Below are positions 1 to 64,000 of a stretch of DNA of 64,000 nt, in pieces. This DNA comes from an uncultured Bacteroidales bacterium. Its GTDB lineage: Bacteria > Bacteroidota > Bacteroidia > Bacteroidales > P3. The notes under the pieces are model-generated. The model searched no databases. It worked only from the letters and a program-made list of their open reading frames with translations, and was not told the DNA's origin. The position numbers and the translations under genes were made by a program. Location of the stretch: positions 143-64,142 of the forward strand of contig CALNBJ010000039.1 of NCBI GenBank assembly GCA_937874175.1, given 5' to 3'. The first letter of the stretch is position 1. Each line of letters opens with the position of its first letter.

Positions 1-541
1 AAGCTTTTCTTTCAAATCCAAACATTCCTGCAATTATATTAGTCGGGAAACGTCTAAGTTTTGAATTGAAAGCATTAATTATATCAGCAAATTTTTGTCT
101 TTCAACAGCAATTCTGTTTTCTGTTCCTTCAAGTTGTGATTGAAGTTCCAAAAAGTTTTGATTTGCTTTTAAGTCTGGATAGCGTTCAACAACCACCATA
201 AGTCTATCTAAAGAAGACTTTAAAGCTGCTTGACTTTGTTGATATTTATCCAAACTTTCTTGAGTTAAGTTATTAGGGTCAACCTTTGAACTTGAAGCAA
301 AATTTCTTGCATTAACAACATCTGTAAGAGTTTCTTTTTCGTGAGAGGCATAACCCTTAACAGTATTAACCAAGTTGGGAATTAAATCAAGACGTCTTTG
401 ATATTGACTTTCCACCTTAGACCATTGTTGTGAACATGCTTCATCTTTCTTTACTAATCCATTATAGGCAGTAATAACCCATATAGCGATTATAGCAATA
501 ATTCCAATTATAACTATAATATTGATTGGTTTTTTTCTCAT
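1..541 (-). CDS. lemA: LemA family protein; C-terminal end runs off the left window edge
   Basis: Absent from the ORF track because it is open at the window edge. Reverse translation from the ATG at 541 gives MRKKPINIIVIIGIIAIIAIWVITAYNGLVKKDEACSQQWSKVESQYQRRLDLIPNLVNTVKGYASHEKETL. That is a TM helix plus the QYQRR-DLIPNLV-VKGYA LemA signature. It lies directly upstream of a TPM-domain gene, its usual partner. Confidence 0.8.
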   Translation of the reverse strand, partial: MRKKPINIIVIIGIIAIIAIWVITAYNGLVKKDEACSQQWSKVESQYQRRLDLIPNLVNTVKGYASHEKETLTDVVNARNFASSSKVDPNNLTQESLDKYQQSQAALKSSLDRLMVVVERYPDLKANQNFLELQSQLEGTENRIAVERQKFADIINAFNSKLRRFPTNIIAGMFGFERKA

Positions 542-602
542 TGATTTTCTTTTTAATTTGTTATTATATTGTTGTACTATTATCTACATTTATCGTTTGT
601 TA

Positions 603-1856
603 TTAGAAGCGACCGCCTCCACCTCCACCACCAGAGAAGCCACCTCCAAAACTTCCTCCAGAAAAGCCGCCTCCTCCTTTTCCAAAGGCACCTCCAGCAA
701 CAAATGCACCAGCAGTTTTTGGAATAACATAATCTTTATAATTGGAGTTACGACAGTTCTTGCAAGTGTAGGTTTTCCTTCCCATCCCATCTCTAAATTG
801 ATTTGCACTCTTAACAACACTATCCGATTCCATAAACATTGTTTTACCACCACAGAATGGGCAAATAGAATATTGAGTTAAAGCATTATCAAAAGCAAAT
901 ATATCAGCATTTCCACAATCATCGCATAACCAAACATCGTAGTCCTTTGATTTTATTTCCTCTTCAATAATTTGTTTATTTGAAAGATATTTGTCATCAT
1001 CCTTTTCATTTAATCTATGCATTGGATTATTACATTGATGGCAAATCAAAATCTTATTTCTAACCTTTGGCTTAAAATATAACTTATACCAAAGAAATAC
1101 TGTAATTAACATTATTGGGAAAAGAACACCTAAAATATACCATCCTTTAGCTGCCTTATTAAAAGCTCTTATTTTATCTTCTTTTTGAGAAATGCTATAT
1201 TTTGAATGAGCTTTTGTTGTGAAAATAAAAGCAAGAATAATAAGTGCTATTGAAAGAATTAAATAACCACTAATAAATGGAAGAAAATCATCAAAGGTTA
1301 AAGGTTTTTTTTGAGCAAATCCTTCAGTTGCGTACTCTTGATTGATTAACCGGCTTATTTCATCAATTGCTGCAATCATTCCATTATCCCAATCTCCATT
1401 CTTAAAATAAGGAGCCATAATCCTATTAACAATTTGTGTGCTTTTAGCATCAGTAATAGCTCCTTCCAAGCCATAACCTGTTCTAATAAAAACTTCTCTT
1501 CTGTCAACAACAAGCACAACAATTAATCCATTATTAGATTCCTTTTGACCAACCATCCATTTTTTAAAAAGCTGCATTGAAATCTCTCTTGCATCCATTT
1601 CTCCTGAAGATTGAAGAGCTACAACAGCAACTTGAGCAGTGGTTGCTTTCTCCAAAGAGTCAAGTTTTTGATTCAATAAATTATAAGCATTTTCAGAAAA
1701 TATATTATCTTGGTTAGATACATAGGAATTTGAAGTAGTGGTTTTGATTGGCCTTATATTGTCAATAGAAAAACTCTGGGCTATACTTTGGTTTAAAATA
1801 AGGACAAAGAAAAATAAAAGACTAAATTTTAAGGTTATATGAATAGGTTTAATCAT
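603..1856 (-). CDS. TPM-domain (YgcG-like) membrane protein with a double zinc ribbon and a Gly-rich C-terminal tail
   Basis: 417-aa ORF with a signal/TM N-terminus and a TPM-like core (AQVAVVALQS...GLIVVLVVDRREVFIRTGYGLEG). Two TM helices follow, then four CxxC pairs (CHQC, CDDC, CPFC, CKNC). The protein ends in GGAFGKGGGGFSGGSFGGGFSGGGGGGGRF. Confidence 0.7.
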   Translation of the reverse strand: MIKPIHITLKFSLLFFFVLILNQSIAQSFSIDNIRPIKTTTSNSYVSNQDNIFSENAYNLLNQKLDSLEKATTAQVAVVALQSSGEMDAREISMQLFKKWMVGQKESNNGLIVVLVVDRREVFIRTGYGLEGAITDAKSTQIVNRIMAPYFKNGDWDNGMIAAIDEISRLINQEYATEGFAQKKPLTFDDFLPFISGYLILSIALIILAFIFTTKAHSKYSISQKEDKIRAFNKAAKGWYILGVLFPIMLITVFLWYKLYFKPKVRNKILICHQCNNPMHRLNEKDDDKYLSNKQIIEEEIKSKDYDVWLCDDCGNADIFAFDNALTQYSICPFCGGKTMFMESDSVVKSANQFRDGMGRKTYTCKNCRNSNYKDYVIPKTAGAFVAGGAFGKGGGGFSGGSFGGGFSGGGGGGGRF

Positions 1857-1906
1857 TTTAATTTAATATTAAGTAATTTGAAGAGCAAAGATATAAAGAA
1901 AATTCT

Positions 1907-1914
1907 TAGTTTTG
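1907..1914 (+). promoter_or_regulatory. Bacteroidota-type -7 promoter box TAGTTTTG upstream of trxB
   Basis: Exact match to TAnnTTTG, 37 nt upstream of the preferred trxB ATG at 1951. Confidence 0.5.
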
Positions 1915-1950
1915 CAGATTGTTAGAAAGAAAATTTTATTATATAATTGT

Positions 1951-2889
1951 ATGAATACGGAAAAAGTAAAATGTTTAATCATTGGCTCCGGTCCTGCTGG
2001 CTATACCGCAGCAATTTATGCTTCAAGAGCAAATCTTAACCCAATTGTTATTGACGGAATGCAACCAGGAGGACAGCTTACCATTACAACAGAAATTGAT
2101 AATTTCCCTGGTTATCCAAATGGAACAACTGGAGTAGAAATGATGGAAGATTTGAAAAAACAAGCTGAGAGATTTGGAACTAAAGTTGTTAATGATGTTG
2201 TTACTAAGGTTGACTTTGAAAAATATCCATTAATTGTTGAAACTGATTCAGGAGTTGCTTATGAAGCTCAAACTGTTATTATTGCAACTGGTGCTTCTGC
2301 AAAATGGTTAGGTTTAGAATCAGAAGAAAAGTATAGAGGAATGGGAGTTAGTGCATGTGCAACTTGTGATGGATTCTTCTATCGTAATTTGGACGTTGCT
2401 GTTGTTGGAGGAGGCGATACTGCTTGTGAAGAAGCATCCTATTTGGCTCAATCTTGCTCTAAGGTTTATTTGATTGTAAGACGTGATGTTTTAAGAGCCT
2501 CTATTGCTATGCAAAAGAAAGTTCTTGATAACCCAAAAATAGAAATTCTTTGGAATCATAAGCCAATTGAAATTTTAGGAGATATGACTGGAGTTAATGG
2601 AATTATGCTTGAAAACACAAAAGATGGAGGCTTAAAACAAATTGAGCTTTCTGGAGTTTTCCTTGCAATTGGACATCATCCAAATTCAGATATTTTTGTT
2701 CCTCAAATTGAAGTTGATGAGCAAGGATATATAATCACTAAAAATGGAACTACTCACACAAATATTGAAGGAGTTTTTGCAGCAGGTGATATTAGAGACA
2801 CAACGTATCGTCAAGCAATTACTGCAGCTGCAAGTGGTTGTATGGCTGCAATTGATGCCGAAAGATTCTTAAGCGAAAAAAATATTTAA
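1951..2889 (+). CDS. trxB: thioredoxin-disulfide reductase
   Basis: GSGPAGYTAAIYA FAD motif, redox-active CATCDG, GGGDTACEEA NADPH motif and C-terminal FAAGD. The start was moved to the internal Met (MNTEKVKCLIIGSG) because a -7 box lies inside the longer ORF. Confidence 0.9.
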   Translation: MNTEKVKCLIIGSGPAGYTAAIYASRANLNPIVIDGMQPGGQLTITTEIDNFPGYPNGTTGVEMMEDLKKQAERFGTKVVNDVVTKVDFEKYPLIVETDSGVAYEAQTVIIATGASAKWLGLESEEKYRGMGVSACATCDGFFYRNLDVAVVGGGDTACEEASYLAQSCSKVYLIVRRDVLRASIAMQKKVLDNPKIEILWNHKPIEILGDMTGVNGIMLENTKDGGLKQIELSGVFLAIGHHPNSDIFVPQIEVDEQGYIITKNGTTHTNIEGVFAAGDIRDTTYRQAITAAASGCMAAIDAERFLSEKNI

Positions 2890-2890
2890 G

Positions 2891-4723
2891 TTGAAAATAA
2901 GAAGACCAGTATTTTTAATTGCATTTGTTTTTCTTATTCCCTTTTTGAGCATAGCTCAAGACAAAAAGGAGAAAGAAAAAACAATTGTTATTGATACTGG
3001 TCTTACTTTTACTCGATACACAACCCTCCCTTTAAGGAACCAACCCTTTCAATTGATTGACAAAACAATTGATGAGATAAGGCATGTGAATGCGGTTTAT
3101 AGAATAGAGAATATGTTTTATCAGCAACTCTCCACTGAGGGTTCACCACATAAGCCTCTTTTATTTCAACTTTCCGATTTACTTTCTTTTAATTACCAAC
3201 CCAGTGTTTATAATGCTGTAAAGTTTACAAGAGAGAATATTAAGTTCTACAATGTCTTTAAACCTTACTCCGAATTAAGATATTCTAATACTTTAAATAC
3301 CTCTCGCTATTTCTCTGTAATTCATGCTCAAAACATTTACAAAAACATTCACTTAGGTTTTCAATATGACGTTAACTACACAACTGGTTCTTTTGACAAG
3401 AGTCAAATTATGAATCAGTTCTTTAACGCAACCCTTCGCTTTAAAAACAAAAAAGAAACCTATGAAGGATATTTGGGATTCGTTAGAAATAGAGCGATGC
3501 AAAATGAAAGTGGAGGTCTAAAATCCGATTCTTCTTTTGCTGCTGGGGAGTTCTCTTCTCTCAATGCTTATCCTGTCAATTTAAGTATGGCTTACTCTAA
3601 ATGGAAATCTGTTGATGCTTTTTTGGTTCAAAAGTTTAATTTTGGCAAACTAATTAAGGATAGTTCAATTATAAGTAACCTCTCTTTGGTTCATGAACTC
3701 TCCTATTTTTCTAATGCAAGGCTTTATGTGGATGCAAATCCAATGGAAGGCTTCTACCAAAATTTCTATTTTGACACCTTAAAAACAAACGATTCTCTTT
3801 CAACTCAAAGAATCCAAAACTCACTTTCCCTTAGGAATGAAAAGACTATACCTTTTGAAATAGGAATTAAGCACGACTATGTTCTTTTTGCCGATTCTTT
3901 AAACAATGAAAGAAGTTCCAATTTCACTCCTTTCGTTAATTTAGGATTAGATGTAAGTGGCTTTAAATTAAACTTTCTTGCAGAATACATAATCTCTAAC
4001 AATAGGTATAATGAGGATTTCCAAATTGGAGGTAATGTTGAATTTAAAAATCTTTATGCAAACCTTAGGTTAATGAATAAGAGCGTTGATTATTTCTACA
4101 ATCGCTATTGGACAAATAACTTTAAGTGGGAGAATGATTTCTCTAAAACAAAGATGTTTAACACCAATTTGGGTTATAACCACAAAGAAAAGTTCGCAGT
4201 CAATATTGGATATTTCCTTTTAAATGATTTGGTTTATATTAACAATAACCTATTGCCTCAACAAACCAGTAAACCAACCTCAATCATTCAAGCATCACTT
4301 TTGCATAATCTTAAGCTTGGTATTTTTAATCTAAAAGGCGTAATGACTCTTCAAAAGCTATCTTCTGAAGAAGCAATAAGAGTGCCAGTTTTTCAAGCTA
4401 AACAAGGAATAAGCATAAACTTTAAGATGTTTAATCAAAAACTCCAAACCCAAGTAGGATTCGATTTCAGATATAATACATCCTATTTTGCTGATAGCTT
4501 TATGCCAGCAATGGGTGCTTTTGTTCAACAAGATAAAGTTAAGATTGGCAATTATTTATTTGCAGATTTCTTTGTTCAAGCACAAATTGACAGGGTGAAA
4601 TTCTTTGTTGCCCTTTGTCATCCTTATGCAGGAGTCTTTGGAAATGAATATTACCTAACTCCACACTACCCTTCCGAAAAGCTAAACCTTCGTTATGGAG
4701 TAACATGGATGTTCTTCGACTAA
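2891..4723 (+). CDS. putative outer-membrane beta-barrel protein (porin-like, function unknown)
   Basis: 610 aa with a TTG start and an N-terminal signal peptide (FLIPFLSIAQ). Alternating aromatic/hydrophilic beta-strand pattern throughout; ends in an aromatic-rich strand WMFFD. Confidence 0.5.
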   Translation: MKIRRPVFLIAFVFLIPFLSIAQDKKEKEKTIVIDTGLTFTRYTTLPLRNQPFQLIDKTIDEIRHVNAVYRIENMFYQQLSTEGSPHKPLLFQLSDLLSFNYQPSVYNAVKFTRENIKFYNVFKPYSELRYSNTLNTSRYFSVIHAQNIYKNIHLGFQYDVNYTTGSFDKSQIMNQFFNATLRFKNKKETYEGYLGFVRNRAMQNESGGLKSDSSFAAGEFSSLNAYPVNLSMAYSKWKSVDAFLVQKFNFGKLIKDSSIISNLSLVHELSYFSNARLYVDANPMEGFYQNFYFDTLKTNDSLSTQRIQNSLSLRNEKTIPFEIGIKHDYVLFADSLNNERSSNFTPFVNLGLDVSGFKLNFLAEYIISNNRYNEDFQIGGNVEFKNLYANLRLMNKSVDYFYNRYWTNNFKWENDFSKTKMFNTNLGYNHKEKFAVNIGYFLLNDLVYINNNLLPQQTSKPTSIIQASLLHNLKLGIFNLKGVMTLQKLSSEEAIRVPVFQAKQGISINFKMFNQKLQTQVGFDFRYNTSYFADSFMPAMGAFVQQDKVKIGNYLFADFFVQAQIDRVKFFVALCHPYAGVFGNEYYLTPHYPSEKLNLRYGVTWMFFD

Positions 4724-4729
4724 GGAAAT

Positions 4730-5131
4730 CTATCTTTTGTTTTTCAATTCAGCCTTATAAAATTTTAGACCAATCATTTCTTTTCTCAACTTCCTTTCTG
4801 ATTTGAAAGCAATCTTTTTAACCTTTATCCTACTTGGCTTACACTCCTCTTCTGTATCAAATCCTTCTGAAGTTAATGAAAGACTAAATGTCCCAATACC
4901 ATCTAATTTGACGTTATAGCCCAATTTCAACTTTGTTATAATAATATTTGACAATCCTTTCAAAGCCCCAACCATATCTGCTTCAGTAAAACTGCTTGAC
5001 TCAGAAATTTCTCTTGCCAAATCTTCTGTAGAAAAATGCCCTGCTGAAACTGCATTAGGATAAAACTTTGTTTGTTCAACACCGTCTTTGTCAATAAATA
5101 CTTTTTTAGTAATACTATAGTATCTTCTCAT
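4730..5131 (-). CDS. HU-like (HU_HIG-type) histone-like DNA-binding protein
   Basis: 133 aa. The segment DLAREISESSSFTEADMVGALKGLSNII...VKLDGIGTFSLSLTSEGF is the Bacteroidota HU-fold pattern. It is a paralog of the ORF at 40512-40937. Confidence 0.7.
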   Translation of the reverse strand: MRRYYSITKKVFIDKDGVEQTKFYPNAVSAGHFSTEDLAREISESSSFTEADMVGALKGLSNIIITKLKLGYNVKLDGIGTFSLSLTSEGFDTEEECKPSRIKVKKIAFKSERKLRKEMIGLKFYKAELKNKR

Positions 5132-5247
5132 GATATAATATATTTTTATATTTTTAATTTGCCATTAATTCAGATATCATTTCTTTAATTTCAAATTCCA
5201 TCAAAATTAAATCTTGACTTAAGTTTAAAACTCTTGATATTAGGCTA

Positions 5248-5255
5248 CAAAGATA
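5248..5255 (-). promoter_or_regulatory. -7 promoter box (TATCTTTG on the minus strand) for the HU-like gene
   Basis: The plus strand reads CAAAGATA, so the minus strand matches TAnnTTTG. It lies about 115 nt upstream of the start at 5131. Confidence 0.45.
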
Positions 5256-5331
5256 AGAAAATAATTTGACAAAACCTCGTTTAAATTTCCAAAAATGCTA
5301 TAAAAATTTCATAATATAGCACATTAATATT

Positions 5332-5413
5332 AGTAAGGTGGCACGATACTTTAGTAATGTGCCATGTTACTATAAGTATGGTGGCACGATACTCAAGTAA
5401 GGTGGCACCTTAT
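5332..5413. repeat. phased palindrome array, locus 1 (4 units, 21-22 bp period)
   Basis: The four units are AGTAAGGTGGCACGATACT, TAGTAATGTGCCATGTTACTA, AAGTATGGTGGCACGATACT and AGTAAGGTGGCACCTTAT. Unit centres fall at about 5341, 5362, 5384 and 5405. Confidence 0.85.
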
Positions 5414-5551
5414 GAAAATTAAACTTGATTTAAATAAGCCAAAACCCTTTAAAAATAAGGCAAAACAACGATTAGTAAAAACTATACAAAGAAAAACACC
5501 CTAAAAGATTAATTTTTTCACCCAAAATAGCCGTTATATGAAAAATTATAG

Positions 5552-5559
5552 TAATTTTG
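5552..5559 (+). promoter_or_regulatory. -7 promoter box TAATTTTG for the riboswitch-btuB transcript
   Basis: Exact TAnnTTTG match a few nt upstream of the riboswitch P1 stem. Confidence 0.5.
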
Positions 5560-5563
5560 CCTC

Positions 5564-5728
5564 GTTATTGGTTCTTTTTGGATTAATAGGGAATTAGGTG
5601 TGAATCCTAAACAGTCCCGCTGCTGTAAGCTCCTTTAGATAAGCAAGCATTACTTCTTTTGCCACTGAATTTATATTGATTTGGGAAGGCAGAATGCTTG
5701 GGAGTAAGTCAGAAGACCTGCCAATAGT
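5564..5728 (+). ncRNA. cobalamin (B12) riboswitch
   Basis: Conserved core AATAGGGAATTAGGTGTGAATCCTAAACAGTCCCGCTGCTGTAAG, then GCCACTG...GGGAAGGC. The B12 box is AGTCAGAAGACCTGCC. P1 pairs TATTGG (5566-5571) with CCAATA (5721-5726). A TonB-dependent receptor gene lies immediately downstream. Confidence 0.9.
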
Positions 5729-5774
5729 GTTTATTAACTTTTTATGTACTCTCGAGGAAAGAGTCTAAAATATT

Positions 5775-7787
5775 ATGATTAGAACATTTTTATCAGGTTT
5801 ATTACTCTTTGTATTTTTGTCGCCACTAATTTCATTGGCTCAAGAAAAGGATTCCATTAAAAGCATTATGCTTAATGAGGTGAAAATTACTGATTCCTTT
5901 TCCAAAGACTCTCTTTCCAAACAATCTTCCTCCGCTTTAGATTCAACAGTTATTAAAAAAATACCTTTTATTTCTGTTGGCGATATGGCAAAGTATATTG
6001 CTGGGGTTAGCGTAAGGGATTATGGTGGTGTTGGTGGATTAAAGACAATTTCTGTTAGAGGTTTGGGCTCAGGACATAGTGCTGTGGTTTACGATGGAGT
6101 TAGTGTTACTGATTTTCAAACTGGTCAGGTTGACTTGGGTAAGTTTTCTTCTGGAAACATTAAAGCAATTAATCTATTTAATGGTCAATCCTTCTCAATG
6201 CTTCAAACTGCAAGAGCCTTAGCCTTTGCAAATGTGTTTTTAATTGAAACTCAAAAACCACTGTTTGATAGCTTGCAAAGAATAAATGCATCAATTAAAA
6301 CTTCTTATGGCTCTTTTAATTATGGTAATTTGGGTTTGAATTTGGCTTATAAAGTAAATAATATATGGACTTCGTGGTTGGATTTGGATATTCAAAACAC
6401 AAAGGGGAATTATCCTTATTTGCTTCGTTATGGATTTGGTGAAAATGACTCTACATCAAAGGAAATTAGACAAAATTCCGATTATTTTGGGTTTAGAGGA
6501 GAATGGAATGCCTTTGCAAGCTTCAATTCTAAAACGGATTTAAAGCTAAAAGCCTATTATTTCTATTCTGAAAGAGGTTTACCAATGAGTACAACTCTCT
6601 ACTATTTGAATTCTTCACAAAGACTTTGGGATGAAAACTTCTTTTTGCAGAGTATATTCACACATAACTTCAATAAACGTCTTTCTTATCGCAATCATGC
6701 AAAGGCACTCTACTCTTTCTCCCATTTTCTTGACCCAAAAACCTTAAATCTTTCGGGTTTCCAAAGCGATAAATATTATCAAAGGGAATATTATTTGAAT
6801 AATGTTGCTTCCTATTTACTTGTGAAAGATTTAACTTTAGCTCTTAGCAACGATATTTTTCTTAATAATTTAAATGCTCCTTCTTCATTCTATTCAAAAG
6901 CAAATAGAACATCTTCAATCTCTGCCTTAAGTCTGCTTTTAAATAATTCCAAACTTCTAATCAATGCTAATATTTTGCACAACTATGTTTTGGATTATGA
7001 AGATAAGGAAAAGACTCAAAAAACTCAAAGCCACTTCTCTCCTTTTCTTTCAATTGGTTACACGTGGGAAGAAACCTTTACCATAAGTGCATTTTATAAG
7101 GATGTATTTCGAATGCCTTCCTTCAACGATTTATATTTTAACAGGGTAAGTTTTGCATCACTTGAGCCAGAAAAAGCCAAGCAATGGAATATTCATACAG
7201 AATTTTCTAAGAAGTTTGATTCTTACAAATCAAGTTTTATTTCTCTTTCCATTGATGCCTATTATAATAATGTAGAAGATAAAATTATTGCCGTTCCTCA
7301 AAGAAATTTATTTGTTTGGTCAATCATTAATTATGGAAGAGTTGAAATAAAAGGATTGGATATTCAATCTTCTTTCAGAACTTACCTTCCTTTTTCTTTG
7401 GATTTAAACCTTAGGGCAACCTATTCCTATCAAAAAGCCACGGATGTTTCAAATCCAAACGCACTAACCTTTAATCATCAAATTCCTTATACACCTATTC
7501 ACTCAGGTTCATTCTTTTTGAATATTACTCATCCATTAATAGACCTTGCATACACCATTAATTTTGTGGGTAAACGCTTTGCTCTTGCTGAAAACATTGA
7601 TAGAAATATGCTAAAGCCCTATCAAGACCACTCAATAACACTTTCTAAGGATTTCTTTTTGAAAAATAATAAGATAAATATAGGCCTATCTTGTCTTAAT
7701 TTGTTTGGAGTGCAATATGAGGTAGTTCGCAACTATCCAATGCCCCAAAGACAATTTCGTATAAACTTAAAATTAGATTTAAAATGA
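5775..7787 (+). CDS. btuB: TonB-dependent outer-membrane receptor, BtuB-like (cobalamin uptake inferred from the riboswitch)
   Basis: 670 aa with a signal peptide and a plug-domain pattern (ISVRGLGSGHSAVVYDGVSVTD). The rest is a long beta-barrel. It is preceded by a B12 riboswitch. Confidence 0.8.
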   Translation: MIRTFLSGLLLFVFLSPLISLAQEKDSIKSIMLNEVKITDSFSKDSLSKQSSSALDSTVIKKIPFISVGDMAKYIAGVSVRDYGGVGGLKTISVRGLGSGHSAVVYDGVSVTDFQTGQVDLGKFSSGNIKAINLFNGQSFSMLQTARALAFANVFLIETQKPLFDSLQRINASIKTSYGSFNYGNLGLNLAYKVNNIWTSWLDLDIQNTKGNYPYLLRYGFGENDSTSKEIRQNSDYFGFRGEWNAFASFNSKTDLKLKAYYFYSERGLPMSTTLYYLNSSQRLWDENFFLQSIFTHNFNKRLSYRNHAKALYSFSHFLDPKTLNLSGFQSDKYYQREYYLNNVASYLLVKDLTLALSNDIFLNNLNAPSSFYSKANRTSSISALSLLLNNSKLLINANILHNYVLDYEDKEKTQKTQSHFSPFLSIGYTWEETFTISAFYKDVFRMPSFNDLYFNRVSFASLEPEKAKQWNIHTEFSKKFDSYKSSFISLSIDAYYNNVEDKIIAVPQRNLFVWSIINYGRVEIKGLDIQSSFRTYLPFSLDLNLRATYSYQKATDVSNPNALTFNHQIPYTPIHSGSFFLNITHPLIDLAYTINFVGKRFALAENIDRNMLKPYQDHSITLSKDFFLKNNKINIGLSCLNLFGVQYEVVRNYPMPQRQFRINLKLDLK

Positions 7788-8881
7788 AAAAAACAAAATG
7801 GATTTTAGCTTTAATTCTTTTAGGATTAAGCTTTGGATTTTCTTCCTGCACGGATGAAAACGATAATAATAATGATAATCCTTCCACTACAGAGAATCTT
7901 CCAAATGGAGTCTTTGTTCTATGCGAAGGAAATGACGGAATGAATAATTCTGCCTTAGTTCACTACAATTTACAAAATAATGAAGTGATAGATATCTTCG
8001 ATAAGATAAATAATCAAGGCTTGGGAGATTTGGGAAATGATATGGAATTGTTTGGAGATAAACTTTTTATTTCAGTAAAAGGCTCTGCAAGTGTAAATGT
8101 TTTAAACAGCAAAACTGGAAAATTGATTAAAAGAATTCCAATTGTTGATGAGCAGGGAGCAAACAGAAAACCTTCACGCTTAACTCAAAGTTCCTCAATG
8201 GTATATTTATGTACAGTTGATGGTTATGTGCTTGAAATTAATCCTCAATCTCTTTCAGTTGGAAGAAAGGTTAAGGTTGGTCGTAATCCAGAAGATATTT
8301 GCTATTTGAACGGAAATCTTTATGTTACTAATTCAGGAGGATTAGATTGGAACACTCCTATTGGTTACGACAGAACTGTTTCTGTTGTAGATGCTCAGTC
8401 AATGACCGAAACTAAGAAAATTGATGTTGGTTTAAATCCTGCTTTCATTAAACCAATTGCAAATAATCGTATTGGGTTAATTGTTAGAGGAAATTATAAT
8501 GACATTCCAACTGCTTTTGTTACAATTAACACCACAACAAATGAAGTTGAATCTACAAATAATATTGAAATGAGTAATTTTGATGTTATTGGGAACAACA
8601 TTCTTTATGTTAATTACGACTATATTGCAATGCAATCAAGTATTAAAACTTATAACTACACAACAAACACTTCAACAGACTTTATTACAACTCCAAATAT
8701 TCTTTCTCAAATAATGAGTCCTTATGGCGTAAATGTAGATAATAACTATAATGAAGTTTATTTGACAGATGCAACAACATTTTCAACAAGCGGAAAAGTT
8801 TTTGTATTTGATATTAATGGTGGTTTTAAATATTCTTTCACTACAAGCAATATCCCTTCCATTGCCTTAAGATTGGAATAA
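7784..8881 (+). CDS. YncE/DUF5074-like beta-propeller surface lipoprotein, BtuG-like candidate
   Basis: Lipobox FGFSSC. GVFVLCEGNDGMNNSAL and YVTNSGG repeats are typical of YncE-like propellers. It overlaps the btuB stop by 4 nt (ATGA), suggesting translational coupling. Confidence 0.6.
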   Translation: MKKTKWILALILLGLSFGFSSCTDENDNNNDNPSTTENLPNGVFVLCEGNDGMNNSALVHYNLQNNEVIDIFDKINNQGLGDLGNDMELFGDKLFISVKGSASVNVLNSKTGKLIKRIPIVDEQGANRKPSRLTQSSSMVYLCTVDGYVLEINPQSLSVGRKVKVGRNPEDICYLNGNLYVTNSGGLDWNTPIGYDRTVSVVDAQSMTETKKIDVGLNPAFIKPIANNRIGLIVRGNYNDIPTAFVTINTTTNEVESTNNIEMSNFDVIGNNILYVNYDYIAMQSSIKTYNYTTNTSTDFITTPNILSQIMSPYGVNVDNNYNEVYLTDATTFSTSGKVFVFDINGGFKYSFTTSNIPSIALRLE

Positions 8882-8986
8882 CCTCCATATAATTTATTAA
8901 AATAAAGAGTAATTTGATTATTGCTTTTAAATATTTTTGCATACTTTTGCAATAATCATTTAAAGTAATAATCAAATTCTTTTTTT

Positions 8987-10330
8987 ATGGAAAACAAAGT
9001 TACTTTTGGTTCTAAATTCGGTACTCTTGCCGTAGTTGGTGGAAGTGTTATTGGGCTTGGGAATATTTGGAGATTCCCCTATTTGGCAGGAAACAATGGA
9101 GGCTCAGCTTTTATTATTGTTTATATTCTTTGCAGTTTATCAATTGCCATTCCTATTATGATTAGCGAATTTGTAATTGGACGTTCAACTGGCAAAAATG
9201 CTTATGGAGCTTTCAAAGAACTTTCAAAGAAAAAGATTTGGAGATTTGTTGGATTGGCAGGAATTATAACAGTTTTCTTTATTTTTGGTTTTTATTCCGT
9301 TGTTGCTGGTTGGGCAATTTCTTTTATTCAAACCTCTCTTACAAGTGGCTTTACGGGGAAAGACCCTCAGGTAATTCATAGTAATTTTATTAACTATATT
9401 AATTCAGGATGGAAACCTACTTTTGCTGCAGGAGTATTTATTATTCTAACTGCTGGAATTGTTATTGGAGGAATTCAAAAAGGGATTGAAAGAGTTAATA
9501 AAATTCTTATGCCAATGCTTTTTTTAATCATAATTCTTCTATTCATTTATTCTACTTCTCTTTCAGGATTCTCTAATGCAATGGATTTTCTTCTAAAACC
9601 AGACTTTAGTAAATTAGGATTAAAATCTGTTATTGCTGCAATTGGACAATCCTTCTTTTCTATGAGCTTGGGAATGGGATGTATGATTACTTATGGCTCT
9701 TACATTAAACAAAAGTCTTCTCTTTCTGGAATTGCCCTAACAATTGGACTTGCGGACTTATCTGTTGCCCTTTTGGCTGGCTTTGCAATCTTTCCTGGAG
9801 TGTTTACTTTTGGAATTGAACCAACCTCTGGTCCTACTTTAATTTTTGAAACTCTTCCTTTAGTTTTTTCAATGATGCCTTTTGGTAATATATTTGCAAT
9901 ATTCTTTTTCTTCTTAGTTTTTATTGCTGCCATTACTTCATCTGTTTCAATGTTAGAACCGATTTGCTTGTTTACAATTCAAGAATTTAAACTATCAAGA
10001 ACTAAATCAATCGTTATAATTTCTATAATTATTTTCATTTTAGCTGTTCTTTGTGCCTATTCTCAAGTTGAAAATTCTTCAATTACATTATTTGGGAAAA
10101 ATCTTTTTGATGCACTAAATGATTTAACTGATAAATTCTTAATGCCAATTGGAGCTTTGCTAATAATTATATTTGTTGGTTGGTTTGCTAATAAAGAATT
10201 AGTAAGAAATCAATTTACTAATAATGGAACAATTTTAAACAAAGGATTTCAACTATATATTAATGTAGTAAGATACTTTGTCCCTTTGGTTCTATCATTA
10301 TTTATCCTTAATTTAATGGGATTACTCTAA
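8987..10330 (+). CDS. sodium-dependent transporter, neurotransmitter:sodium symporter (SNF/NSS) family
   Basis: N-terminal GLGNIWRFPYLAGNNGGSAF signature and about 11-12 TM helices. Confidence 0.85.
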   Translation: MENKVTFGSKFGTLAVVGGSVIGLGNIWRFPYLAGNNGGSAFIIVYILCSLSIAIPIMISEFVIGRSTGKNAYGAFKELSKKKIWRFVGLAGIITVFFIFGFYSVVAGWAISFIQTSLTSGFTGKDPQVIHSNFINYINSGWKPTFAAGVFIILTAGIVIGGIQKGIERVNKILMPMLFLIIILLFIYSTSLSGFSNAMDFLLKPDFSKLGLKSVIAAIGQSFFSMSLGMGCMITYGSYIKQKSSLSGIALTIGLADLSVALLAGFAIFPGVFTFGIEPTSGPTLIFETLPLVFSMMPFGNIFAIFFFFLVFIAAITSSVSMLEPICLFTIQEFKLSRTKSIVIISIIIFILAVLCAYSQVENSSITLFGKNLFDALNDLTDKFLMPIGALLIIIFVGWFANKELVRNQFTNNGTILNKGFQLYINVVRYFVPLVLSLFILNLMGLL

Positions 10331-10393
10331 TATTAACATTTTAATGTTAGTAAATAATTCATCTAACTATAGATTTAGGATAATTTTTTAATA

Positions 10394-10401
10394 TATATTT
10401 G
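10394..10401 (+). promoter_or_regulatory. -7 promoter box TATATTTG upstream of the OMP gene
   Basis: Exact TAnnTTTG match, 79 nt upstream of the ATG at 10480. Confidence 0.45.
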
Positions 10402-10479
10402 CAACATATTTTCCTTTTATGAGTAAAAGATATAAAATTAAATTTAACAACACGTTTATTAATTAAAAAACAAAACATC

Positions 10480-11142
10480 ATGAAAAAGAATTTAATTATT
10501 TTAGTTGCTGTTTTATTAACATCAACTTTCGCATTTGCCCAAAGTGGCAATATGTTTGTAACTGGACATCTTGGATTTAACACTTACTCCAAGACCAATA
10601 CAGTTGGTTCAACAAGCACAGATGTACCTGGAGGAAATAGTTTTGACATTATGGCTGAGTTTCATTACAAACTTACCAAAAACATTGCTGTTGGTCTTGG
10701 ATTAAATTACAAGAACTCTACTTCATACGTTAATACAACTCCTAATGGAACAGATTATTTTGATTCTGAATCAATGTTCTCAATTGTTCCTTCTGTAATT
10801 TATGGAATAAAAATCACGGATAATTTCAAATATATTCCAAGATTATATGTTGCAATTGGATTTGGAAGTAGAGATGAAGAACAACCTGATCTTCCTTTAA
10901 ATCCTAACACAATTGAAACATTTACAACTGACTTATCAAGCTTTTCTATTGGAGTTAAACCTCTAAGTTTTGAATATGGAATAAATAATAGATTTGCAAT
11001 AACAATGAGCTTTGGAGATTTATACTACAGAACTTATACTGAAAAAGCCACAGTAGCAAATACAGAAGTTAAATCTACTGACAAGGCCTTTAATTTAGAC
11101 GCTAACTATGGTGCATCATTTGGAATTCGTATTTATTTATAA
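10480..11142 (+). CDS. small outer-membrane beta-barrel (porin-family) protein
   Basis: Signal peptide ending FAFAQ, alternating beta-strand pattern, and terminal strand SFGIRIYL. A strong terminator follows. Confidence 0.6.
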   Translation: MKKNLIILVAVLLTSTFAFAQSGNMFVTGHLGFNTYSKTNTVGSTSTDVPGGNSFDIMAEFHYKLTKNIAVGLGLNYKNSTSYVNTTPNGTDYFDSESMFSIVPSVIYGIKITDNFKYIPRLYVAIGFGSRDEEQPDLPLNPNTIETFTTDLSSFSIGVKPLSFEYGINNRFAITMSFGDLYYRTYTEKATVANTEVKSTDKAFNLDANYGASFGIRIYL

Positions 11143-11166
11143 TTAAATAGATATTAACTCTCTAAA

Positions 11167-11197
11167 AGAGTAAGCCTTTTGGCTTACTCTTTTTTTA
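11167..11197 (+). terminator. rho-independent terminator
   Basis: AGAGTAAGCC-TTTT-GGCTTACTCT followed by a T7 run. Confidence 0.8.
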
Positions 11198-11284
11198 TTT
11201 TATAAATTTGTCTTGTTAAAACATTGTTATTGTAAAATTTCCAATATTTTTATTGAGAATTTTGTTTATTAAGTGTTAATTAAC

Positions 11285-11292
11285 TAATTTTG
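11285..11292 (+). promoter_or_regulatory. -7 promoter box TAATTTTG for the kdd-kamA operon
   Basis: Exact TAnnTTTG match, about 125 nt upstream of the kdd ATG. Confidence 0.45.
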
Positions 11293-11416
11293 CAGATTGA
11301 ATTATGCCTTTAATTAAGGCATTAAAGTTTAAAGTATAGTAATAAAAGCATTTTCAAGGATTAAAGGAGTTCTGCCTTGAATAAAATGCAAAAATAGTGA
11401 ACTCAATAAAAAATAT

Positions 11417-12457
11417 ATGAAAAAAGGATGTAAATACGGTACTCACCGTGTATTGGAACCAAAAGGTGTATTGCCTCAACCAGCTAACAAAATTGATAAC
11501 AATATGGATGAAATTTACGACAATGAAATCCTTATTGATGTTCAAACTCTAAATGTTGACAGTGCTTCTTTCACTCAAATTGAAGAACAAGCAGGTGGCG
11601 ACAAAGCTAAAATTGCTGAAATAATGATGGGTATTGTTGCAAAACAAGGAAAACATAGAAACCCTGTAACTGGTTCTGGTGGTATGTTACTTGGAACAGT
11701 TGAAAAAATTGGTGATGCACTTATCGGAAAAACTGATCTTAAGGTTGGAGATAAAATTGCTACATTAGTTTCTCTTTCTCTTACTCCTTTACGCATTGAT
11801 AAAATTAAAGATATCCGTCCTGATATTGACCAAGTTGATATTGATGGTAAGGCTATTTTATTTGAAAGTGGAATTTATGCAAAAATTCCTGCTGACCTTC
11901 CTGAAACATTAGCTCTATCTGCATTAGACGTTGCTGGTGCTCCTGCTCAAACTGCTAAATTGGTTAAACCTGGCGATACAGTTTTGATTATTGGTGCTGG
12001 TGGAAAATCTGGTATGCTTTGCTGCTATGAAGCTAAAAAACGTGCTGGAGTAACTGGAAAAGTTATTGGACTTTGCCATAGCCAAAAATCAACAGAAAGA
12101 TTACAAAAATTAGGTTTTTGTGATTTTGTTTTCTCAGCTGATGCGACTCAACCTGTTCCTGTAATGCAAAAGATTCAAGAACTTACAGATGGCGAAATGG
12201 CTGACATTACAATTAACAACGTAAATATCAATGATACAGAAATGACTTCTATCCTTTGTACAAAAGATACTGGATTAGTTTATTTCTTCTCTATGGCTAC
12301 AAGCTTTACAAAGGCTGCTTTAGGAGCTGAAGGAGTTGGTTCTGATGTTACAATGATTGTTGGAAATGGTTATACTAAAGGACACGCTGAAATAACTCTT
12401 CAACTTCTACGCGAATCTAAAGAACTTAGAGATATCTTTACTGAGCTTTACGCTTAA
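11417..12457 (+). CDS. kdd: L-erythro-3,5-diaminohexanoate dehydrogenase-like (lysine fermentation)
   Basis: The N-terminus MKKGCKYGTHRVLEPKGVLPQPA...ILIDVQTLNVDSASFTQI matches my recollection of Kdd proteins. There is a Rossmann motif IIGAGGKSG, and the gene is adjacent to kamA. Confidence 0.6.
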   Translation: MKKGCKYGTHRVLEPKGVLPQPANKIDNNMDEIYDNEILIDVQTLNVDSASFTQIEEQAGGDKAKIAEIMMGIVAKQGKHRNPVTGSGGMLLGTVEKIGDALIGKTDLKVGDKIATLVSLSLTPLRIDKIKDIRPDIDQVDIDGKAILFESGIYAKIPADLPETLALSALDVAGAPAQTAKLVKPGDTVLIIGAGGKSGMLCCYEAKKRAGVTGKVIGLCHSQKSTERLQKLGFCDFVFSADATQPVPVMQKIQELTDGEMADITINNVNINDTEMTSILCTKDTGLVYFFSMATSFTKAALGAEGVGSDVTMIVGNGYTKGHAEITLQLLRESKELRDIFTELYA

Positions 12458-12475
12458 TAAATAAATTTAAAATTT

Positions 12476-12512
12476 AAAAACTGTGAGTAGAGTATTCTGC
12501 TTACAGTTTTTT
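12476..12512 (+). terminator. possible weak or attenuating terminator
   Basis: CTGTGAG...CTTACAG forms a 7-bp stem with one G-U pair and a 12-nt loop, followed by T6. Confidence 0.45.
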
Positions 12513-12531
12513 ATTATAAAATTAAATCGAA

Positions 12532-12831
12532 ATGAATATTAGTGTTTGTGGAATTGATTGTGACATTGCTTGTGTTGAATGTAATAAATATTTAGATTCT
12601 CCATGCAAAGGCTGCAATGAAGCAAAAGGAAGATTATACTGGACTAAGTATTTAGGATTAGATGTTTGTCCAATATATAATTGTTGTGTAAACGAAAAAC
12701 AATTAGAAAATTGTGGTAAATGTGATAAACTTCCTTGTGATAAATTCTTTTCTACAAAAGACCCATCTATTTCGGATGAGTTATTTAAACAAAAAATTCA
12801 AGAACGAGTAGATTTACTAATGACATTATAA
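12532..12831 (+). CDS. DUF3795-like cysteine-rich protein
   Basis: 99 aa with 15 Cys arranged as CGIDCDIACVEC...CKGC...CPIYNCC...CGKCDKLPC. Confidence 0.55.
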   Translation: MNISVCGIDCDIACVECNKYLDSPCKGCNEAKGRLYWTKYLGLDVCPIYNCCVNEKQLENCGKCDKLPCDKFFSTKDPSISDELFKQKIQERVDLLMTL

Positions 12832-12844
12832 AACAATTATATTT

Positions 12845-14095
12845 ATGCAAGTAAATAGAAGAAAAGAATTATTCCCTGAGGTTTCCGATAAAGATTGGAA
12901 CGATTGGAAATGGCAAGTAAAGAATAGAATTGAAACACTTGAAGATTTAAAAAAATACATCTCTTTAACTCCTCAAGAAGAAGAAGGTGTTATGAAATCT
13001 CTCAAGACCTTACGTATGGCAATAACTCCATACTATATTTCTTTAATTGACATAAATAATCCTAATTGTCCAGTTAGAAAACAAGCTATTCCAACTGCTG
13101 CAGAAGTTTATCAATCACCTGCTGATTTATTAGACCCCCTTCACGAAGATGAAGATTCTCCAGTTGCTGGCTTAACACATCGTTATCCAGATAGAGTTTT
13201 ATTCTTAATAACTGATATGTGTTCTATGTATTGTCGTCATTGCACAAGAAGACGATTTGCAGGACAAAACGATTGTGAAAGTCCTTCAGAAAGAATTCAA
13301 AAGGCAATTGACTATATTGCTCGTACTCCACAAGTGAGAGATGTTTTACTCTCAGGAGGAGATGCATTAATGGTTAGTGATAAAATGTTAGAATCAATCA
13401 TTCAACGCCTTCGTGCAATTCCTCATGTTGAAATCATTAGAATTGGCTCTCGTACTCCTGTTGTTTGCCCTCAAAGAATTACAGATGATTTGGTTAATAT
13501 GTTAAAGAAGTATCACCCAATTTGGTTAAATACTCACTTTAATCACCCTAACGAATGTACTGAGGAAGCAAAAGAAGCTTGTGCAAAACTTGCTAATGCT
13601 GGAATTCCATTAGGAAATCAATCAGTTCTTTTGAGAGGAGTTAATGATGATGCAAGAGTAATGAAGAAATTAGTTCAAAAATTGGTTATGATGAGAGTTC
13701 GCCCTTATTACATTTACCAATGTGACCTATCAATGGGATTAGAACATTTCCGTACTCCTGTTTCAAAAGGAATTGAAATAATAGAAAACCTTAGAGGACA
13801 TACTTCAGGTTACGCAGTACCTACATTTGTTGTAGATGCTCCTGGTGGTGGTGGCAAAACTCCAGTTATGCCTCAATATATTATTTCTCAAAGTCCAGGA
13901 AAAGTTGTTTTGAGAAACTTTGAAGGAGTTATCACAACATACACAGAACCTACTAACTATTCTAACGAATGTGAATGTGATATTGACTTCTTAGAAGAAG
14001 AAATGAAAACTGATGGTGTTGCAGGCCTTCTTCATGGAGACAGACTTGCTCTTGAACCAAGCCATTTGGCACGTCACGAACGTATAAAGAAGTAA
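12845..14095 (+). CDS. kamA: lysine 2,3-aminomutase (radical SAM/PLP)
   Basis: 416 aa. Radical-SAM motif CSMYCRHCTRRR, then LLSGGDAL and a C-terminal PGGGGK. The length matches clostridial KamA rather than the shorter EpmB. Confidence 0.85.
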   Translation: MQVNRRKELFPEVSDKDWNDWKWQVKNRIETLEDLKKYISLTPQEEEGVMKSLKTLRMAITPYYISLIDINNPNCPVRKQAIPTAAEVYQSPADLLDPLHEDEDSPVAGLTHRYPDRVLFLITDMCSMYCRHCTRRRFAGQNDCESPSERIQKAIDYIARTPQVRDVLLSGGDALMVSDKMLESIIQRLRAIPHVEIIRIGSRTPVVCPQRITDDLVNMLKKYHPIWLNTHFNHPNECTEEAKEACAKLANAGIPLGNQSVLLRGVNDDARVMKKLVQKLVMMRVRPYYIYQCDLSMGLEHFRTPVSKGIEIIENLRGHTSGYAVPTFVVDAPGGGGKTPVMPQYIISQSPGKVVLRNFEGVITTYTEPTNYSNECECDIDFLEEEMKTDGVAGLLHGDRLALEPSHLARHERIKK

Positions 14096-14103
14096 TAAAA
14101 GAT

Positions 14104-15114
14104 TTGCCATTCATTGATGAAATATTAAAATACAAAAGTGTATCTTTTGTAGGGATGGAAAAGAATACAGGCAAGACAGAGACATTAAATTATGTCCTAT
14201 CTTGCTTGTGCTCTTATAATGGAGTTAGGGTTGGAATAACTTCAATTGGGATTGATGGCGAAAAAACTGACCAAGTTACAAAGACTCAAAAACCAGAAAT
14301 TAATATTTCAAAAGGCACTCTTTTCATTACATCGGAACATTTCTATAAACAGAAAGAAATTGTTTCAAATATTCTTTCCATTTCAAAAAAAGGAACTTCC
14401 TTAGGAAGATTGATTACTGCAGAAGCAATATCTCAAGGAAAAGTTTTGTTAGCAGGAGCCTCCAACACAATTTGGCTAAAAGAAACAATTAAAGAACTGC
14501 ATAACTATAAAGCTGATGTAGTTTTGGTTGATGGAGCACTCTCAAGAAAGAGTTTCGGCTCTCCTTCAATAACTGATGCAATGATTTTATCAACTGGTGC
14601 TGCCCTTTCAATAAATCTCAACACCTTAGTTCAAAAAACTAATTTTGTTTATAGGATGACTCAGTTAGAATCTATTGAGAAATCTTTAACTAAAAAGATC
14701 CAAGATATTGACTCAGGAATATATGCAATTGATTTAAATGGAAAGATAGTTGACTTGGATATTCCTTCAATATTAATGATTGAACAATTTAAGGATAGAA
14801 TATTCAATTATGGCAAAAGGATATTTGTTTCTGGTATAATTACTGATAAACTAATTGATTTCTTAAAAGTCCAAAAAAATATCAATGATATTGAAATAAT
14901 TGTTAAGGATTTCACAAGAATATTTTGTAAACCAGAAAACATTGACTCTTATTTCAAAAAAGGAGGAAAACTTAAAGTTGTTCAACCAACAAATATAATT
15001 GCAATAACTGTTAACCCTACTTCTCCAAGTGGATATAATCTCAATTCAAAAACTCTAATTGATGAACTAAAAAAACATATCCCCATGCCAATCTATAACA
15101 TTAAAGAAATTTAG
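14104..15114 (+). CDS. P-loop protein, candidate lysine 5,6-aminomutase reactivase subunit (KamB-like)
   Basis: TTG start. Walker-A-like VGMEKNTGKTE. It sits between kamA and a MutS-domain ATPase, as I recall for lysine-fermentation clusters. The assignment rests on context only. Confidence 0.4.
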   Translation: MPFIDEILKYKSVSFVGMEKNTGKTETLNYVLSCLCSYNGVRVGITSIGIDGEKTDQVTKTQKPEINISKGTLFITSEHFYKQKEIVSNILSISKKGTSLGRLITAEAISQGKVLLAGASNTIWLKETIKELHNYKADVVLVDGALSRKSFGSPSITDAMILSTGAALSINLNTLVQKTNFVYRMTQLESIEKSLTKKIQDIDSGIYAIDLNGKIVDLDIPSILMIEQFKDRIFNYGKRIFVSGIITDKLIDFLKVQKNINDIEIIVKDFTRIFCKPENIDSYFKKGGKLKVVQPTNIIAITVNPTSPSGYNLNSKTLIDELKKHIPMPIYNIKEI

Positions 15115-15118
15115 CCTT

Positions 15119-16528
15119 ATGACATTAAAGCAAGCTATTGAAAAGCATAATGGATTAAAATTTATTGTTGAGCAGTTTAATATCTACTCATCCATTGGAC
15201 GTAAAGCTCTTTTAAGCACAAGTTATATAAAAGACAAAACTCTTCTTAGCTCCAAACATTTAATTATTGAAGGTTGTCAAAACTATATTTCAGAACCAAT
15301 AAATATTAAAACCTTAAGCAAGGTTCGCAAGATATTAAGTTATTTGAATGATATTAGTGGAACATTGAATCTTCTTAAACAAAATCAAATACTTGATGAT
15401 GTTTCTCTTTTTGAGATTAAACAATTTGCTATAGCATGTTCAAAAATAAAATCACTAATTTTTGACATATCTAACTATTTACCAAAATCTAATAAAGAAG
15501 ATTTAACTATTCCTGATTTAAATAATGTTATTAAGATTTTAGACCCAGAAGGATTACTACTTAGTCAATTCTATATTTATAATGCTTATTCAAAAGAGCT
15601 GACAGAAAAAAGAAAACTTTGGGAAATTGCCAAGAAAGAAAACAATGAAGAAAAAGCTTTCAGCCTTTATTTAGAGACTCAAGAATTAGAAGATAAAATA
15701 AGAGAAAGACTTTCAAACGAGCTTAAAGAATATGTTGATAGCTTGAAAACAGCAATTAAGGTTGTTGGAGATATAGATATATACTTTGCTATGGCAGAAT
15801 ATTTTCAAAAGAACAATTATATTAAACCTGTTTTCTCAACAACCAATAAAATATCCTATAAACAACTTACCTATCCCCCACTTATTGATCGATTAGAAAA
15901 AGAAAACAAACACTATCAACCAATTGATATCACTCTTACAAATAAGCCCTGTCTTGTTACTGGAGCAAATATGGCTGGAAAGACAATACTATTAAAATCT
16001 CTTTGGCTTTGTCAATATCTAATTCAATTTGGATTCTTTATTCCTGCACAAAAAGCTCAGGTAATTCTGGTTGAAGATATTCTTACTTCAATTGGAGATC
16101 ATCAAAACGAACACGAAGGACTCTCCTCCTATGCTTCTGAAATTATTCTTTTAAATGAAATAATTCAGAAAGTGAAACAAGGCAAAGAATACTTGGTTTT
16201 GGTTGATGAATTGGCAAGAACAACCAATCCTACTGAAGGAGTCGCTCTTGTGGATAGTTTTCTAAACATTATGTCAAATAAGAGCTCTTATTCCATAACC
16301 ACAACACATTATAGCGGAATTAAAACAGAATGCTATAGATTAAGAGTAAAAGGTTTTATTCCAAACAAAACACAAACAAAACTCTCATTAAAAGATATTC
16401 CAAATCAAATTGATTATTCATTAATTGAAGATAAAGAACAGAAAGTGCCTAATGAAGCATTAAACTTAGCCTCATTATTGGGTATTGATGAAGAATTTAT
16501 TGAAAAAGCAAGGGAACTTATAAAATAA
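15119..16528 (+). CDS. MutS-domain-V-type ATPase, candidate lysine 5,6-aminomutase reactivase ATPase (KamC-like)
   Basis: Walker A TGANMAGKT, signature SSYASEI and Walker B LVLVDELARTTNP. There is no mismatch-binding N-terminus. Located downstream of kamA. Confidence 0.55.
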   Translation: MTLKQAIEKHNGLKFIVEQFNIYSSIGRKALLSTSYIKDKTLLSSKHLIIEGCQNYISEPINIKTLSKVRKILSYLNDISGTLNLLKQNQILDDVSLFEIKQFAIACSKIKSLIFDISNYLPKSNKEDLTIPDLNNVIKILDPEGLLLSQFYIYNAYSKELTEKRKLWEIAKKENNEEKAFSLYLETQELEDKIRERLSNELKEYVDSLKTAIKVVGDIDIYFAMAEYFQKNNYIKPVFSTTNKISYKQLTYPPLIDRLEKENKHYQPIDITLTNKPCLVTGANMAGKTILLKSLWLCQYLIQFGFFIPAQKAQVILVEDILTSIGDHQNEHEGLSSYASEIILLNEIIQKVKQGKEYLVLVDELARTTNPTEGVALVDSFLNIMSNKSSYSITTTHYSGIKTECYRLRVKGFIPNKTQTKLSLKDIPNQIDYSLIEDKEQKVPNEALNLASLLGIDEEFIEKARELIK

Positions 16529-16533
16529 AAAGA

Positions 16534-16602
16534 AAGAGTATTTAATCTCATTGCTTGCTATCACACAATTTCAGAATGGTTTGTGCTATGTTAAATACTC
16601 TT
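16534..16602. repeat. 12-bp perfect inverted repeat with a 45-nt spacer
   Basis: AAGAGTATTTAA (16534-16545) and TTAAATACTCTT (16591-16602), starting 6 nt after the stop at 16528. Confidence 0.8.
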
Positions 16603-16862
16603 TCCTAAAGCAAATATACAATATATAAAAAGTTTTGTCAAGTCTTTTTATAAAAAAAATGTATCCGACACTCTCAGATGCTTTGTAATTTCAATAAACT
16701 AAATTAGAATAATTAATGTCTTTTTATCCTTTTTCGATAAAATTGACTTGATTTTGTAGAAGCATCCTTTTACAAAAATCAAACAACTTGTTTTTCTATC
16801 TAAACCAAGAGCTTAACTCCTAAATCGAAGATTAGAAATAATTAAATAAGACTTCAATCTCA

Positions 16863-16945
16863 AAACAATGCCATTGTTTACTCAAAACAATGCCATTGTA
16901 TGACAAAAACAATGCGGTTGTTTTGACAAAACAATGGCATTGTTT
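16863..16945. repeat. phased palindrome array, locus 2 (4 units, exact 22-bp period)
   Basis: AAACAATGCCATTGTTT at 16863, AAACAATGCCATTGT at 16885, AAACAATGCGGTTGTTT at 16907 and AAACAATGGCATTGTTT at 16929. Confidence 0.9.
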
Positions 16946-17048
16946 TTAGTTCTAAAAGAAGTTTAGTTAGATTGAAAGCTTATAAAATTATTTTAAAAGC
17001 TTATTTACTGACTTTTATCTTTGATTAAATTGCAGGGAAATCTATTTC

Positions 17049-17480
17049 CTAATCGTCATAACGAAGAAAATCTCCATTTAAATTAAAAACTATTTCAATT
17101 GAATTATCCAATTTAACTTCATAATCTCTTTTATCTTTATTTATATCAACAACTTTTGTGTTTTGATGGTTCTTTGTGATAAAATTATTTATTGAAGCAT
17201 TAAGTATACTTTTTGGAACACCAGTTTTTATTTCAATATCTTCCCAATCTCCTTTTTTATTAAATTCTATTTTAGATCCTTCTGTAAAATATACTACATA
17301 TTCTTTATCGAAAAGTTCATTATCTTTAACAATTTGGAGAATATTCATATTTGAGAAGTTACTTTTTATAAATGATTGTGCTTTGGAAGGAAGTTTATCA
17401 AATGTGATTACCTTATTTTCTTGACTTTGGCATGAAGTTAGTGCAAACATCATTACCAACATTAAAATCATCTTTTTCAT
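17049..17480 (-). CDS. PepSY-like (DUF2874-type) lipoprotein
   Basis: Lipobox LTSC. Two repeated beta-rich halves (YVVYFTEGSKIEFNKKGDWEDI and YEVKLDNSIEIVFNLNGDF). Adjacent to a two-component system, as is common for this family. Confidence 0.6.
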   Translation of the reverse strand: MKKMILMLVMMFALTSCQSQENKVITFDKLPSKAQSFIKSNFSNMNILQIVKDNELFDKEYVVYFTEGSKIEFNKKGDWEDIEIKTGVPKSILNASINNFITKNHQNTKVVDINKDKRDYEVKLDNSIEIVFNLNGDFLRYDD

Positions 17481-17568
17481 TTTCTTTCAGTTTTTTGTTA
17501 TTTGAATCTTTAATTATTTATGATGCAAAACTAAAACTCAAATCTGAAAAGAAACTGAAATAAATGAA

Positions 17569-18855
17569 TTAATAATTAAAAAAACACAAGCAGAAATTAT
17601 GTAGATTGTTTTTCCAATAATAATCAAGTTTAATGTTATTATTATTGCAAATGCTTTTAACTAATGATAATCCTAAGCCAATTGATGAATTTGAAGAACT
17701 TTCCTTAAAGAAACGTTGAAATATTTTTTCTGTATCCAATTCATTAGACTTAGACGTATTAGAAAAAACAATCTTATTAGAATAAATCTTTATAGAAATT
17801 TCTCCATTTTCTATATTGTGAATAAAAGCATTCTTGATTAGATTATTTATCAAAACTTCGCATAGAGTCTTATTAATATTCACATTTAAATCACTCTCAA
17901 CTTCAAGACTTACCTTTATATTCTTATACTCATAGATTTCTTTAAAGACTTCCATTGAATTATTTACTATTGATGCTAATGAAAGGTTTTCTTTTTCCAG
18001 AAATTGATTATTTTCAATCTTTGTAAGAAGTAATAAAGTCTTATTCAAACGAGTTAAATGTTCTAAAGTAGAAATAGTTTTCACAATTTCTTCTGCCAAC
18101 TCTTCACTAATATCTTGATTAAGGATATTTTCTAATCTATTAATTGAAATAGCCAAAGGAGTTTGAATTTCATGAGAAGCATTTCCTATAAAATTCTTTT
18201 GTTCTTCAAATGCTTTTTCAACTCTTTGTGTACTTTGATTTGTTGCAATGTAAAGCTCTTGAAACTCTTTGATAGATGACATCTGAGGTAGTGGTTGATT
18301 CTTTTTACCTAAATTATAATTCTTTTGCCAGTTTAAAAGCAAATACAAAGGTTTCATACTCTTCTTATAGATCCAAACATATACAATTATGATAGTTAGA
18401 AGAAGAATCAATGCAAGAGTAAATAACCACCAAGCAATTGTTTCAATTAAATCTTTCTTTTCAATACTTGAAGTAAATATTTCTATTTTATATGCTCTAT
18501 TTCCTTCATCAATAAAATATTGAGTTAGAGCTCTTGCTGGTTCTGTCTCCATTTTATCATAAAGATAAATCATAGTATCTCTATAATATGATTTTTGATT
18601 TGAAAGAGCAGTATTTATATCAACTGGAGTAATAAAGAAAACATTATTGGAATTGGTTTGAGTTTCAATAATTTCTTTTCCCTGCTTCTTTTGAGAAATT
18701 AAATAATCGCAGTACAGGTCTAATGAGTCATCAATTTCATCATTAACCTCATTAATAATTGCAAAGAAAACTAATGAAGCCCAAACAGACAAAATAATAG
18801 TAATTGTAATTGTAGTTCTTAGAATTATTGATGTTAAAAGATTTCTATTTTTCAT
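17569..18855 (-). CDS. sensor histidine kinase
   Basis: Two TM helices, H-box NASHEIQTPL, and N/G boxes (NLIKNAFIHN, GLGLSLV). Confidence 0.85.
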   Translation of the reverse strand: MKNRNLLTSIILRTTITITIILSVWASLVFFAIINEVNDEIDDSLDLYCDYLISQKKQGKEIIETQTNSNNVFFITPVDINTALSNQKSYYRDTMIYLYDKMETEPARALTQYFIDEGNRAYKIEIFTSSIEKKDLIETIAWWLFTLALILLLTIIIVYVWIYKKSMKPLYLLLNWQKNYNLGKKNQPLPQMSSIKEFQELYIATNQSTQRVEKAFEEQKNFIGNASHEIQTPLAISINRLENILNQDISEELAEEIVKTISTLEHLTRLNKTLLLLTKIENNQFLEKENLSLASIVNNSMEVFKEIYEYKNIKVSLEVESDLNVNINKTLCEVLINNLIKNAFIHNIENGEISIKIYSNKIVFSNTSKSNELDTEKIFQRFFKESSSNSSIGLGLSLVKSICNNNNIKLDYYWKNNLHNFCLCFFNY

Positions 18856-19540
18856 CTATATCTTCATTAAATATTAGTTTATAACCAAAACCATATATTG
18901 ATTTTATCTCAACCTTTGAACCAGCATCCTTTAGTTTCTTTCTAATGTTTTTGATTTGAGCATAAATAAAATCATAGTTATCAACTTGATCAATATAATC
19001 GCCCCAAACACCTTCAGCAAGAGTTGTTTTGTCAATCAAACGATTTGCTCTATTAATAAAATAGAAAAGTATATCATATTCTTTCCTACTTAAAATTAAT
19101 TCTTTGTCTTCAACAAAAACTTTAAAGCTTGAATTATTTACTTTTAAATCTCCAAAACTAAAAAACACTTCACCATCCCCCATTTTTCTTCTTACAACAC
19201 TCTTAATTCGAGCAATTAGTTCAGCAAAATGAAATGGTTTGGGAAGATAATCATCAGCCCCAAGCTCTAAACCTTCAATTTTATCCTCTAATGAATCTTT
19301 AGCAGAAATTATAATCACACCCTCACTTTTATGAATCTCTTTAAGGCATCTGAGTATGGATAATCCATCTCCATCAGGAAGCATAATATCTAAAAGGATA
19401 CAATCATATTCATACAATTCAATCTTTTCAATTGCCTCTTTGTAGTTTGATGCCATCTCAACAAGAATCTTTTCTTTTTCTAATTCCAATTTAGAGATTT
19501 CTCTCAAATCCTCATTATCTTCAATAATTAGAACCTTCAT
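18845..19540 (-). CDS. OmpR-family response regulator
   Basis: Receiver domain MKVLIIEDNED...DCILLDIMLPDGDG...KP plus a winged-helix C-terminus (IYGFGYKL). The start was taken at the internal Met at 19540. It overlaps the HK start by 11 nt. Confidence 0.9.
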   Translation of the reverse strand: MKVLIIEDNEDLREISKLELEKEKILVEMASNYKEAIEKIELYEYDCILLDIMLPDGDGLSILRCLKEIHKSEGVIIISAKDSLEDKIEGLELGADDYLPKPFHFAELIARIKSVVRRKMGDGEVFFSFGDLKVNNSSFKVFVEDKELILSRKEYDILFYFINRANRLIDKTTLAEGVWGDYIDQVDNYDFIYAQIKNIRKKLKDAGSKVEIKSIYGFGYKLIFNEDIDEK

Positions 19541-19591
19541 AACAAAATAATAACTCAATAAATTTTAATACTAACTACAATCATATAATTG

Positions 19592-19599
19592 CAAAATTA
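19592..19599 (-). promoter_or_regulatory. -7 box (TAATTTTG on the minus strand) for the RR-HK operon
   Basis: The plus strand reads CAAAATTA, about 50 nt upstream of the ATG at 19540. Confidence 0.45.
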
Positions 19600-19676
19600 G
19601 TAAAATAAAATTAACTTAGATATTCAATTATGAATTCTATTCAATTAGTAAAAAGAAAAGAAGTTAGTCTTATTAC

Positions 19677-21305
<1,629 letters not shown>

Positions 21306-21324
21306 TTATCATCAAATTAAGATG

Positions 21325-21332
21325 CAAATATA
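21325..21332 (-). promoter_or_regulatory. -7 box (TATATTTG on the minus strand) for pyrG
   Basis: The plus strand reads CAAATATA, 38 nt upstream of the pyrG ATG. Confidence 0.45.
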
Positions 21333-21366
21333 ATTCTTTTTTGCGTTGCATTAAGCATATTTATAT

Positions 21367-21374
21367 TAATTTTG
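21367..21374 (+). promoter_or_regulatory. -7 box TAATTTTG only 5 nt before the flippase ATG
   Basis: Exact TAnnTTTG match, with the ATG at 21380. This implies a leaderless or near-leaderless mRNA. Confidence 0.4.
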
Positions 21375-21379
21375 CAGCA

Positions 21380-22822
21380 ATGGATATAAAAGAAAAAACA
21401 ATAAACGGAGTTATATGGAGTGCTATTGAACGTTTTTCGGTTCAAATAATTCAATTTATAGTTCAAATAATTATTGCTCGCCTTCTCTTACCTTCCGATT
21501 ATGGACTTATTGGCATGCTTGCCATTTTTATGGCTTTGGCACAAACTTTTACTGATGGAGGACTTTCCAATGCTCTAATTCAAAAGAAAGACAGAAATGA
21601 AACAGATTATTCAACTGTTTTCTATTTTAACATTGTAATAGGAATATTTCTTGCTCTTATTTTCTTTCTCTGTTCTGGAATAATAGCCGAGTTCTATCTA
21701 ATGCCTAAACTTAAACTTGTTATTCAAGTTATGTCCATAAATCTAATAATTTTGGCATTTCAAGTTATTCAAAAAACAATTCTTACTATAAAAATTGACT
21801 TTAAAACTCAGGCAAAAGCTTCCTTAATATCTGTTATTATTGGTGGTGCAATTGGAATTGCAATGGCTTACAAAGGATTTGGAGTTTGGGCTTTGGTTGC
21901 ACAATTTACTATAATTAATTTATTTCAAACATCTCTTTTTTGGTATTTGGAGAAATGGAGACCTAAACTAATATTCTCAAAATCCTCATTTACTCGACTT
22001 TTTGGCTTTGGATCAAAGATTTTATTAGCTAACCTTATTCACACCATTTACCTGAATCTCTATACTTTAGTTATTGGAAAACGCTTTTCCGCCACAAATC
22101 TGGGCTATTACACCCGTGCAGAACAATTTGCTCAATTCCCCTCCTCCAACATTACTGGAATTTTATGGAGAGTTACCTACCCTATTATGTCTTCAATCCA
22201 AGATGAAAACCAAAGGCTCAAACAAGTTCTTCGTCAATACTTGCGTCTATCGGCATTTATTGTCTTTCCTCTAATGATTGGCTTAGCCGCAATTGCAGAA
22301 CCTTTTATTATTCTTATTCTTACTGAGAAATGGAAAGGAATTGTACCTATTCTTCAAATTCTTTCCATTTATTATATGCTCTATCCTCTTAATGCTATTC
22401 ATCAAAACCTTATGCAGGTTAAGGGAAGAAGTGATTTGTTTTTGAGGTTAGAAATAATTAAAAAGATTATTGGTATTGCTCTTTTGTTTATTTCTTTACC
22501 TTTTGGCATTTATGTTCTTTGTTCAAGTTTAATAATCTACGCTATAATAAACTTTGCTCTCAATACTTATTATGGGTCAAAACTAATAAATCTTGACATA
22601 CCAACACAACTTAAAGATATTGCAAGAGTTCTTTTGGCTTCTGCATTTATGGGAGCAATTGTTTACATAGTTAATTATATTGATGTATCCTATCTTTTAA
22701 AACTTCTTTTGGGAGTTATTATTGGTGGAGTATCCTACTACTTAATTGCAAGAATTTTTAAGATGAAAGAGTTGGAACAATTGGTTTCTCTTGTTAAAGG
22801 ATATATTGGGAAAAAGGCATAA
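21380..22822 (+). CDS. polysaccharide/oligosaccharide flippase (Wzx-like, MOP superfamily)
   Basis: About 14 TM helices. The N-terminal pattern GVIWSAIERFSVQIIQFIVQIIIARLLLPSDYGL is typical of polysaccharide biosynthesis protein flippases. Confidence 0.65.
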   Translation: MDIKEKTINGVIWSAIERFSVQIIQFIVQIIIARLLLPSDYGLIGMLAIFMALAQTFTDGGLSNALIQKKDRNETDYSTVFYFNIVIGIFLALIFFLCSGIIAEFYLMPKLKLVIQVMSINLIILAFQVIQKTILTIKIDFKTQAKASLISVIIGGAIGIAMAYKGFGVWALVAQFTIINLFQTSLFWYLEKWRPKLIFSKSSFTRLFGFGSKILLANLIHTIYLNLYTLVIGKRFSATNLGYYTRAEQFAQFPSSNITGILWRVTYPIMSSIQDENQRLKQVLRQYLRLSAFIVFPLMIGLAAIAEPFIILILTEKWKGIVPILQILSIYYMLYPLNAIHQNLMQVKGRSDLFLRLEIIKKIIGIALLFISLPFGIYVLCSSLIIYAIINFALNTYYGSKLINLDIPTQLKDIARVLLASAFMGAIVYIVNYIDVSYLLKLLLGVIIGGVSYYLIARIFKMKELEQLVSLVKGYIGKKA

Positions 22823-22827
22823 AAAAA

Positions 22828-22858
22828 CTCCAATACTTTTTCTTAGGAAGTATTGGAG
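22828..22858. terminator. bidirectional hairpin terminator between convergent genes
   Basis: CTCCAATACTT-loop-AAGTATTGGAG, preceded by an A-run on the plus strand. Confidence 0.6.
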
Positions 22859-22894
22859 CTATAATATTAGAAAAGTAAATTCTCTTTTGCTTAA

Positions 22895-24856
<1,962 letters not shown>

Positions 24857-24870
24857 TTAAAATCAATCTG

Positions 24871-24878
24871 CAAATATA
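24871..24878 (-). promoter_or_regulatory. -7 box (TATATTTG on the minus strand) for gyrB
   Basis: The plus strand reads CAAATATA, 24 nt upstream of the gyrB ATG. Confidence 0.5.
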
Positions 24879-25114
24879 CAAAAAAGATTTGACACTAAAT
24901 ATCATTTAAAACATATATTCCTATTCAAAAATAAACCAAAGATATAAGCAAAGCAAGAATAGGAGAAATTGCAGTTTAAATAAGGGAAATAGAAATACCA
25001 ATTAGAGAAAATTTAGTAAAGAAGATTAAATTTTTAAGGCATATAACTTTATTTATATAAGGCTTCATTCAAACAAAACCCTATTTAAACATAATTAAAT
25101 CAAGTAAAAATTCC

Positions 25115-25218
25115 GTAAGGTGCCACCTTACTTAAGTATGGTGCCACCATACTATAATTATGGTACGACCATAACACAACTAAGGTACGACCATAACTAT
25201 ATTATGGTACGACCATAT
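25115..25218. repeat. phased palindrome array, locus 3 (5 units, 21-22 bp period)
   Basis: The five units are GTAAGGTGCCACCTTAC, AGTATGGTGCCACCATACT, TTATGGTACGACCATAA, CTAAGGTACGACCATAA and TTATGGTACGACCATAT. Their centres are at 25123, 25144, 25166, 25188 and 25210. Confidence 0.9.
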
Positions 25219-25351
25219 GAAATTTAAACTTGGTTTAAATAAAATAATACTTGATTTCCACAGATTTATATAAGGGAAAATAAATTTATAGTATGATTAA
25301 TTTTTAGAAAATCAGATTAAAGATATAATAAGTTAAGGTTGAAGGAATTCT

Positions 25352-27187
25352 CTACTTTAAAACAGGGTATTGGATTCTGGTGTGATAGATAGCTTGTAGC
25401 TTTTTCTTTAGAACTTGTTTAATGATGGTAATGTCTCTAAAGGTTATGTTGGAATTGGAGAATTGATCGTTATTGATTTGGTCATCAATTATTCCATCAA
25501 CCAAATTACTTATTGATTTTTCAGAATGATCCTTCAAACTTCTTGAAGCTGCTTCAACGCTATCAACCATCATTACAACAGCTGTTTCTCTTGAAAATGG
25601 CTTAGGTCCTTTGTAGGTGAACATATTTTCATCAATTGGAAGTTCTGGATGTTCTAACTTTTGCTTATTATAGAAATATTTGGTTTTGGTTGAACCATGA
25701 TGTGTTCGAATAAAGTCAATTATTGGTTCTGGAAGCTTGAATTTGTGGGCAAGTTTAACCCCATCAACAACATGTGAAGTAATGATTTGAGCAGACTCTT
25801 CATTTGAGCTTTCATTGTGAGGATTGAATCCTGTTTGTTGATTTTCTATAAAGAAAAGTGGCATAATTGTTTTGCCAATATCGTGATGCAAAGCTCCAAC
25901 TCTAACCAAAAGGGCATTACCTCCAATTTGATGAATTAAATCTTCTGCCAAATTAGCCACTTGAACAGAGTGTTGAAAAGTTCCTGGTGCTTTAACGGAC
26001 AATTCTCTTAAAATCTTATTATTAGTGTCGGAATATTCAAGCAAAGACAATTCACTAACATATCCAAATATTTTCTCAAAGATGAAAATCAAAGGAAAAG
26101 CCAAAAGAGTCATACCTGCATTCATTGCAAAATATGCAAAACGATAAGGATTTATTTTTGAAAGGTCAGCATCCTGTATAAGAGTAAGGGCCAAGTATAC
26201 AATTGAATAGGTAAGAAAGACAAATACACTTGTTTTAATAAAGTCAGATCTTCTTTCAAGGTGTTCCATACTAATTATTACCATCATTCCAACCATTAGT
26301 TGATAGAAAACAAATTCAAAACTATTTGGAACAGAAAATCCAATTATAATTATATTTACCAAGAAAACATACAAAGAAGAACGTGAGTCGAAAAATGTTC
26401 TAATAAGAATTGGGGTCAAACAAAGTGGAGCAACATATATGTATCGTAAATTAACATTTACAATAATTGCTGTAATTCCCACCATCATAATAATAACACT
26501 AAGAATTAAGATTATTTTTCTGTTGTCTTCATATAGCTCAGAAATAATGTATTTGAAGAAAAAGAGCATTGACAAGAGTGCAATTGCAACCAAAATAAAC
26601 TGTCCTAAAATTTGTTTGTAAATAATTCTATGAGCAGTAAATTTTTCTTCATAAGCCTTTCTATAGATTGAAAGTGCTTCATATTTTGTTTGACTAACTT
26701 CCTCTCCTTTGGCAATAATTTGGTCTCCTTTAGCAATAGATTCTTTAATGGTTGAAATATTATCTAATTTAATATTCAATGCCTCTTTTGTTTTCTCTGG
26801 ATTGAATTTTAAAGGAGCTGAAATTTCTGATAACTTAACATCAAAAGCAGTGGAATCTTTTAGAACAACTATCGAATAGCTTAATGGCAACCCTTCAACT
26901 TCTTTAGGAATATAAATGCTATCTCCTTCAACAATATCAAAATAGAGTTTCTTATTATTAATTATTGCTGACTTTTCTTCCTTCAATTCTTCATTAGACT
27001 TGTTGATTACAATATCAATTGGAGAAATTAAATTATCATATTCCCAAAAAGAGCCTTGTTGAAAATCATATTTAAAAGTCTGATTAGACGGAAATATCCA
27101 AACAATTAAAGCACTTGCAATCAATGCCATCATCGATTTACCAATATTTGCTAAAATTTTCCTTTTTCTTGCTTTATTTGTTGCCAT
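25352..27187 (-). CDS. 7TM-receptor HD-domain phosphohydrolase (PgpH/YqfF-like)
   Basis: 611 aa with an extracellular N-domain, a 7-TM block and a C-terminal HD domain (GALHHDIGK, RTHHG). Confidence 0.75.
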   Translation of the reverse strand: MATNKARKRKILANIGKSMMALIASALIVWIFPSNQTFKYDFQQGSFWEYDNLISPIDIVINKSNEELKEEKSAIINNKKLYFDIVEGDSIYIPKEVEGLPLSYSIVVLKDSTAFDVKLSEISAPLKFNPEKTKEALNIKLDNISTIKESIAKGDQIIAKGEEVSQTKYEALSIYRKAYEEKFTAHRIIYKQILGQFILVAIALLSMLFFFKYIISELYEDNRKIILILSVIIMMVGITAIIVNVNLRYIYVAPLCLTPILIRTFFDSRSSLYVFLVNIIIIGFSVPNSFEFVFYQLMVGMMVIISMEHLERRSDFIKTSVFVFLTYSIVYLALTLIQDADLSKINPYRFAYFAMNAGMTLLAFPLIFIFEKIFGYVSELSLLEYSDTNNKILRELSVKAPGTFQHSVQVANLAEDLIHQIGGNALLVRVGALHHDIGKTIMPLFFIENQQTGFNPHNESSNEESAQIITSHVVDGVKLAHKFKLPEPIIDFIRTHHGSTKTKYFYNKQKLEHPELPIDENMFTYKGPKPFSRETAVVMMVDSVEAASRSLKDHSEKSISNLVDGIIDDQINNDQFSNSNITFRDITIIKQVLKKKLQAIYHTRIQYPVLK

Positions 27188-27935
27188 TCTTTTCTTTTAT
27201 CTTCTTGGTTAATGCTGTACAAAAAATAAAATCATTAAGCTCTTTATTATCAGAATTCAAAACATTCTTATTATCTCCCTGCCACCACAACTCACCATGA
27301 TGCAAATAGTATATCCTCTCACCAATTTCCACAACAGAATTCATATCATGAGTATTAATAATTGTTGTAATGTTATATTCGTGAGTGATGTCAGAAATCA
27401 ATTCGTCAATTAATATTGAAGTTTGAGGGTCTAATCCTGAATTTGGCTCATCACAAAATAAATATTTAGGCTTTGCAGCAATAGCCCTTGCAATGGCAAC
27501 TCTTTTCTTCATGCCACCACTGAGTTCGGAAGGCATCATCTTATTAATTCCTTTCAAATTTACTCTCTCCAAACAAACATTAACCTGCTCAAGCATCTTT
27601 CCATATGAAGTTCTTTGAAACATTCTAATAGGAAACATCACATTTTCTTCAATTGTCATAGAGTCAAACAAAGCTCCAGCTTGGAAAACCATTCCCATTT
27701 CTTTTCTAACATCAATTTGTTGAGTGGTTGTCATTTTATTAAATACCCTATTTCCAAACATAACCTCACCCTCATCAGGAGAATGCAAGCCAACAAGAGT
27801 TTTCATCAAAACAGTTTTTCCACTACCACTCTGTCCAATAATCAAATTACATTTTCCTTTAGCAAACTGAATATTTATATTCTTCAGCACCTGCCTGCCT
27901 TCAAAGGATTTCGATATATTTTTGATTTCAATCAT
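27174..27935 (-). CDS. ABC transporter ATP-binding protein (MlaF-like)
   Basis: Walker A GQSGSGKT, signature LSGGMKKRV and Walker B LFCDEPNSGLD. Confidence 0.85.
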   Translation of the reverse strand: MIEIKNISKSFEGRQVLKNINIQFAKGKCNLIIGQSGSGKTVLMKTLVGLHSPDEGEVMFGNRVFNKMTTTQQIDVRKEMGMVFQAGALFDSMTIEENVMFPIRMFQRTSYGKMLEQVNVCLERVNLKGINKMMPSELSGGMKKRVAIARAIAAKPKYLFCDEPNSGLDPQTSILIDELISDITHEYNITTIINTHDMNSVVEIGERIYYLHHGELWWQGDNKNVLNSDNKELNDFIFCTALTKKIKEKNGNK

Positions 27936-28681
27936 TAGAAAAACAAGTTAGTTATTAATAAATTAAAAACCATTATCGCAACACTGCTTTGAACAACTGC
28001 CTTTGTACTTTGAATCCCTACTTCAACAGAACCTCCAACCATTGTGTACCCCCTATAAGATGCAATTGAGGAAATAATTAAAGCATTTACTGCCGTTTTA
28101 ACCATAGCATAAACAACATCGTAAGTAGTAAACTCAAGTCTAATTCCTTCAATGTAATGAAAAGCGGACAATCCATTTGCCATTCCTCCAAATCCTCCTC
28201 CAATCAATCCAATAAAAATGCTAAGAATAATTAGCAAAGGAAAGAATACAAAACAAGCAAATATTTTAGGTAAAATAAGATAATTGGCTGTATTAACTCC
28301 CATAACCTCCATTGCATCTATTTGTTCAGAAATTTTCTGAGAACCAATTTCTGAAGCTATCATAGAGGCACATTTACCAGCCAAAATTAACGAAATAACC
28401 GTTGGTGCAAATTCCAAAATTAGTGCTTTTCTTGAAGCATATCCATAAATCCATGAAGGATAAATAGGATTTTCTAAATTAAGTATCATTTGAATTACAA
28501 CTGCCGCACCAACAAACACAGAAATCACACAGACAATAGGGATTGAATTAACCCCCAATGCCTCCATCTCATGAAGAATTTGCCTACGAAATATATGCAT
28601 ATTTTGAGGTTTCTTAAAGGCATCCTTCATTAATATAAGATATGACCCAAACTCTAACAAGAAATTTCTAATTAACGACAT
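27935..28681 (-). CDS. MlaE-family ABC transporter permease
   Basis: 248 aa. The pattern GVNSIPIV...EIGSQKISEQIDAMEVMGVN is typical of the MlaE/Ttg2B permease family. Confidence 0.8.
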   Translation of the reverse strand: MSLIRNFLLEFGSYLILMKDAFKKPQNMHIFRRQILHEMEALGVNSIPIVCVISVFVGAAVVIQMILNLENPIYPSWIYGYASRKALILEFAPTVISLILAGKCASMIASEIGSQKISEQIDAMEVMGVNTANYLILPKIFACFVFFPLLIILSIFIGLIGGGFGGMANGLSAFHYIEGIRLEFTTYDVVYAMVKTAVNALIISSIASYRGYTMVGGSVEVGIQSTKAVVQSSVAIMVFNLLITNLFF

Positions 28682-31251
28682 TAACTTATTTCAATTTTAG
28701 TTTTATCTTTCTTTACTGTTACTTTAATATTTTTCTTTTCCTTTCCTTGATTTTCAAGAATAGCTTCAGAAAGCGGGTCTTCAACTCGTCTTTGAATTTC
28801 TCTTTTCAAAGGTCTTGCTCCAAATTGTTGATCTATTCCTTTCTCAACAATAAATTCTTTTAACTCTTGAGTAAATTCAATATTATAATCCAAACTACTT
28901 AATCGTTTTGATAATTTATTAAGTTCAATTTCTATAATCTTAACAATATCATCCTTAAAAAGAGAGCGGAAAAAAACCATATCATCAATCCTATTTAGAA
29001 ACTCAGGTGCAAAGGTTTTATTAATATCGTTTTCAATTATGCTCTTTTCTATTTCTGCAGCTTTATTTTCTCTTGCTGATGTTGAAAAACCTACTCCAAT
29101 ACCAAAATCCTTAATTTTTCTACTTCCAACATTTGATGTCATTATAATTATAGTATTTTTAAAGTCAATTTCTCTTCCAAGAGAATCTGTCAAACGACCA
29201 TCATCCAAAATTTGAAGCAATATATTAAACACATCGTGATGTGCCTTTTCTATTTCATCAAACAGAACAATTGAATAAGGATGCTGCCTAACCTTTTCCG
29301 TTAGTTGACCAGCTTCCTCATGCCCAACATAACCAGGAGGAGAACCAATAATTCGTGAAACAGAATGTTTTTCCATATATTCACTCATATCCAATCGAAT
29401 AAGGTTCTTTTCTGAATCAAATAAATACTTTGCTAATTCTTTTGCCAGTAGAGTTTTTCCAACTCCTGTAGGACCAACAAAAATAAAAGAACCTATTGGA
29501 CGATTTGGGTCATTAATTCCAACCCTTGCTCTTCTAATTGCTTTTGAAACCTTAGCTACAGCATCATCTTGTCCAACAATAATTCCTTTGAGATTATCCT
29601 CCATTTTGAGAAGCTTTTGTGTTTCATCTGTACTTACCCTTTGAATCTTAACACCACTCATCATTGAAATAATATGAGCTATTTCTTCTTCCCCTACTGA
29701 AATATAATTACCCTCAATTTCATTTTCCCAATTCTTATATTTAACACTCAACTCTTCTTGAAGGCCTTCAATTTCTTCTTTTTGAAGCTTTGCTTTTTCA
29801 AACTCTCTGTTACTAACAGCCTCTTTTTTCGAAATTTCAGCTTCAATTATCTTTTTTTCCAATTCAACAATCTCTAAAGGAACTCTCAAATCCTTAACAT
29901 GAGCCCTTGCTCCTGCTTCATCAAGTGCATCAATAGCTTTATCGGGCAATTGTCTATCGTTAATATATCTATCTGAAAGTTTAACACATGCCTCAAGAGC
30001 CTCATCAGAATATTTCACCTTATGATGTTGTTCGTACTTAAACTTTATGTTTTTAAGAATAGTCAATGTTTCCTCCTGAGTTGTAGGTTCAATCATAACC
30101 TTCTGAAACCTTCTCTCCAGAGCCCCATCCGATTCAATATTCTTTCTATATTCACTAAGTGTAGTTGCTCCAATACATTGAATTTCTCCACGTGCTAAAG
30201 CTGGTTTAAAAATATTACTTGCATCCAAAGAACCTGAAGCATTTCCAGCTCCAACAATGGTATGTATCTCATCAATAAAAAGTATAATCTCTGGATTTTT
30301 TTCTAATTCCGAAATTAATCCTTTAAGTCTTTCCTCAAACTGACCTCTATATTTTGTTCCTGCAACAACAGAAGCTAAGTCTAAGGTGTATATTTTCTTC
30401 TTAAACAATGTGTATGGAACATCTTTTGCTGCAATTCTTAAAGCCAGTCCTTCTGCAATTGCACTCTTACCAACTCCAGGTTCTCCAATCAAAATTGGAT
30501 TATTTTTCTTTCTTCTTGATAAAATTTGTGCAATTCTTTCCATCTCCTTTTCTCTTCCAACAATAGGGTCAATAAGTCCATACTCTGCTTGTTGTGAAAG
30601 ATTCTTACCAAAATTATCTAAGAATGGTGTAGGTTTCTTATCGGTTTTAAAACTAGAAACTTTACCCGATTGTTTTAAAGGCATTTTTTTCCCAAAAAAA
30701 CTATCCTCTTCTTCATCCGCATTGTCATAAATTGAATCAGATTCAGTAAAAGGATTTGAGCTAGACTTTTCATCATCAAATTCAAATTCATCATCTTCAT
30801 CATTTTCTTTTTCAATAGAATTCTTTATCCATGAATGAATAATATCGTAGGTTAGTCCATTACCAAAAAGAATATTTGAAACCAAATTATTGCCTTCCTT
30901 CAAAATAGCTGCAAGAAAATGCTCTGTGCCAATTTCATCAACTCCCAATTCAGTTGCTTCCAAAAAAGAAAGCTTAACAACCCTTTCAGTTTGTTTTAAA
31001 AGAGGGACATCCCTTTCCTGATTTATAGCACTAAAAGTGTGCTGTTGTTGAATAGTTTGTTCTATTTCCTTTTTAATTGTTTGTGCATCTATATTAAACT
31101 CCGACAATATCTGCATTGCCTTACATTCTTTTTCCCTTACAATTCCCAAAAACAAGTGTTCAACTCCAAAAAAATCACTTCTAAGCCTCATTGCTTCATC
31201 ACTACCTGCTTTTATAACGTTCTTAGCGTGTTGTGTTAGTTTAGCGTCCAT
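28681..31251 (-). CDS. clpC: Clp/Hsp100 ATPase, ClpC-type
   Basis: Double Clp_N repeat; two AAA+ modules (GEPGVGKSA/LFIDEIH and GPTGVGKT/VLFDEIEKA); a short UVR-like linker rather than the long ClpB M-domain. Confidence 0.85.
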   Translation of the reverse strand: MDAKLTQHAKNVIKAGSDEAMRLRSDFFGVEHLFLGIVREKECKAMQILSEFNIDAQTIKKEIEQTIQQQHTFSAINQERDVPLLKQTERVVKLSFLEATELGVDEIGTEHFLAAILKEGNNLVSNILFGNGLTYDIIHSWIKNSIEKENDEDDEFEFDDEKSSSNPFTESDSIYDNADEEEDSFFGKKMPLKQSGKVSSFKTDKKPTPFLDNFGKNLSQQAEYGLIDPIVGREKEMERIAQILSRRKKNNPILIGEPGVGKSAIAEGLALRIAAKDVPYTLFKKKIYTLDLASVVAGTKYRGQFEERLKGLISELEKNPEIILFIDEIHTIVGAGNASGSLDASNIFKPALARGEIQCIGATTLSEYRKNIESDGALERRFQKVMIEPTTQEETLTILKNIKFKYEQHHKVKYSDEALEACVKLSDRYINDRQLPDKAIDALDEAGARAHVKDLRVPLEIVELEKKIIEAEISKKEAVSNREFEKAKLQKEEIEGLQEELSVKYKNWENEIEGNYISVGEEEIAHIISMMSGVKIQRVSTDETQKLLKMEDNLKGIIVGQDDAVAKVSKAIRRARVGINDPNRPIGSFIFVGPTGVGKTLLAKELAKYLFDSEKNLIRLDMSEYMEKHSVSRIIGSPPGYVGHEEAGQLTEKVRQHPYSIVLFDEIEKAHHDVFNILLQILDDGRLTDSLGREIDFKNTIIIMTSNVGSRKIKDFGIGVGFSTSARENKAAEIEKSIIENDINKTFAPEFLNRIDDMVFFRSLFKDDIVKIIEIELNKLSKRLSSLDYNIEFTQELKEFIVEKGIDQQFGARPLKREIQRRVEDPLSEAILENQGKEKKNIKVTVKKDKTKIEIS

Positions 31252-31271
31252 AATTCAAATAAAAATATTGT

Positions 31272-31279
31272 CAAAATTA
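31272..31279 (-). promoter_or_regulatory. -7 box (TAATTTTG on the minus strand) for clpC
   Basis: The plus strand reads CAAAATTA, 21 nt upstream of the clpC ATG. Confidence 0.45.
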
Positions 31280-31426
31280 CTAAGATTATCTCAATTATGA
31301 CATCTTTAATTAATTATTCTTACTTAATTTAGAACAAAGAATACTCTCAATAAACTATTATTCAAAATAATAACATTAAATTTCAATTCAACTTCTTTTT
31401 ATTCTTCGTATTTCAAAAGAAAAAAC

Positions 31427-31434
31427 TAATTTTG
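31427..31434 (+). promoter_or_regulatory. -7 box TAATTTTG for the DUF1015 gene
   Basis: Exact TAnnTTTG match, 48 nt upstream of the ATG at 31482. Confidence 0.45.
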
Positions 31435-31481
31435 CAAATTAATCAGAATTTCACATTATAAATAATTAATAAACAAAAAAA

Positions 31482-32735
31482 ATGGCAAGAGTTAAAGCTT
31501 TTAGGGGGTTACGCCCTCCTGTTGAGATTGCTTCAAGTTTAGCATCTCGTCCATACGATGTTATGAATTCTTCTGAAGCAAGAGTTGAAGCTGCTGGAAA
31601 TGAAGTTTCTTTACTTAGAGTGACTAAGGCTGAAATTGATCTTAATGAAGGAATTGACGAACATTCAAAAGAAGTATATGATAAAGTAGTTGAAAACTTC
31701 AACATGTTTAAAAATAAAGGTTGGTTAGTAAAAGAAAATGAACCAAAACTTTATATTTATGCTCAAACGATGGATGGCAGAACTCAATATGGTATTGTTG
31801 GATGTACTCATATTGATGATTATTTCAACAACAATATAAAAAAACATGAACTTACTCGTAAAGATAAGGAAGATGATAGAATGATTCACGTTAATATTAC
31901 TAATGCTAACGTTGAACCTGTTTTCTTTGCTTACCCTGCACATAAAGAAATTGATCAAATTGTTTCTGAAGTTGTTAATAACGAAAAAGCTATCTATGAT
32001 TTCGTTGCAAAAGAAGATGGTTTTGGACATAAATTTTGGGTAATTAATGACCAAGCAAAAATAAAGAGAATAGAAGAAATATTTGAAAATGAAATTCCTT
32101 CTCTTTATGTTGCTGACGGACACCATAGAACTGCTGCTGCTGCAAGAGTTGGACAAGAAAGAAAAGCTAATAATCCAAATCATACAGGAGATGAAGAATA
32201 CAACTATTTTATGGCTGTGATTTTCCCAGACAATCAATTAAAAATTATTGATTACAATCGTGTTGTTAAAGATTTAAATGGTTTAAGCGAAGAAGAATTT
32301 ATATCCAAATTAAATAAATCATTTACTATTGAAAACATGGGCACTGAAATCTACACTCCTTCAAAGCTTCATGAGTTTAGTATGTATATGAGCGGAAATT
32401 GGTATAAGATGACTGCAAAAGAAGGTACATATAACGATGCTGATCCAATTGGAGTTTTAGATGTTACTATTCTTTCAAATTTAGTTTTAGATGAAATATT
32501 AGACATCAAAGACCTTAGAACTTCAAAGAGAATTGACTTTATTGGAGGAATTAGAGGATTAGGAGAATTAAAAAGAAGAGTTGATAGTGGCGAAATGAAA
32601 GCTGCATTTGCTTTATATGCTGTTTCTATGCAACAACTAATTGATATTGCTGATAGTGGAAACATTATGCCTCCAAAAACTACATGGTTTGAACCAAAAT
32701 TACGTTCAGGTTTAGTGATTCACGAATTAGAATAA
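31482..32735 (+). CDS. DUF1015 domain-containing protein
   Basis: 417 aa. Begins MARVKAFRGLRPP, with an internal YVADGHHR motif, both characteristic of DUF1015. Confidence 0.75.
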   Translation: MARVKAFRGLRPPVEIASSLASRPYDVMNSSEARVEAAGNEVSLLRVTKAEIDLNEGIDEHSKEVYDKVVENFNMFKNKGWLVKENEPKLYIYAQTMDGRTQYGIVGCTHIDDYFNNNIKKHELTRKDKEDDRMIHVNITNANVEPVFFAYPAHKEIDQIVSEVVNNEKAIYDFVAKEDGFGHKFWVINDQAKIKRIEEIFENEIPSLYVADGHHRTAAAARVGQERKANNPNHTGDEEYNYFMAVIFPDNQLKIIDYNRVVKDLNGLSEEEFISKLNKSFTIENMGTEIYTPSKLHEFSMYMSGNWYKMTAKEGTYNDADPIGVLDVTILSNLVLDEILDIKDLRTSKRIDFIGGIRGLGELKRRVDSGEMKAAFALYAVSMQQLIDIADSGNIMPPKTTWFEPKLRSGLVIHELE

Positions 32736-32760
32736 TTAAAACACTGGAAATAAATTCATA

Positions 32761-32797
32761 AAGAGCCGTCAGTAAAAACAGACGGCTCTTTTTTTTA
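32761..32797 (+). terminator. rho-independent terminator
   Basis: AGAGCCGTC-loop-GACGGCTCT followed by T8. Confidence 0.85.
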
Positions 32798-32875
32798 ATT
32801 TAATATTCTTAAAACTTGCTTTTTATATTCTTTTTATCTTACTTTGCAAAAGATTTTTCATAAATAATTTTAGAT

Positions 32876-33427
32876 ATGAGAAGATTAATTACCAAATCAA
32901 TTCTTGTTTTATTATTTATCCCTATTTTGTTTTGGGGATGTAAAGAAAAGGAAGAAGATTATAATTTTAATGAAGGCATTCCTCCTTCAGGAGTTTTTTT
33001 TAAAGCTCGAATTGATGATATTGTTTGGCAAAATAACCACTTGCCAGAAATGATGGTCAAGACAGAACCTATTGGAGCTCCCGAAAAAATGTATGAATTT
33101 ATTGCTTGCAGCGAAAACCAAGCAAATCCAAGCATAATGAACATTCGCTACAGAGTTTATTTGAGAGTTAAAGTTAATGCTGACGGAAGTTTTTCTGATT
33201 ATAGAGTTCAATTTTTTAAAGACAAAACCACAGCAGTTCCATCTCACTTTGATGAATATATGGAATATAGTTCAGGAAAATTGGAGATAATTGAAAAGAC
33301 AGAAAACACAATTACAGCAATTTTCAAAGGAGTGCTTAAAAGAGCTAATAACTACGATGAGGATAAAGAAGTTGATGCAACTATTTATTTTCAAGAGTTT
33401 CCTATTCACAAAATAACTAACAATTAA
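32876..33427 (+). CDS. hypothetical lipoprotein
   Basis: Lipobox LFWGC. 183 aa, beta-rich, with no recognisable motif. Confidence 0.5.
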   Translation: MRRLITKSILVLLFIPILFWGCKEKEEDYNFNEGIPPSGVFFKARIDDIVWQNNHLPEMMVKTEPIGAPEKMYEFIACSENQANPSIMNIRYRVYLRVKVNADGSFSDYRVQFFKDKTTAVPSHFDEYMEYSSGKLEIIEKTENTITAIFKGVLKRANNYDEDKEVDATIYFQEFPIHKITNN

Positions 33428-33442
33428 ACAACAACAAATATT

Positions 33443-34165
33443 ATGGAAAAGAATAAACAGCTATCAATTATCATTATAGGAATTTGCGTTTCAATAAGCT
33501 TATTATTTGTAGGGTTTTTTATTTACAAAGGGTTAAAAACATTTAGTGATAAGGAAAGGGTTGTTAGTGTTAGAGGTCTTTCTGAAATGATTGTCGATGC
33601 TGATTATGCCAATCTGAAAATAAAATACACAGAAGGAGATAATGATATGCAGTCTCTTTTAAATAAGATTGAAGACAACAACAATAAGATAGTTAGTTTT
33701 ATTAAATCCAACGGATTAACAGATAGTGAAATAAACCTTGGTGTTCCTGTTATTAAAGACAAAAAGAATACAGAATACAATAATAACTATTCTTCAAATT
33801 CACTTAGATATTATTGTGAAGAAACCATTACAATACAATCCAATAAGGTTGAAAATGTTAGGAAGATTGAACTCTCCCAATTTGACCTCTACAAGCAAGG
33901 AATAACTCTTTCTCAGAGCAGTTATGAGTATGAAGGTGATTCAAAATACACATTTACTAAGCTAAATGATATAAAGCCAAAAATGATTGAAGAATCTACC
34001 AATAATGCAAGAATTGCAGGAGAACAATTCTCTAAGAATTCTAAATCTAAGCTTGGAGGAATAAAATCAGCTTATCAAGGTCAGTTTGAAATTACTCCAA
34101 CTGAAAACCCACTAAAGCTAAAAGTTAGAGTAGTTTCATCCATTAGTTACTTCCTTAACGACTAA
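33443..34165 (+). CDS. SIMPL/DUF541-like protein
   Basis: N-terminal TM helix, VSVRGLSE start of the domain, and a C-terminal ...GGIKSAYQGQFEI pattern. Confidence 0.55.
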   Translation: MEKNKQLSIIIIGICVSISLLFVGFFIYKGLKTFSDKERVVSVRGLSEMIVDADYANLKIKYTEGDNDMQSLLNKIEDNNNKIVSFIKSNGLTDSEINLGVPVIKDKKNTEYNNNYSSNSLRYYCEETITIQSNKVENVRKIELSQFDLYKQGITLSQSSYEYEGDSKYTFTKLNDIKPKMIEESTNNARIAGEQFSKNSKSKLGGIKSAYQGQFEITPTENPLKLKVRVVSSISYFLND

Positions 34166-34177
34166 TAAAGCATATAT

Positions 34178-35065
34178 TTGGATAATAGAAATTCCATAAA
34201 ATTTATTCAAGCAAAATCCATTCTATCAAAACTATCTCATACAGATTCATGGTTTGGGATAAGTTATAATATGAACCTTTACAGAGGATGTCAGCATGGT
34301 TGCATTTATTGCGACACAAGGAGTGAATGTTATGGTATAAATGATATTTCGCAGATAAGCATAAAAGAAAATGCAATTGACCTACTTCAAAAAGAACTTT
34401 CCTCCAAAAGGAAACAAAAAGCAACAATAGGTACTGGTTCAATGAACGACCCCTATATGCCAATTGAAAAAGAAATCAAACTAACAAGAAAGGCATTAGA
34501 GGTAATCAATAAATATAAATACCCTGTTCATATAATAACCAAAAGCAATTTAGTTGAAAGAGATGTTGATTTGCTTGAAGAAATTTCAAAAACCTATTCA
34601 GCCGTAAGTTTCACCATAACAACCTTTGACGATAACATTTCAAAACAAATTGAGCCTTTTGCACCCTCATCATCATTACGATTTAAAGCAATTGAAACTT
34701 TAGCAAAAAAAGGAATCTATACTGGAATAACCCTAATGCCAATACTTCCTTTCATTAATGACAATGTAGAAAATATAAAATCAATAATACGTAAAGCAAA
34801 AGACTCTGGAGCCTCCTATATTCTTCCTGCCTTTGGATTAACATTAAGAAAAGGCTCAAGAGAATATTTCTATACGGAGTTAGACCGGAGTTATATTGGA
34901 CTTAGAGCGAAGTATGAAGCTTATTTTCAAGAAAGATATATATGCCCCTCTCCCAACTACCAAAAGTTACAAGAGGTTTTTGAAACCGAAATTCAAAAAT
35001 GTAACATAAAATCTCAAATGGAATTTTATCGTCCAAAAGAAGAAACCCAATTAAAAATGTTCTAA
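34178..35065 (+). CDS. radical SAM protein (SplB/Rv2578c-like, COG1533 type)
   Basis: TTG start. YRGCQHGCIYCDTR contains the CxxxCxxC cluster motif near the N-terminus. 295 aa. Confidence 0.65.
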   Translation: MDNRNSIKFIQAKSILSKLSHTDSWFGISYNMNLYRGCQHGCIYCDTRSECYGINDISQISIKENAIDLLQKELSSKRKQKATIGTGSMNDPYMPIEKEIKLTRKALEVINKYKYPVHIITKSNLVERDVDLLEEISKTYSAVSFTITTFDDNISKQIEPFAPSSSLRFKAIETLAKKGIYTGITLMPILPFINDNVENIKSIIRKAKDSGASYILPAFGLTLRKGSREYFYTELDRSYIGLRAKYEAYFQERYICPSPNYQKLQEVFETEIQKCNIKSQMEFYRPKEETQLKMF

Positions 35066-35071
35066 AAAAAA

Positions 35072-35100
35072 TCCCTTAAAATAGAACTTACTTTAAGGGA
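35072..35100. terminator. bidirectional hairpin between convergent genes
   Basis: TCCCTTAAA-loop-TTTAAGGGA with a preceding A8 run. Confidence 0.55.
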
Positions 35101-35108
35101 ATGTATTT

Positions 35109-35618
35109 TTACTCTATTGGAATAAATACTTCTGTTTTCAGTTTATTCTCTTTAGTATTATTTGGATTATTCAAATACTTTTCGAGCCAAGGAGCATTTC
35201 TAAACTTATACCCCTTATCATTCAAATAATCGTTATAAATTATATCATATACCTTGTTAAAATTGCTATACGAACCAATATAAAGAAACTTCAGATACCT
35301 ACCTCCTTCTATTTCCTTAATCTTAACTTCATCAGTTTCTGGAGCATCACGAGTTATGGTAATGCAAGCATCAAACAAACATTCTTCCCTTGGAGTTGTT
35401 GTTGGGTCAGAAAGATAAAGACCCAAAAACTCCATTCTCATATTAAAAAGCTTATTTTCCTTAATAAATGGCCATAGTTTGCTCCATAAAGAGGAGTAAT
35501 CAATCTTTGAATAATCTCCCTTAGCACTAACAACCGCAACTTTTCTATTTGTTCTTTCAATAAGCTTGGGCTCTCTCAAATTAATCTCACTACTTATTCT
35601 TTTTCCTTTTAACAACAT
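35109..35618 (-). CDS. GyrI-like small-molecule-binding domain protein
   Basis: 169 aa, with a size and beta-alpha pattern typical of the family (KVAVVSAKGDY...EIEGGRYLKFLYIGSY...TEVFIPIE). Confidence 0.45.
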   Translation of the reverse strand: MLLKGKRISSEINLREPKLIERTNRKVAVVSAKGDYSKIDYSSLWSKLWPFIKENKLFNMRMEFLGLYLSDPTTTPREECLFDACITITRDAPETDEVKIKEIEGGRYLKFLYIGSYSNFNKVYDIIYNDYLNDKGYKFRNAPWLEKYLNNPNNTKENKLKTEVFIPIE

Positions 35619-35624
35619 AATATT

Positions 35625-36074
35625 CTAATATTTAATTAATGATAATAACAGAGCAATAACAGAAACAATAAAGAAATAACCAACGTCAATCGATGCTAAA
35701 GTAATGTAGCGTTTCCAATTACTTATTTGAAATTTTAGAGTTGATTTCATCCAAGCACTAATAGAAACTACAACAATAACCGATAGCCAAATTGAAATTG
35801 GAGTTAAAACAAAATACATCAACACAACAAAAGCAGTTGAAATTAATTGAATTAACATTGTTGAAAAAACTGACTTTTTCTTGCAAGTACATTTTTCGCC
35901 ATTAACAACATCAGCCCCACAAGCACATTCATATCTCACGGCTTTCATCCATGTTTTAGGGAATAAAAAACCATACCATATAGCACCTGCTAAAAAAGAT
36001 GCCACTACGGCAACACAATACCAAAGCCATGATATTGCTTCAAACGGACATTCATTTGTAATAGATGTTTCCAT
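35625..36074 (-). CDS. DUF1761-like membrane protein with a Cys-rich insert
   Basis: FLAGAIWYGFLFPKTWMKAV resembles the DUF1761 N-terminal motif. An insert CACGADVVNGEKCTCKKK precedes the remaining TM helices. Confidence 0.4.
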   Translation of the reverse strand: METSITNECPFEAISWLWYCVAVVASFLAGAIWYGFLFPKTWMKAVRYECACGADVVNGEKCTCKKKSVFSTMLIQLISTAFVVLMYFVLTPISIWLSVIVVVSISAWMKSTLKFQISNWKRYITLASIDVGYFFIVSVIALLLSLIKY

Positions 36075-36102
36075 ATTAAAATTGTTTTTGAAATTATATA
36101 TG

Positions 36103-36110
36103 CAAAAGTA
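36103..36110 (-). promoter_or_regulatory. -7 box (TACTTTTG on the minus strand) for the DUF1761/GyrI-like operon
   Basis: The plus strand reads CAAAAGTA, 29 nt upstream of the ATG at 36074. It lies at the edge of the left copy of a 30-bp direct repeat. Confidence 0.45.
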
Positions 36111-36139
36111 ATATATTTCTCCCCAAATTGATAATAATT
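36110..36139. repeat. left copy of a roughly 30-bp direct repeat bracketing array locus 4
   Basis: AATATATTTCTCCCCAAATTGATAATAATT. The 16-mer CAAATTGATAATAATT is identical to 36398-36413. Confidence 0.8.
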
Positions 36140-36196
36140 GATAGAAAAATATATTTGAAAGTATTTAAGGAAATTTATTTTAATGAAAGAAGTTTT

Positions 36197-36320
36197 TCCT
36201 TATTCTATTTTACTAACTCCTTATTCTATTCTACTGAAACAAGGTTTTATTTTACTGAAATCAAGTTTTAATTTTTTCTTTCTTCGTTTTAATTTACCGC
36301 AAACAAGGTTTTATTTTTTG
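36197..36320. repeat. phased direct-repeat array, locus 4 (about 21-bp period, non-palindromic)
   Basis: TCCTTATTCTATT at 36197 and 36218; ACTGAAA at 36233 and 36254; AAGGTTTTATTTT at 36241 and 36305. Confidence 0.75.
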
Positions 36321-36383
36321 ATTATTACTTCTATGATTAGAGTGAAAGTATATTATTGAAATTATGATTAAATAATACCTGCA

Positions 36384-36413
36384 AATATATTTATTCTCAA
36401 ATTGATAATAATT
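36384..36413. repeat. right copy of the roughly 30-bp direct repeat, carrying a second minus-strand -7 box
   Basis: AATATATTTATTCTCAAATTGATAATAATT. CAAATATA at 36382-36389 corresponds to TATATTTG on the minus strand. Confidence 0.75.
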
Positions 36414-36454
36414 ATTCGATAATATTTTAGAAGTTATTCTGAGGGAATACATTT

Positions 36455-36496
36455 AAAAGAAAAAAGGACTTTAATTAGTTATAATCAAAGTCCTTT
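36455..36496 (-). terminator. terminator downstream of tRNA-Ser
   Basis: On the minus strand: AAAGGACTTT-loop-AAAGTCCTTT followed by a T-run. Confidence 0.65.
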
Positions 36497-36504
36497 TAAT
36501 GTTT

Positions 36505-36592
36505 TGGCGGAAAGTGAGGGATTCGAACCCCCGGACCTGTTACAGTCAACAGTTTTCAAGACTGCCGCAATCGACCACTCTGCCAACTTTCC
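36505..36592 (-). tRNA. tRNA-Ser (anticodon UGA), CCA encoded
   Basis: The reverse complement reads GGAAAGTTGGCAGAGTGGTCGATTGCGGCAGTCTTGAAAACTGTTGACTGTAACAGGTCCGGGGGTTCGAATCCCTCACTTTCCGCCA. It has a 7-bp acceptor stem, anticodon loop CTTGAAA, a long variable arm and the T-loop GGTTCGAATCC. Confidence 0.93.
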
Positions 36593-36597
36593 GAGTG

Positions 36598-36605
36598 CAA
36601 AGTTA
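36598..36605 (-). promoter_or_regulatory. -7 box (TAACTTTG on the minus strand) for tRNA-Ser
   Basis: The plus strand reads CAAAGTTA, ending 6 nt before the tRNA 5' end. Confidence 0.5.
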
Positions 36606-36699
36606 CTACTTTTTCATTAACCACAAAGTTTTTGCTCAATTTTTTTAGAAGTTTTTTTTGCAAACGAAAAACAATAATATCTAATTCAAATAATTATCT

Positions 36700-36707
36700 T
36701 ATATTTG
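36700..36707 (+). promoter_or_regulatory. -7 box TATATTTG for the deoxyhypusine-synthase-like gene
   Basis: Exact TAnnTTTG match, 58 nt upstream of the ATG at 36765. Confidence 0.45.
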
Positions 36708-36764
36708 CAAACTGAATTATTATTAAAACAAGTAATACAAACAATATTAAATTTAATTTAACCC

Positions 36765-37787
36765 ATGAAAAAGAAAGATTTACTTAAGGATATTGTTAAG
36801 CATGTAGATATTAAGAAAATCAATACAACTGATTTAATTAATGCTATGAGAGATATGTCCTTCTCTTCTCGTGATACAGCAACTGCAGTTGATATTTACG
36901 ATAGAATGATTAATGATAAAGAATGTTCCATTATTCTTACCCTTGCAGGAAGTACTTCAGCAGGAGGTTGTATGCAAGTTTATGTTGATATGGTTAAAAA
37001 CAAAATGATTGACTGTATTGTTGCAACTGGAGCATCAATTATAGATATGGATTTCTTTGAAGCATTAGGATTTAAACACTATAAAGGAACTCCATTTATT
37101 GACGATAAATATCTTCGTTCCAACTACATTGACAGAATTTATGATACATACATTGATGAAGAAGAACTTCAAAACTGCGATGGAACAATTAAAATGATTG
37201 CTGACAAATTGGAAAAAAGACCTTATTCTTCAAGAGAATTTATTTGGGAAATTGGTAAATGGCTTTCAGAAGGAAATGCAAAGAAGACTGATTCTTTAAT
37301 TCAAGCATGTTATGAAAACAATGTGCCTATCTTCTGCCCTGCTTTCACCGATTCATCTGCTGGATTTGGATTAGTTATGCATCAAGTTGAAAACCCAGAA
37401 AAACATCTTAGCATAGACTCAGTTAAAGATTTCTTAGAACTTACCAATATTAAAATTGCTGCAAAAACCACTGGATTATTTATGATTGGTGGAGGAGTTC
37501 CAAAGAACTTTACTCAAGACACTGTTGTGTGTGCTGAAATTTTAGGACATGAAGTTGATATGCACAAATACGCAATTCAAATAACTGTAGCTGATGTTAG
37601 AGATGGAGCTTGCTCTTCTTCAACACTTAAAGAAGCATCATCATGGGGGAAAGTTGACACAACATTCGAACAAATGGTATATGCAGAAGCAACAACAGTT
37701 GTTCCTATGATTGGCTCTTATCTTTATCATAAAGGAGATTGGAAAAACAGAACACCAAGAAACTTTGCTAAATTGTTTCAACAATAA
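36765..37787 (+). CDS. deoxyhypusine synthase family protein (homospermidine-synthase-like)
   Basis: 340 aa. Contains ILTLAGSTSAGG, FTDSSAGFGL and IGGGVPKNF motifs of the DHS fold. Confidence 0.75.
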   Translation: MKKKDLLKDIVKHVDIKKINTTDLINAMRDMSFSSRDTATAVDIYDRMINDKECSIILTLAGSTSAGGCMQVYVDMVKNKMIDCIVATGASIIDMDFFEALGFKHYKGTPFIDDKYLRSNYIDRIYDTYIDEEELQNCDGTIKMIADKLEKRPYSSREFIWEIGKWLSEGNAKKTDSLIQACYENNVPIFCPAFTDSSAGFGLVMHQVENPEKHLSIDSVKDFLELTNIKIAAKTTGLFMIGGGVPKNFTQDTVVCAEILGHEVDMHKYAIQITVADVRDGACSSSTLKEASSWGKVDTTFEQMVYAEATTVVPMIGSYLYHKGDWKNRTPRNFAKLFQQ

Positions 37788-37881
37788 GGGGAAAGGGATC
37801 AAACATTGCTGGCTTTATAAAAGTTGCTGATTCAATGATTGAACTTGGCGTTTGCTAAGCTAAATAATTGACAATAATATG

Positions 37882-37911
37882 AAAGCGTCTCAGAAATGAG
37901 ACGCTTTTTTT
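37882..37911 (+). terminator. rho-independent terminator; also the left copy of the AAAGCGTCTCA repeat
   Basis: AGCGTCTCA-GAAA-TGAGACGCT followed by T7. Confidence 0.85.
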
Positions 37912-37934
37912 GTTTATATGTCGAATAATATTTC

Positions 37935-37942
37935 TACTTTTG
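37935..37942 (+). promoter_or_regulatory. -7 box TACTTTTG for the two-nuclease operon
   Basis: Exact TAnnTTTG match inside the longest ORF, 27 nt upstream of the internal ATG at 37969. This argues for the shorter start. Confidence 0.45.
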
Positions 37943-37968
37943 TCAAATTAATTTTAAATCAAAATTAT

Positions 37969-38802
37969 ATGACAAAAGGAATATTCAGTTCATTTAATGA
38001 GAATTCAAAACTATTTGAAATTCTTAAGAAAGAACCGCCTATTTGGTGGAAGAATATTAAATCTGATAAAGACTTAAATATTGAACTTAGAAAAGATAAC
38101 TATATTAATATCTATTACTATGGAGGTTGTGTCGCAAAGATATGGTATGATAATAAACTTCATGCAGAAACACATCATAAGTATTTAAATCTTCCTCAAA
38201 AAGGGGAAACAATTTATTTGGATTCTATAGATTATCTTAGTAGTGATAAAAAAATAAATGATATTAAATCAGCAATCAGTGATATTTTTCTTAATGATAA
38301 TATTGAAGGGGATCAAAAAAGAAAAGATAAAAAACTAACTGAATCTTGTGAAAAAAAAGTACAAGGAAGATTAATACTTGATTCAAAAGTTAATTATATA
38401 GATTCAGAATTTGCATATAATAGGTCAAAACAAAGAATTCGTTTTGATTTGATAAAAGTTGAAGATGGATCGATTTCATTTGTTGAACTTAAACTTATTA
38501 GTGATTCAAGATTAACTTCAAAAAAGGATAATGAGATAGAGATAATAACTCAAATGAATAAATATTCTGAGTTTATTCAAGATTATAAAGAGGATATTAT
38601 CCCATACTATAAAAAACTTTTAAATGTAAAGCAAAGTTTGGGGATAATTGATGACATCCCTGAAATAAAAGAACTGAATTTCAAACCTCAACTATTAATA
38701 ATTAATAATTATCTTGGTAAAGGTATTAAAGTTAGAGATAATAGAATTGATAGAATAAAAAAGATCATTTCAAACCAAAAATTTGATTTTGAAATAAGAT
38801 AA
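37969..38802 (+). CDS. hypothetical protein with a C-terminal PD-(D/E)xK-like nuclease motif
   Basis: 277 aa from the internal Met. Contains ESCEKKVQGRL ... IRFDLIKVEDGSISFVELKLISD, i.e. E, then D-x13-E-x-K. The N-terminal 150 aa have no motif I recognise. Confidence 0.5.
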   Translation: MTKGIFSSFNENSKLFEILKKEPPIWWKNIKSDKDLNIELRKDNYINIYYYGGCVAKIWYDNKLHAETHHKYLNLPQKGETIYLDSIDYLSSDKKINDIKSAISDIFLNDNIEGDQKRKDKKLTESCEKKVQGRLILDSKVNYIDSEFAYNRSKQRIRFDLIKVEDGSISFVELKLISDSRLTSKKDNEIEIITQMNKYSEFIQDYKEDIIPYYKKLLNVKQSLGIIDDIPEIKELNFKPQLLIINNYLGKGIKVRDNRIDRIKKIISNQKFDFEIR

Positions 38803-38803
38803 G

Positions 38804-40060
38804 ATGGAAATAATAATTCATAGAGGGACAAAAGAAATTGGAGGAACTTGCGTTGAGTTAATAATTAATAAGAAAAGACTATTATTAGATATTGGACTTC
38901 CTTTAGATTATGATTCTTGGTCGGATGAGCAAAGACAAAAATATGAGAATAAGATGTCTTCAATTATTCAAAAAGCAGATGCAATTTTCCTATCTCATTA
39001 TCATCAGGATCATACTGGATTGTTAAATATTGTATCAGAAAGAATGCCAATATATCTTAGTGATCCAACAATAAGAGCAATTAGAATACCTGAAATGTTT
39101 TTTGGAGATGTATTTAAGGGTTTTAATTTTATTCCAATCTATCATAGAAAAGCAATTACTGAGATTGAAGGAGTAAGGATTATCCCTTATAGAGTTGATC
39201 ATTCTGCTTTTGGAGCAATGGCATTTCTTATTGAAGATTTAAAGTCAAACAAAACTATTCTCTACACTGGAGATATTAGACTGCATGGATTAAGTAAAAC
39301 AAGTTATTTAAGTCTAAAACAAAATGTAGATTACATGTTGCTGGAAGGTACAAATATTGGGAGAGAATCCAACGAAATAATCAAATCAGAACAGCAAGTC
39401 TTTGAAAACTTTGTAAATATATTTAATTCATATCCTTCACATCTTAATTATGTATGGGCATCATCTCTAAATATTGATAGGATAAATTTACTATATGATG
39501 CTTGTGAGAAAACAAATAAGATATTAGCAGTTGATTTCTTTACTATGAATATCCTAAAATCAATGTATAAACATCATAATGTGCCTTATGGAAGTTCCAA
39601 TCGTTATATAAGATGTTTCTATCCAAATTATTTAACTTCATATATTAAAAGAATTCAACATAGAGATTATCTGATTAACTGTGTTCACTGGTGTAAGGTA
39701 AGTAAAACAGAAATAAAAGAAAATCCGTCTAAATATGTAGTTATGATTCGTCCAAGTATGATAGAAGACTTAAAGTATATTGATGCCAATAATGCAAATT
39801 ACATAACCTCAATATGGAAAGAATATGAGAGGGATGAAAAATACAAATCATTCTTTGAATACATTAATAATAAAGGATATAATAAGTTTTATAATCACAC
39901 AAGTGGACATGCTTTTGTTGAAGGCTTAAAGGAGTTAAATCAATATCTAAATCCTAAAACAATAATCCCAATTCATACACAAGAAGCTAATCAATACAAA
40001 GATATTTTTCCTGATTCCAATATCTTACAACTTTCAGACGGAAAAAGAACATTGCTATAG
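38804..40060 (+). CDS. metallo-beta-lactamase-fold nuclease of beta-CASP type
   Basis: MBL motifs IGGTCVEL, LSHYHQDHTG and YTGDIRLHG. An inserted domain follows, then the C-terminal HTSGHA and IPIHT motifs typical of beta-CASP enzymes. The start lies 1 nt after the upstream stop. Confidence 0.65.
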   Translation: MEIIIHRGTKEIGGTCVELIINKKRLLLDIGLPLDYDSWSDEQRQKYENKMSSIIQKADAIFLSHYHQDHTGLLNIVSERMPIYLSDPTIRAIRIPEMFFGDVFKGFNFIPIYHRKAITEIEGVRIIPYRVDHSAFGAMAFLIEDLKSNKTILYTGDIRLHGLSKTSYLSLKQNVDYMLLEGTNIGRESNEIIKSEQQVFENFVNIFNSYPSHLNYVWASSLNIDRINLLYDACEKTNKILAVDFFTMNILKSMYKHHNVPYGSSNRYIRCFYPNYLTSYIKRIQHRDYLINCVHWCKVSKTEIKENPSKYVVMIRPSMIEDLKYIDANNANYITSIWKEYERDEKYKSFFEYINNKGYNKFYNHTSGHAFVEGLKELNQYLNPKTIIPIHTQEANQYKDIFPDSNILQLSDGKRTLL

Positions 40061-40100
40061 ATAAGGAGTTTAAATAAGATAATATGGAGTTTCGCCTCAA

Positions 40101-40330
40101 TTTATAAAGTCTTTGGGTTATCTTTATAAAGTCTTTAGGGTAAAAAGACTTCGTTTTTATGATTCAAGAGTGGCATTCTTGTCCTTCAAGAGTAGCACTC
40201 TTAATGCTCAAGAATGCCACTCTTGAAATCAATTAAGCTTATTAATTCATCCAAAAGACTTCAACAAACTACCCCAAAGACTTTATTAATTCACCCCAAA
40301 GACTTTGTTAATTCACCCCAAAGACTTTGT
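40101..40330. repeat. dyad-symmetric phased palindrome super-array, locus 5 (10-11 sites, 22-bp period)
   Basis: AAAGTCTTT sites are centred at 40110 and 40132. The three central palindromes are CAAGAGTGGCATTCTTG, CAAGAGTAGCACTCTTA and CAAGAATGCCACTCTTG, centred at 40173, 40195 and 40217. AAAGACTTT sites are centred at 40258, 40280, 40302 and 40324. The whole array is symmetric about 40195. Confidence 0.9.
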
Positions 40331-40511
40331 TTTATATCAGAAAGAATGCATGTTTCTACAATAAATATCTTGATTTAATGTTGAATATTACACGTTTTAT
40401 ATAATTTTAGAGTGATTTTATAGTTATTAGTTTAGATTTTAATTGTTATTTTTTGACAGTGTTACATAATACGTAACACTCTATTTATTAATTTTTAAAC
40501 CTATTTTAATT

Positions 40512-40937
40512 ATGGGAAAAAGATATGGTACTTGGAAAAGGAAGTTTAAAGACGCTTCTGGAGAAGAAAAAGAATTGTATTATGCCTGTTCAAGAAGGGG
40601 AAATGTGACTGATTTTGATGGATTAGCAGAAATAATTACTGAGATTTCTTCTCTTAGTAAAGGAGATATTTTGTCTTCGCTCACCAATATTGAGCAGGTT
40701 ATGTTATGGAAATTGATTGATGGAGATTCTGTTCGTTTTGGGGATATTGGAACTTTTAGTATTGCTGTAACAAGTGATGGATTTGAAAATCCAGAAGATA
40801 TAACTCCTGATAAGGTAAGGGCAACAAAGATTGTTTTCACCCCTACTAAGAAGTTTAATAAACTACTTTTGGAGATGAAATTCACCAATTACGATAAACG
40901 ATTAAGAAAAGCTTTAGGTAAAAGATATTCTAAATAG
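40512..40937 (+). CDS. HU-like (HU_HIG-type) histone-like DNA-binding protein, second paralog
   Basis: 141 aa. The segment LAEIITEISSLSKGDILSSLTNIEQVM...VRFGDIGTFSIAVTSDGF aligns with the ORF at 4730-5131. Confidence 0.7.
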   Translation: MGKRYGTWKRKFKDASGEEKELYYACSRRGNVTDFDGLAEIITEISSLSKGDILSSLTNIEQVMLWKLIDGDSVRFGDIGTFSIAVTSDGFENPEDITPDKVRATKIVFTPTKKFNKLLLEMKFTNYDKRLRKALGKRYSK

Positions 40938-41002
40938 AAGGTTTTACGCTTTGTTTTAAATTAGAGTAATCTAAGGATTAATAAATATTTAAATTACACA
41001 CT

Positions 41003-41030
41003 AAAGCGTCTCAATATGGGGCGGTTTTTT
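41003..41030 (+). terminator. weak terminator-like hairpin; right copy of the AAAGCGTCTCA repeat
   Basis: AAAGCGTCTCA-ATAT-GGGGCGG followed by T6. The stem needs G-U pairs. Confidence 0.4.
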
Positions 41031-41073
41031 ATATCATTTTTCGGAATAAATTTACTTTTTAATTTTAATGTTG

Positions 41074-41081
41074 TATTTTTG
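41074..41081 (+). promoter_or_regulatory. -7 box TATTTTTG for the activase gene
   Basis: Exact TAnnTTTG match, 42 nt upstream of the ATG at 41123. Confidence 0.45.
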
Positions 41082-41122
41082 CATCTGACAATGGTGTCAA
41101 ACTTAAATGTTGAAAGATTTTA

Positions 41123-44100
41123 ATGAACAGATTTAAAGTTGGTTTAGACGTTGGTTCTACAACTGCAAAGATTGTTGCAATAGATTATAACGGAGAAATA
41201 AAATTCTCAAAATATATACGGCATTGTGCTGATGTATCTCAATCAGTAATATCACTTTTTGAAGAACTTAAGCAAGAGTTAAATGATTGCAAAATTGAGT
41301 TATCCATAACAGGTTCTGTTGGTATGGGTATTGCCGAAAGATATTCAATATCATTTATTCAAGAAGTTACTGCAACTGTTGAAGTAATTAAGAGTAAATT
41401 TCCTGACATTTCAACCATAATTGATATTGGTGGAGAAGATTCAAAGATAGTTTATCTTCAAAAGGATGGTAATATTGATTTAAGAATGAATGGTAATTGT
41501 GCAGGAGGAACAGGCTCTTTTATTGACCAAATGGCAACCCTTCTAAATGTTACAATTGATGAGCTAAACACGCTTGCACAAAACTCAAAAAGAATACATC
41601 CCATTGCATCACGTTGTGGAGTATTCTCCAAAACCGACATACAAAACCTAATAAGTAAGAATGTAGATAGAGAAGATATTGCAATGTCAGTTTTTCATGC
41701 CGTTGCAGTTCAAACGATAGTAACACTTTCTCATGGATTTGAAATAGAGCCAAAGATTCTCTTTTGTGGTGGTCCACTAAACTTTATTCCTTCACTCAGA
41801 AAAGCTTTTGTAAACTATTTGAACATAAACCAAGAAGACACCATTACACCACAACACGCTAATCTCTTTCCAGCATGGGGAGCTGCAATTTACAATGAAA
41901 ACAAAACCATTTTTAAGCTTGATGACCTGTTAAATCTTTTCAAAAACAACAAAGGAGAAAACCTAAAAACCACTGAAAGGCTAGAACCACTCTTTGAAAG
42001 TGAAGAGCAATATACCATTTGGAAAGAAGAAAAAGAAAAGCACAAAATTGAAAAGACAGACCTTAAAGACTACATTGGCGAAATTTGGCTTGGTATTGAT
42101 TCTGGCTCAACAACAACAAAGATAGTTGCAATAGATAATAATGAAAGAGTTTTCTACTCCTACTACACTCCAAATAATGGAAACCCAATTGAAGCAGTAA
42201 AGAAAGGATTAGAAAGATTTATTGAAAAGAGTGGGAACAACTCTCTAAACATTAAGGCAAGCTGTTCAACTGGCTATGGAGAGGACCTAATTAAAGCTGC
42301 CTTCAACTTAAATTATGGTATAATTGAAACAATTGCTCACTATTCTGCAGCCAAAAAGATTTCTCCTGAAGTTTCCTTTGTTTTGGACATTGGCGGACAA
42401 GATATGAAAGCAATGTATGTGGAGAATGGAGCTTTAAATAGAATGGAGATAAATGAAGCATGTTCTTCAGGCTGTGGCTCATTCTTAGAAACATTTTCAA
42501 AATCCTTAGGTTATGATATTGCTGATTTTGCTCAAAAAGCAACACGAGCAAAAGAACCTTGCGATTTGGGAACACGTTGCACCGTATTTATGAACTCCAA
42601 AATCAAACAAGTGCTACGTGAAGGAGCTTCCGTTGAAGATATTTCATCAGGACTATCCTATTCCGTTATAAAAAACTGTCTCTATAAGGTTTTAAAAATT
42701 AAAAATACTGAAGAATTGGGTAAGAATATTGTTTTGCAAGGAGGAACAATGAAAAACGATTCTGTTGTCAGAGCTTTTGAACTACTGACAAACACAAATG
42801 TGTTTAGAAGCAACATATCCGAACTAATGGGAGCTTATGGATGTGCAATCTACGCAAAAAACTCTGTTTTAAGCCAACCTTCTCCTCTTGAAGAACTAAT
42901 TTCAACTGCTTCCTATACAACTCAAGAATTGCAATGTAGAGGATGCGAAAACCATTGCGTAATCAACAAATACACTTTCTCTAATCAAAACACTTTCTAT
43001 TCAGGCAATAAATGTGAAAAGATTTTCACCAATGCAGGAGAACAAAGACAAAAGGGAAAGAATATATATTCAGAAAAATACAATCTGATTTTTGACAGAA
43101 AGATAAAAACTCAAGAAAACCAAAACAATCTTACAATTGGCATTCCTCGAGCATTGAACACTTATGAAAACTATCCTTTCTGGCATGCTTTGTTTGAAAG
43201 TTGTGGGATAAAAACAATTCTTTCCGAAACATCGGTCTATAAGCAATATGAACAAGGAATTCATTCCGTTATGAGCGACAATATATGTTTCCCTGCAAAA
43301 CTAATGCATAGCCATATATATAATCTAATTGAGAAAAAGGCAGACAGAATATTTATTCCCTATGTTATTTTTGAAAAAAAAGAAAACAAAGACTCAGTAA
43401 ACAGTTATAATTGCCCAATTGTTTCTGGTTATTCCGATGTAATAAAAAGTTCCATTAATCCTTCAATACCCATTGACTCTCCTACCTTCAACTTTAAAGA
43501 AAAGAACCTTCTTAAAAAATGCTGCAATCAATATTTACAATCCTTAGGCATAAGCAAAGAAAGGATTAATATTGCAATAGATGAAGCAATTAAAGCTCAA
43601 GAAAAATATGGCAAAGAAATTGAAGAAAAGAACAAAACAATTTATAACTCCAATAAAAAGAACAATAAACTAACCATTCTATTAGCAGGAAGACCCTACC
43701 ACACTGATCCGCTTGTTCAACATAAACTATCCGAAATGATTTCAGATATGGGAGCAGATGTTATTTCAGAAGATATTGTTAGAAGCATGGATGACATTAG
43801 CTTTGAAGACAATCACTATGTTTCACAATGGGCATACATTAACAGAATACTAAAAGCAGCTCACTGGGTAGCACAAGAGGATAATAACATTCACTTTGTT
43901 CAAATGACCTCCTTTGGATGTGGACCCGATGCTTTCTTGTTAGATGAAGTGAAAGCAGTATTGAAAAGAGGGGGGAAAAGCCTTACCATACTTAAAATTG
44001 ATGATGTAAATAATATAGGTTCATTAAAACTAAGGGTACGATCTTTAATTGAAAGTCTTAACTATGAAAACAACAGAGAAAGAAAACAATTACCATTTGT

Positions 44101-45328
44101 TTCAACCCTAACCTTTACTAAAAAAGAAAAGAGAAGAAAGATAATTGCACCATATTTCACTGATTTTGTTTCTCCAATTATGTCCTCATTCTTTAAGTTA
44201 ACAGGCTACGACTTTGAAGTGTTGCCACTAAGCAATACAGAATCTGCTAATGAAGGATTAAAATATGCCAATAACGAAGTATGTTATCCAGCAACACTAA
44301 TAATTGGAGATATAATTAAAGCATTGAAATCGGGCAAATACGACCTAAAAACAACAGCCGTTGCCATGACACAAACAGGAGGACAATGCAGAGCCTCCAA
44401 CTATTTGCCAATGATAAAAAATGCAATGATTGAATCGGGATTTGACCAAGTGCCAGTTATTTCAGTAGCCTTTGGAGACGATATGACCAATAAGCAATCA
44501 GGCTTTAAAATTACATGGATAAAATATATCAGAATGGCCATCCACGCCATTTTGTTTGGTGATTGCCTTTCAAAGTTCTATCATGCAGCCTTAGTGAGAG
44601 AAAAGAATGTTGGAGATGCACAAAGACTAAAAGACTACTATTTGGAAGTAGCAAATAAAATAATACTCAAAAACAACTCCAAAGAACTAACCCAACTCCT
44701 CAAACAAGCAGCAGAAGATTTCAATTCAATTGTTGAAGATACCAATTTGCCTAAGATTGGAGTTGTGGGAGAAATATTCCTTAAGTTCAATTCCTTTGCT
44801 CATAAAGACATACTCACATGGCTAACCGACAGAAAGCTTGAAGTTGTTCCGCCAATGCTATCCGATTTCTTCTTCCAATCCTTTGTCAATAGTAAAATAA
44901 GAAAAGAAGAAAATTTGGAAAGTTCATCAACACCACAATTTGTTATGGACAAAGCATACATAATGCTAAAGAGAATCATCAACAAATTCAACACTATTGG
45001 CTCCACCTTCAAATACTTCACACCACTCAACGACGTCTTCGAAACAGCCAATCATGCCAAAGAAGTAATATCACTAACAGCACAATTTGGAGAAGGCTGG
45101 CTATTGCCTGGCGAAGTAGTGAGCTTTGCGAAAAATGGAGTAAACAACGTAATAAGTCTTCAACCATTTGGATGCATTGCCAATCATATAATTGCAAGAG
45201 GAGTAGAAAAAAAAATAAAAACCCTTTACCCACAAATGAATTTGCTTGCATTAGACTTCGATAGTGGAGTAAGCGATGTGAATATAATCAATAGGCTTCA
45301 CCTAATGACCGACAACATAAAAAACTAA
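41123..45328 (+). CDS. acyl-CoA dehydratase activase-related fusion (2x BcrAD/BadFG ATPase plus 2x dehydratase-like DUF2229 region)
   Basis: 1401 aa. Two acetate/sugar-kinase-fold ATPase repeats start at GLDVGSTTAKIV and GIDSGSTTTKIV, each with a cluster-ligand motif (NGNCAGGTGSF, NEACSSGCGSF). A Cys cluster CRGCENHC follows, then a long C-terminal CoA-enzyme-activase-type region. Confidence 0.75.
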   Translation: MNRFKVGLDVGSTTAKIVAIDYNGEIKFSKYIRHCADVSQSVISLFEELKQELNDCKIELSITGSVGMGIAERYSISFIQEVTATVEVIKSKFPDISTIIDIGGEDSKIVYLQKDGNIDLRMNGNCAGGTGSFIDQMATLLNVTIDELNTLAQNSKRIHPIASRCGVFSKTDIQNLISKNVDREDIAMSVFHAVAVQTIVTLSHGFEIEPKILFCGGPLNFIPSLRKAFVNYLNINQEDTITPQHANLFPAWGAAIYNENKTIFKLDDLLNLFKNNKGENLKTTERLEPLFESEEQYTIWKEEKEKHKIEKTDLKDYIGEIWLGIDSGSTTTKIVAIDNNERVFYSYYTPNNGNPIEAVKKGLERFIEKSGNNSLNIKASCSTGYGEDLIKAAFNLNYGIIETIAHYSAAKKISPEVSFVLDIGGQDMKAMYVENGALNRMEINEACSSGCGSFLETFSKSLGYDIADFAQKATRAKEPCDLGTRCTVFMNSKIKQVLREGASVEDISSGLSYSVIKNCLYKVLKIKNTEELGKNIVLQGGTMKNDSVVRAFELLTNTNVFRSNISELMGAYGCAIYAKNSVLSQPSPLEELISTASYTTQELQCRGCENHCVINKYTFSNQNTFYSGNKCEKIFTNAGEQRQKGKNIYSEKYNLIFDRKIKTQENQNNLTIGIPRALNTYENYPFWHALFESCGIKTILSETSVYKQYEQGIHSVMSDNICFPAKLMHSHIYNLIEKKADRIFIPYVIFEKKENKDSVNSYNCPIVSGYSDVIKSSINPSIPIDSPTFNFKEKNLLKKCCNQYLQSLGISKERINIAIDEAIKAQEKYGKEIEEKNKTIYNSNKKNNKLTILLAGRPYHTDPLVQHKLSEMISDMGADVISEDIVRSMDDISFEDNHYVSQWAYINRILKAAHWVAQEDNNIHFVQMTSFGCGPDAFLLDEVKAVLKRGGKSLTILKIDDVNNIGSLKLRVRSLIESLNYENNRERKQLPFVSTLTFTKKEKRRKIIAPYFTDFVSPIMSSFFKLTGYDFEVLPLSNTESANEGLKYANNEVCYPATLIIGDIIKALKSGKYDLKTTAVAMTQTGGQCRASNYLPMIKNAMIESGFDQVPVISVAFGDDMTNKQSGFKITWIKYIRMAIHAILFGDCLSKFYHAALVREKNVGDAQRLKDYYLEVANKIILKNNSKELTQLLKQAAEDFNSIVEDTNLPKIGVVGEIFLKFNSFAHKDILTWLTDRKLEVVPPMLSDFFFQSFVNSKIRKEENLESSSTPQFVMDKAYIMLKRIINKFNTIGSTFKYFTPLNDVFETANHAKEVISLTAQFGEGWLLPGEVVSFAKNGVNNVISLQPFGCIANHIIARGVEKKIKTLYPQMNLLALDFDSGVSDVNIINRLHLMTDNIKN

Positions 45329-45341
45329 AAGAGAAAGTACA

Positions 45342-45941
45342 ATGGAAACAATGGAAGAAAAGATAATAGAAGCCGCAAGACAAATGTTTTTAGAATACGG
45401 TTATAAGAATACCAATATGAGCCTTATAGCACAAAAGGCAGGAATCAATCGCACTACACTTCACTATTACTACAACACCAAAGAAAAGATGTTCCATGCA
45501 GTGTTTGGACAAATTGTAGAAACCTTTCTACCTCAAATACAAGATATTTTAAAACAAGACATTGAGTTCTTTTTAAAATGTGAAGCAATAATAGACATAT
45601 ACTTTCAAATATTCATCCACAACCCAAGCCTGCCCAAATTCATAATAGATGAAATAAACAGAGACGTAGAAAACATAACAAAAGTAGCCTACAGCATAGG
45701 ATTTGAAAGCTATATAAACACCATAATACAAATCATAGACAAAGAAACAGATCAAGGAACAATAAAACAGGTGCCAATACATTACATTCTAATGGCCTTC
45801 ATATCTCAAGTAACCTTTCCCTTTATGGCAAAAAACATAATAGAATACATTCTCCAAAAAGACAACAAAACCCTAAACAACATCCTTGAAGGCTGGAAGA
45901 AAATCATAATTTTGCAAATGAAAACACTATTGGAGAAATAG
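45342..45941 (+). CDS. TetR/AcrR family transcriptional regulator
   Basis: N-terminal HTH AARQMFLEYGYKNTNMSLIAQKAGINRTTLHYYYNTKEKMF. Confidence 0.85.
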   Translation: METMEEKIIEAARQMFLEYGYKNTNMSLIAQKAGINRTTLHYYYNTKEKMFHAVFGQIVETFLPQIQDILKQDIEFFLKCEAIIDIYFQIFIHNPSLPKFIIDEINRDVENITKVAYSIGFESYINTIIQIIDKETDQGTIKQVPIHYILMAFISQVTFPFMAKNIIEYILQKDNKTLNNILEGWKKIIILQMKTLLEK

Positions 45942-46022
45942 AATAAATTTCCAATATTCTATATCCTATTCACCTTCAATTAGAATAATTGATTATTATC
46001 TTGCATTCAGGAGCCATATATA

Positions 46023-46030
46023 TTATCTTT
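46023..46030 (+). promoter_or_regulatory. -7 box TATCTTTG for the LRR/T9SS gene
   Basis: Exact TAnnTTTG match, 72 nt upstream of the ATG at 46102. Confidence 0.45.
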
Positions 46031-46101
46031 GCAATTAGAACCTCCCATTTTGATAGGTTAATTTGTGCTATATATAATTATCAATTTAACACTTTATTCT
46101 T

Positions 46102-49100
46102 ATGAAAAAGTTATTATTAGTTTTGATATTCATTAGCTTTGGTTTTGGACTAAAAGCTCATGATTTTGCAGTTATGAATAGTGAGGGGAAATTGATTTAC
46201 TATAATATTTGTTCAAATACCGCTCCTTATTCTGTTATGGTTACATTTAAAGGCATTAGTCCATGGGATTATAACGGAGAATATTCTGGCATAATTAATA
46301 TTCCTTCAACAGTTACATTTAACAGTATAACTTATTCTGTTGATTCAATTAATGAAAGTTGTTTTGATAACTGCCCAGCAATGACCTTGATAAATATACC
46401 AAATAGCGTAAAGTCAATTGGTAGAAATGCTTTTAATGCATGCCATGGTCTCGTTTCAGTAAATCTTCCTGATAGCATTACATCAATTAAAGACAATACA
46501 TTTTCTTGGTGTAAAAGCTTAACTTCAATAAATATCCCTAACTCTGTTACTTCAATTGGTAATTCAGTATTTTATGGCGATAGCTCCTTAACTTCAATTA
46601 CTCTACCTACTTCTCTAAGAACAATGGGACAGAGTGTATTTAGTAATTGTGTAAGTTTAACATCTATTCTTCTCCCTGACTCCTTAGAGAGTATGGGAAT
46701 GTTGATATTTGAAAATTGTATAAATCTAAGCTCTGTCAATATTCCAAGTTCCTTAGACTCAATCCCCGATTATGCTTTTAGGGAATGTGCTAATATCGGC
46801 TCCATGATAATTCCAAATAATATAACCTATTTAGGAGGTTGGGCATTTATAAATTCCGGCATAACTCGAATAAGCATACCAAATAGCATTAATACAATTA
46901 AGTTTTATACTTTTGGAAATTGTTATCAATTAGATTCTGTCATCCTTCCGGGTTCCATTCAAACTATTGAAGATTATGCTTTCTTTAATTGCACTAATAT
47001 GCATAGCATTCAATTGCCTAATTCAATTAAAAGTATTGGAACCTCTGCCTTTCAGAATTGTTTACAATTAGGAAACATCACATTACCTAATAAGTTAAGA
47101 GTAATTAATAATTATACTTTTAGTGGTTGCAATAGTTTCACATCTGTGCAAATTCCAATTTCAGTTATATCAATAGGACATTATGCATTTAGTAATTTAA
47201 TGAATTTAACTACTGTTACAATTCCAAACTCAGTTACTTCAATTGGAAATAATGCTTTTAATAATTGTAATACTCTTTTATCAATCACCATCCCAAGTTC
47301 TGTAGTTTCTATTGGAACGTCAGCTTTTGAGGGTTGTAGTTCCCTTAGTTCAATAACCAATCTTTCGTTAACCCCTCAAGCAATAAATAGTAATACATTT
47401 AATCAAGTAAGCAAGTCAATTCCTTTATATGTTCCTTGTGGGTATGCTTCAGCCTACCAAACAGCAAACAATTGGAGTGCATTTACTAACATTCAAGCAA
47501 CACAACCAATTACTTTAAATATTAATGCTTCCATTTGTCCAAACCAAGTCTATACACAAAATGGATTTAATGCAGACTCCAATGGCATATACACAAGAAA
47601 CTTAACAGCTGTTGGAGGATGTGATAGTATAATCTATTTAATTCTTAAGATTAAGGAACCTGATACCACAAGAATAGACGCTTACATTTGTCAAGGTCAG
47701 ACATATAATTATAATGGTTTTAATGTAAATGCAACTGGAGAATATTATCAAACTATTCCTTCTTCATTAGGATGCGATAGCACTTTAGTACTAAACTTAG
47801 TTGTTCACCAACCCGACACCACAAGATTTTATGCCACTGTATGCCCTGGACATGGATACACTCAAAATGGATTCTTCACAGGAACACCAGGCATACACAC
47901 ACTTAATTTATATAATCAATATGGTTGCGATAGTATTCTTGTATTAAATTTAAGCCTTTATAATGCTGACACAACATATATTAATGCAAATATTTGTCAA
48001 GGCGAAACATATTCTCAAAATGGATTCTATGAAATGTGGCCTGGAACATATACCAGATCATTTTTTTCATCACATTGGTGCGATAGTGTAGTGGTATTAA
48101 ATTTAGCAGTAAATCCAAATTATCATACACAATATTACGAATCAATATGTCAAGGAGAAGTCTATAACCAATATGGCTTTAATTGCGACACAAGTGGAAC
48201 ATACATACATAATCATCAATCAATAAACGGATGTGATAGCATCACTACACTATACCTAATAGTTAATCCAAACACCAATTCAACAATAACTGACACAATA
48301 TGTGAAGGAGAGCAATACTTCTTTTATAATATATTTCCCGATTCAACAGGAGTTTACATACATGAATATCAAAATCAATATGGATGCCTTAGCATGGATA
48401 GCTTATATCTAACAGTAATAAACAAAACATACTCAAGCATAGACACAACAACATGTAATTCATATAATTTGAATGGAATTGAATATTACAGTTCTGGAAT
48501 TTATGAACAAACACTTGTAAATAGTGAAGGATGCGATAGCATAATAACACTTAATTTAAACATACCAGTAGCCGTTAAGCCAGAAATATGTATGGTAACA
48601 GTAAATCAAGAAAAGAGAAATGTTATAGTTTTCAATAAAGAAGAAGCAATAGAAGAATACTACATATTAAAAGAAGGAAACAGTGCAGGCCAATTTGAAA
48701 CCATTGCAACCCTACCAAGTGATGCACAATCTGTTTGGATTGACTCCAATTCTAATGCATCAACACGTTCCTATAGCTATCAAATTGCAGCAAAAGATAC
48801 ATGCCAACACCAACTTAACAGCAACAACACACACAAAACACTCCACCTAACCATTAATCAAGGACTAAACAATTCATGGAACCTAATATGGACACCATAC
48901 CAAGGAATAGAATATGGGACATATAACATATATAAAGGAAATTATTATAACCCCGATTCACTATACCTACTAACAACCATACCATCAAGCAACACCACAT
49001 ATTCAGACATAAACAATACAGAAAGCGATGTATATTATCAAATAGAGATAATAGTAAATAACCCGTGCAATATAACAAAAGCCCTAACCTCCATCCGTTC

Positions 49101-49395
49101 CAACATAGTATCAAATAACGAAATAGGGCTAACCAACATAGAAACACAAAACAAAATAACCCTCTATCCTAACCCAACAAATAATAAAACCCTTTTAACC
49201 ATTGAAGGAATAAAGAAAAATTCCGAGATAATGATATACGACATATTTGGAAGAATAATCAAAACCCAAACCATAAAACCAAACCAAAACCAAACAGAAA
49301 TAGACGTCAAAGACCTAACCCCAGGAACATACTACATAAAATGCAAAGACACAACAAATGGATATTCTACAACAAATAAATTAATAATACAATAA
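46102..49395 (+). CDS. BspA-like leucine-rich-repeat surface protein with tandem Cys-pair modules and a T9SS C-terminal sorting domain
   Basis: Signal peptide, then about 15 LRR_5-type repeats (IPNSVTSIGNNAFNNCNSLTSI). Seven modules of about 51 aa follow, then an FN3-like region. The C-terminal ITLYPNPTNNKTLLTIEG...YDIFGRII...LTPGTYYIKC (nt 49153-49392) is the T9SS CTD pattern. Confidence 0.8.
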   Translation: MKKLLLVLIFISFGFGLKAHDFAVMNSEGKLIYYNICSNTAPYSVMVTFKGISPWDYNGEYSGIINIPSTVTFNSITYSVDSINESCFDNCPAMTLINIPNSVKSIGRNAFNACHGLVSVNLPDSITSIKDNTFSWCKSLTSINIPNSVTSIGNSVFYGDSSLTSITLPTSLRTMGQSVFSNCVSLTSILLPDSLESMGMLIFENCINLSSVNIPSSLDSIPDYAFRECANIGSMIIPNNITYLGGWAFINSGITRISIPNSINTIKFYTFGNCYQLDSVILPGSIQTIEDYAFFNCTNMHSIQLPNSIKSIGTSAFQNCLQLGNITLPNKLRVINNYTFSGCNSFTSVQIPISVISIGHYAFSNLMNLTTVTIPNSVTSIGNNAFNNCNTLLSITIPSSVVSIGTSAFEGCSSLSSITNLSLTPQAINSNTFNQVSKSIPLYVPCGYASAYQTANNWSAFTNIQATQPITLNINASICPNQVYTQNGFNADSNGIYTRNLTAVGGCDSIIYLILKIKEPDTTRIDAYICQGQTYNYNGFNVNATGEYYQTIPSSLGCDSTLVLNLVVHQPDTTRFYATVCPGHGYTQNGFFTGTPGIHTLNLYNQYGCDSILVLNLSLYNADTTYINANICQGETYSQNGFYEMWPGTYTRSFFSSHWCDSVVVLNLAVNPNYHTQYYESICQGEVYNQYGFNCDTSGTYIHNHQSINGCDSITTLYLIVNPNTNSTITDTICEGEQYFFYNIFPDSTGVYIHEYQNQYGCLSMDSLYLTVINKTYSSIDTTTCNSYNLNGIEYYSSGIYEQTLVNSEGCDSIITLNLNIPVAVKPEICMVTVNQEKRNVIVFNKEEAIEEYYILKEGNSAGQFETIATLPSDAQSVWIDSNSNASTRSYSYQIAAKDTCQHQLNSNNTHKTLHLTINQGLNNSWNLIWTPYQGIEYGTYNIYKGNYYNPDSLYLLTTIPSSNTTYSDINNTESDVYYQIEIIVNNPCNITKALTSIRSNIVSNNEIGLTNIETQNKITLYPNPTNNKTLLTIEGIKKNSEIMIYDIFGRIIKTQTIKPNQNQTEIDVKDLTPGTYYIKCKDTTNGYSTTNKLIIQ
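47533..48567 (+). repeat. seven tandem coding repeats of about 51 aa (ICxGxxYxxNGF...G.Y......GCDS...L.L.V)
   Basis: Read directly from the translation. Examples: ICQGQTYNYNGFNVNATGEYYQTIPSSLGCDSTLVLNLVVHQPDTT and ICQGETYSQNGFYEMWPGTYTRSFFSSHWCDSVVVLNLAVNPN. Confidence 0.85.
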
Positions 49396-49451
49396 AGGGA
49401 AAGTGTCTTGTACTTTAATCCTTTATCTATTCTGTTCTAAACTTAGTATTT

Positions 49452-50114
49452 TTATTTGTTGTCGTTGATGTTGATTATTAATTGTTTGTTTTTAACTTTA
49501 TTGGTATTATAAAATAGGGTTAGTATATTGTTTTTTAATGTCATTTTACTAAATAAATATTCTGGAATAAGAGAATAGTTTAAATTGTCTTTAAATGGAA
49601 ATTCTAATGTTTTATCATTATTTATATTGTAAACAATAATATTATCATAATTTTCAGAGAAATAAACTACAAAATTATATTTGTATTCATTATCATCATC
49701 CAGATTAATATCTTTATCAATACAAATGAGTTGATTAAATTCTTTTAGTGTTTTACCATTATTTTTATCTATTAGTTTATACATACAAGGACCATTTGCA
49801 GGACAACCATAACGGAAAAGTAAGCTGTTTTGAAATTCTTTTATTAAGTGAAAACCTATTCTATAAGTGTATGCAAAAATATCTACGTCAACATCGTTTA
49901 TTATATACTTTTCATTTTTATCATTTTCAAGAGTAAGCCAAATGCTATCACAATTATATTGCCAATAAAGAAATGATTTATTATTAAAAACTATAGTATC
50001 GCAAGAAGTTGTTGAATTATTCATATATTTATTATTATCACAAAAGCATTGAACCTTTTGTCCAAATGTTTGGATAGCATAAAGTAGTAATATTATTGTA
50101 AATAGTCTTTTCAT
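49452..50114 (-). CDS. hypothetical secreted Cys-containing protein
   Basis: 220 aa with a signal peptide (LLLYAIQTFGQ), Asn/Lys-rich. No recognisable motif. Confidence 0.45.
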   Translation of the reverse strand: MKRLFTIILLLYAIQTFGQKVQCFCDNNKYMNNSTTSCDTIVFNNKSFLYWQYNCDSIWLTLENDKNEKYIINDVDVDIFAYTYRIGFHLIKEFQNSLLFRYGCPANGPCMYKLIDKNNGKTLKEFNQLICIDKDINLDDDNEYKYNFVVYFSENYDNIIVYNINNDKTLEFPFKDNLNYSLIPEYLFSKMTLKNNILTLFYNTNKVKNKQLIININDNK

Positions 50115-50210
50115 GTTAATTGAAACCTTTTTTTGTCGTGTGGGATTTGAAACCCATTTTGAAAGTAATCCCTTTTCTATTGTTATGTTGTGTGTTAAAT
50201 TAACAACTAA

Positions 50211-50918
50211 CTAAAACGAAATACTTGCATTTAAACCTATAGTTTGAGCTGTTTGATTATTTATATGTAAAATATTGTAATCAGGCGAAAAAGACAAGTA
50301 TTTATTATTACCTAAATTAATATCAACAAGAGCAGAGTTTCTATTCCTCATATTTATTTTATTTGCACTTTTATGAGCATCTACCATCCCAACAATCCAA
50401 CAAACCAAAGAACTAACACACGCTGCTCCAAGAAAATATTCATAATTATCAGTAGGATAATATATTTGGTAGTAAAGTATTGATAAATTAACTGTTTCCC
50501 ATAAAAAGAATCCTATACCTTTTCCAGTTTGATTATTATAAAACTGACCACCTCCAGGAAACAATAAAGACATAAAAGTTGCTATCCCTGCATTTCTATA
50601 AGGTAATGTAGGTTGATATTCATAAACTTGGTAATTTGAGTTATTTTGTTCTTCCTTTTGCCCTACATTAACTTTTTCTACTTTTGGCTCTGAGTTGATT
50701 GTATTGTGACTTATGCTATTTATGTCACTTTTAGGAATTGAATATGTTACTTCAGCATTTCTAATATCAATAAATGATTTGCTTTGTTTTACTATTTTGC
50801 CTGTGTAAACGGAACCATCCTTTAAAACAATACTATCTTGAGTAATGTTTTGAGCACATAGGGTTTGTGCTGAAAATAACAAAAACCCTGCAAATAAAAC
50901 TAATAATACTTTTCTCAT
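50211..50918 (-). CDS. hypothetical membrane protein
   Basis: 235 aa with a signal peptide. A central FMSLLFPGGGQFYNNQTGKGIGFFLWE membrane segment resembles the short TM hairpins of DUF5683/TM2-like proteins. Confidence 0.45.
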   Translation of the reverse strand: MRKVLLVLFAGFLLFSAQTLCAQNITQDSIVLKDGSVYTGKIVKQSKSFIDIRNAEVTYSIPKSDINSISHNTINSEPKVEKVNVGQKEEQNNSNYQVYEYQPTLPYRNAGIATFMSLLFPGGGQFYNNQTGKGIGFFLWETVNLSILYYQIYYPTDNYEYFLGAACVSSLVCWIVGMVDAHKSANKINMRNRNSALVDINLGNNKYLSFSPDYNILHINNQTAQTIGLNASISF

Positions 50919-50963
50919 AATTTTAAGTTGTTAAGTTGATATATTATTTTTTGTTCTTTTTGA

Positions 50964-51026
50964 CTTGTTATTTTGTGCGGTATTTGCAATGCCTCACTTA
51001 ATTATTATTAGGATATGTTATCCTTT
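50964..51026 (+). repeat. left copy of the imperfect direct repeat flanking the R-M island
   Basis: CTTGTTATTTTGTGCGGTATTTGCAATGCCTCACTTAATTATTATTAGGATATGTTATCCTTT. The last 23 bp are identical to 54528-54550. Confidence 0.85.
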
Positions 51027-51945
51027 ATTTAATAGCTTGTTTAATCAAACTCATTATATATTCCAAATCATCATCATTCTTTACAATTACTTGATAATCT
51101 CCATTTCCCCAATGTCCTACACTTGAAATATCTCTCATTAATCCTTTTGGATCATCTAATTGACCTTTATTAACATTGACATATAGTTTTAGTTGCTTGG
51201 CTTGAATTTCAATATCACTAATATTCCCATTATTAAACTTAAAACCAATGTATAACTTTCTATATACGATTTCAATACCTTCTCTTAAATTCAAAATAGC
51301 ATTCTTAAACTTTTCATACAATTCAATTATCTCATCTGACTTACCTTGCAAATGGTCTTCTTCGCTATAAACCTTTATCTCTTTAGAAATTTCCTGATAA
51401 GTATTATTCTTTTCTAAGATAGGTTTAATTGATGGAGCTGATTTTGATTTGCCAATATTATTAATTGAAATAGTATTATTGCTATATCTCTTTACTTCCC
51501 AAAGCTCAATGGCAAAATCCTTGAAATTAGTAGCTTGAATTTGGTTTTCAGTAAAATCAGAACTAACAAAAACAACTCTCGACTGCGACCAATCAATTTT
51601 ATTCCTTGAAAGATTGTTTTTCATATTCTCATTATACTCCAATACAAAGTCAGCTTTATAATTAAGCATAAGATTTAAATAAGTAATACCTTGATCGAAA
51701 ACAGAATTGTTTTTATCTCTCTTGTATTCAACAATCACAAAAGAATTACTTTGCCTATCAAAAGCCAAGGTATCAATTCTCTTATCCTTAATAGTAAACT
51801 CCGATTTAACCATTTCCAAACCCATAATCACACCTAAGTTATCCTCAAAAACCTTTTGCATTTCTCTTTCCAACTTAAAAGGCTTTTCAATAATGATTTC
51901 CGCTTTATTATTAGCTTCTAATTTGTATAATGTTATTTTGCTCAT
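51025..51945 (-). CDS. NucS/DUF91-like PD-(D/E)xK N-domain protein with a DUF5655-like C-terminus
   Basis: 306 aa. Contains KRIDTLAFDRQSNSFVIVEYKRDK (D-x9/14-E-x-K). Located beside an R-M operon. Confidence 0.5.
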   Translation of the reverse strand: MSKITLYKLEANNKAEIIIEKPFKLEREMQKVFEDNLGVIMGLEMVKSEFTIKDKRIDTLAFDRQSNSFVIVEYKRDKNNSVFDQGITYLNLMLNYKADFVLEYNENMKNNLSRNKIDWSQSRVVFVSSDFTENQIQATNFKDFAIELWEVKRYSNNTISINNIGKSKSAPSIKPILEKNNTYQEISKEIKVYSEEDHLQGKSDEIIELYEKFKNAILNLREGIEIVYRKLYIGFKFNNGNISDIEIQAKQLKLYVNVNKGQLDDPKGLMRDISSVGHWGNGDYQVIVKNDDDLEYIMSLIKQAIK

Positions 51946-51992
51946 GATTTGATTAATTTTTTTTATTCTCTACTTAGAGTATGCAATATTGA

Positions 51993-52871
51993 TTAAAAAG
52001 GCAATTCAATGTTGTAGTTTAAAATTTCTTCTTCAACCTTAGAAACATATTTGTTACTATTCAACTTAACGCTCTTTATCTTATTTCTGTATAAGTTAAA
52101 AGTATTTTCTCTTTCAATTTCAGTTTTTCTTTTAATGCTTAAATCTAAAAACTCTCTTTCTTTTTCTATTCCCAAAAATCTCCTGTTAAAAAGATTGGCA
52201 GCGATTCCAGTTGTGCTACTTCCTGAAAACGGATCAAGCACCCAAGCATTTGGTTTTGTACTGGCTAAGATTATTCTTGTTAAAAGTGATAAAGGTTTTT
52301 GTGTTGGATGTTTTCCATAGGTCTTTTCCCAAGAGGCAATTGCAGGCAAATTCCAAACATCTTTCATCTGTTTACCTTCATTACTTTCTTTCATTAAATC
52401 ATAATCAAAATAATGAGGGACTTTTTCATTTTTTCTTGCCCAAATAATAAATTCAGTTGAATGAGTAAAATACCTACAAGAAATATTAGGAGGTGGATTT
52501 GTTTTTGCCCAAGTAATTACATTTAATATTTTATATCCAAGCTTTGTTAGTTGATGAGCAACAGAAAATATATTATGATATGTTCCACTTATCCAAATAG
52601 TACCATCTTCTTTTAACTTATCTCTGCAAGCAGAAAGCCATTTTAAGTTGAACTCATTAATAAACTCCTCACCATAACTTCTATCCCATTCCCCTTTATT
52701 AACACTTACAACCTTACCGCTCTGAACACTAATACCATCATTAGAAAGAAAATAAGGAGGGTCAGCAAATATCATATCGAACTTAAACTCAAACTGAGGC
52801 AAAAGCTCCATACAATCCCCTTCCAAAAGAGTGAAATTCTTATCTTGTGATTTATAGAAAGGATTAATCAT
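51993..52871 (-). CDS. beta-class (N4/N6) DNA methyltransferase
   Basis: Motif IV FADPPYFLS comes before motif I DPFSGSSTTG, which is the beta-class order. 292 aa. Confidence 0.85.
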   Translation of the reverse strand: MINPFYKSQDKNFTLLEGDCMELLPQFEFKFDMIFADPPYFLSNDGISVQSGKVVSVNKGEWDRSYGEEFINEFNLKWLSACRDKLKEDGTIWISGTYHNIFSVAHQLTKLGYKILNVITWAKTNPPPNISCRYFTHSTEFIIWARKNEKVPHYFDYDLMKESNEGKQMKDVWNLPAIASWEKTYGKHPTQKPLSLLTRIILASTKPNAWVLDPFSGSSTTGIAANLFNRRFLGIEKEREFLDLSIKRKTEIERENTFNLYRNKIKSVKLNSNKYVSKVEEEILNYNIELPF

Positions 52872-53391
52872 TTTCAGGAATAGGTAATCCTAATTTATAG
52901 AGAGGTATGAAATTAAAATAATATTGACAATTAACGCTATGAATATAATCTAATACATCTTTATATCTTATATCTCGAAACCAGTCATTAAGTATATAAA
53001 CATATTCAACATCTATATTTGCTTTTGAAAGCAATTTCTGATATTGTTTCCTTTTAAAATCGCATGTTTGTAATTTTTCATCAACAGAACCAGCAACTTG
53101 TTGATACTTACATTCGATGATAAATAATGTATTTTTAATTATTACATATATACATGAATCAGGTAATAGCTTTTTTGAGATATAATCTTTCCAATTAATA
53201 CCTAATTCAGTAAGATAGGTATATAATCCATTCTTTTTAAAAACTCTCGCAACTTCCTCTTCTTTGTAATAAACTATCCCATTAGTTACTTTATAGTTTT
53301 TTTGATTATTGAGGAAAGTTTCAAGGTCAACATTCCCTTCGTAAATAAGTCCTGTTTTTGTTTTATCTCCACCAATACCGTCTTTTATCAT
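52864..53391 (-). CDS. candidate small type II restriction endonuclease (PD-(D/E)xK)
   Basis: 175 aa. Contains LLPDSCIYVIIKNTLFIIECKYQ (PD-x14-E-x-K). It is sandwiched between two MTase genes, and its 3' end overlaps the start of the downstream (beta-class) MTase by 8 nt. Confidence 0.5.
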   Translation of the reverse strand: MIKDGIGGDKTKTGLIYEGNVDLETFLNNQKNYKVTNGIVYYKEEEVARVFKKNGLYTYLTELGINWKDYISKKLLPDSCIYVIIKNTLFIIECKYQQVAGSVDEKLQTCDFKRKQYQKLLSKANIDVEYVYILNDWFRDIRYKDVLDYIHSVNCQYYFNFIPLYKLGLPIPEND

Positions 53392-53411
53392 ATTTTTGTT
53401 TGTATTTTAAA

Positions 53412-54380
53412 TTATATATTAGCGTAATAAAATATTTTGTTTTCGGCTACAAATTGATAATCAATTTCTATTAGTTTATTATCAATATAATTTCTTATTA
53501 GTAATTCAGATAGTTTACCTCTTTTTTGAGAGTTAGAATTAATTGAACGTGAAGCCCAAACCCTTTCAATCTTATATTTTGAATATAAATCGTCAAAGAA
53601 ACTATCCTTTGGATTAGCTGCTTTGCAATCCGAATTGCTAAGTATTAAGTAATGCCCTTTAGTAGTAATTTTATCACAAAACGATTTTAATCTAATTTGC
53701 TCATTATCATTAAAAGGTTCTTTTGCATAAGAATTAAAACTCGAAGTAGTATTTAAAGGTCTATATGGAGGATCAAAATAGAATATTGAGTTTAAATCTG
53801 AATAATTAAGAGTATTCTCAAAATCTGTATTTAGAATTTCAACCCTTTGAAGCAATTTACTATCCTTTAATATTGTTGGCTCATCACATATCTTTGGATT
53901 AGCATATTTACCAAAAGGAACATTAAATAAACCTTTGCTGTTTACTCTATATAAACCATTAAAACATGTTCTATTTAGAAAAATAAACAATGAAGCATTT
54001 TCAATTTCAGGTAATTGCTTAGTATTGTATAAATCCCTTTTTTCTAAGAAGTATTCTTTTCTTTTTTCTTCATTCAATGCCAAATACTCTAATTCAATTT
54101 CTTTTAATCTATTGATTAATTTATTTGGGTTATCTCTAACAGTCTTGTAAGCAATAATTAAATCCTTGTTAATATCATTAATTATAGCTTTCTTAATGTT
54201 CTGAAATTTTTCAAGCATATAGAACAACATCGCACCACCACCAACAAAGGGTTCAATATAAGTAACTTCTTTACCCATAAATAGTCTTTTTGGAAGAGCA
54301 GAATCAATTTGTGATAGAAGTTGACCTTTACCTCCTACCCATTTAACAAATGGTTTAGCTTGTTTTTCTGTTTTCTCCAT
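53412..54380 (-). CDS. Dam-like (alpha-class, D12 family) N6-adenine DNA methyltransferase
   Basis: FVKWVGGKGQLL, EPFVGGGAM (motif I) and FYFDPPYRPL (motif IV). Confidence 0.85.
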   Translation of the reverse strand: MEKTEKQAKPFVKWVGGKGQLLSQIDSALPKRLFMGKEVTYIEPFVGGGAMLFYMLEKFQNIKKAIINDINKDLIIAYKTVRDNPNKLINRLKEIELEYLALNEEKRKEYFLEKRDLYNTKQLPEIENASLFIFLNRTCFNGLYRVNSKGLFNVPFGKYANPKICDEPTILKDSKLLQRVEILNTDFENTLNYSDLNSIFYFDPPYRPLNTTSSFNSYAKEPFNDNEQIRLKSFCDKITTKGHYLILSNSDCKAANPKDSFFDDLYSKYKIERVWASRSINSNSQKRGKLSELLIRNYIDNKLIEIDYQFVAENKIFYYANI

Positions 54381-54397
54381 TATAGTTTATTTAGATA

Positions 54398-54405
54398 CAA
54401 AGATA
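54398..54405 (-). promoter_or_regulatory. -7 box (TATCTTTG on the minus strand) for the R-M operon
   Basis: The plus strand reads CAAAGATA, 18 nt upstream of the ATG at 54380. It lies inside the repeat-bounded island. Confidence 0.45.
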
Positions 54406-54492
54406 ATAATAATTCATCTTACAAAGCTACTAAAAACTTTTAAATTGTAATTTTTAAATTTTAAATTAATCAAGCAAATCCTGATGATGTTT

Positions 54493-54550
54493 CTTGTTTT
54501 GCGGTATTTATAATGCCGCACTTATTTATTATTAGGATATGTTATCCTTT
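54493..54550 (+). repeat. right copy of the imperfect direct repeat flanking the R-M island
   Basis: CTTGTTTTGCGGTATTTATAATGCCGCACTTATTTATTATTAGGATATGTTATCCTTT. Confidence 0.85.
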
Positions 54551-54846
54551 GAATTATTGTTTTAAATGAAGTTACAGATTAAAAATCTTTATAGGAATAC
54601 AGTGCGAGAGTCGGAAATCCCGCACTACGGAGAATATTTTAATAGTATATTACTACCAAAACTCCTTAAAAGTTGCATTTATAAGTTGAACTTAGGCAAT
54701 AAAACAATAGATAAAATTCATTAGATAGAGTATCTGATAAGAAGTCCTTATTTTTTTGAAATTATATAGGGAATAATTCTTCCTAAACGGCGAATAAATC
54801 TACTAACTCCTTATAAAAAACTTTTTAAATGAAGACTTTTTACCCC

Positions 54847-54908
54847 AAAGATGCACATCTTTCATACCAAAAGATGCACATCTTTCACTATAAAAGATGT
54901 GCATCTTT
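54847..54908. repeat. phased palindrome array, locus 6 (3 units, exact 23-bp period)
   Basis: AAAGATGCACATCTTT at 54847 and 54870; AAAGATGTGCATCTTT at 54893. Confidence 0.9.
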
Positions 54909-55126
54909 TTTTTTCTAAAATTTATTGGGGGATTTTTGATTAAATCTCTAAAAACTCTGTCTTAAGATTTTATATTTGCAAATATAGTAAATTTTTCTTG
55001 ATTATCAATGAAGAAAATTGGAATTTTTAGTTTTTAAATTTTAATTTGGGAATGAGTTTTATACTTGCTCCTTTTTTTATCTTCTTTTTTGTCCACGAAT
55101 TTACCGAATTTACACTAATTTTTTTA

Positions 55127-55218
55127 TCAGAATCAGGATTTACAGGATTAAAGGATTTGCATGATTGGTTTATATTGAAATCCTATCAATCTATAAATCT
55201 TGTAAATCCTGATTCAGA
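55127..55218. repeat. roughly 92-nt inverted-repeat (long hairpin) element
   Basis: The arms are TCAGAATCAGGATTTACAGGATT (55127-55149) and AATCTTGTAAATCCTGATTCAGA (55196-55218), complementary at 21 of 23 positions. An inner AAGGATTT/AAATCCT pairing extends the stem. Confidence 0.8.
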
Positions 55219-55273
55219 CAATCACCACATTTTTTCACTTTATACTTTTAACTTTTCTCTTAAAAAAAAGTTG

Positions 55274-55281
55274 TATCTTTG
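55274..55281 (+). promoter_or_regulatory. -7 box TATCTTTG 4 nt before the GNAT ATG
   Basis: Exact TAnnTTTG match, with the ATG at 55286. Same geometry as at 21367-21380. Confidence 0.4.
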
Positions 55282-55285
55282 TCGT

Positions 55286-55813
55286 ATGAATATACGTTTG
55301 AGGGCTGTTGAAATTGGTGATGCTGATTTAATTTATCGTTGGGAGAACTCCTATTCGCTTTGGGGGGTTAGTTCTACTCGTGCTCCTTTTTCGCATTATG
55401 CCATTGAACAATATGTTAAGGGTACTCAGAATGAGGATATTTATTCTTCTAAACAGATTCGTTTTATGATTGATGCTTTGGATGAGGGTGAGGTTAAGAC
55501 TGTTGGCTGTGTGGATTTATATGATTTGGAGCCTCAACATTCGAGGGCTGGTGTCGGTATTTTTGTTCAGGAGGGTGATTATAGGAGAAGGCATATTGCT
55601 TTAAATGCTTTGCAATGGATTGAGAAATATGCTTTTGAAATTCTTAATCTTCATCAGCTTTATGCTTATGTTACGCAAGATAATTCTTCGAGCATTAGGC
55701 TTTTCTATAAGGCTTCGTATTTTCAGAGTGCTGTTTTGAAAGATTGGGTTAAAAAGGAAAACAATTTCTTTGATGTTCTGGTTTTTCAAAAGTCTTTAGG
55801 TACTAATGTTTAA
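55286..55813 (+). CDS. GNAT family N-acetyltransferase
   Basis: 175 aa from the internal Met (MNIRLRAVEIGDADLIYRWEN...). The acetyl-CoA motif region is GIFVQEGDYRRRHIALNAL. The 80-aa N-terminal extension in the ORF track translates the hairpin element and is rejected. Confidence 0.75.
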   Translation: MNIRLRAVEIGDADLIYRWENSYSLWGVSSTRAPFSHYAIEQYVKGTQNEDIYSSKQIRFMIDALDEGEVKTVGCVDLYDLEPQHSRAGVGIFVQEGDYRRRHIALNALQWIEKYAFEILNLHQLYAYVTQDNSSSIRLFYKASYFQSAVLKDWVKKENNFFDVLVFQKSLGTNV

Positions 55814-56861
55814 CTGTTTTAAACTTTTCTTTTTGGTTATGAATTATTTTAAAAAGAATATCGCTTGGATTATTCCTTCTTTAATTGTTATTACTTTCAT
55901 TGTCTTTTTCAGCATTTATTTCTTTACTGCTAAGGTTGATGTGCTTGGAGATAAGGCTTATATTTATGTTTATCCCAACTCTACTAAGCAGGAGGTTATT
56001 GAGAATATAAAGAAGCAGGATATTGTGTTTAATTCTTTTGTTTTTAAGGCGTATTCTGTTCTTTTAAATTATGACAAGGCTCACACTGGAAGATATGAAA
56101 TTAGAAATGGTATGAGTGTTGGGAAAATGGTTAATATGCTTGCTAAGGGAAGACAGACGCCTTTAAGACTTGTTATTGGTAAGTCGAGAACTAAGGAGGA
56201 GTTTGCTGCTAAGATTGATAATGAATTGGCTTTTTCAAAACAGGAGCTAATGGCTAAGTTAAATGATAATGATTTCCTTCAGCAGTTTGGTTTAGATTCT
56301 TCAACTTCCATTACTCTTTTTATTCCTAACACTTATGAGGTTTATTGGGATATTAGTGTTGAGAATTTCTTTAAGAGAATGAATAAGGAACAGGATATAT
56401 TTTGGAAGAAACGTCTTGGGAAGCTTAGTGAGATTGGGTATAGTAAGATTGAGGTTATGACCATTGCAAGCATTGTGGAGGAGGAAACCAATCAAGAGGC
56501 AGAAAAGCCTATTATTGCAGGTGTTTATATTAATAGGTTAAAAATTAATATGCCTCTTCAAGCTGATCCAACAATTAAATTTGCTTTAAATGATTTTACC
56601 ATTAAGAGAATTACTGGTAATATGTTGGGCGTTGATTCTCCTTTTAACACTTATAGAAGAACTGGACTTCCTCCCTACCCTATTTGCATTCCTAGCATTA
56701 GCTCCATTGAAGCTGTTTTAAATTATTCGAAGCATAACTATCTTTTCTTTTGTGCTAAGGAAGACTTTTCAGGCAATCATAATTTCACTGCCGACATCAA
56801 CGAACACTACAACAACGCTCGCAAATACCAAAAAGCATTAGACGAAAATGATATTTATTAG
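55806..56861 (+). CDS. mltG: endolytic murein transglycosylase MltG (YceG-like)
   Basis: N-terminal TM helix. Catalytic region ASIVEEETNQEAEKPIIAGVYINRL and LQADPT..., then FNTYRRTGLPPYPI. An alternative start exists at 55839. Confidence 0.85.
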   Translation: MFNCFKLFFLVMNYFKKNIAWIIPSLIVITFIVFFSIYFFTAKVDVLGDKAYIYVYPNSTKQEVIENIKKQDIVFNSFVFKAYSVLLNYDKAHTGRYEIRNGMSVGKMVNMLAKGRQTPLRLVIGKSRTKEEFAAKIDNELAFSKQELMAKLNDNDFLQQFGLDSSTSITLFIPNTYEVYWDISVENFFKRMNKEQDIFWKKRLGKLSEIGYSKIEVMTIASIVEEETNQEAEKPIIAGVYINRLKINMPLQADPTIKFALNDFTIKRITGNMLGVDSPFNTYRRTGLPPYPICIPSISSIEAVLNYSKHNYLFFCAKEDFSGNHNFTADINEHYNNARKYQKALDENDIY

Positions 56862-56907
56862 CCTAAAATGAAAGGCTTAAATATTATATTGGAGAATAAG
56901 TTTTAAC

Positions 56908-57330
56908 CTAAAAAGAGTATTCCTTTAGTGAAAGAAGAATTAATTGGCTAAGGATATCAATATTTATATCACTAAGCTTTTTAATATAAACACAACCTTT
57001 ACCCAATTTAACTTTGCCCAATTGATCAATTAGACTTTGAGCTTCATCACCATACATCATCATGCTAAAATAAAGCGATATATTGTTTTTTCTTGGTGCA
57101 AAGCCAACCTTAAACCATTCAACACTACGTTTGGAAGGAGATACAACAACATATTTCTTAAACCCAATTATACTATCTCCCCACATTTTTCCTTCCTCTT
57201 TAGTAATTTGGAGCATAAGATTATAGATTGCAATTGAATCCTCTTTCTTTTGCTCATCTTCCAAACTATTGAGATACTCCATAACAGAAGCTTCATTCTC
57301 TTTTGTCTTAATTTCTGCAAGTTTTGCCAT
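56908..57330 (-). CDS. DUF1801 (YdhG-like) domain protein
   Basis: 140 aa. The pattern ASVMEYLNSLEDEQKKEDSIAIYNLM...IGFKKY...FAPRKNNISLYF fits the family. Confidence 0.6.
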   Translation of the reverse strand: MAKLAEIKTKENEASVMEYLNSLEDEQKKEDSIAIYNLMLQITKEEGKMWGDSIIGFKKYVVVSPSKRSVEWFKVGFAPRKNNISLYFSMMMYGDEAQSLIDQLGKVKLGKGCVYIKKLSDINIDILSQLILLSLKEYSF

Positions 57331-57338
57331 AATGATTT

Positions 57339-58124
57339 TTATCTTAATGATTGAATAAATTCTTTGAATAATAATATTTTATCACTGTTTTGTTTGTTAA
57401 AAAGAAGGTGTTCAAAGTCTTTCTGTTTCTTCTTTAAATCTACCTTTATTAATAAATTATCAAATGCTTGCTTTAACTCATCAAGGTTATTAATACCACA
57501 TCTTTTTGATAGAAAATCATAATCGGGCTTGGTTTGAGAAAGCAAAAACATCAAATCATAGAAATCTCTTCCTTTTGAACGATTTATTGTGGCTGCAATC
57601 TTCATACTACATAAAACTCCATTACTTGGCATTGGGAAAGGAATAAAAAAGCCACAGCCTTTAATGTTTGTTATTATGGGTTGATATATAATTCCTTGAT
57701 CTTGACTTTCAATTTTAATCAAAAAACGCTCATCCTTATGTCCACTCAATCCCAAATCAAATAGGAACTCGGGGAAATATATATTACGTCTGAAAGCTTT
57801 TAATTTAGTATTTTCTTTATCTCTTACCTCTACTTTTAACCCAAAACGTGTTAGAAATTGAATTACTCCATTGGTCATTTGTATGAAATCATCTTCAGAA
57901 AGGTTTTTACAATCAAAGTCCAAATCTTCAGAAAATCTATCAATACCTTTAACTAATCTTAGGTTTGTTCCACCTATAAAAGAGATTTTTGAAATGTAGG
58001 GAGTTGTTGATAGATAATCTAAAATCATTAGTTGAATATACTCTTTGAGAATTTGCTTATCAAAGGTTGTAGTATTTTGTATTTGTGGAGGAAAAAATGT
58101 TTTTATCTGCTCAATATTTATCAT
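57339..58124 (-). CDS. AbiEii/AbiGii-family nucleotidyltransferase toxin
   Basis: FIGGTNLRLVKGIDRFSEDLDFD nucleotidyltransferase motif. 261 aa. Overlaps the upstream antitoxin-like gene by 4 nt. Confidence 0.75.
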   Translation of the reverse strand: MINIEQIKTFFPPQIQNTTTFDKQILKEYIQLMILDYLSTTPYISKISFIGGTNLRLVKGIDRFSEDLDFDCKNLSEDDFIQMTNGVIQFLTRFGLKVEVRDKENTKLKAFRRNIYFPEFLFDLGLSGHKDERFLIKIESQDQGIIYQPIITNIKGCGFFIPFPMPSNGVLCSMKIAATINRSKGRDFYDLMFLLSQTKPDYDFLSKRCGINNLDELKQAFDNLLIKVDLKKKQKDFEHLLFNKQNSDKILLFKEFIQSLR

Positions 58125-58738
58125 ATATCATATATATTTAAGAGTAATTTTACTCTTTTCTCAAGAGCTTTATTTTCAAACTTAGAACAATAATTCATAA
58201 GTAATGTCTTATTTAGGTCATTCTGTAAGTAATCTTCATCTAAACGCAAGTCTGTCAATTCTTCTTCATTATTATAGAAAGGATATAAATAGAGTAAGTC
58301 CAATAGGGCTTTTTCTGGTGATGCAAAAAGTATGTTTCTATTGTCTGCCATTGGTTTTAAATCGTACCCAAACATTAAACTATCCTTTATATTCTTATAG
58401 GAATAACTTCCTAATTCATTTTCAAAAGAAGAGGTTTTGAGTGTTGTTACACTTGTTGTTTGAATAACAGATTCTGGAACAAGTCCATAAAAAGATAGCG
58501 ATGAATGAAGACTAATATATGAAGGTTTATAAATTCTATTTGCAATATAGAAAGAAAAATCAGGAACATTCTTATATTCTGGAAAAGTAAAATAACCATT
58601 CCTTAAACGAATAAGATATCCTTTCTTTACCCATCGAGTGAGGTTGTTCCTATCAAAATTATCATACCATGCATATACATTATGTATATTGAAGCATGCT
58701 AAGTCAAACATCTTATCTTTAAATTCGATGAAAGTCAT
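58121..58738 (-). CDS. AbiEi-like type IV antitoxin / transcriptional regulator
   Basis: 205 aa. The N-terminal wHTH-like LTRWVKKGYLIRLRNGYF motif is typical of AbiEi_4, and the gene is paired with AbiEii. Confidence 0.65.
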   Translation of the reverse strand: MTFIEFKDKMFDLACFNIHNVYAWYDNFDRNNLTRWVKKGYLIRLRNGYFTFPEYKNVPDFSFYIANRIYKPSYISLHSSLSFYGLVPESVIQTTSVTTLKTSSFENELGSYSYKNIKDSLMFGYDLKPMADNRNILFASPEKALLDLLYLYPFYNNEEELTDLRLDEDYLQNDLNKTLLMNYCSKFENKALEKRVKLLLNIYDI

Positions 58739-58846
58739 TTTAAATCTATTTTATTTCTGTTTTGCTGCAAAAATAGTGCATTTTGGAAATAAAACAAAGA
58801 AATAATGAGAAAAAGTGAATGATTGAAGGATTATTGGATTGAAATA

Positions 58847-59341
58847 TTAGTTAGTGTTTTTGATTTTCCTTTCAATATTGCTTGTGGAATATCCTTCTAT
58901 AAATTCAATTGTTTCTACCTTGCCTCCTCTTTGGCTTACAATATCGTAGCCTACAATATCTTCTTTCTTGTAGTCAGCTCCCTTAACCAAAATATCTGGT
59001 TGTATTTCTTTAATGAGTGTGTAGGGTGTTGGCTCGGAGAAAAAGACTATGGCATCAACAAATTGCATTGAGGCTAAGATAATGGCTCTTGAGTTTTCAT
59101 CTTGAATTGGGCGTGTGTTGCCTTTTATGTTTCTTACAGATTGGTCGGTGTTAAGCCCAATGATTAGTATGTCGCCTAAGTCTTTGGCTTTTGATAAATA
59201 GTCCACATGTCCTCTATGTATGATGTCGAAACATCCATTTGTGAAGACTATCTTTTTATTTTCTTCTCTCCATTTCAACACTTGTTTTTGTATGTTGTCG
59301 AAGGAGATTATCTTATTTTGTATCTTGTCTAACTCTTTCAT
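58847..59341 (-). CDS. rfaE2: D-glycero-beta-D-manno-heptose 1-phosphate adenylyltransferase (RfaE domain II-like cytidylyltransferase fold)
   Basis: 164 aa. FTNGCFDIIHRGHVDYL (HxGH motif) and GYSTS near the C-terminus. Confidence 0.7.
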   Translation of the reverse strand: MKELDKIQNKIISFDNIQKQVLKWREENKKIVFTNGCFDIIHRGHVDYLSKAKDLGDILIIGLNTDQSVRNIKGNTRPIQDENSRAIILASMQFVDAIVFFSEPTPYTLIKEIQPDILVKGADYKKEDIVGYDIVSQRGGKVETIEFIEGYSTSNIERKIKNTN

Positions 59342-60314
59342 TATCTTTTTTGCGTTTAGAGAAATAAATAAATCCTACTAATCCAAAAATAATTATTCCT
59401 ATTTGTGAAACTATCCATAGCAACCATCCTGCAGCATAGCCTACTGGACGCACAATGGAATACATTAATAGTGATTCTGCAATTATGGCTGGGAATATTC
59501 CAATTCCTCCTGGTGTTACTATTGGTCCAATGGCTCCTAACATAGTGGCTACAAATGCAATTTTAAATGCAAGATGTGAGGTTTGTTCAAAGCAAAGGAA
59601 TATTACATAGGTTCCAAGTATCCAAAGAGACCATATAAAGAGTGAATTGAAAATAAAAAGTAGCGGGTTCTTTAGCTTAAAGATGGATTTTATGCCTTCC
59701 ATAAATCCTGAAAGAAATTCTATTATTTTCCTATAGATTTTTGTTTCTCTTATCCTCTTTCGGAAAAGGAAAAGAATAAAACAAAGAACAAGAAGTGCTA
59801 TAAATCCATAAATAAGAAGAGTTTTTAGGGATGAGAAGTTGATGATGTTGCTGAAATTATTGTAGATATAATCCTTAATATAGTTAAACTCTATCATTAG
59901 GGCTATAAAGAAAAATAATGCAAAGCATAATGTATCAACTGTTCTTTCAATAATTACTGTTCCTACTGTTTTCTCAAAAGGGATTTTCTGATTTTTGCTT
60001 AATAGTCCACAACGTACAATTTCTCCTAAACGAGGTACTGCCAAATTAGTTAGATAACCCGACATAACGGCTAAGAAAGTAGTAATTAGTTTGGGATTAT
60101 AGCCCATTGGTCTAATGAGTTGTTGCCAACGAAAGGCTCTTATAACTGCACTAAAAACATTTACTAATAATGCAACAAAGAACCAAAAGTAATTGGCATT
60201 AGAAAAGGATTCGAATAATTGCTTTATTTCCTCAGTTGATAGCTTAGAGATAAACCACCATATAAAACCTAATCCTATTAAAAGAAAGATTATTAGTCTT
60301 AAAGTCTTTTTCAT
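59313..60314 (-). CDS. UPF0104 / lysylphosphatidylglycerol-synthase-TM-like (flippase-like) membrane protein
   Basis: 333 aa with about 8 TM helices. Contains IRAFRWQQLIRPMGY and LAVPRLGEIVRC patterns. Confidence 0.55.
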   Translation of the reverse strand: MKKTLRLIIFLLIGLGFIWWFISKLSTEEIKQLFESFSNANYFWFFVALLVNVFSAVIRAFRWQQLIRPMGYNPKLITTFLAVMSGYLTNLAVPRLGEIVRCGLLSKNQKIPFEKTVGTVIIERTVDTLCFALFFFIALMIEFNYIKDYIYNNFSNIINFSSLKTLLIYGFIALLVLCFILFLFRKRIRETKIYRKIIEFLSGFMEGIKSIFKLKNPLLFIFNSLFIWSLWILGTYVIFLCFEQTSHLAFKIAFVATMLGAIGPIVTPGGIGIFPAIIAESLLMYSIVRPVGYAAGWLLWIVSQIGIIIFGLVGFIYFSKRKKDNERVRQDTK

Positions 60315-60383
60315 ATCCTATTTAAAACTAATAATCATATTCTTTCTTAACTAAAATGTTATTCCAATAAAGAGTGTATTGTC

Positions 60384-60728
60384 TTAAGAAAGTTTGTTTT
60401 CTTGAGGGAAAACTACTATTGGTTTATGGGTTTTTGCTTCTTCAAAATCCATTGATGCATAAGAAACAATTATAACTAAGTCATCAATTTGAACCTTACG
60501 TGCTGCAGCTCCATTAATTCCTATCTCCCCAGAACCTCTTTCTCCTTTAATAACATAAGTGTCAAAACGCTCTCCGTTATTAATGTCAAATATATATACT
60601 CTTTCGTTTTCAATCAAATTGGCTGCATCCATCAAGTCTTCATCAATGGTTATGCTTCCAATATAGTGAAGATTGGCACGAGTTACTACTGCACGATGAA
60701 TCTTCGATTTTAAAACTTCTATATTCAT
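60384..60728 (-). CDS. panD: aspartate 1-decarboxylase
   Basis: [32 protein letters not shown], including the self-processing G-S site. Confidence 0.93.
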
Positions 60729-60740
60729 TAATTTTTTTCT

Positions 60741-63700
60741 TTATAAATTTACACCTGGTACTGCAACATTTGGTTGCCCTTGTTGTTGAGTTTGCATTTG
60801 AGCTTGTTGCTGACGTGCATACTCATTAATAACTTTACTGAAAGTTGGATTAGACATTATTTTATCCTCTACTGCTTTGAGCTGATAGTTCATTGCATTG
60901 GAATAAACAAACATTAATAGTTCAGCTCCACGACTAAATAGTTCTTCAGATTGTGTTTGTAATATCTTTTCTAAAGGAACTAAAATTTCAAGAAATTGCA
61001 GCGAAGCAGCTTCTTTATTGCCTGAACGAGCAATTTGTGCAGCTGTATTTACCTTTGAAATTAAATTGTTATACTCAATTTGCATTTCTTGAATTCCTAA
61101 GAATGATTGTACTTCAGGAACAGTTTTAACTTTATTGATTACAGATGTTAGGTTATATGTTTGAGCTGTAGAATAAGCCATTGCAAGGTATTGTAATGTT
61201 TCACTTTTTATTGATGCAACATTTCTTGCTTTTGAGCCTGTGAATCCATTATAATACTTAATATGGCTTATGTATAAATCAACAATTTGATTAAACATAT
61301 CTTCTCCCTTTTTCAATTCTCCATTTGCACAATATTGTTCTGCAAATTGTAAGTCATATCTATCAAAATAGAGCTTTGAAGCTGGAAATTCTACAAGTGC
61401 TTTGTCTAATACTTTAATAGCTTTATCCTTTTGTCCATTGGCTGAAAAGTTTCTTGCAATAAACATATGTTGTTGACGCATGTTTCTTGAGTTATTTACT
61501 GATACTGCATCTTCCAAATATGTTTTTGGATCTTTAATTCCTCCCCATTGAAACTTATTTAAGAATAAATTACTTGTTTTTTCTAATGCTATATTTCCTG
61601 GTTGAGGCTTAGGTGTTATTCTATATACTAACCCTTCTTGTTGAACATAGTCGTTGATGTTTGGAATTAACTTTGCAAAATAGGAAGGGCTCATTGTATA
61701 GATTGGACGTTTGAAGGCATTGGTTGCCAAAATATCCAATAGCATCAATTCATTACGAGGAATTTGTCTGCCTTGTTTTGAATCAACTGGTATTGAGAAA
61801 GTCATTGTGTCTATCTCTGAAGAAATTCTAAAATTATTATATAGAAGAACCTTAACTGAATCTCCATTTTGAAGGAAAGTGGTTGTATTTGGGTCTGTCA
61901 TAAAGGTTTTTAAAGCATCTCTAAGCTCAATAGTTTGATCTGTTGTTGGATAAACTAATGAGGCATTTAATCCCATTCTATAATATTCTTTTGGTAGTGT
62001 GAAGGGTGCCTTTTCAGAATCGTAAATTTTACTGTATAGTTGTTCTACATACCAATGCATTCCTGAAAGAGTGAAGTTAAGTATTCTAACATCTGGACGT
62101 ACTCCCTCAACTTCTTGAATATACCAAAGTGGGAATGTATCGTTATCTCCAAAGGTTATTAATATAGCGTCTTTTTCGCAGCTTTCTAAGTAGTTTCTTG
62201 CAAATTCTCTTGCCATATATCTTCCACTTCTATCATGGTCATCCCATTCTTGAGAAGCCATAAGCACTGGTACTGCAACAAGACAAATTACTGATACGGA
62301 AATTGCTTTAATGTTTTCAGGGATCTTAACTTTCTTTAACCAATCATATAGTCCATATACTCCCAAGCCAATCCAAATTGCAAATGCATAGAATGAACCA
62401 GAATAAGCATAATCTCTTTCTCTTGGTTGTGTTGGGTGTTGGTTAAGGTAAAGTACAATTGCCAATCCTGTCATAAAGAATAGTAAGAATACTACAAAGG
62501 CATCTTTCCTGTCTTTTTTGAATTGATATATTAATCCTGCAATACCTAATAGTAGTGGTAGGAAAAATAGTGTGTTGCGTCCTGCATTATTAGCCATATC
62601 ACTTGGCAAATTGCTTTGAGGCCCTAAACGCATTTGATCAATAAACTTAATACCAGAAATCCAGTTTCCATTTAAAAGGTCTTTTGTGCCGTTGGATTGA
62701 GGATCATAATTAGAATGGTTTACTCCAAAACTTTGAATGTCGTTTTGTCTTCCTGCAAAATTCCACATAAAGTAGCGCCAATACATATGGTTTACTTGAT
62801 AGCGGAAAAAGTAACGAAGATTTTCTGCAAAGGTTGGCTTTCTGTCTCCATTAACTCCTGACCAGTATTTATAGAACTGAATGTGTTTTTCTTCCTGAGC
62901 AGAATACATTCTTGGGAAAAGAGTATTATCTTCTGAAGCAAATGTATATTCTGATCCTGAACTTTCTTTAATGTATTTTTTACTTGCTTTGTCTTTAGTG
63001 TATTTTGTAGTGGTTTCCATTCCATTTGGCTGTGCTGTATAGTATTGTCCATAAAATACAGGTGTTGAGCCATATTGTTCACGATTAAGATAAGTTAGTA
63101 GTGCAACTGCATCTTTTGGAGCATTTTCGTTGATTGGTGTGTTTGCATTTGCACGTATTACCAATATAAAGAATGTTGAATATCCAATTAAAAGGAAAAG
63201 GAATGAAAGTATGATTGTGTTAAGTAGTGGTTTTACTTTATCTTTAGTGTATTTTAATCCCCACGCAATTAGTCCAATTAATAGTGCAAAGTAGATTATT
63301 GTTCCTGAATTGAATGGTAGTCCTATTGAATTAACAAAGAATATTTCAAACTTCCCTGCTAAAGAAACTATCATTGGAACAATAAAGTAAAGTATTATTG
63401 CAACCATAAATAATGATAAGATTCCTGCCCAAATAAATCCTTTCTTAGTTGTGTTTGGATATTTCTTAAAGTAGAATACATAAGCCATTGCTGGAATAGC
63501 AAGTAGGTTTAGTAAGTGGACTCCAATTGAAATACCTATTAAAAAGGTTATTAAGATAATCCAACGCAAATTATGTTTATCATCTGCTTGGCTTTCCCAC
63601 TTCAAAATTACCCAGAAAACTAAGGCTGTGAAGAATGAACTCATTGCGTAAACTTCACCTTCAACGGCAGAATACCAGAATGTATCTGAAAAAGTATAGG

Positions 63701-64000
63701 CTAATGCTCCAACAACTCCACTTCCAAAGATTGCTATCATTTGAGAAGTTGTAATTTCTTGAGTTTTTGCAATTAGTTTCTTTGCCAACATTGTAATTGT
63801 CCAAAATAGCATAAGAATTGTTAATCCACTACAAATTGCACTCATGGCATTAACCATATAGGCTACCTTTGTTACATCGCCACCAGCAAAAAGAGAGAAT
63901 ATTCTACCAAAAAGCTGGAATGTTGGTGCTCCAGGAGGGTGTCCTACTTGAAATTTATATGCTGTTGCAATATATTCTCCGCAATCCCACCATGAGGCAG
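60741..64000 (-). CDS. DUF2723 (GT-C-fold, TMEM260-like) large membrane protein; N-terminus runs off the right window edge
   Basis: The reading frame stays open upstream of the track's Met at 63857. It reads ...GHPPGAPTFQLFGRIFSLFAGGDVTKVAYMVNAMSA, a typical DUF2723 N-terminal motif. There are many TM helices and a helical-repeat C-terminal half. Confidence 0.7.
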   Translation of the reverse strand, partial: ASWWDCGEYIATAYKFQVGHPPGAPTFQLFGRIFSLFAGGDVTKVAYMVNAMSAICSGLTILMLFWTITMLAKKLIAKTQEITTSQMIAIFGSGVVGALAYTFSDTFWYSAVEGEVYAMSSFFTALVFWVILKWESQADDKHNLRWIILITFLIGISIGVHLLNLLAIPAMAYVFYFKKYPNTTKKGFIWAGILSLFMVAIILYFIVPMIVSLAGKFEIFFVNSIGLPFNSGTIIYFALLIGLIAWGLKYTKDKVKPLLNTIILSFLFLLIGYSTFFILVIRANANTPINENAPKDAVALLTYLNREQYGSTPVFYGQYYTAQPNGMETTTKYTKDKASKKYIKESSGSEYTFASEDNTLFPRMYSAQEEKHIQFYKYWSGVNGDRKPTFAENLRYFFRYQVNHMYWRYFMWNFAGRQNDIQSFGVNHSNYDPQSNGTKDLLNGNWISGIKFIDQMRLGPQSNLPSDMANNAGRNTLFFLPLLLGIAGLIYQFKKDRKDAFVVFLLFFMTGLAIVLYLNQHPTQPRERDYAYSGSFYAFAIWIGLGVYGLYDWLKKVKIPENIKAISVSVICLVAVPVLMASQEWDDHDRSGRYMAREFARNYLESCEKDAILITFGDNDTFPLWYIQEVEGVRPDVRILNFTLSGMHWYVEQLYSKIYDSEKAPFTLPKEYYRMGLNASLVYPTTDQTIELRDALKTFMTDPNTTTFLQNGDSVKVLLYNNFRISSEIDTMTFSIPVDSKQGRQIPRNELMLLDILATNAFKRPIYTMSPSYFAKLIPNINDYVQQEGLVYRITPKPQPGNIALEKTSNLFLNKFQWGGIKDPKTYLEDAVSVNNSRNMRQQHMFIARNFSANGQKDKAIKVLDKALVEFPASKLYFDRYDLQFAEQYCANGELKKGEDMFNQIVDLYISHIKYYNGFTGSKARNVASIKSETLQYLAMAYSTAQTYNLTSVINKVKTVPEVQSFLGIQEMQIEYNNLISKVNTAAQIARSGNKEAASLQFLEILVPLEKILQTQSEELFSRGAELLMFVYSNAMNYQLKAVEDKIMSNPTFSKVINEYARQQQAQMQTQQQGQPNVAVPGVNL

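Follow-up and report, generated by a model that had tools for sequence, protein, structure and literature searches.

A mobile two-gene cassette of Bacteroidota encoding a PD-(D/E)xK-type and a beta-CASP predicted nuclease, a candidate undescribed defence module

The roles known elsewhere for the beta-CASP metallo-beta-lactamases lie in RNA processing, DNA repair and type VII CRISPR. Together with their phages, the Bacteroidota, which are the dominant phylum of the gut, shape its microbiome, and the defence of these bacteria is far less charted than that of E. coli or Bacillus. Effectors with a metallo-beta-lactamase (MBL) fold are already known in defence (PMC13069673; 10.1101/2025.09.30.679545). 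The published MBL-containing systems Avs2-MBL, HamMAB and 6A-MBL were considered as a match for the gene pair that we describe here and are unrelated to it. A description of the pair was not found in the searchable literature, where the subjects covered were beta-CASP defence, EF2904, WYL/MBL, REase-ARP/PDDEXK_13/DUF6508, PDC-S10 and 6A-MBL. In PADLOC-DB v2.0.0, which includes Shedu, Hachiman, Gabija, Lamassu and the PDC candidates, no family matched either gene at E values up to 1, and a comparison of the pair with PADLOC, NCBIfam, Pfam and PHROG gave nothing beyond generic MBL domains; the initial annotation, made from the DNA letters, had likewise been unable to match it to any named system. 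The pair, called gene A and gene B, lies in a 64-kb stretch of Bacteroidales DNA, which is referred to as the window. In our reading, which we hold with slightly more than even confidence, A and B form an undescribed two-subunit nuclease module, carried as a mobile cassette and most likely protective against phages or other invading DNA.

Gene A (37969-38802, plus strand) is an open reading frame of 277 aa, and gene B (38804-40060, plus strand) is one of 418 aa. The junction between them reads TAA-G-ATG, a spacer of 1 nt, just as had been stated for the start of B. On the 5' side of gene A, a terminator scan places an intrinsic-terminator hairpin with a T-run at 37881-37908 on the plus strand (12 pairs, 5 GC), and the stem of this terminator is invariant in seven aligned relatives. 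It is well established that Bacteroides promoters follow the consensus TAnnTTTG, and a predicted Bacteroidetes-type -7 element of this form, TACTTTTG, is found by sequence fit at 37934-37941 (plus strand), 27 nt 5' of the gene A start. The form TA(C/T)(C/T)TTTG is kept at the aligned position in six of the seven upstream regions aligned; the seventh, that of L011, has TACCTTTG a few bases further downstream. The -7 box of its own, just after a strong terminator, which the initial annotation had given to the operon, has therefore been located together with that terminator, and both are kept in relatives. The ATG at 37918, which opens a reading frame of 294 aa, was rejected as the start of gene A: it lies only 10 nt past the terminator stem and 5' of the -7 box. 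Position 37969 is the likelier start, because distant homologues align from that methionine and the placement of the 37918 ATG is poor. Neither the upstream region nor the repeat array discussed below matched an Rfam model above any gathering score. An upstream tRNA-Ser is the only Rfam match above the gathering score in the scanned stretch.

The product of gene A bears an intact RecB/Cas4-type PD-(D/E)xK catalytic site, as judged from its alignment, and is a predicted nuclease. Six residues are invariant in 28 diverse homologues, and the codons of these predicted catalytic residues lie within 38350-38565 on the plus strand: E128 (38350-52), D160 (38446-48), E173 (38485-87), K175 (38491-93), Q195 (38551-53) and Y199 (38563-65). 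They form the motif set E...D-x12-E-x-K...Q-x-x-x-Y. This means that the restriction-endonuclease-like core noticed earlier is borne out, with E128 being the second glutamate of ESCEKK, whereas the spacing D-x13-E-x-K given for it has to be corrected to D-x12-E-x-K. The nuclease domain covers approximately residues 125-277, and a helical linker separates it from an N-terminal domain of approximately residues 1-90, in which W26, W27, R41-K42-D43-N44, N47, Y49 and G52 are conserved. In the AF2 model (pLDDT 94.2), helices are predicted at 128-138 and 191-205 and strands at 143-152, 155-165, 168-176 and 241-245, so that the model has the alpha-beta-beta-beta-alpha-beta core expected of the PD-(D/E)xK superfamily; the catalytic residues are placed by the model on the helix 128-138, the strands 155-165 and 168-176, and the helix 191-205.

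The searches by fold and by family are consistent with a protein that the current catalogues do not name. The top Foldseek matches of full-length A in PDB and BFVD are all PD-(D/E)xK nucleases and all weak, none of them being significant (best E 0.04, TM 0.28 or lower), and the profile of A gave no match to PDB sequences at E values up to 10. Models of Pfam, NCBIfam, PADLOC and PHROG gave no family match for A, and release 20.0 of NCBIfam (June 2026) holds no name for it. The N-terminal 120 residues, modelled separately (pLDDT 88), had no match in the PDB either, with a best E of about 1. The N-terminal domain is novel and conserved, with a predicted fold that has no match in the PDB; the earlier remark that this region carries no recognisable motif agrees with the searches of Pfam, NCBIfam, PADLOC, PHROG and PDB, which also match nothing there. 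No Pfam model exists for the family of A, which comprises about 1,350 clusters when grouped at 50% identity. No relatives of A were found in 2.9 million IMG/VR viral contigs and 50,697 GenBank phage records. Considering that the invariant columns of the 28 homologues include no conserved cysteine, and thus no conserved Fe-S cysteines, and that the 64-kb window contains no CRISPR array, the assignment of A as Cas4 proper was rejected.

Gene B matches two Pfam models above their cut-offs, Lactamase_B_2 (34.4 bits) and RMMBL (25.5 bits), the latter over residues 362-394. In an alignment of 22 sequences, the residues D29, H65/H67/D69/H70, H133, D157, E181, H369 and H391 are conserved. The metal-binding motif HxHxDH, H65-Y-H67-Q-D69-H70, is encoded at 38996-39013 (plus strand), and beta-CASP motifs B (HTSGHA, H365-H369) and C (IPIH391T) are encoded at 39896-39976 (plus strand), where the alignment coincides with the RMMBL match. 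All three sequence motifs that had been read in B are present: conservation reaches 90% or more at H65 and D69, and H67 and H70, together with H365, S367, G368, H369, A370 and H391, are invariant. On these motifs, B is a complete beta-CASP metallo-beta-lactamase, with MBL motifs 1-4 and beta-CASP motifs A-C, and a predicted nuclease. Its motif C is a histidine (H391), of the CPSF/RNase J type. The Cas14 of type VII CRISPR was rejected as an identity for B: B reaches 26.5 bits on the model NF045584, which has a cut-off of 800, through the N-terminal 70 residues only, and the window holds no CRISPR array.

Across 57 loci, A and B are the only genes conserved, and the genes around them vary. Type I, IIG, III and IV restriction proteins, MADS, PbeA, TmtA, UzuA, SspH, AbiEi and PDC-S01/S04/S26 are found within 5 kb of the relatives, and a metallophosphoesterase that stands beside A-B in eight loci is the PADLOC candidate PDC-S10 (E 2.6e-76). 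Strong PADLOC matches are many among the 278 neighbour clusters, a tally that has no matched control and in which the methyltransferase and HTH models are generic. Because the cassette is found again and again in Bacteroidota and often has known anti-phage genes beside it, A-B is a credible candidate for a new immune module, and it is from this context that we infer the defence role. The name orphan, used earlier for the pair, fits within the window but not elsewhere, since in relatives a metallophosphoesterase and a regulator of the WYL type are often part of the locus. Within the window, A-B has no neighbouring gene for a methyltransferase, helicase or ATPase and none that is antitoxin-like, in line with what the initial annotation had said of its neighbours, and no methyltransferase is conserved among the neighbours across the 57 loci; for lack of a cognate methyltransferase in either place, A-B was rejected as a restriction-modification system. 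The array of 22-nt repeats 3' of B was also rejected as a part of the module, its motif being found in none of 63 loci. This array and an HU-like gene had been taken as meaningful company for the pair; both are unrelated to the module, and the array is unlinked to A-B elsewhere. Five other places in the window carry arrays of a similar kind but of different sequence.

The same neighbourhoods allow another reading, which we consider unlikely: A-B might be a module for the repair or processing of damaged DNA. B would then act like SNM1/Artemis on blocked or cross-linked ends, A would provide RecB-like end processing, and the operon would be induced via single-stranded DNA by a WYL regulator of the PafBC/DriD type. 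WYL regulators also govern DNA-damage responses, and such a regulator accompanies the pair in seven loci and in Cupriavidus. Some loci contain a gene with a DnaE PHP domain, a small fragment resembling Pol III alpha, or a DEDDh 3'-5' exonuclease (DnaQ-like), and in Ochrobactrum an AddAB-like pair adjoins a B relative. B itself weakly matches the Apollo 5' exonuclease (E 1e-4), the match lying in the MBL core. However, motif C of B is the invariant H391, an RNA-type histidine and not the valine of SNM1/Artemis, and the Pfam domain is RMMBL and not DRMBL; thus, the assignment of B to the SNM1/Artemis/Apollo type was rejected. Moreover, the pair is patchy, cassette-like, partner-reshuffled, integrase-adjoining and plasmid-borne, all of which is unusual in repair genes, and most of the genes around it belong to restriction or other kinds of defence.

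The mobility of the pair is visible in the window itself. The whole A-B cassette of 2.27 kb (37792-40060, plus strand) is the only stretch common to related genomes; in blastn against L011, L012 and L013, 37792-40059 alone aligns and the flanks are unrelated. The cassette carries a remnant of the 3' end of gdhA, namely the last 21 codons, GSNIAGFIKVADSMIELGVC, and the stop codon (37793-37858, plus strand), which was recognised by tblastn with the GDH of relatives: residues 424-444 of that protein match the remnant with 81% identity (E 4.6e-6), and tblastn matched GDH nowhere else in the window. A-B stands directly after gdhA in L001, L010, L011, L013 and L052. To judge by this match, the remnant is the scar of the usual site of the cassette just 3' of gdhA, and the terminator at 37881-37908 came along with the gdhA 3' end. 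On the evidence of the alignments, the A-B cassette is a discrete mobile unit with foreign junctions, and it recurs across Bacteroidota. Of the likely island on which the initial annotation had placed the pair, the cassette with its foreign junctions stands, but the genes that flank it in the window are ordinary, with no defence gene, integrase or WYL regulator near it.

A cassette that has itself relocated could also be in the service of mobile elements, as an addiction or exclusion module or as a device that processes DNA for the maintenance, transfer or competition of the element, and not for host immunity. A tyrosine integrase adjoins the pair in nine loci, where a DUF5906 primase-like gene is also found; a relaxase is nearby in a Prevotella locus; and the Cupriavidus pair is on a megaplasmid with Tn3 alongside. 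Relatives of B are carried by plasmids, including mobilisable and conjugative ones, beside restriction-modification genes, DUF262 genes and a relaxase. Nevertheless, many copies, such as those in the window and in L001/L011, are flanked by housekeeping genes and have no element in their vicinity, and no conserved transfer or replication gene goes with the pair. We give this possibility a rather low probability, a little below that of the repair module, and it overlaps heavily with defence, since defence genes commonly ride such elements.

The linkage of A and B was followed in 48 species genomes with a complete A gene. In 42 of these, B is present together with A: it overlaps or abuts A in 37 (-26 to -1 nt), lies within 1.3 kb in four further genomes, in one of which the pair is split by a DDE transposase, and stands upstream of A in one. 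The two genes are also joined in natural A::B fusion proteins, P0244 (734 aa) and P0316 (695 aa), so that homologues of A and B do co-occur, and very strongly, a point on which the initial annotation had made its proposal depend. A is instead fused to a REase-ARP/PDDEXK_13 nuclease in seven checked cases, which are six representatives and the protein of L048. The partners do not share one history: between the window and L011 the identity is 55% for A and 93% for B, whereas between L045 and L034 it is 94% for A and 35% for B. The identities of A and B are thus discordant both ways, with a Spearman correlation of 0.31, and comparison of the sequences indicates that the A and B lineages are reshuffled among each other. 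Two proteins beside B relatives, of 216 aa in L009 and 237 aa in L040, were rejected as truncated forms of A, as their relation in hhalign is limited to a short catalytic motif; Pfam has no name for them.

Considering that a few genomes (L014, L020 and L053) have A but no B and that other second nucleases are found with it too, A might be a solitary restriction-type endonuclease, for example of a modification-dependent, type IV-like kind, and the true effector, with B merely recycling or trimming its products. The missing methyltransferase companion fits a modification-dependent or methylation-independent enzyme. This is improbable, and to us more so than the two readings above: besides the frequency of B next to A, their frames often overlap and are sometimes fused, the catalytic residues of B are conserved, either invariant or at least at the 90% level, and A hardly ever lacks an attached second nuclease of one type or another. 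That B is a housekeeping RNase J-like RNA-processing enzyme, a danger that the initial annotation had foreseen, and A an unrelated neighbour, is effectively refuted and was rejected: JGI labels some relatives "ribonuclease J", the best NCBIfam match is an RNase J subfamily model and motif C has the RNA-type histidine, but B scores 50.6 bits on TIGR00649 (RNase J) against a cut-off of 400, with only model positions 5-249 of 546 covered, and 36.3 bits on RnjA against 820, its 418 aa are without the C-terminal region of the 546-position model, and the family is patchy, plasmid-borne, reshuffled and bound to A through overlap and fusion.

For the protective nuclease module that we favour, we propose the following mechanism. 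The A and B proteins would act as one complex, in which sensing or targeting would fall to A, the constant subunit. The N-terminal domain of A may recognise a nucleic-acid feature of the invader or of the infection, and the nuclease of A would make the first cut. B would be the exchangeable effector and would degrade nucleic acid onward from the entry point made by A. The substrate of B may be DNA, or RNA; the latter is possible because motif C is of the histidine type. The outcome would be that the invader is destroyed or the infected cell arrested. In the fuller versions found elsewhere, the WYL-domain regulator probably activates the operon once DNA damage or infection has occurred, and the small metallophosphoesterase (PDC-S10) may contribute a further activity, while the copy in the window would be a minimal two-gene form under its own promoter. 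More tentatively, and with less than even confidence, we suggest that A is the founding member of a family, unrecognised so far, of nucleases that sense infection, in which the N-terminal domain would detect a nucleic-acid feature specific to the invader and license interchangeable second nucleases, either beta-CASP or REase-ARP/PDDEXK_13, and that it may serve as a widespread immune "hub" of Bacteroidota.

If the protective role is true, a compact, widespread and partner-swapping two-gene defence module has been missed by PADLOC, NCBIfam and Pfam, and a protein family of considerable size, one domain of which is unrecognised, would gain a function. It would also provide the first biological role for the EF2904-like branch of beta-CASP nucleases and place PDC-S10, an orphan among the PADLOC candidates, within a larger operon. 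If A-B is a repair device instead, a mobile, WYL-controlled repair cassette would also be unusual.

Compared with known systems, the closest solved relative of B is EF2904 of Enterococcus faecalis (PDB 2az4, E 5.4e-15). The match spans the MBL core and the C-terminal SGHA...PIHT, and the two proteins are similar in length (429 aa for EF2904 and 418 aa for B), but the identity over the aligned stretches is modest and EF2904 is an uncharacterised beta-CASP protein from structural genomics. With RNase J, CPSF73 and Integrator-11, B shares the fold, all seven catalytic motifs, the histidine of motif C and an RMMBL match above the cut-off; unlike RNase J, it is far under the family cut-off, is without the C-terminal domain, and is an accessory mobile gene with a PD-(D/E)xK partner. 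A resembles the RecB/Cas4-type nucleases Can2/Card1, Cdn1 and Shedu SduA, which are among its top weak fold matches, in its motif set and its alpha-beta-beta-beta-alpha core, whereas it is without Fe-S cysteines, CARF, DUF4263 and a PADLOC Shedu match. The PDC-S10 gene and the WYL-regulated operons of the BrxR and CapW type recall the relatives of A-B, in which PDC-S10 occurs in eight loci and WYL in seven; neither gene is in the window, however, and PDC-S10 is a single-gene candidate whose PADLOC model has no link to A-B. As a whole, the pair recalls Lamassu (LmuB with a variable LmuA), Avs2-MBL and HamMAB, in which a constant subunit is combined with exchangeable effectors; A is likewise a constant partner, joined to a beta-CASP MBL or a REase-ARP/PDDEXK_13 nuclease, in settings that resemble defence islands. 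In contrast to these systems, A-B is without an ATPase, SMC, STAND or helicase, its MBL protein is of the beta-CASP type, and it has zero PADLOC matches; the resemblance is thus one of logic, not of membership.

We propose that gene A, the PD-(D/E)xK nuclease-like gene, and gene B, the beta-CASP metallo-beta-lactamase gene directly downstream, form a nuclease-based defence or anti-mobile-element module, which is the best-supported reading and one we consider on balance probable. A would be the constant subunit, sensing and cutting, while B would be an exchangeable effector that degrades; this mechanism is conjecture, and complex formation by A and B, their order of action, their substrate, what the N-terminal domain of A does and the biological function itself are inferred.

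The two open reading frames stand as first described, gene A at 37969-38802 (+) and gene B at 38804-40060 (+), and the junction TAA-G-ATG bears out a gene B start 1 nt past the gene A stop. The initial annotation had also placed a -7 box after a strong terminator. Indeed, a hairpin of 12 pairs with a T-run (37881-37908, +) is followed by TACTTTTG (37934-37941, +), which fits TAnnTTTG, the Bacteroidetes -7 consensus. All seven aligned upstream regions share an invariant hairpin stem; in six of them the -7 element keeps its aligned position, and in the related locus L011 it lies a few bases downstream. An alternative longer gene A frame begins at 37918; this start was rejected because it precedes the promoter element and distant homologues align from the Met of 37969, and the product is thus taken as 277 aa.

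Searches of Pfam, NCBIfam (June 2026), PADLOC and PHROGs gave protein A no match, and none of the PDB sequences was hit by a profile built from 28 homologues; A is nevertheless a well-defined family. A first search gave 370 clusters at 90% identity; when 1.84 billion representatives were scanned in full with the profile, 1,351 clusters passed E <=1e-3, of which 586 also passed E <=1e-10. In the homologue alignment, the invariant residues form two blocks, one N-terminal (W26-W27, R41-K42-D43-N44, N47, Y49, G52) and one C-terminal (E128, Q132, D145-S-E147, R158, D160, E173, K175, Q195, Y199); the latter carries the E / D / ExK / QxxxY pattern by which RecB/Cas4-type PD-(D/E)xK nucleases are recognised. 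All catalytic motifs claimed for both proteins were found intact; the spacing in A is D-x12-E-x-K, not x13. The confident AlphaFold model (pLDDT 94.2) places the catalytic-type residues on the expected helix-strand-strand-strand-helix core and so agrees with the predicted nuclease assignment. Foldseek matches of this model are weak (best E 0.04) and without exception PD-(D/E)xK nucleases, including Can2, Cdn1, cap-snatching endonucleases and Shedu. The N-terminal 120 residues, modelled alone (pLDDT 88), have no PDB match (best E ~1).

Defence-type genes neighbour A-B in related genomes and metagenomes. A small metallophosphoesterase in 8 related loci is the PADLOC candidate PDC-S10 (E 2.6e-76), PDC-S01 ATPases also occur, and strong PADLOC matches among 278 neighbour clusters <=5 kb from A-B include restriction proteins of types I, IIG, III and IV together with MADS, PbeA, TmtA, UzuA, SspH and AbiEi; these neighbours suggest an enrichment but do not amount to a measurement of it. 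WYL regulators are present in 7 related loci and would also suit a WYL-controlled DNA-repair module, an unlikely reading when set beside the restriction proteins. An extended seven-gene version lies in Prevotella sp. LMAG:51 (L004:6391-12331), with the order WYL regulator, sigma-70-like protein (224 aa), A, a 109-aa protein, B, a 247-aa protein with a D...ExK-like motif by eye, and PDC-S10 metallophosphoesterase (361 aa); a relaxase and a PDC-S01 ATPase are nearby. Five A-B loci carry a small protein of 170-188 aa that resembles a DNA polymerase III alpha fragment (PF07733, 27 bits), at L004:5731-6297 (-) and inserted between A and B in L054 (10886-11398) and L055.

The cassette is mobile. Its alignment to the closest relatives is limited to 37792-40059, the flanks differ, and the aligned stretch opens with 63 bases coding for the C-terminal 21 residues of glutamate dehydrogenase; this gdh 3' remnant (last 21 codons and stop, 37793-37858) directly follows the deoxyhypusine synthase stop codon, and the window holds no gdh gene. 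A-B lies just downstream of gdhA in L001, L010, L011, L013 and L052, with intervening genes in the last two. Considering both the remnant and this location in relatives, the cassette was copied or moved from the gdhA site, bringing a relocation scar with it. The gdhA 3' end and terminator are duplicated as direct repeats of ~150 nt in L013 (8006-8162 and 9841-10000), where two inserted genes stand between the copies and separate gdhA from A-B, and likewise in L052 (4664-4846 and 6474-6645), which suggests a recombination hot spot at the gdhA terminator. Tyrosine integrases in 9 related loci, plasmid-borne B relatives adjoining restriction-modification genes, DUF262 genes, a WYL regulator and a relaxase, and a betaproteobacterial A-B on a Cupriavidus megaplasmid, flanked by a WYL regulator and a PLD-like nuclease and with Tn3 adjoining, would also fit a function serving mobile elements, a reading that we regard as improbable. 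No relatives of A were found in viral collections.

A and B are one unit, judging from their linkage. They are the sole genes conserved across the loci examined, which comprise 50 species-representative genome loci found via A and 9 metagenome loci. Of the 48 whose A gene is complete, 37 have B overlapping or abutting A (-26 to -1 nt) and four more have it <=1.3 kb away, one of them interrupted by a DDE transposase; in one locus B is upstream of A. Homologues thus occur together in most loci, as the initial annotation would expect, and natural A::B fusions occur in two representatives, P0244 and P0316. In a Prevotella genome (L033:10762-11835), a DDE_3 transposase of an IS element disrupts the pair. 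That A is a solitary restriction-type enzyme is unlikely given this linkage. Partners are also exchanged: the Pfam REase-ARP/PDDEXK_13 nuclease is an alternative fusion partner of A (six representatives and L048), A precedes another PD-(D/E)xK-like protein in one genome, and among B relatives other small proteins, unrelated to A, take the partner's place. Pairwise identities of A and B correlate poorly across 49 loci (Spearman 0.31) and are discordant both ways (window versus L011, B 93% and A 55%; L045 versus L034, B 35% and A 94%); A and B have therefore recombined between lineages, as is typical of systems made from exchangeable modules.

In B, Lactamase_B_2 and the RMMBL C-terminal domain both exceed Pfam cut-offs, and the MBL motifs and beta-CASP motifs A-C (D29, H65/H67/D69/H70, H133, D157, E181, H369, H391) are all conserved across 22 diverse relatives. 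Among solved structures, its nearest relative is EF2904 (2az4, E 5.4e-15), an uncharacterised protein. Motif C carries His, as in CPSF and RNase J, but a housekeeping RNase J is effectively refuted: B reaches 50.6 bits where the cut-off is 400, and matches only the N-terminal half of the model.

Of the island suggested earlier, only the cassette itself is foreign to its flanks; the surrounding genes are ordinary, with SIMPL, radical SAM, GyrI-like, DUF1761, tRNA-Ser and deoxyhypusine synthase upstream, and an HU-HIG protein, a BcrAD-type activase, a TetR regulator and a BspA-like LRR protein downstream. The tRNA-Ser (anticodon TGA, 36505-36592, -) lies 1.2 kb upstream, preceded by a 36-nt terminator-like hairpin (36462-36497). 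A symmetrical array (40061-40340) separates gene B from the HU-HIG/HU_rel family DNA-binding protein (141 aa, 40512-40937), which has a relative in L013, a few kb away from A-B. Two AAAGTCTTTGGG-type units, a palindrome (40163-40227, 31-nt arms built of TTCAAGAGTGGCA units) and three or four opposite-strand CCCCAAAGACTTT units follow one another, all at 22-nt spacing. The motif occurs five times here, and eight times window-wide at <=1 mismatch against 0.5 expected; it is absent from 63 of 63 related loci, and the array is thus placed outside the A-B module. Five more short tandem arrays (5332-5408, 16861-16946, 25125-25217, 36227-36275 and 54847-54908) likewise have a 21-23 nt period, with quite different units, several of which look in part palindromic by eye; one array precedes a cobalamin riboswitch (5552-5739, 101.7 bits versus a gathering score of 31.5) by ~140 nt. 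The arrays look like a genome-wide style of putative binding-site array, not an island mark.

The expectation that no named system would match holds in PADLOC, NCBIfam, Pfam and PHROGs, none of which names the pair, and we found no description in the searchable literature. The candidate is credible and widespread, and one among many candidate systems. We rate A-B as belonging with the nuclease gene pairs of defence islands, its core being a protein family and domain that have gone unrecognised.

Follow-up and report, generated by a model that had tools for sequence, protein, structure and literature searches.

Arrays of 22-bp-phased palindromes accompany HU-HIG genes in Bacteroidales and are candidate binding arrays for HU-HIG dimers

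Results

Array E and its HU-HIG gene

The window (the whole 64-kb stretch of DNA analysed here) contains at 40101–40333 an array, designated array E, in which three 17-bp palindromes are flanked by two inverted and four direct 22-bp units; an HU-HIG gene follows about 180 bp downstream. The features of this locus are as follows.

40101–40144, reverse strand: left flank of array E; two 22-bp iterons, core AAAGTCTTTGGG, centred at 40110 and 40132 (AAAG-T-CTTT), in the opposite orientation to the right flank
40165–40225, no strand: central palindromes of array E; three 17-bp units with a TG-S-CA-type centre at an exact 22-bp period
40250–40333, forward strand: right flank of array E; four 22-bp iterons CCCCAAAGACTTTRTTAATTCA of the AAAG-A-CTTT type, centred at 40258, 40280, 40302 and 40324
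40369–40379, forward strand: flank-motif copy CTTGATTTAAT, similar to ACTTGATTTAAAT; elsewhere this motif borders arrays as inverted pairs
40381–40409, forward strand: possible HU-HIG promoter (TTG, 18 nt, TAATTTTA), an imperfect Bacteroidetes -33/-7 pair recognised by reading the sequence
40512–40937, forward strand: HU-HIG gene, 141 aa, the candidate binder; PF18291, 72.4 bits, E = 4.5e-20

The central units are CAAGAGTGGCATTCTTG, CAAGAGTAGCACTCTTA and CAAGAATGCCACTCTTG, centred at 40173, 40195 and 40217; the third is the exact reverse complement of the first, and site distances are mirror-symmetric about 40195 (plus or minus 22, 63 and 85 bp), with two extra units on the right side. These relations, together with the site centres, the unit sequences and CTTGATTTAAT at 40369, are exactly as a sequence-only reading of the window had listed them. 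The same reading counted 10–11 palindromic sites at this locus, of which the three central palindromes stand; the flank units (40101–40144 and 40250–40333) are asymmetric 22-bp iterons with core AAAGWCTTTGGG, oppositely oriented on the two sides, and their homologues in relatives are non-palindromic. The 22-bp periods were also detected by TRF, and 40085–40345 folds as a single long dyad on either strand (z = −9.6 to −9.7), which bears out the phasing and dyad symmetry originally described.

The central palindromes showed no differences among 10 strains, and flanking iterons varied in number with the strain (2 or 3 copies on the left, 3 or 4 on the right). The central palindromes are also kept upstream of orthologous HU-HIG genes with 64% protein identity (loci L011 and L014); homologous but diverged left-flank units occupy the same position at L011, L014 and L018. 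No perfect TAnnTTTG box was found within 40050–40520, and the stretch at 40381–40409 resembles, by reading rather than formal alignment, one upstream of the orthologous genes at L011 and L014.

HU-HIG proteins are among the largest lineage-specific protein expansions in Bacteroidetes; to our knowledge their function and ligand are not known, and sequence-specific binding has never been demonstrated. Both HU-HIG proteins of the window score above the PF18291 gathering cut-off of 26.2. The clade profile of the 40512–40937 protein matches HU and IHF PDB chains over residues 34–121, and the HU-HIG alignment contains a near-invariant proline within the segment read as the beta-arm. Burroughs et al. 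(2017) reasoned that HU-HIG proteins probably do not act as sequence-specific factors, and made the sole published proposal, a role in conflict with invading DNA (PMC5499826).

Other arrays in the window

A detector applied uniformly to the window called an array wherever three or more palindromes, each complementary at no fewer than 7 of 9 positions, followed at 21–23 bp intervals; it returned five palindrome arrays, against a mean of 0.05 in 40 dinucleotide-preserving shuffles. At the scale of the window, the comparison with shuffled sequence that the sequence-only reading had proposed genome-wide came out in favour of the arrays. The remaining loci of the window are listed here.

4730–5131, reverse strand: second HU-HIG gene, 133 aa; PF18291, 95.9 bits, E = 2.3e-27
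5332–5412, no strand: array A; four GTAAGGTG-S-CACCTTAC units at 21–22 bp spacing, 200–280 bp upstream of the second HU-HIG gene
5418–5436, no strand: flank hairpin or motif ATTAAACTTGATTTAAAT, adjoining array A
16863–16946, no strand: array B; four AAACAATG-S-CATTGTTT units, 22 bp, between convergent genes
25095–25240, no strand: array C, upstream of gyrB; two GTGCCAC-type and three GGTACGACC-type units with inverted ACTTGRTTTAA borders
36197–36310, no strand: locus D; direct repeats of the flank-type motifs GAAAYCAAGKTTTTA and AAAYCAAGKTTT, free of palindromes
54847–54909, no strand: array F; three AAAGATG-CA-CATCTTT units with a 2-nt centre and a 23-bp period

Six loci of one design had been proposed. 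Five share the design, since 36197 holds only flank-type direct repeats (AAAYCAAGKTTT); locus D is related to the array family through the flank motif only. Array A has orthologues at L155, L158 and L160, and its flank motif ATTAAACTTGATTTAAAT also ends the array at L014 (2861–2879). The arm class of array B also precedes the HU-HIG genes of L027 and L028, and array B may be the relic of an HU-HIG leader region; array C is unchanged in five other strains, and its mixture of unit types recurs at L021:1099; array F lies 60–125 bp upstream of an TATATTTG box. No HU-HIG remnants turned up beside arrays B, C or F when the window was searched by tblastn.

The window neighbours include deoxyhypusine synthase, an MBL-fold hydrolase, a BcrAD-type activase, gyrB, ClpB and a cobalamin riboswitch with a TonB-dependent receptor, and related contigs of up to 2.7 Mb are chromosomal. 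The proposed analogy with plasmid iterons or a partition centromere was rejected: the visible surroundings are chromosomal housekeeping loci, and none of the called genes is a rep or par gene. A CRISPR array was rejected on dimensions, the period being 22 bp in total with only 3–7 bp between palindromes, against repeats of 24–48 bp with spacers of similar length.

Anatomy and covariation of the array units

Across the family, an array comprises 3–7 or more short palindromes (units of 13–19 bp) with a TG-S-CA centre and covarying arms of 4–7 bp, and unit centres lie mostly about 22 bp apart, equal to two helical turns. Among 70 aligned units only T9–A13, the unit centre, is invariant; this TG-S-CA centre is common to every arm class and every HU-HIG clade examined. 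The arms covary, as the covariation check across copies revealed: 80.6% of cells are complementary compared with 61.5% in shuffles, and changes on both sides occur in 151 cells compared with 67. Palindromy continues through the centre, whose middle base pair may be G or C within the same array. Such arm symmetry and covariation through the centre form a pattern fitting a dimer on duplex DNA.

The arms fall into discrete classes, such as TCATGSCATGA, TAATGSCATTA and AGATGSCATCT, that reappear in different species and at different loci, as expected if specific proteins recognise them; drifting stems would not yield this. Units at L158 and L160 consist of two unlike half-sites and are not self-complementary, so that no hairpin can form from a single unit; neighbouring units there are reverse complements and could pair mutually.

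Flanks are often inverted ACTTGATTTAAAT-like motifs, and at array E inverted sets of 22-bp iterons. The proximity of this motif to arrays had been emphasised before. The motif CTTGATTT is not enriched window-wide (10 matches compared with 8.6 expected), but six of the 10 copies lie beside arrays and it recurs as an inverted inner flank in other genomes (L092, L084) and in the window at 5418–5436 and 25095–25105/25222–25240, which indicates that the association itself is real. The IHF consensus WATCAANNNNTTR, by reading, does not fit the flank motif.

Folding and covariation also bear on an RNA-level explanation: a long HU-HIG leader would have the transcribed array at its 5' end, or the array would be made as a small RNA, and the resulting tandem hairpins (each a GSC triloop that a U-A pair closes) would act on mRNA stability or on translation, or would titrate some RNA-binding protein, possibly HU-HIG itself. 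A perfect TATCTTTG box of the Bacteroidetes -7 type stands 12–15 nt before the first unit at no fewer than eight HU-HIG loci (L015, L027–L031, L034, L166, L169), compensatory arm changes are abundant, the sense strand carries 40 G.T mismatches against 23 A.C, centre variants of the TRCGG type (a U.G pair on the sense strand) occur in array B, L015, L027, L031 and L034, and the whole array E region folds (z about −9.6). Yet both strands fold equally well, and single-unit hairpins are weak, at 0 to −4.7 kcal/mol in most classes, with two units tested that do not fold; the L158 and L160 units, as described, cannot form them. Palindromy through the loop, with G or C at the centre in one array, is unexpected for a loop read by its sequence, and the last unit lies 96–272 nt before the ATG, far for translational control. 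Most arrays, including A, C and F of the window and those beside uppS, lpxD and ABC-F genes, are located upstream of TAnnTTTG boxes; arrays A, C and F and most of those away from HU-HIG genes precede the nearest promoter box and lack a box themselves, and such array DNA is probably not transcribed. Rfam holds no matching family: at the gathering score nothing matched the window arrays, L015, L034 or 20 metagenome loci, and in E-value mode nothing appeared beyond generic hairpin models (miRNA precursors), all scoring far under threshold. The structured-RNA option of the sequence-only reading is weakened, and we consider it unlikely.

Association of arrays with HU-HIG genes

The observation that both HU-like genes of the window have an upstream array was correct, and it generalises. 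In the first HU-HIG clade an array was present upstream in 18/19 evaluable loci (38–100% identity), approximately 100–300 bp before the ATG; the second clade of the window gave 4/4 loci, and a 210-aa clade from gut metagenomes 2/2. The check in relatives thus placed an array upstream of or across the HU-HIG promoter in 24/25 loci from three clades, a much stronger link to HU_HIG-type proteins than had been claimed; only three arrays lay elsewhere in about 339 kb of flanks, an enrichment at HU-HIG genes of about 260-fold. Arm class tracks the HU-HIG protein clade, and paralogs within one genome differ in arm class (JAEZKK01, with L018, L025 and L029; DIOL01; DHCV01; JBAZSY01). Because nearly every HU-HIG gene examined has an array, the arrays are probably binding sites of that protein family.

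In the reverse direction, among the matches listed, an HU-HIG gene adjoins 1 of 28 arrays with both sides visible and 3 of 55 overall; repeating this array-to-gene test with a broader HU-HIG profile built from 157 proteins returned the same three loci. About 1 in 10–30 pattern-found arrays therefore adjoins an HU-HIG gene, and the others lie upstream of unrelated genes. Given this low rate, the arrays could be an element of general occurrence, with HU-HIG genes simply being frequent carriers. At L024 the array is absent although the protein is 99% identical to those of L023/L095 and the gene is otherwise intact, which indicates that the array is dispensable for that HU-HIG gene.

These observations raise the possibility that one or more other dimeric regulators, rather than HU-HIG, read the shared R-TG-S-CA-Y core, HU-HIG genes being their most regular targets. 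One common regulator would be the simpler explanation of a centre that is invariant across arm classes and HU-HIG clades; most arrays do precede unrelated genes (panB, lpxD, uppS, gyrB and others), and the intact, array-less L024 gene points the same way. A single regulator would nevertheless leave unexplained the match between arm class and clade, the paralog-specific classes and the divergence of array A and its HU-HIG gene as a cassette, and no other conserved neighbour gene accompanies the arrays at the loci viewed. Likenesses to known sites fail, by reading, on spacing or on the second half-site: the spacing of Fur and PerR 7-1-7 boxes does not fit, the FNR box TTGAT-N4-ATCAA is only half-matched, inside the flank motif, and the sigma-54 promoter (TGGCAC-N5-TTGC) lacks its -12 element, most classes having TGGCAT. 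We regard a regulator other than HU-HIG as quite unlikely.

The cassette divergence was observed between two strains whose flanks are 97–100% identical, yet in which array A and its HU-HIG gene have diverged jointly (dS 0.85). This joint divergence may reflect physical linkage in a single recombination import (dN/dS 0.12). P0039 and P0040 are mosaic HU-HIG alleles; in P0040 the N-terminal part is L155-like, and the remainder, including the presumed DNA-binding arm, resembles the window allele.

Distribution and polymorphism of the family

The array family is present in many Bacteroidales metagenomes and genera, among them uncultured gut and digester Bacteroidales, and CACAAGATGSCATCTTGTG arrays occur on contigs from human gut metagenomes; OY782678.1 (2.69 Mb) is one complete genome with the system. 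A metagenome pattern scan yielded at least 120 matches, of which 55 were counted as TG-S-CA palindrome arrays. The "flagship of a six-locus family" therefore does belong to a real family, whose size was understated: the pattern matches extend across Bacteroidales metagenomes. Genes downstream of arrays encode or include panB, lpxD, uppS, an ECF sigma factor, a sigma-54 activator, a GH92 enzyme and gyrB. The array pattern matched four stretches among 2.9 million viral contigs, none of them a palindrome array, and a phage origin was rejected. Searches of the literature on HU-HIG, PF18291, Bacteroides nucleoid-associated proteins and the unit sequences found no published description; with no Rfam match either, the family is apparently undescribed, as had been suggested.

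Many arrays lie at contig ends and so probably break assemblies, and the strain-to-strain variation in unit copy number makes them useful for strain typing. Comparison of L023/L095 with L024 shows a clean presence/absence difference whose junction shares only a 2-bp AT, with no clear target-site duplication.

Such polymorphism is what a dispersed selfish or neutral repeat (REP/BIME-like, a BrickBuilt-like minisatellite or a MITE) would show, spreading and expanding by slippage, recombination or a trans-acting transposase and accumulating in promoter-rich intergenic DNA, with the HU-HIG link due to preferential insertion, tolerance or a host-factor role rather than to regulatory design. Copies are scattered over many genomes and many lie at contig ends, as multi-copy repeats do; inverted flanks resemble terminal inverted repeats; array B is a relic-like copy between convergent genes; BrickBuilt of Porphyromonas gingivalis is a precedent (PMC4596501); and a Y1_Tnp gene (25.9 bits) precedes the array at L160, with none among the neighbours viewed at other loci. 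On the other hand, arrays are kept at orthologous HU-HIG positions down to 38% protein identity, evolving in place, and the conservation in all classes of the centre, the ~22-bp period and palindromic arms indicates selection on the units. No clear target-site duplication was found, no transposase was identified as a partner at the loci viewed, the GTAG or CGTC tag of REPs is absent, unit sequences are unrelated to BrickBuilt, and the viral contigs contained no palindrome arrays. The earlier suggestion of a mobile-element relic may be a partial truth, in view of the presence/absence and copy-number polymorphism and the inverted flanks. As a full account we find a selfish or neutral repeat unlikely; it is partly compatible with binding by HU-HIG, since BIMEs are also protein-bound.

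Discussion

The reading we prefer, held tentatively, is that the arrays are putative double-stranded DNA binding arrays for HU-HIG dimers, serving autoregulation and acting as dispersed architectural sites analogous to BIMEs. Nucleoprotein assembly sites bound by HU-HIG were also among the roles considered in the sequence-only reading, which overall was partly supported. The sequences themselves show the array anatomy, the arm covariation, the association with HU-HIG genes, the correspondence of arm class with protein clade and the polymorphism; from these we infer HU-HIG as the binder and regulation as the outcome. Each palindromic unit would be a site for an HU-HIG homodimer, with each paralog reading its own arm class; dimers on successive sites would lie on one helix face and could together bend or wrap the DNA into a nucleoprotein complex. 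Formed at the HU-HIG gene's promoter, such a complex would be autoregulatory: dyad-symmetric, helically phased sites lie at the candidate binder's promoter, the arrangement that characterises autoregulatory operator arrays. Arrays of the same classes located 60–230 bp upstream of other promoters (gyrB in the window) would be dispersed architectural or regulatory sites, like the IHF-binding BIMEs of enterobacteria, and unit slippage and recombination would let arrays expand, contract and disappear.

A broader proposal, possible but doubtful, is that HU-HIG proteins are a radiating family of sequence-specific nucleoid proteins in which every paralog has a private palindrome code, composed of the shared TG-S-CA core and its own arms. 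Each would nucleate on arrays phased at 22 bp, both at its own promoter and at dispersed sites numbering tens to hundreds, and the protein-array cassettes would co-diversify. If true, chromosome architecture and promoter control across Bacteroidales, gut species included, would have a previously unrecognised layer addressed paralog by paralog. Near-obligate, clade-matched arrays would give each HU-HIG paralog a concrete DNA target, making function testable at once. The arrays look like a common unannotated promoter-proximal element in Bacteroidales, and they matter for gene-regulation models and promoter engineering.

Comparison with known systems

Enterobacterial BIMEs are bound by an HU/IHF-family protein and by gyrase, and their REP components are palindromes of 20–40 bp. 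Like REP/BIME elements, including the IHF-binding RIB/RIP, the arrays occur in high copy and strictly between genes, as tandem mosaics in which conserved outside motifs accompany short imperfect palindromes; dispersed, intergenic palindromes of this kind make up five arrays in 64 kb. REP palindromes begin with a conserved tetranucleotide, GTAG or CGTC (PMC3733652), whereas neither end of the 70 aligned array units conserves either tag. Among the neighbours viewed no RAYT (Y1 transposase) partner was identified, the Y1_Tnp gene at L160 being the one such gene there. The arrays also differ in their TG-S-CA centre, strict ~22-bp period and several arm classes per genome, and in lying mostly upstream of promoters rather than in 3' untranslated regions, near-obligately before HU-HIG genes.

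BrickBuilt elements, known only from P. gingivalis and P. gulae, consist of 23-nt bricks with a leader and a tail bearing IS5-like inverted repeats, in 19 copies, and one copy, made up of repeats only, precedes the gene for a PF00216 DNA-binding protein (Klein et al. 2015, PMC4596501). The two families share a Bacteroidales host, dispersed tandem repeats of about 22–23 nt that are always intergenic, flanks with inverted ends, copy-number differences among strains, promoter activity nearby and the lack of an Rfam match. Identity with BrickBuilt was rejected: the brick AGACCATAGTATCCTCTCATATG is unrelated in sequence to the array units and is not a TG-S-CA palindrome, and the IS5-type terminal inverted repeats GAGACCTTTGCA show no similarity to units or flanks. 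The array family, moreover, spans many genera, and its arm classes are tied to HU-HIG clades.

In parC/ParR of plasmid R1, the Omega heptads and 22-bp plasmid iterons, helically phased short sites at the binder's promoter support a cooperative filament or wrap. The arrays resemble these systems in having many short, helically phased sites that can lie symmetrically around or beside the promoter of the presumed binder; they differ in their chromosomal housekeeping context, in site classes scattered over many other loci, and in a presumed binder of HU fold instead of ribbon-helix-helix or Rep fold. HU-fold dimers with such properties are known: IHF, Hbb and TF1 read a defined site and bend DNA sharply, and we propose the same for HU-HIG. 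The sites themselves would set HU-HIG apart from IHF, whose sites are asymmetric, about 30–35 bp long and single, whereas array sites are symmetric, measure about 15–17 bp and recur every 22 bp.

Phased palindrome arrays in the window

We searched the window for runs of at least three palindromes, each complementary at 7 or more of 9 positions and spaced 21–23 bp apart, and found five arrays, against a mean of 0.05 in 40 dinucleotide-preserving shuffles, confirming within the window the predicted excess over shuffled sequence. TRF returned 22-bp periods at array E, 5332, 16861, 25125 and 54847. The sequence-only reading had described a six-locus family; five of its loci are indeed palindrome arrays, whereas the sixth, 36197, consists of flank-type direct repeats with no palindromes.

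Features of the window
4730–5131: second HU-HIG gene (HU-like family PF18291, E = 2.3e-27), beside array A
5332: array A
5552–5739 (+): cobalamin riboswitch (RF00174, 101.7 bits); array A and the second HU-HIG gene share its divergent intergenic region
5775–7787: TonB-dependent receptor gene, downstream of the riboswitch
16863: array B
25095–25240: array C
36197–36310: locus D, flank-motif repeats
36505–36592 (−): tRNA-Ser (TGA anticodon), adjoining locus D
37918–40060: gene pair directly upstream of array E
40101–40333: array E, the flagship
40512–40937: HU-HIG gene (141 aa; PF18291, E = 4.5e-20), downstream of array E
45.9–54.4 kb: island variable among strains, downstream of a TetR gene
54847: array F

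Each unit combines an invariant T-G-S-C-A centre with palindromic arms, the sequence of which varies from array to array. When we aligned 70 distinct units drawn from many loci, arm positions ±3 to ±7 were complementary in most of them; the ±4 pairs were A-T in 24 units, C-G in 20 and G-C in 14, with 8 unpaired. Complementary cells amounted to 80.6% (61.5% when shuffled), two-sided changes to 151 cells (67 in shuffles), and complementarity fell to 26–29% when the partner was shifted by one column, demonstrating the covariation across copies that had been proposed as a check. Most arrays keep an exact 22-bp spacing; array F has one additional central base and a 23-bp period.

Inverted flanks border the arrays, in the order TAACTTGATTTAAATCTCA, array, TGACATTTAAATCAAGTTA at L092 (a locus outside the window), and like flanks occur at L084, arrays A and C, and L014:2805. 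The ACTTGATTT motif, which had been noted close to the arrays, lies beside them in 6 of its 10 window copies but shows no overall enrichment, as is explained by its forming the inner border of the element. In one strain (L162 ~3660–3680, equivalent to window ~24960, upstream of gyrB), an extra 21-bp copy of the AATTYCYCTTATTT-type repeat lies between array C and the gyrB promoter boxes.

The uncultured Bacteroidales source is at 31% G+C, and the same proteins occur in bioreactor/digester assemblies, e.g. GCA_034933505.1. The array family is chromosomal and far larger than six loci, and the remaining window neighbours are ordinary chromosomal genes, which speaks against the plasmid-type element once considered. 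The variable island (compared with L001–L010) holds LRR and Por_Secre_tail proteins in some strains and DNA methyltransferases, DUF5655, DUF6996/6997, type I R-M parts or AAA_15/AAA_21 in others; it looks like a hotspot of defence/surface genes.

Architecture of the flagship array

Reading the sequence at 40100–40380, we found every previously listed site at its centre, unit 3 (CAAGAATGCCACTCTTG) as the exact reverse complement of unit 1, and mirror symmetry about 40195 to ±85 bp, with two extra units on the right side. Array E is a composite: three palindromes form its centre, and asymmetric 22-bp iterons flank them on either side, the two sets being oppositely oriented; 40085–40345 constitutes a single long imperfect dyad (folding z ~ −9.6, both strands). 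Orthologous loci (64–70% protein identity) keep this architecture; the iteron core varies by genome, and the left and right cores are the same inside any one genome.

Iteron cores at array E and orthologous loci
Window: AAAGTCTTTGGG
L011 and L014: AAAGTAATYWGGTTG
L018: TCAAATCTTAGGG

Across strains, the central units are identical and the iterons vary (2–3 left, 3–4 right), and these unequal numbers count against the need for one long hairpin. The gene pair directly upstream, present also in L014 (7431–9493) and absent from L011, encodes a protein of ~270–290 aa with no Pfam match and an RMMBL-containing MBL-fold hydrolase.

Association of arrays with HU-HIG genes

Relatives of the 141-aa HU-HIG protein were aligned, a single genome of each species was scanned, and further relatives were looked up individually. 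An array was present 100–300 bp before the ATG in 18 of the 19 HU-HIG loci with sufficient upstream sequence (L033, with too little, falls outside the 19). The exception, L024, cleanly has no array, and its protein is 99% identical to those of L023 and L095, both with six units. Comparison of these loci shows the six-unit array (~150 bp) absent or present at the junction GTCAAT/ATCATTAG, AT alone being shared. Only three other arrays occurred in ~339 kb of flanking DNA, corresponding to a ~260-fold enrichment at HU-HIG genes. Arrays also accompany all four versions examined of the second window HU-HIG clade, and a 210-aa clade from gut metagenomes carries CAAAG-N-CTTTG units at ~22 bp immediately after an TATCTTTG box. 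Protein clade predicts arm class, and paralogs of one genome differ in class. Three tandem HU-HIG genes adjoin an CCTTATGSCATAAGG array at L107 (1157–2554), an instance of the local duplications on record for this family.

These results bear out the suspected link to HU-like genes and uphold the central idea of the sequence-only reading, that phased palindromes are tied to HU-HIG proteins. A profile of the 141-aa protein's clade matches HU and IHF crystal structures across the whole fold. The association with HU-HIG genes, the symmetry, the position and the matching of classes together make candidate HU-HIG binding arrays the most likely identity of the family.

Arrays away from HU-HIG genes

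A metagenome search for ATGSCAT three times at 22 bp, with arms unconstrained, matched at least 120 stretches, many of them unrelated direct repeats. Among the matches listed, 55 were TG-S-CA palindrome arrays, a few with borderline palindromy, and the recurrent arm classes were TCATGSCATGA, TAATGSCATTA and AGATGSCATCT, the last on contigs of 36–52% G+C, several of which are from human gut metagenomes. The metagenome contigs L046, L104 and L109 contain very long 22-bp tandem arrays (16–23 units) that include ATGSCAT without being palindromic; these minisatellites, caught by the pattern, have no relation to the family and show that 22-bp and 11-bp periods are common in other repeats too.

By a broad profile, an HU-HIG gene adjoins only 3 of the 55 arrays among the matches listed; of the 28 arrays whose two sides could both be seen, 1 has such a neighbour. 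Genes downstream of the remainder include panB, lpxD, uppS and those for an ABC-F protein, a U32 peptidase, a sigma-54 activator, an ECF sigma factor and GH92, and these arrays usually sit 60–230 bp before a TAnnTTTG box. The relation is thus asymmetric, HU-HIG genes nearly always having an array and most arrays lying elsewhere. An autoregulated DNA-binding protein with dispersed sites would predict this asymmetry, and so would a repeat scattered through the genome and often carried by HU-HIG genes.

Divergence of the HU-HIG/array cassette

We compared the cassette at array A with that of L155, a strain of the same species. The flanks are 97–100% identical, and the stretch that begins at the array's outer edge and runs to the end of the HU-HIG gene (window 4773–5420 versus L155, L156) has diverged, with identities to L155 of 46–64% in the array and 74–88% in the CDS (dS 0.85, dN/dS 0.12 for the gene). 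The unit type changes from GTGSCAC to GGTACGACC, and two further recorded alleles, P0039 and P0040, resemble mosaics that combine both types. Array C, upstream of gyrB, is the same in all strains and holds both unit types, as does the L021:1099 array of another genus. This divergence fits cognate protein–site pairing, and could also reflect plain linkage inside one recombination tract.

Duplex DNA or RNA as the proposed bound form

At least eight HU-HIG loci have a perfect −7 box 12–15 nt ahead of the first unit, which would make the array the 5′ end of a ~270-nt leader. This position, together with the excess of sense-strand G·T over A·C mismatches (40 versus 23), would suit a role at the RNA level, with the array transcribed as part of the HU-HIG leader. 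We favour this reading less, however, because arrays A, C and F, and likewise most arrays away from HU-HIG genes, lie upstream of promoters with no box of their own; the would-be loop is also palindromic, its central pair being G or C within a single array; the L158 and L160 units consist of two unlike half-sites and are not self-complementary; single-unit hairpins are weak (0 to −4.7 kcal/mol in most classes), two tested units remaining unfolded; and the ~22 bp period is common to unrelated arm classes. These five features favour protein binding to duplex DNA as the candidate mode, in which some arrays, immediately following the promoter, would serve as operators, and others would be sites upstream of it.

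Comparison with known systems

The array family appears undescribed, as had been supposed: the arrays have no match in Rfam, and our literature search found no paper tying HU-HIG to repeats. The viral contigs searched contained no such arrays. Of the elements already described, the closest is BrickBuilt, a minisatellite/MITE of P. gingivalis made of tandem 23-nt bricks. It has a leader and a tail whose ends are inverted, and 19 intergenic copies, their number differing by strain; one copy, consisting of repeats only, precedes the gene for a PF00216 DNA-binding protein (PMC4596501). Its brick and IS5-like terminal inverted repeats are unrelated to the array units.

The arrays also differ from REP, whose tag they do not carry. 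An IS200-like Y1 transposase gene (PF01797, Y1_Tnp, 25.9 bits; L160 1996–2670, complete genome OY782678.1) lies directly upstream of an array and HU-HIG gene, with another gene in its place in L158; it could be a RAYT-like partner, or its placement could be coincidental. In functional terms, the arrays come nearest to the BIMEs of enterobacteria, a subset of which binds IHF, and to autoregulatory operator arrays, e.g. parC/ParR.
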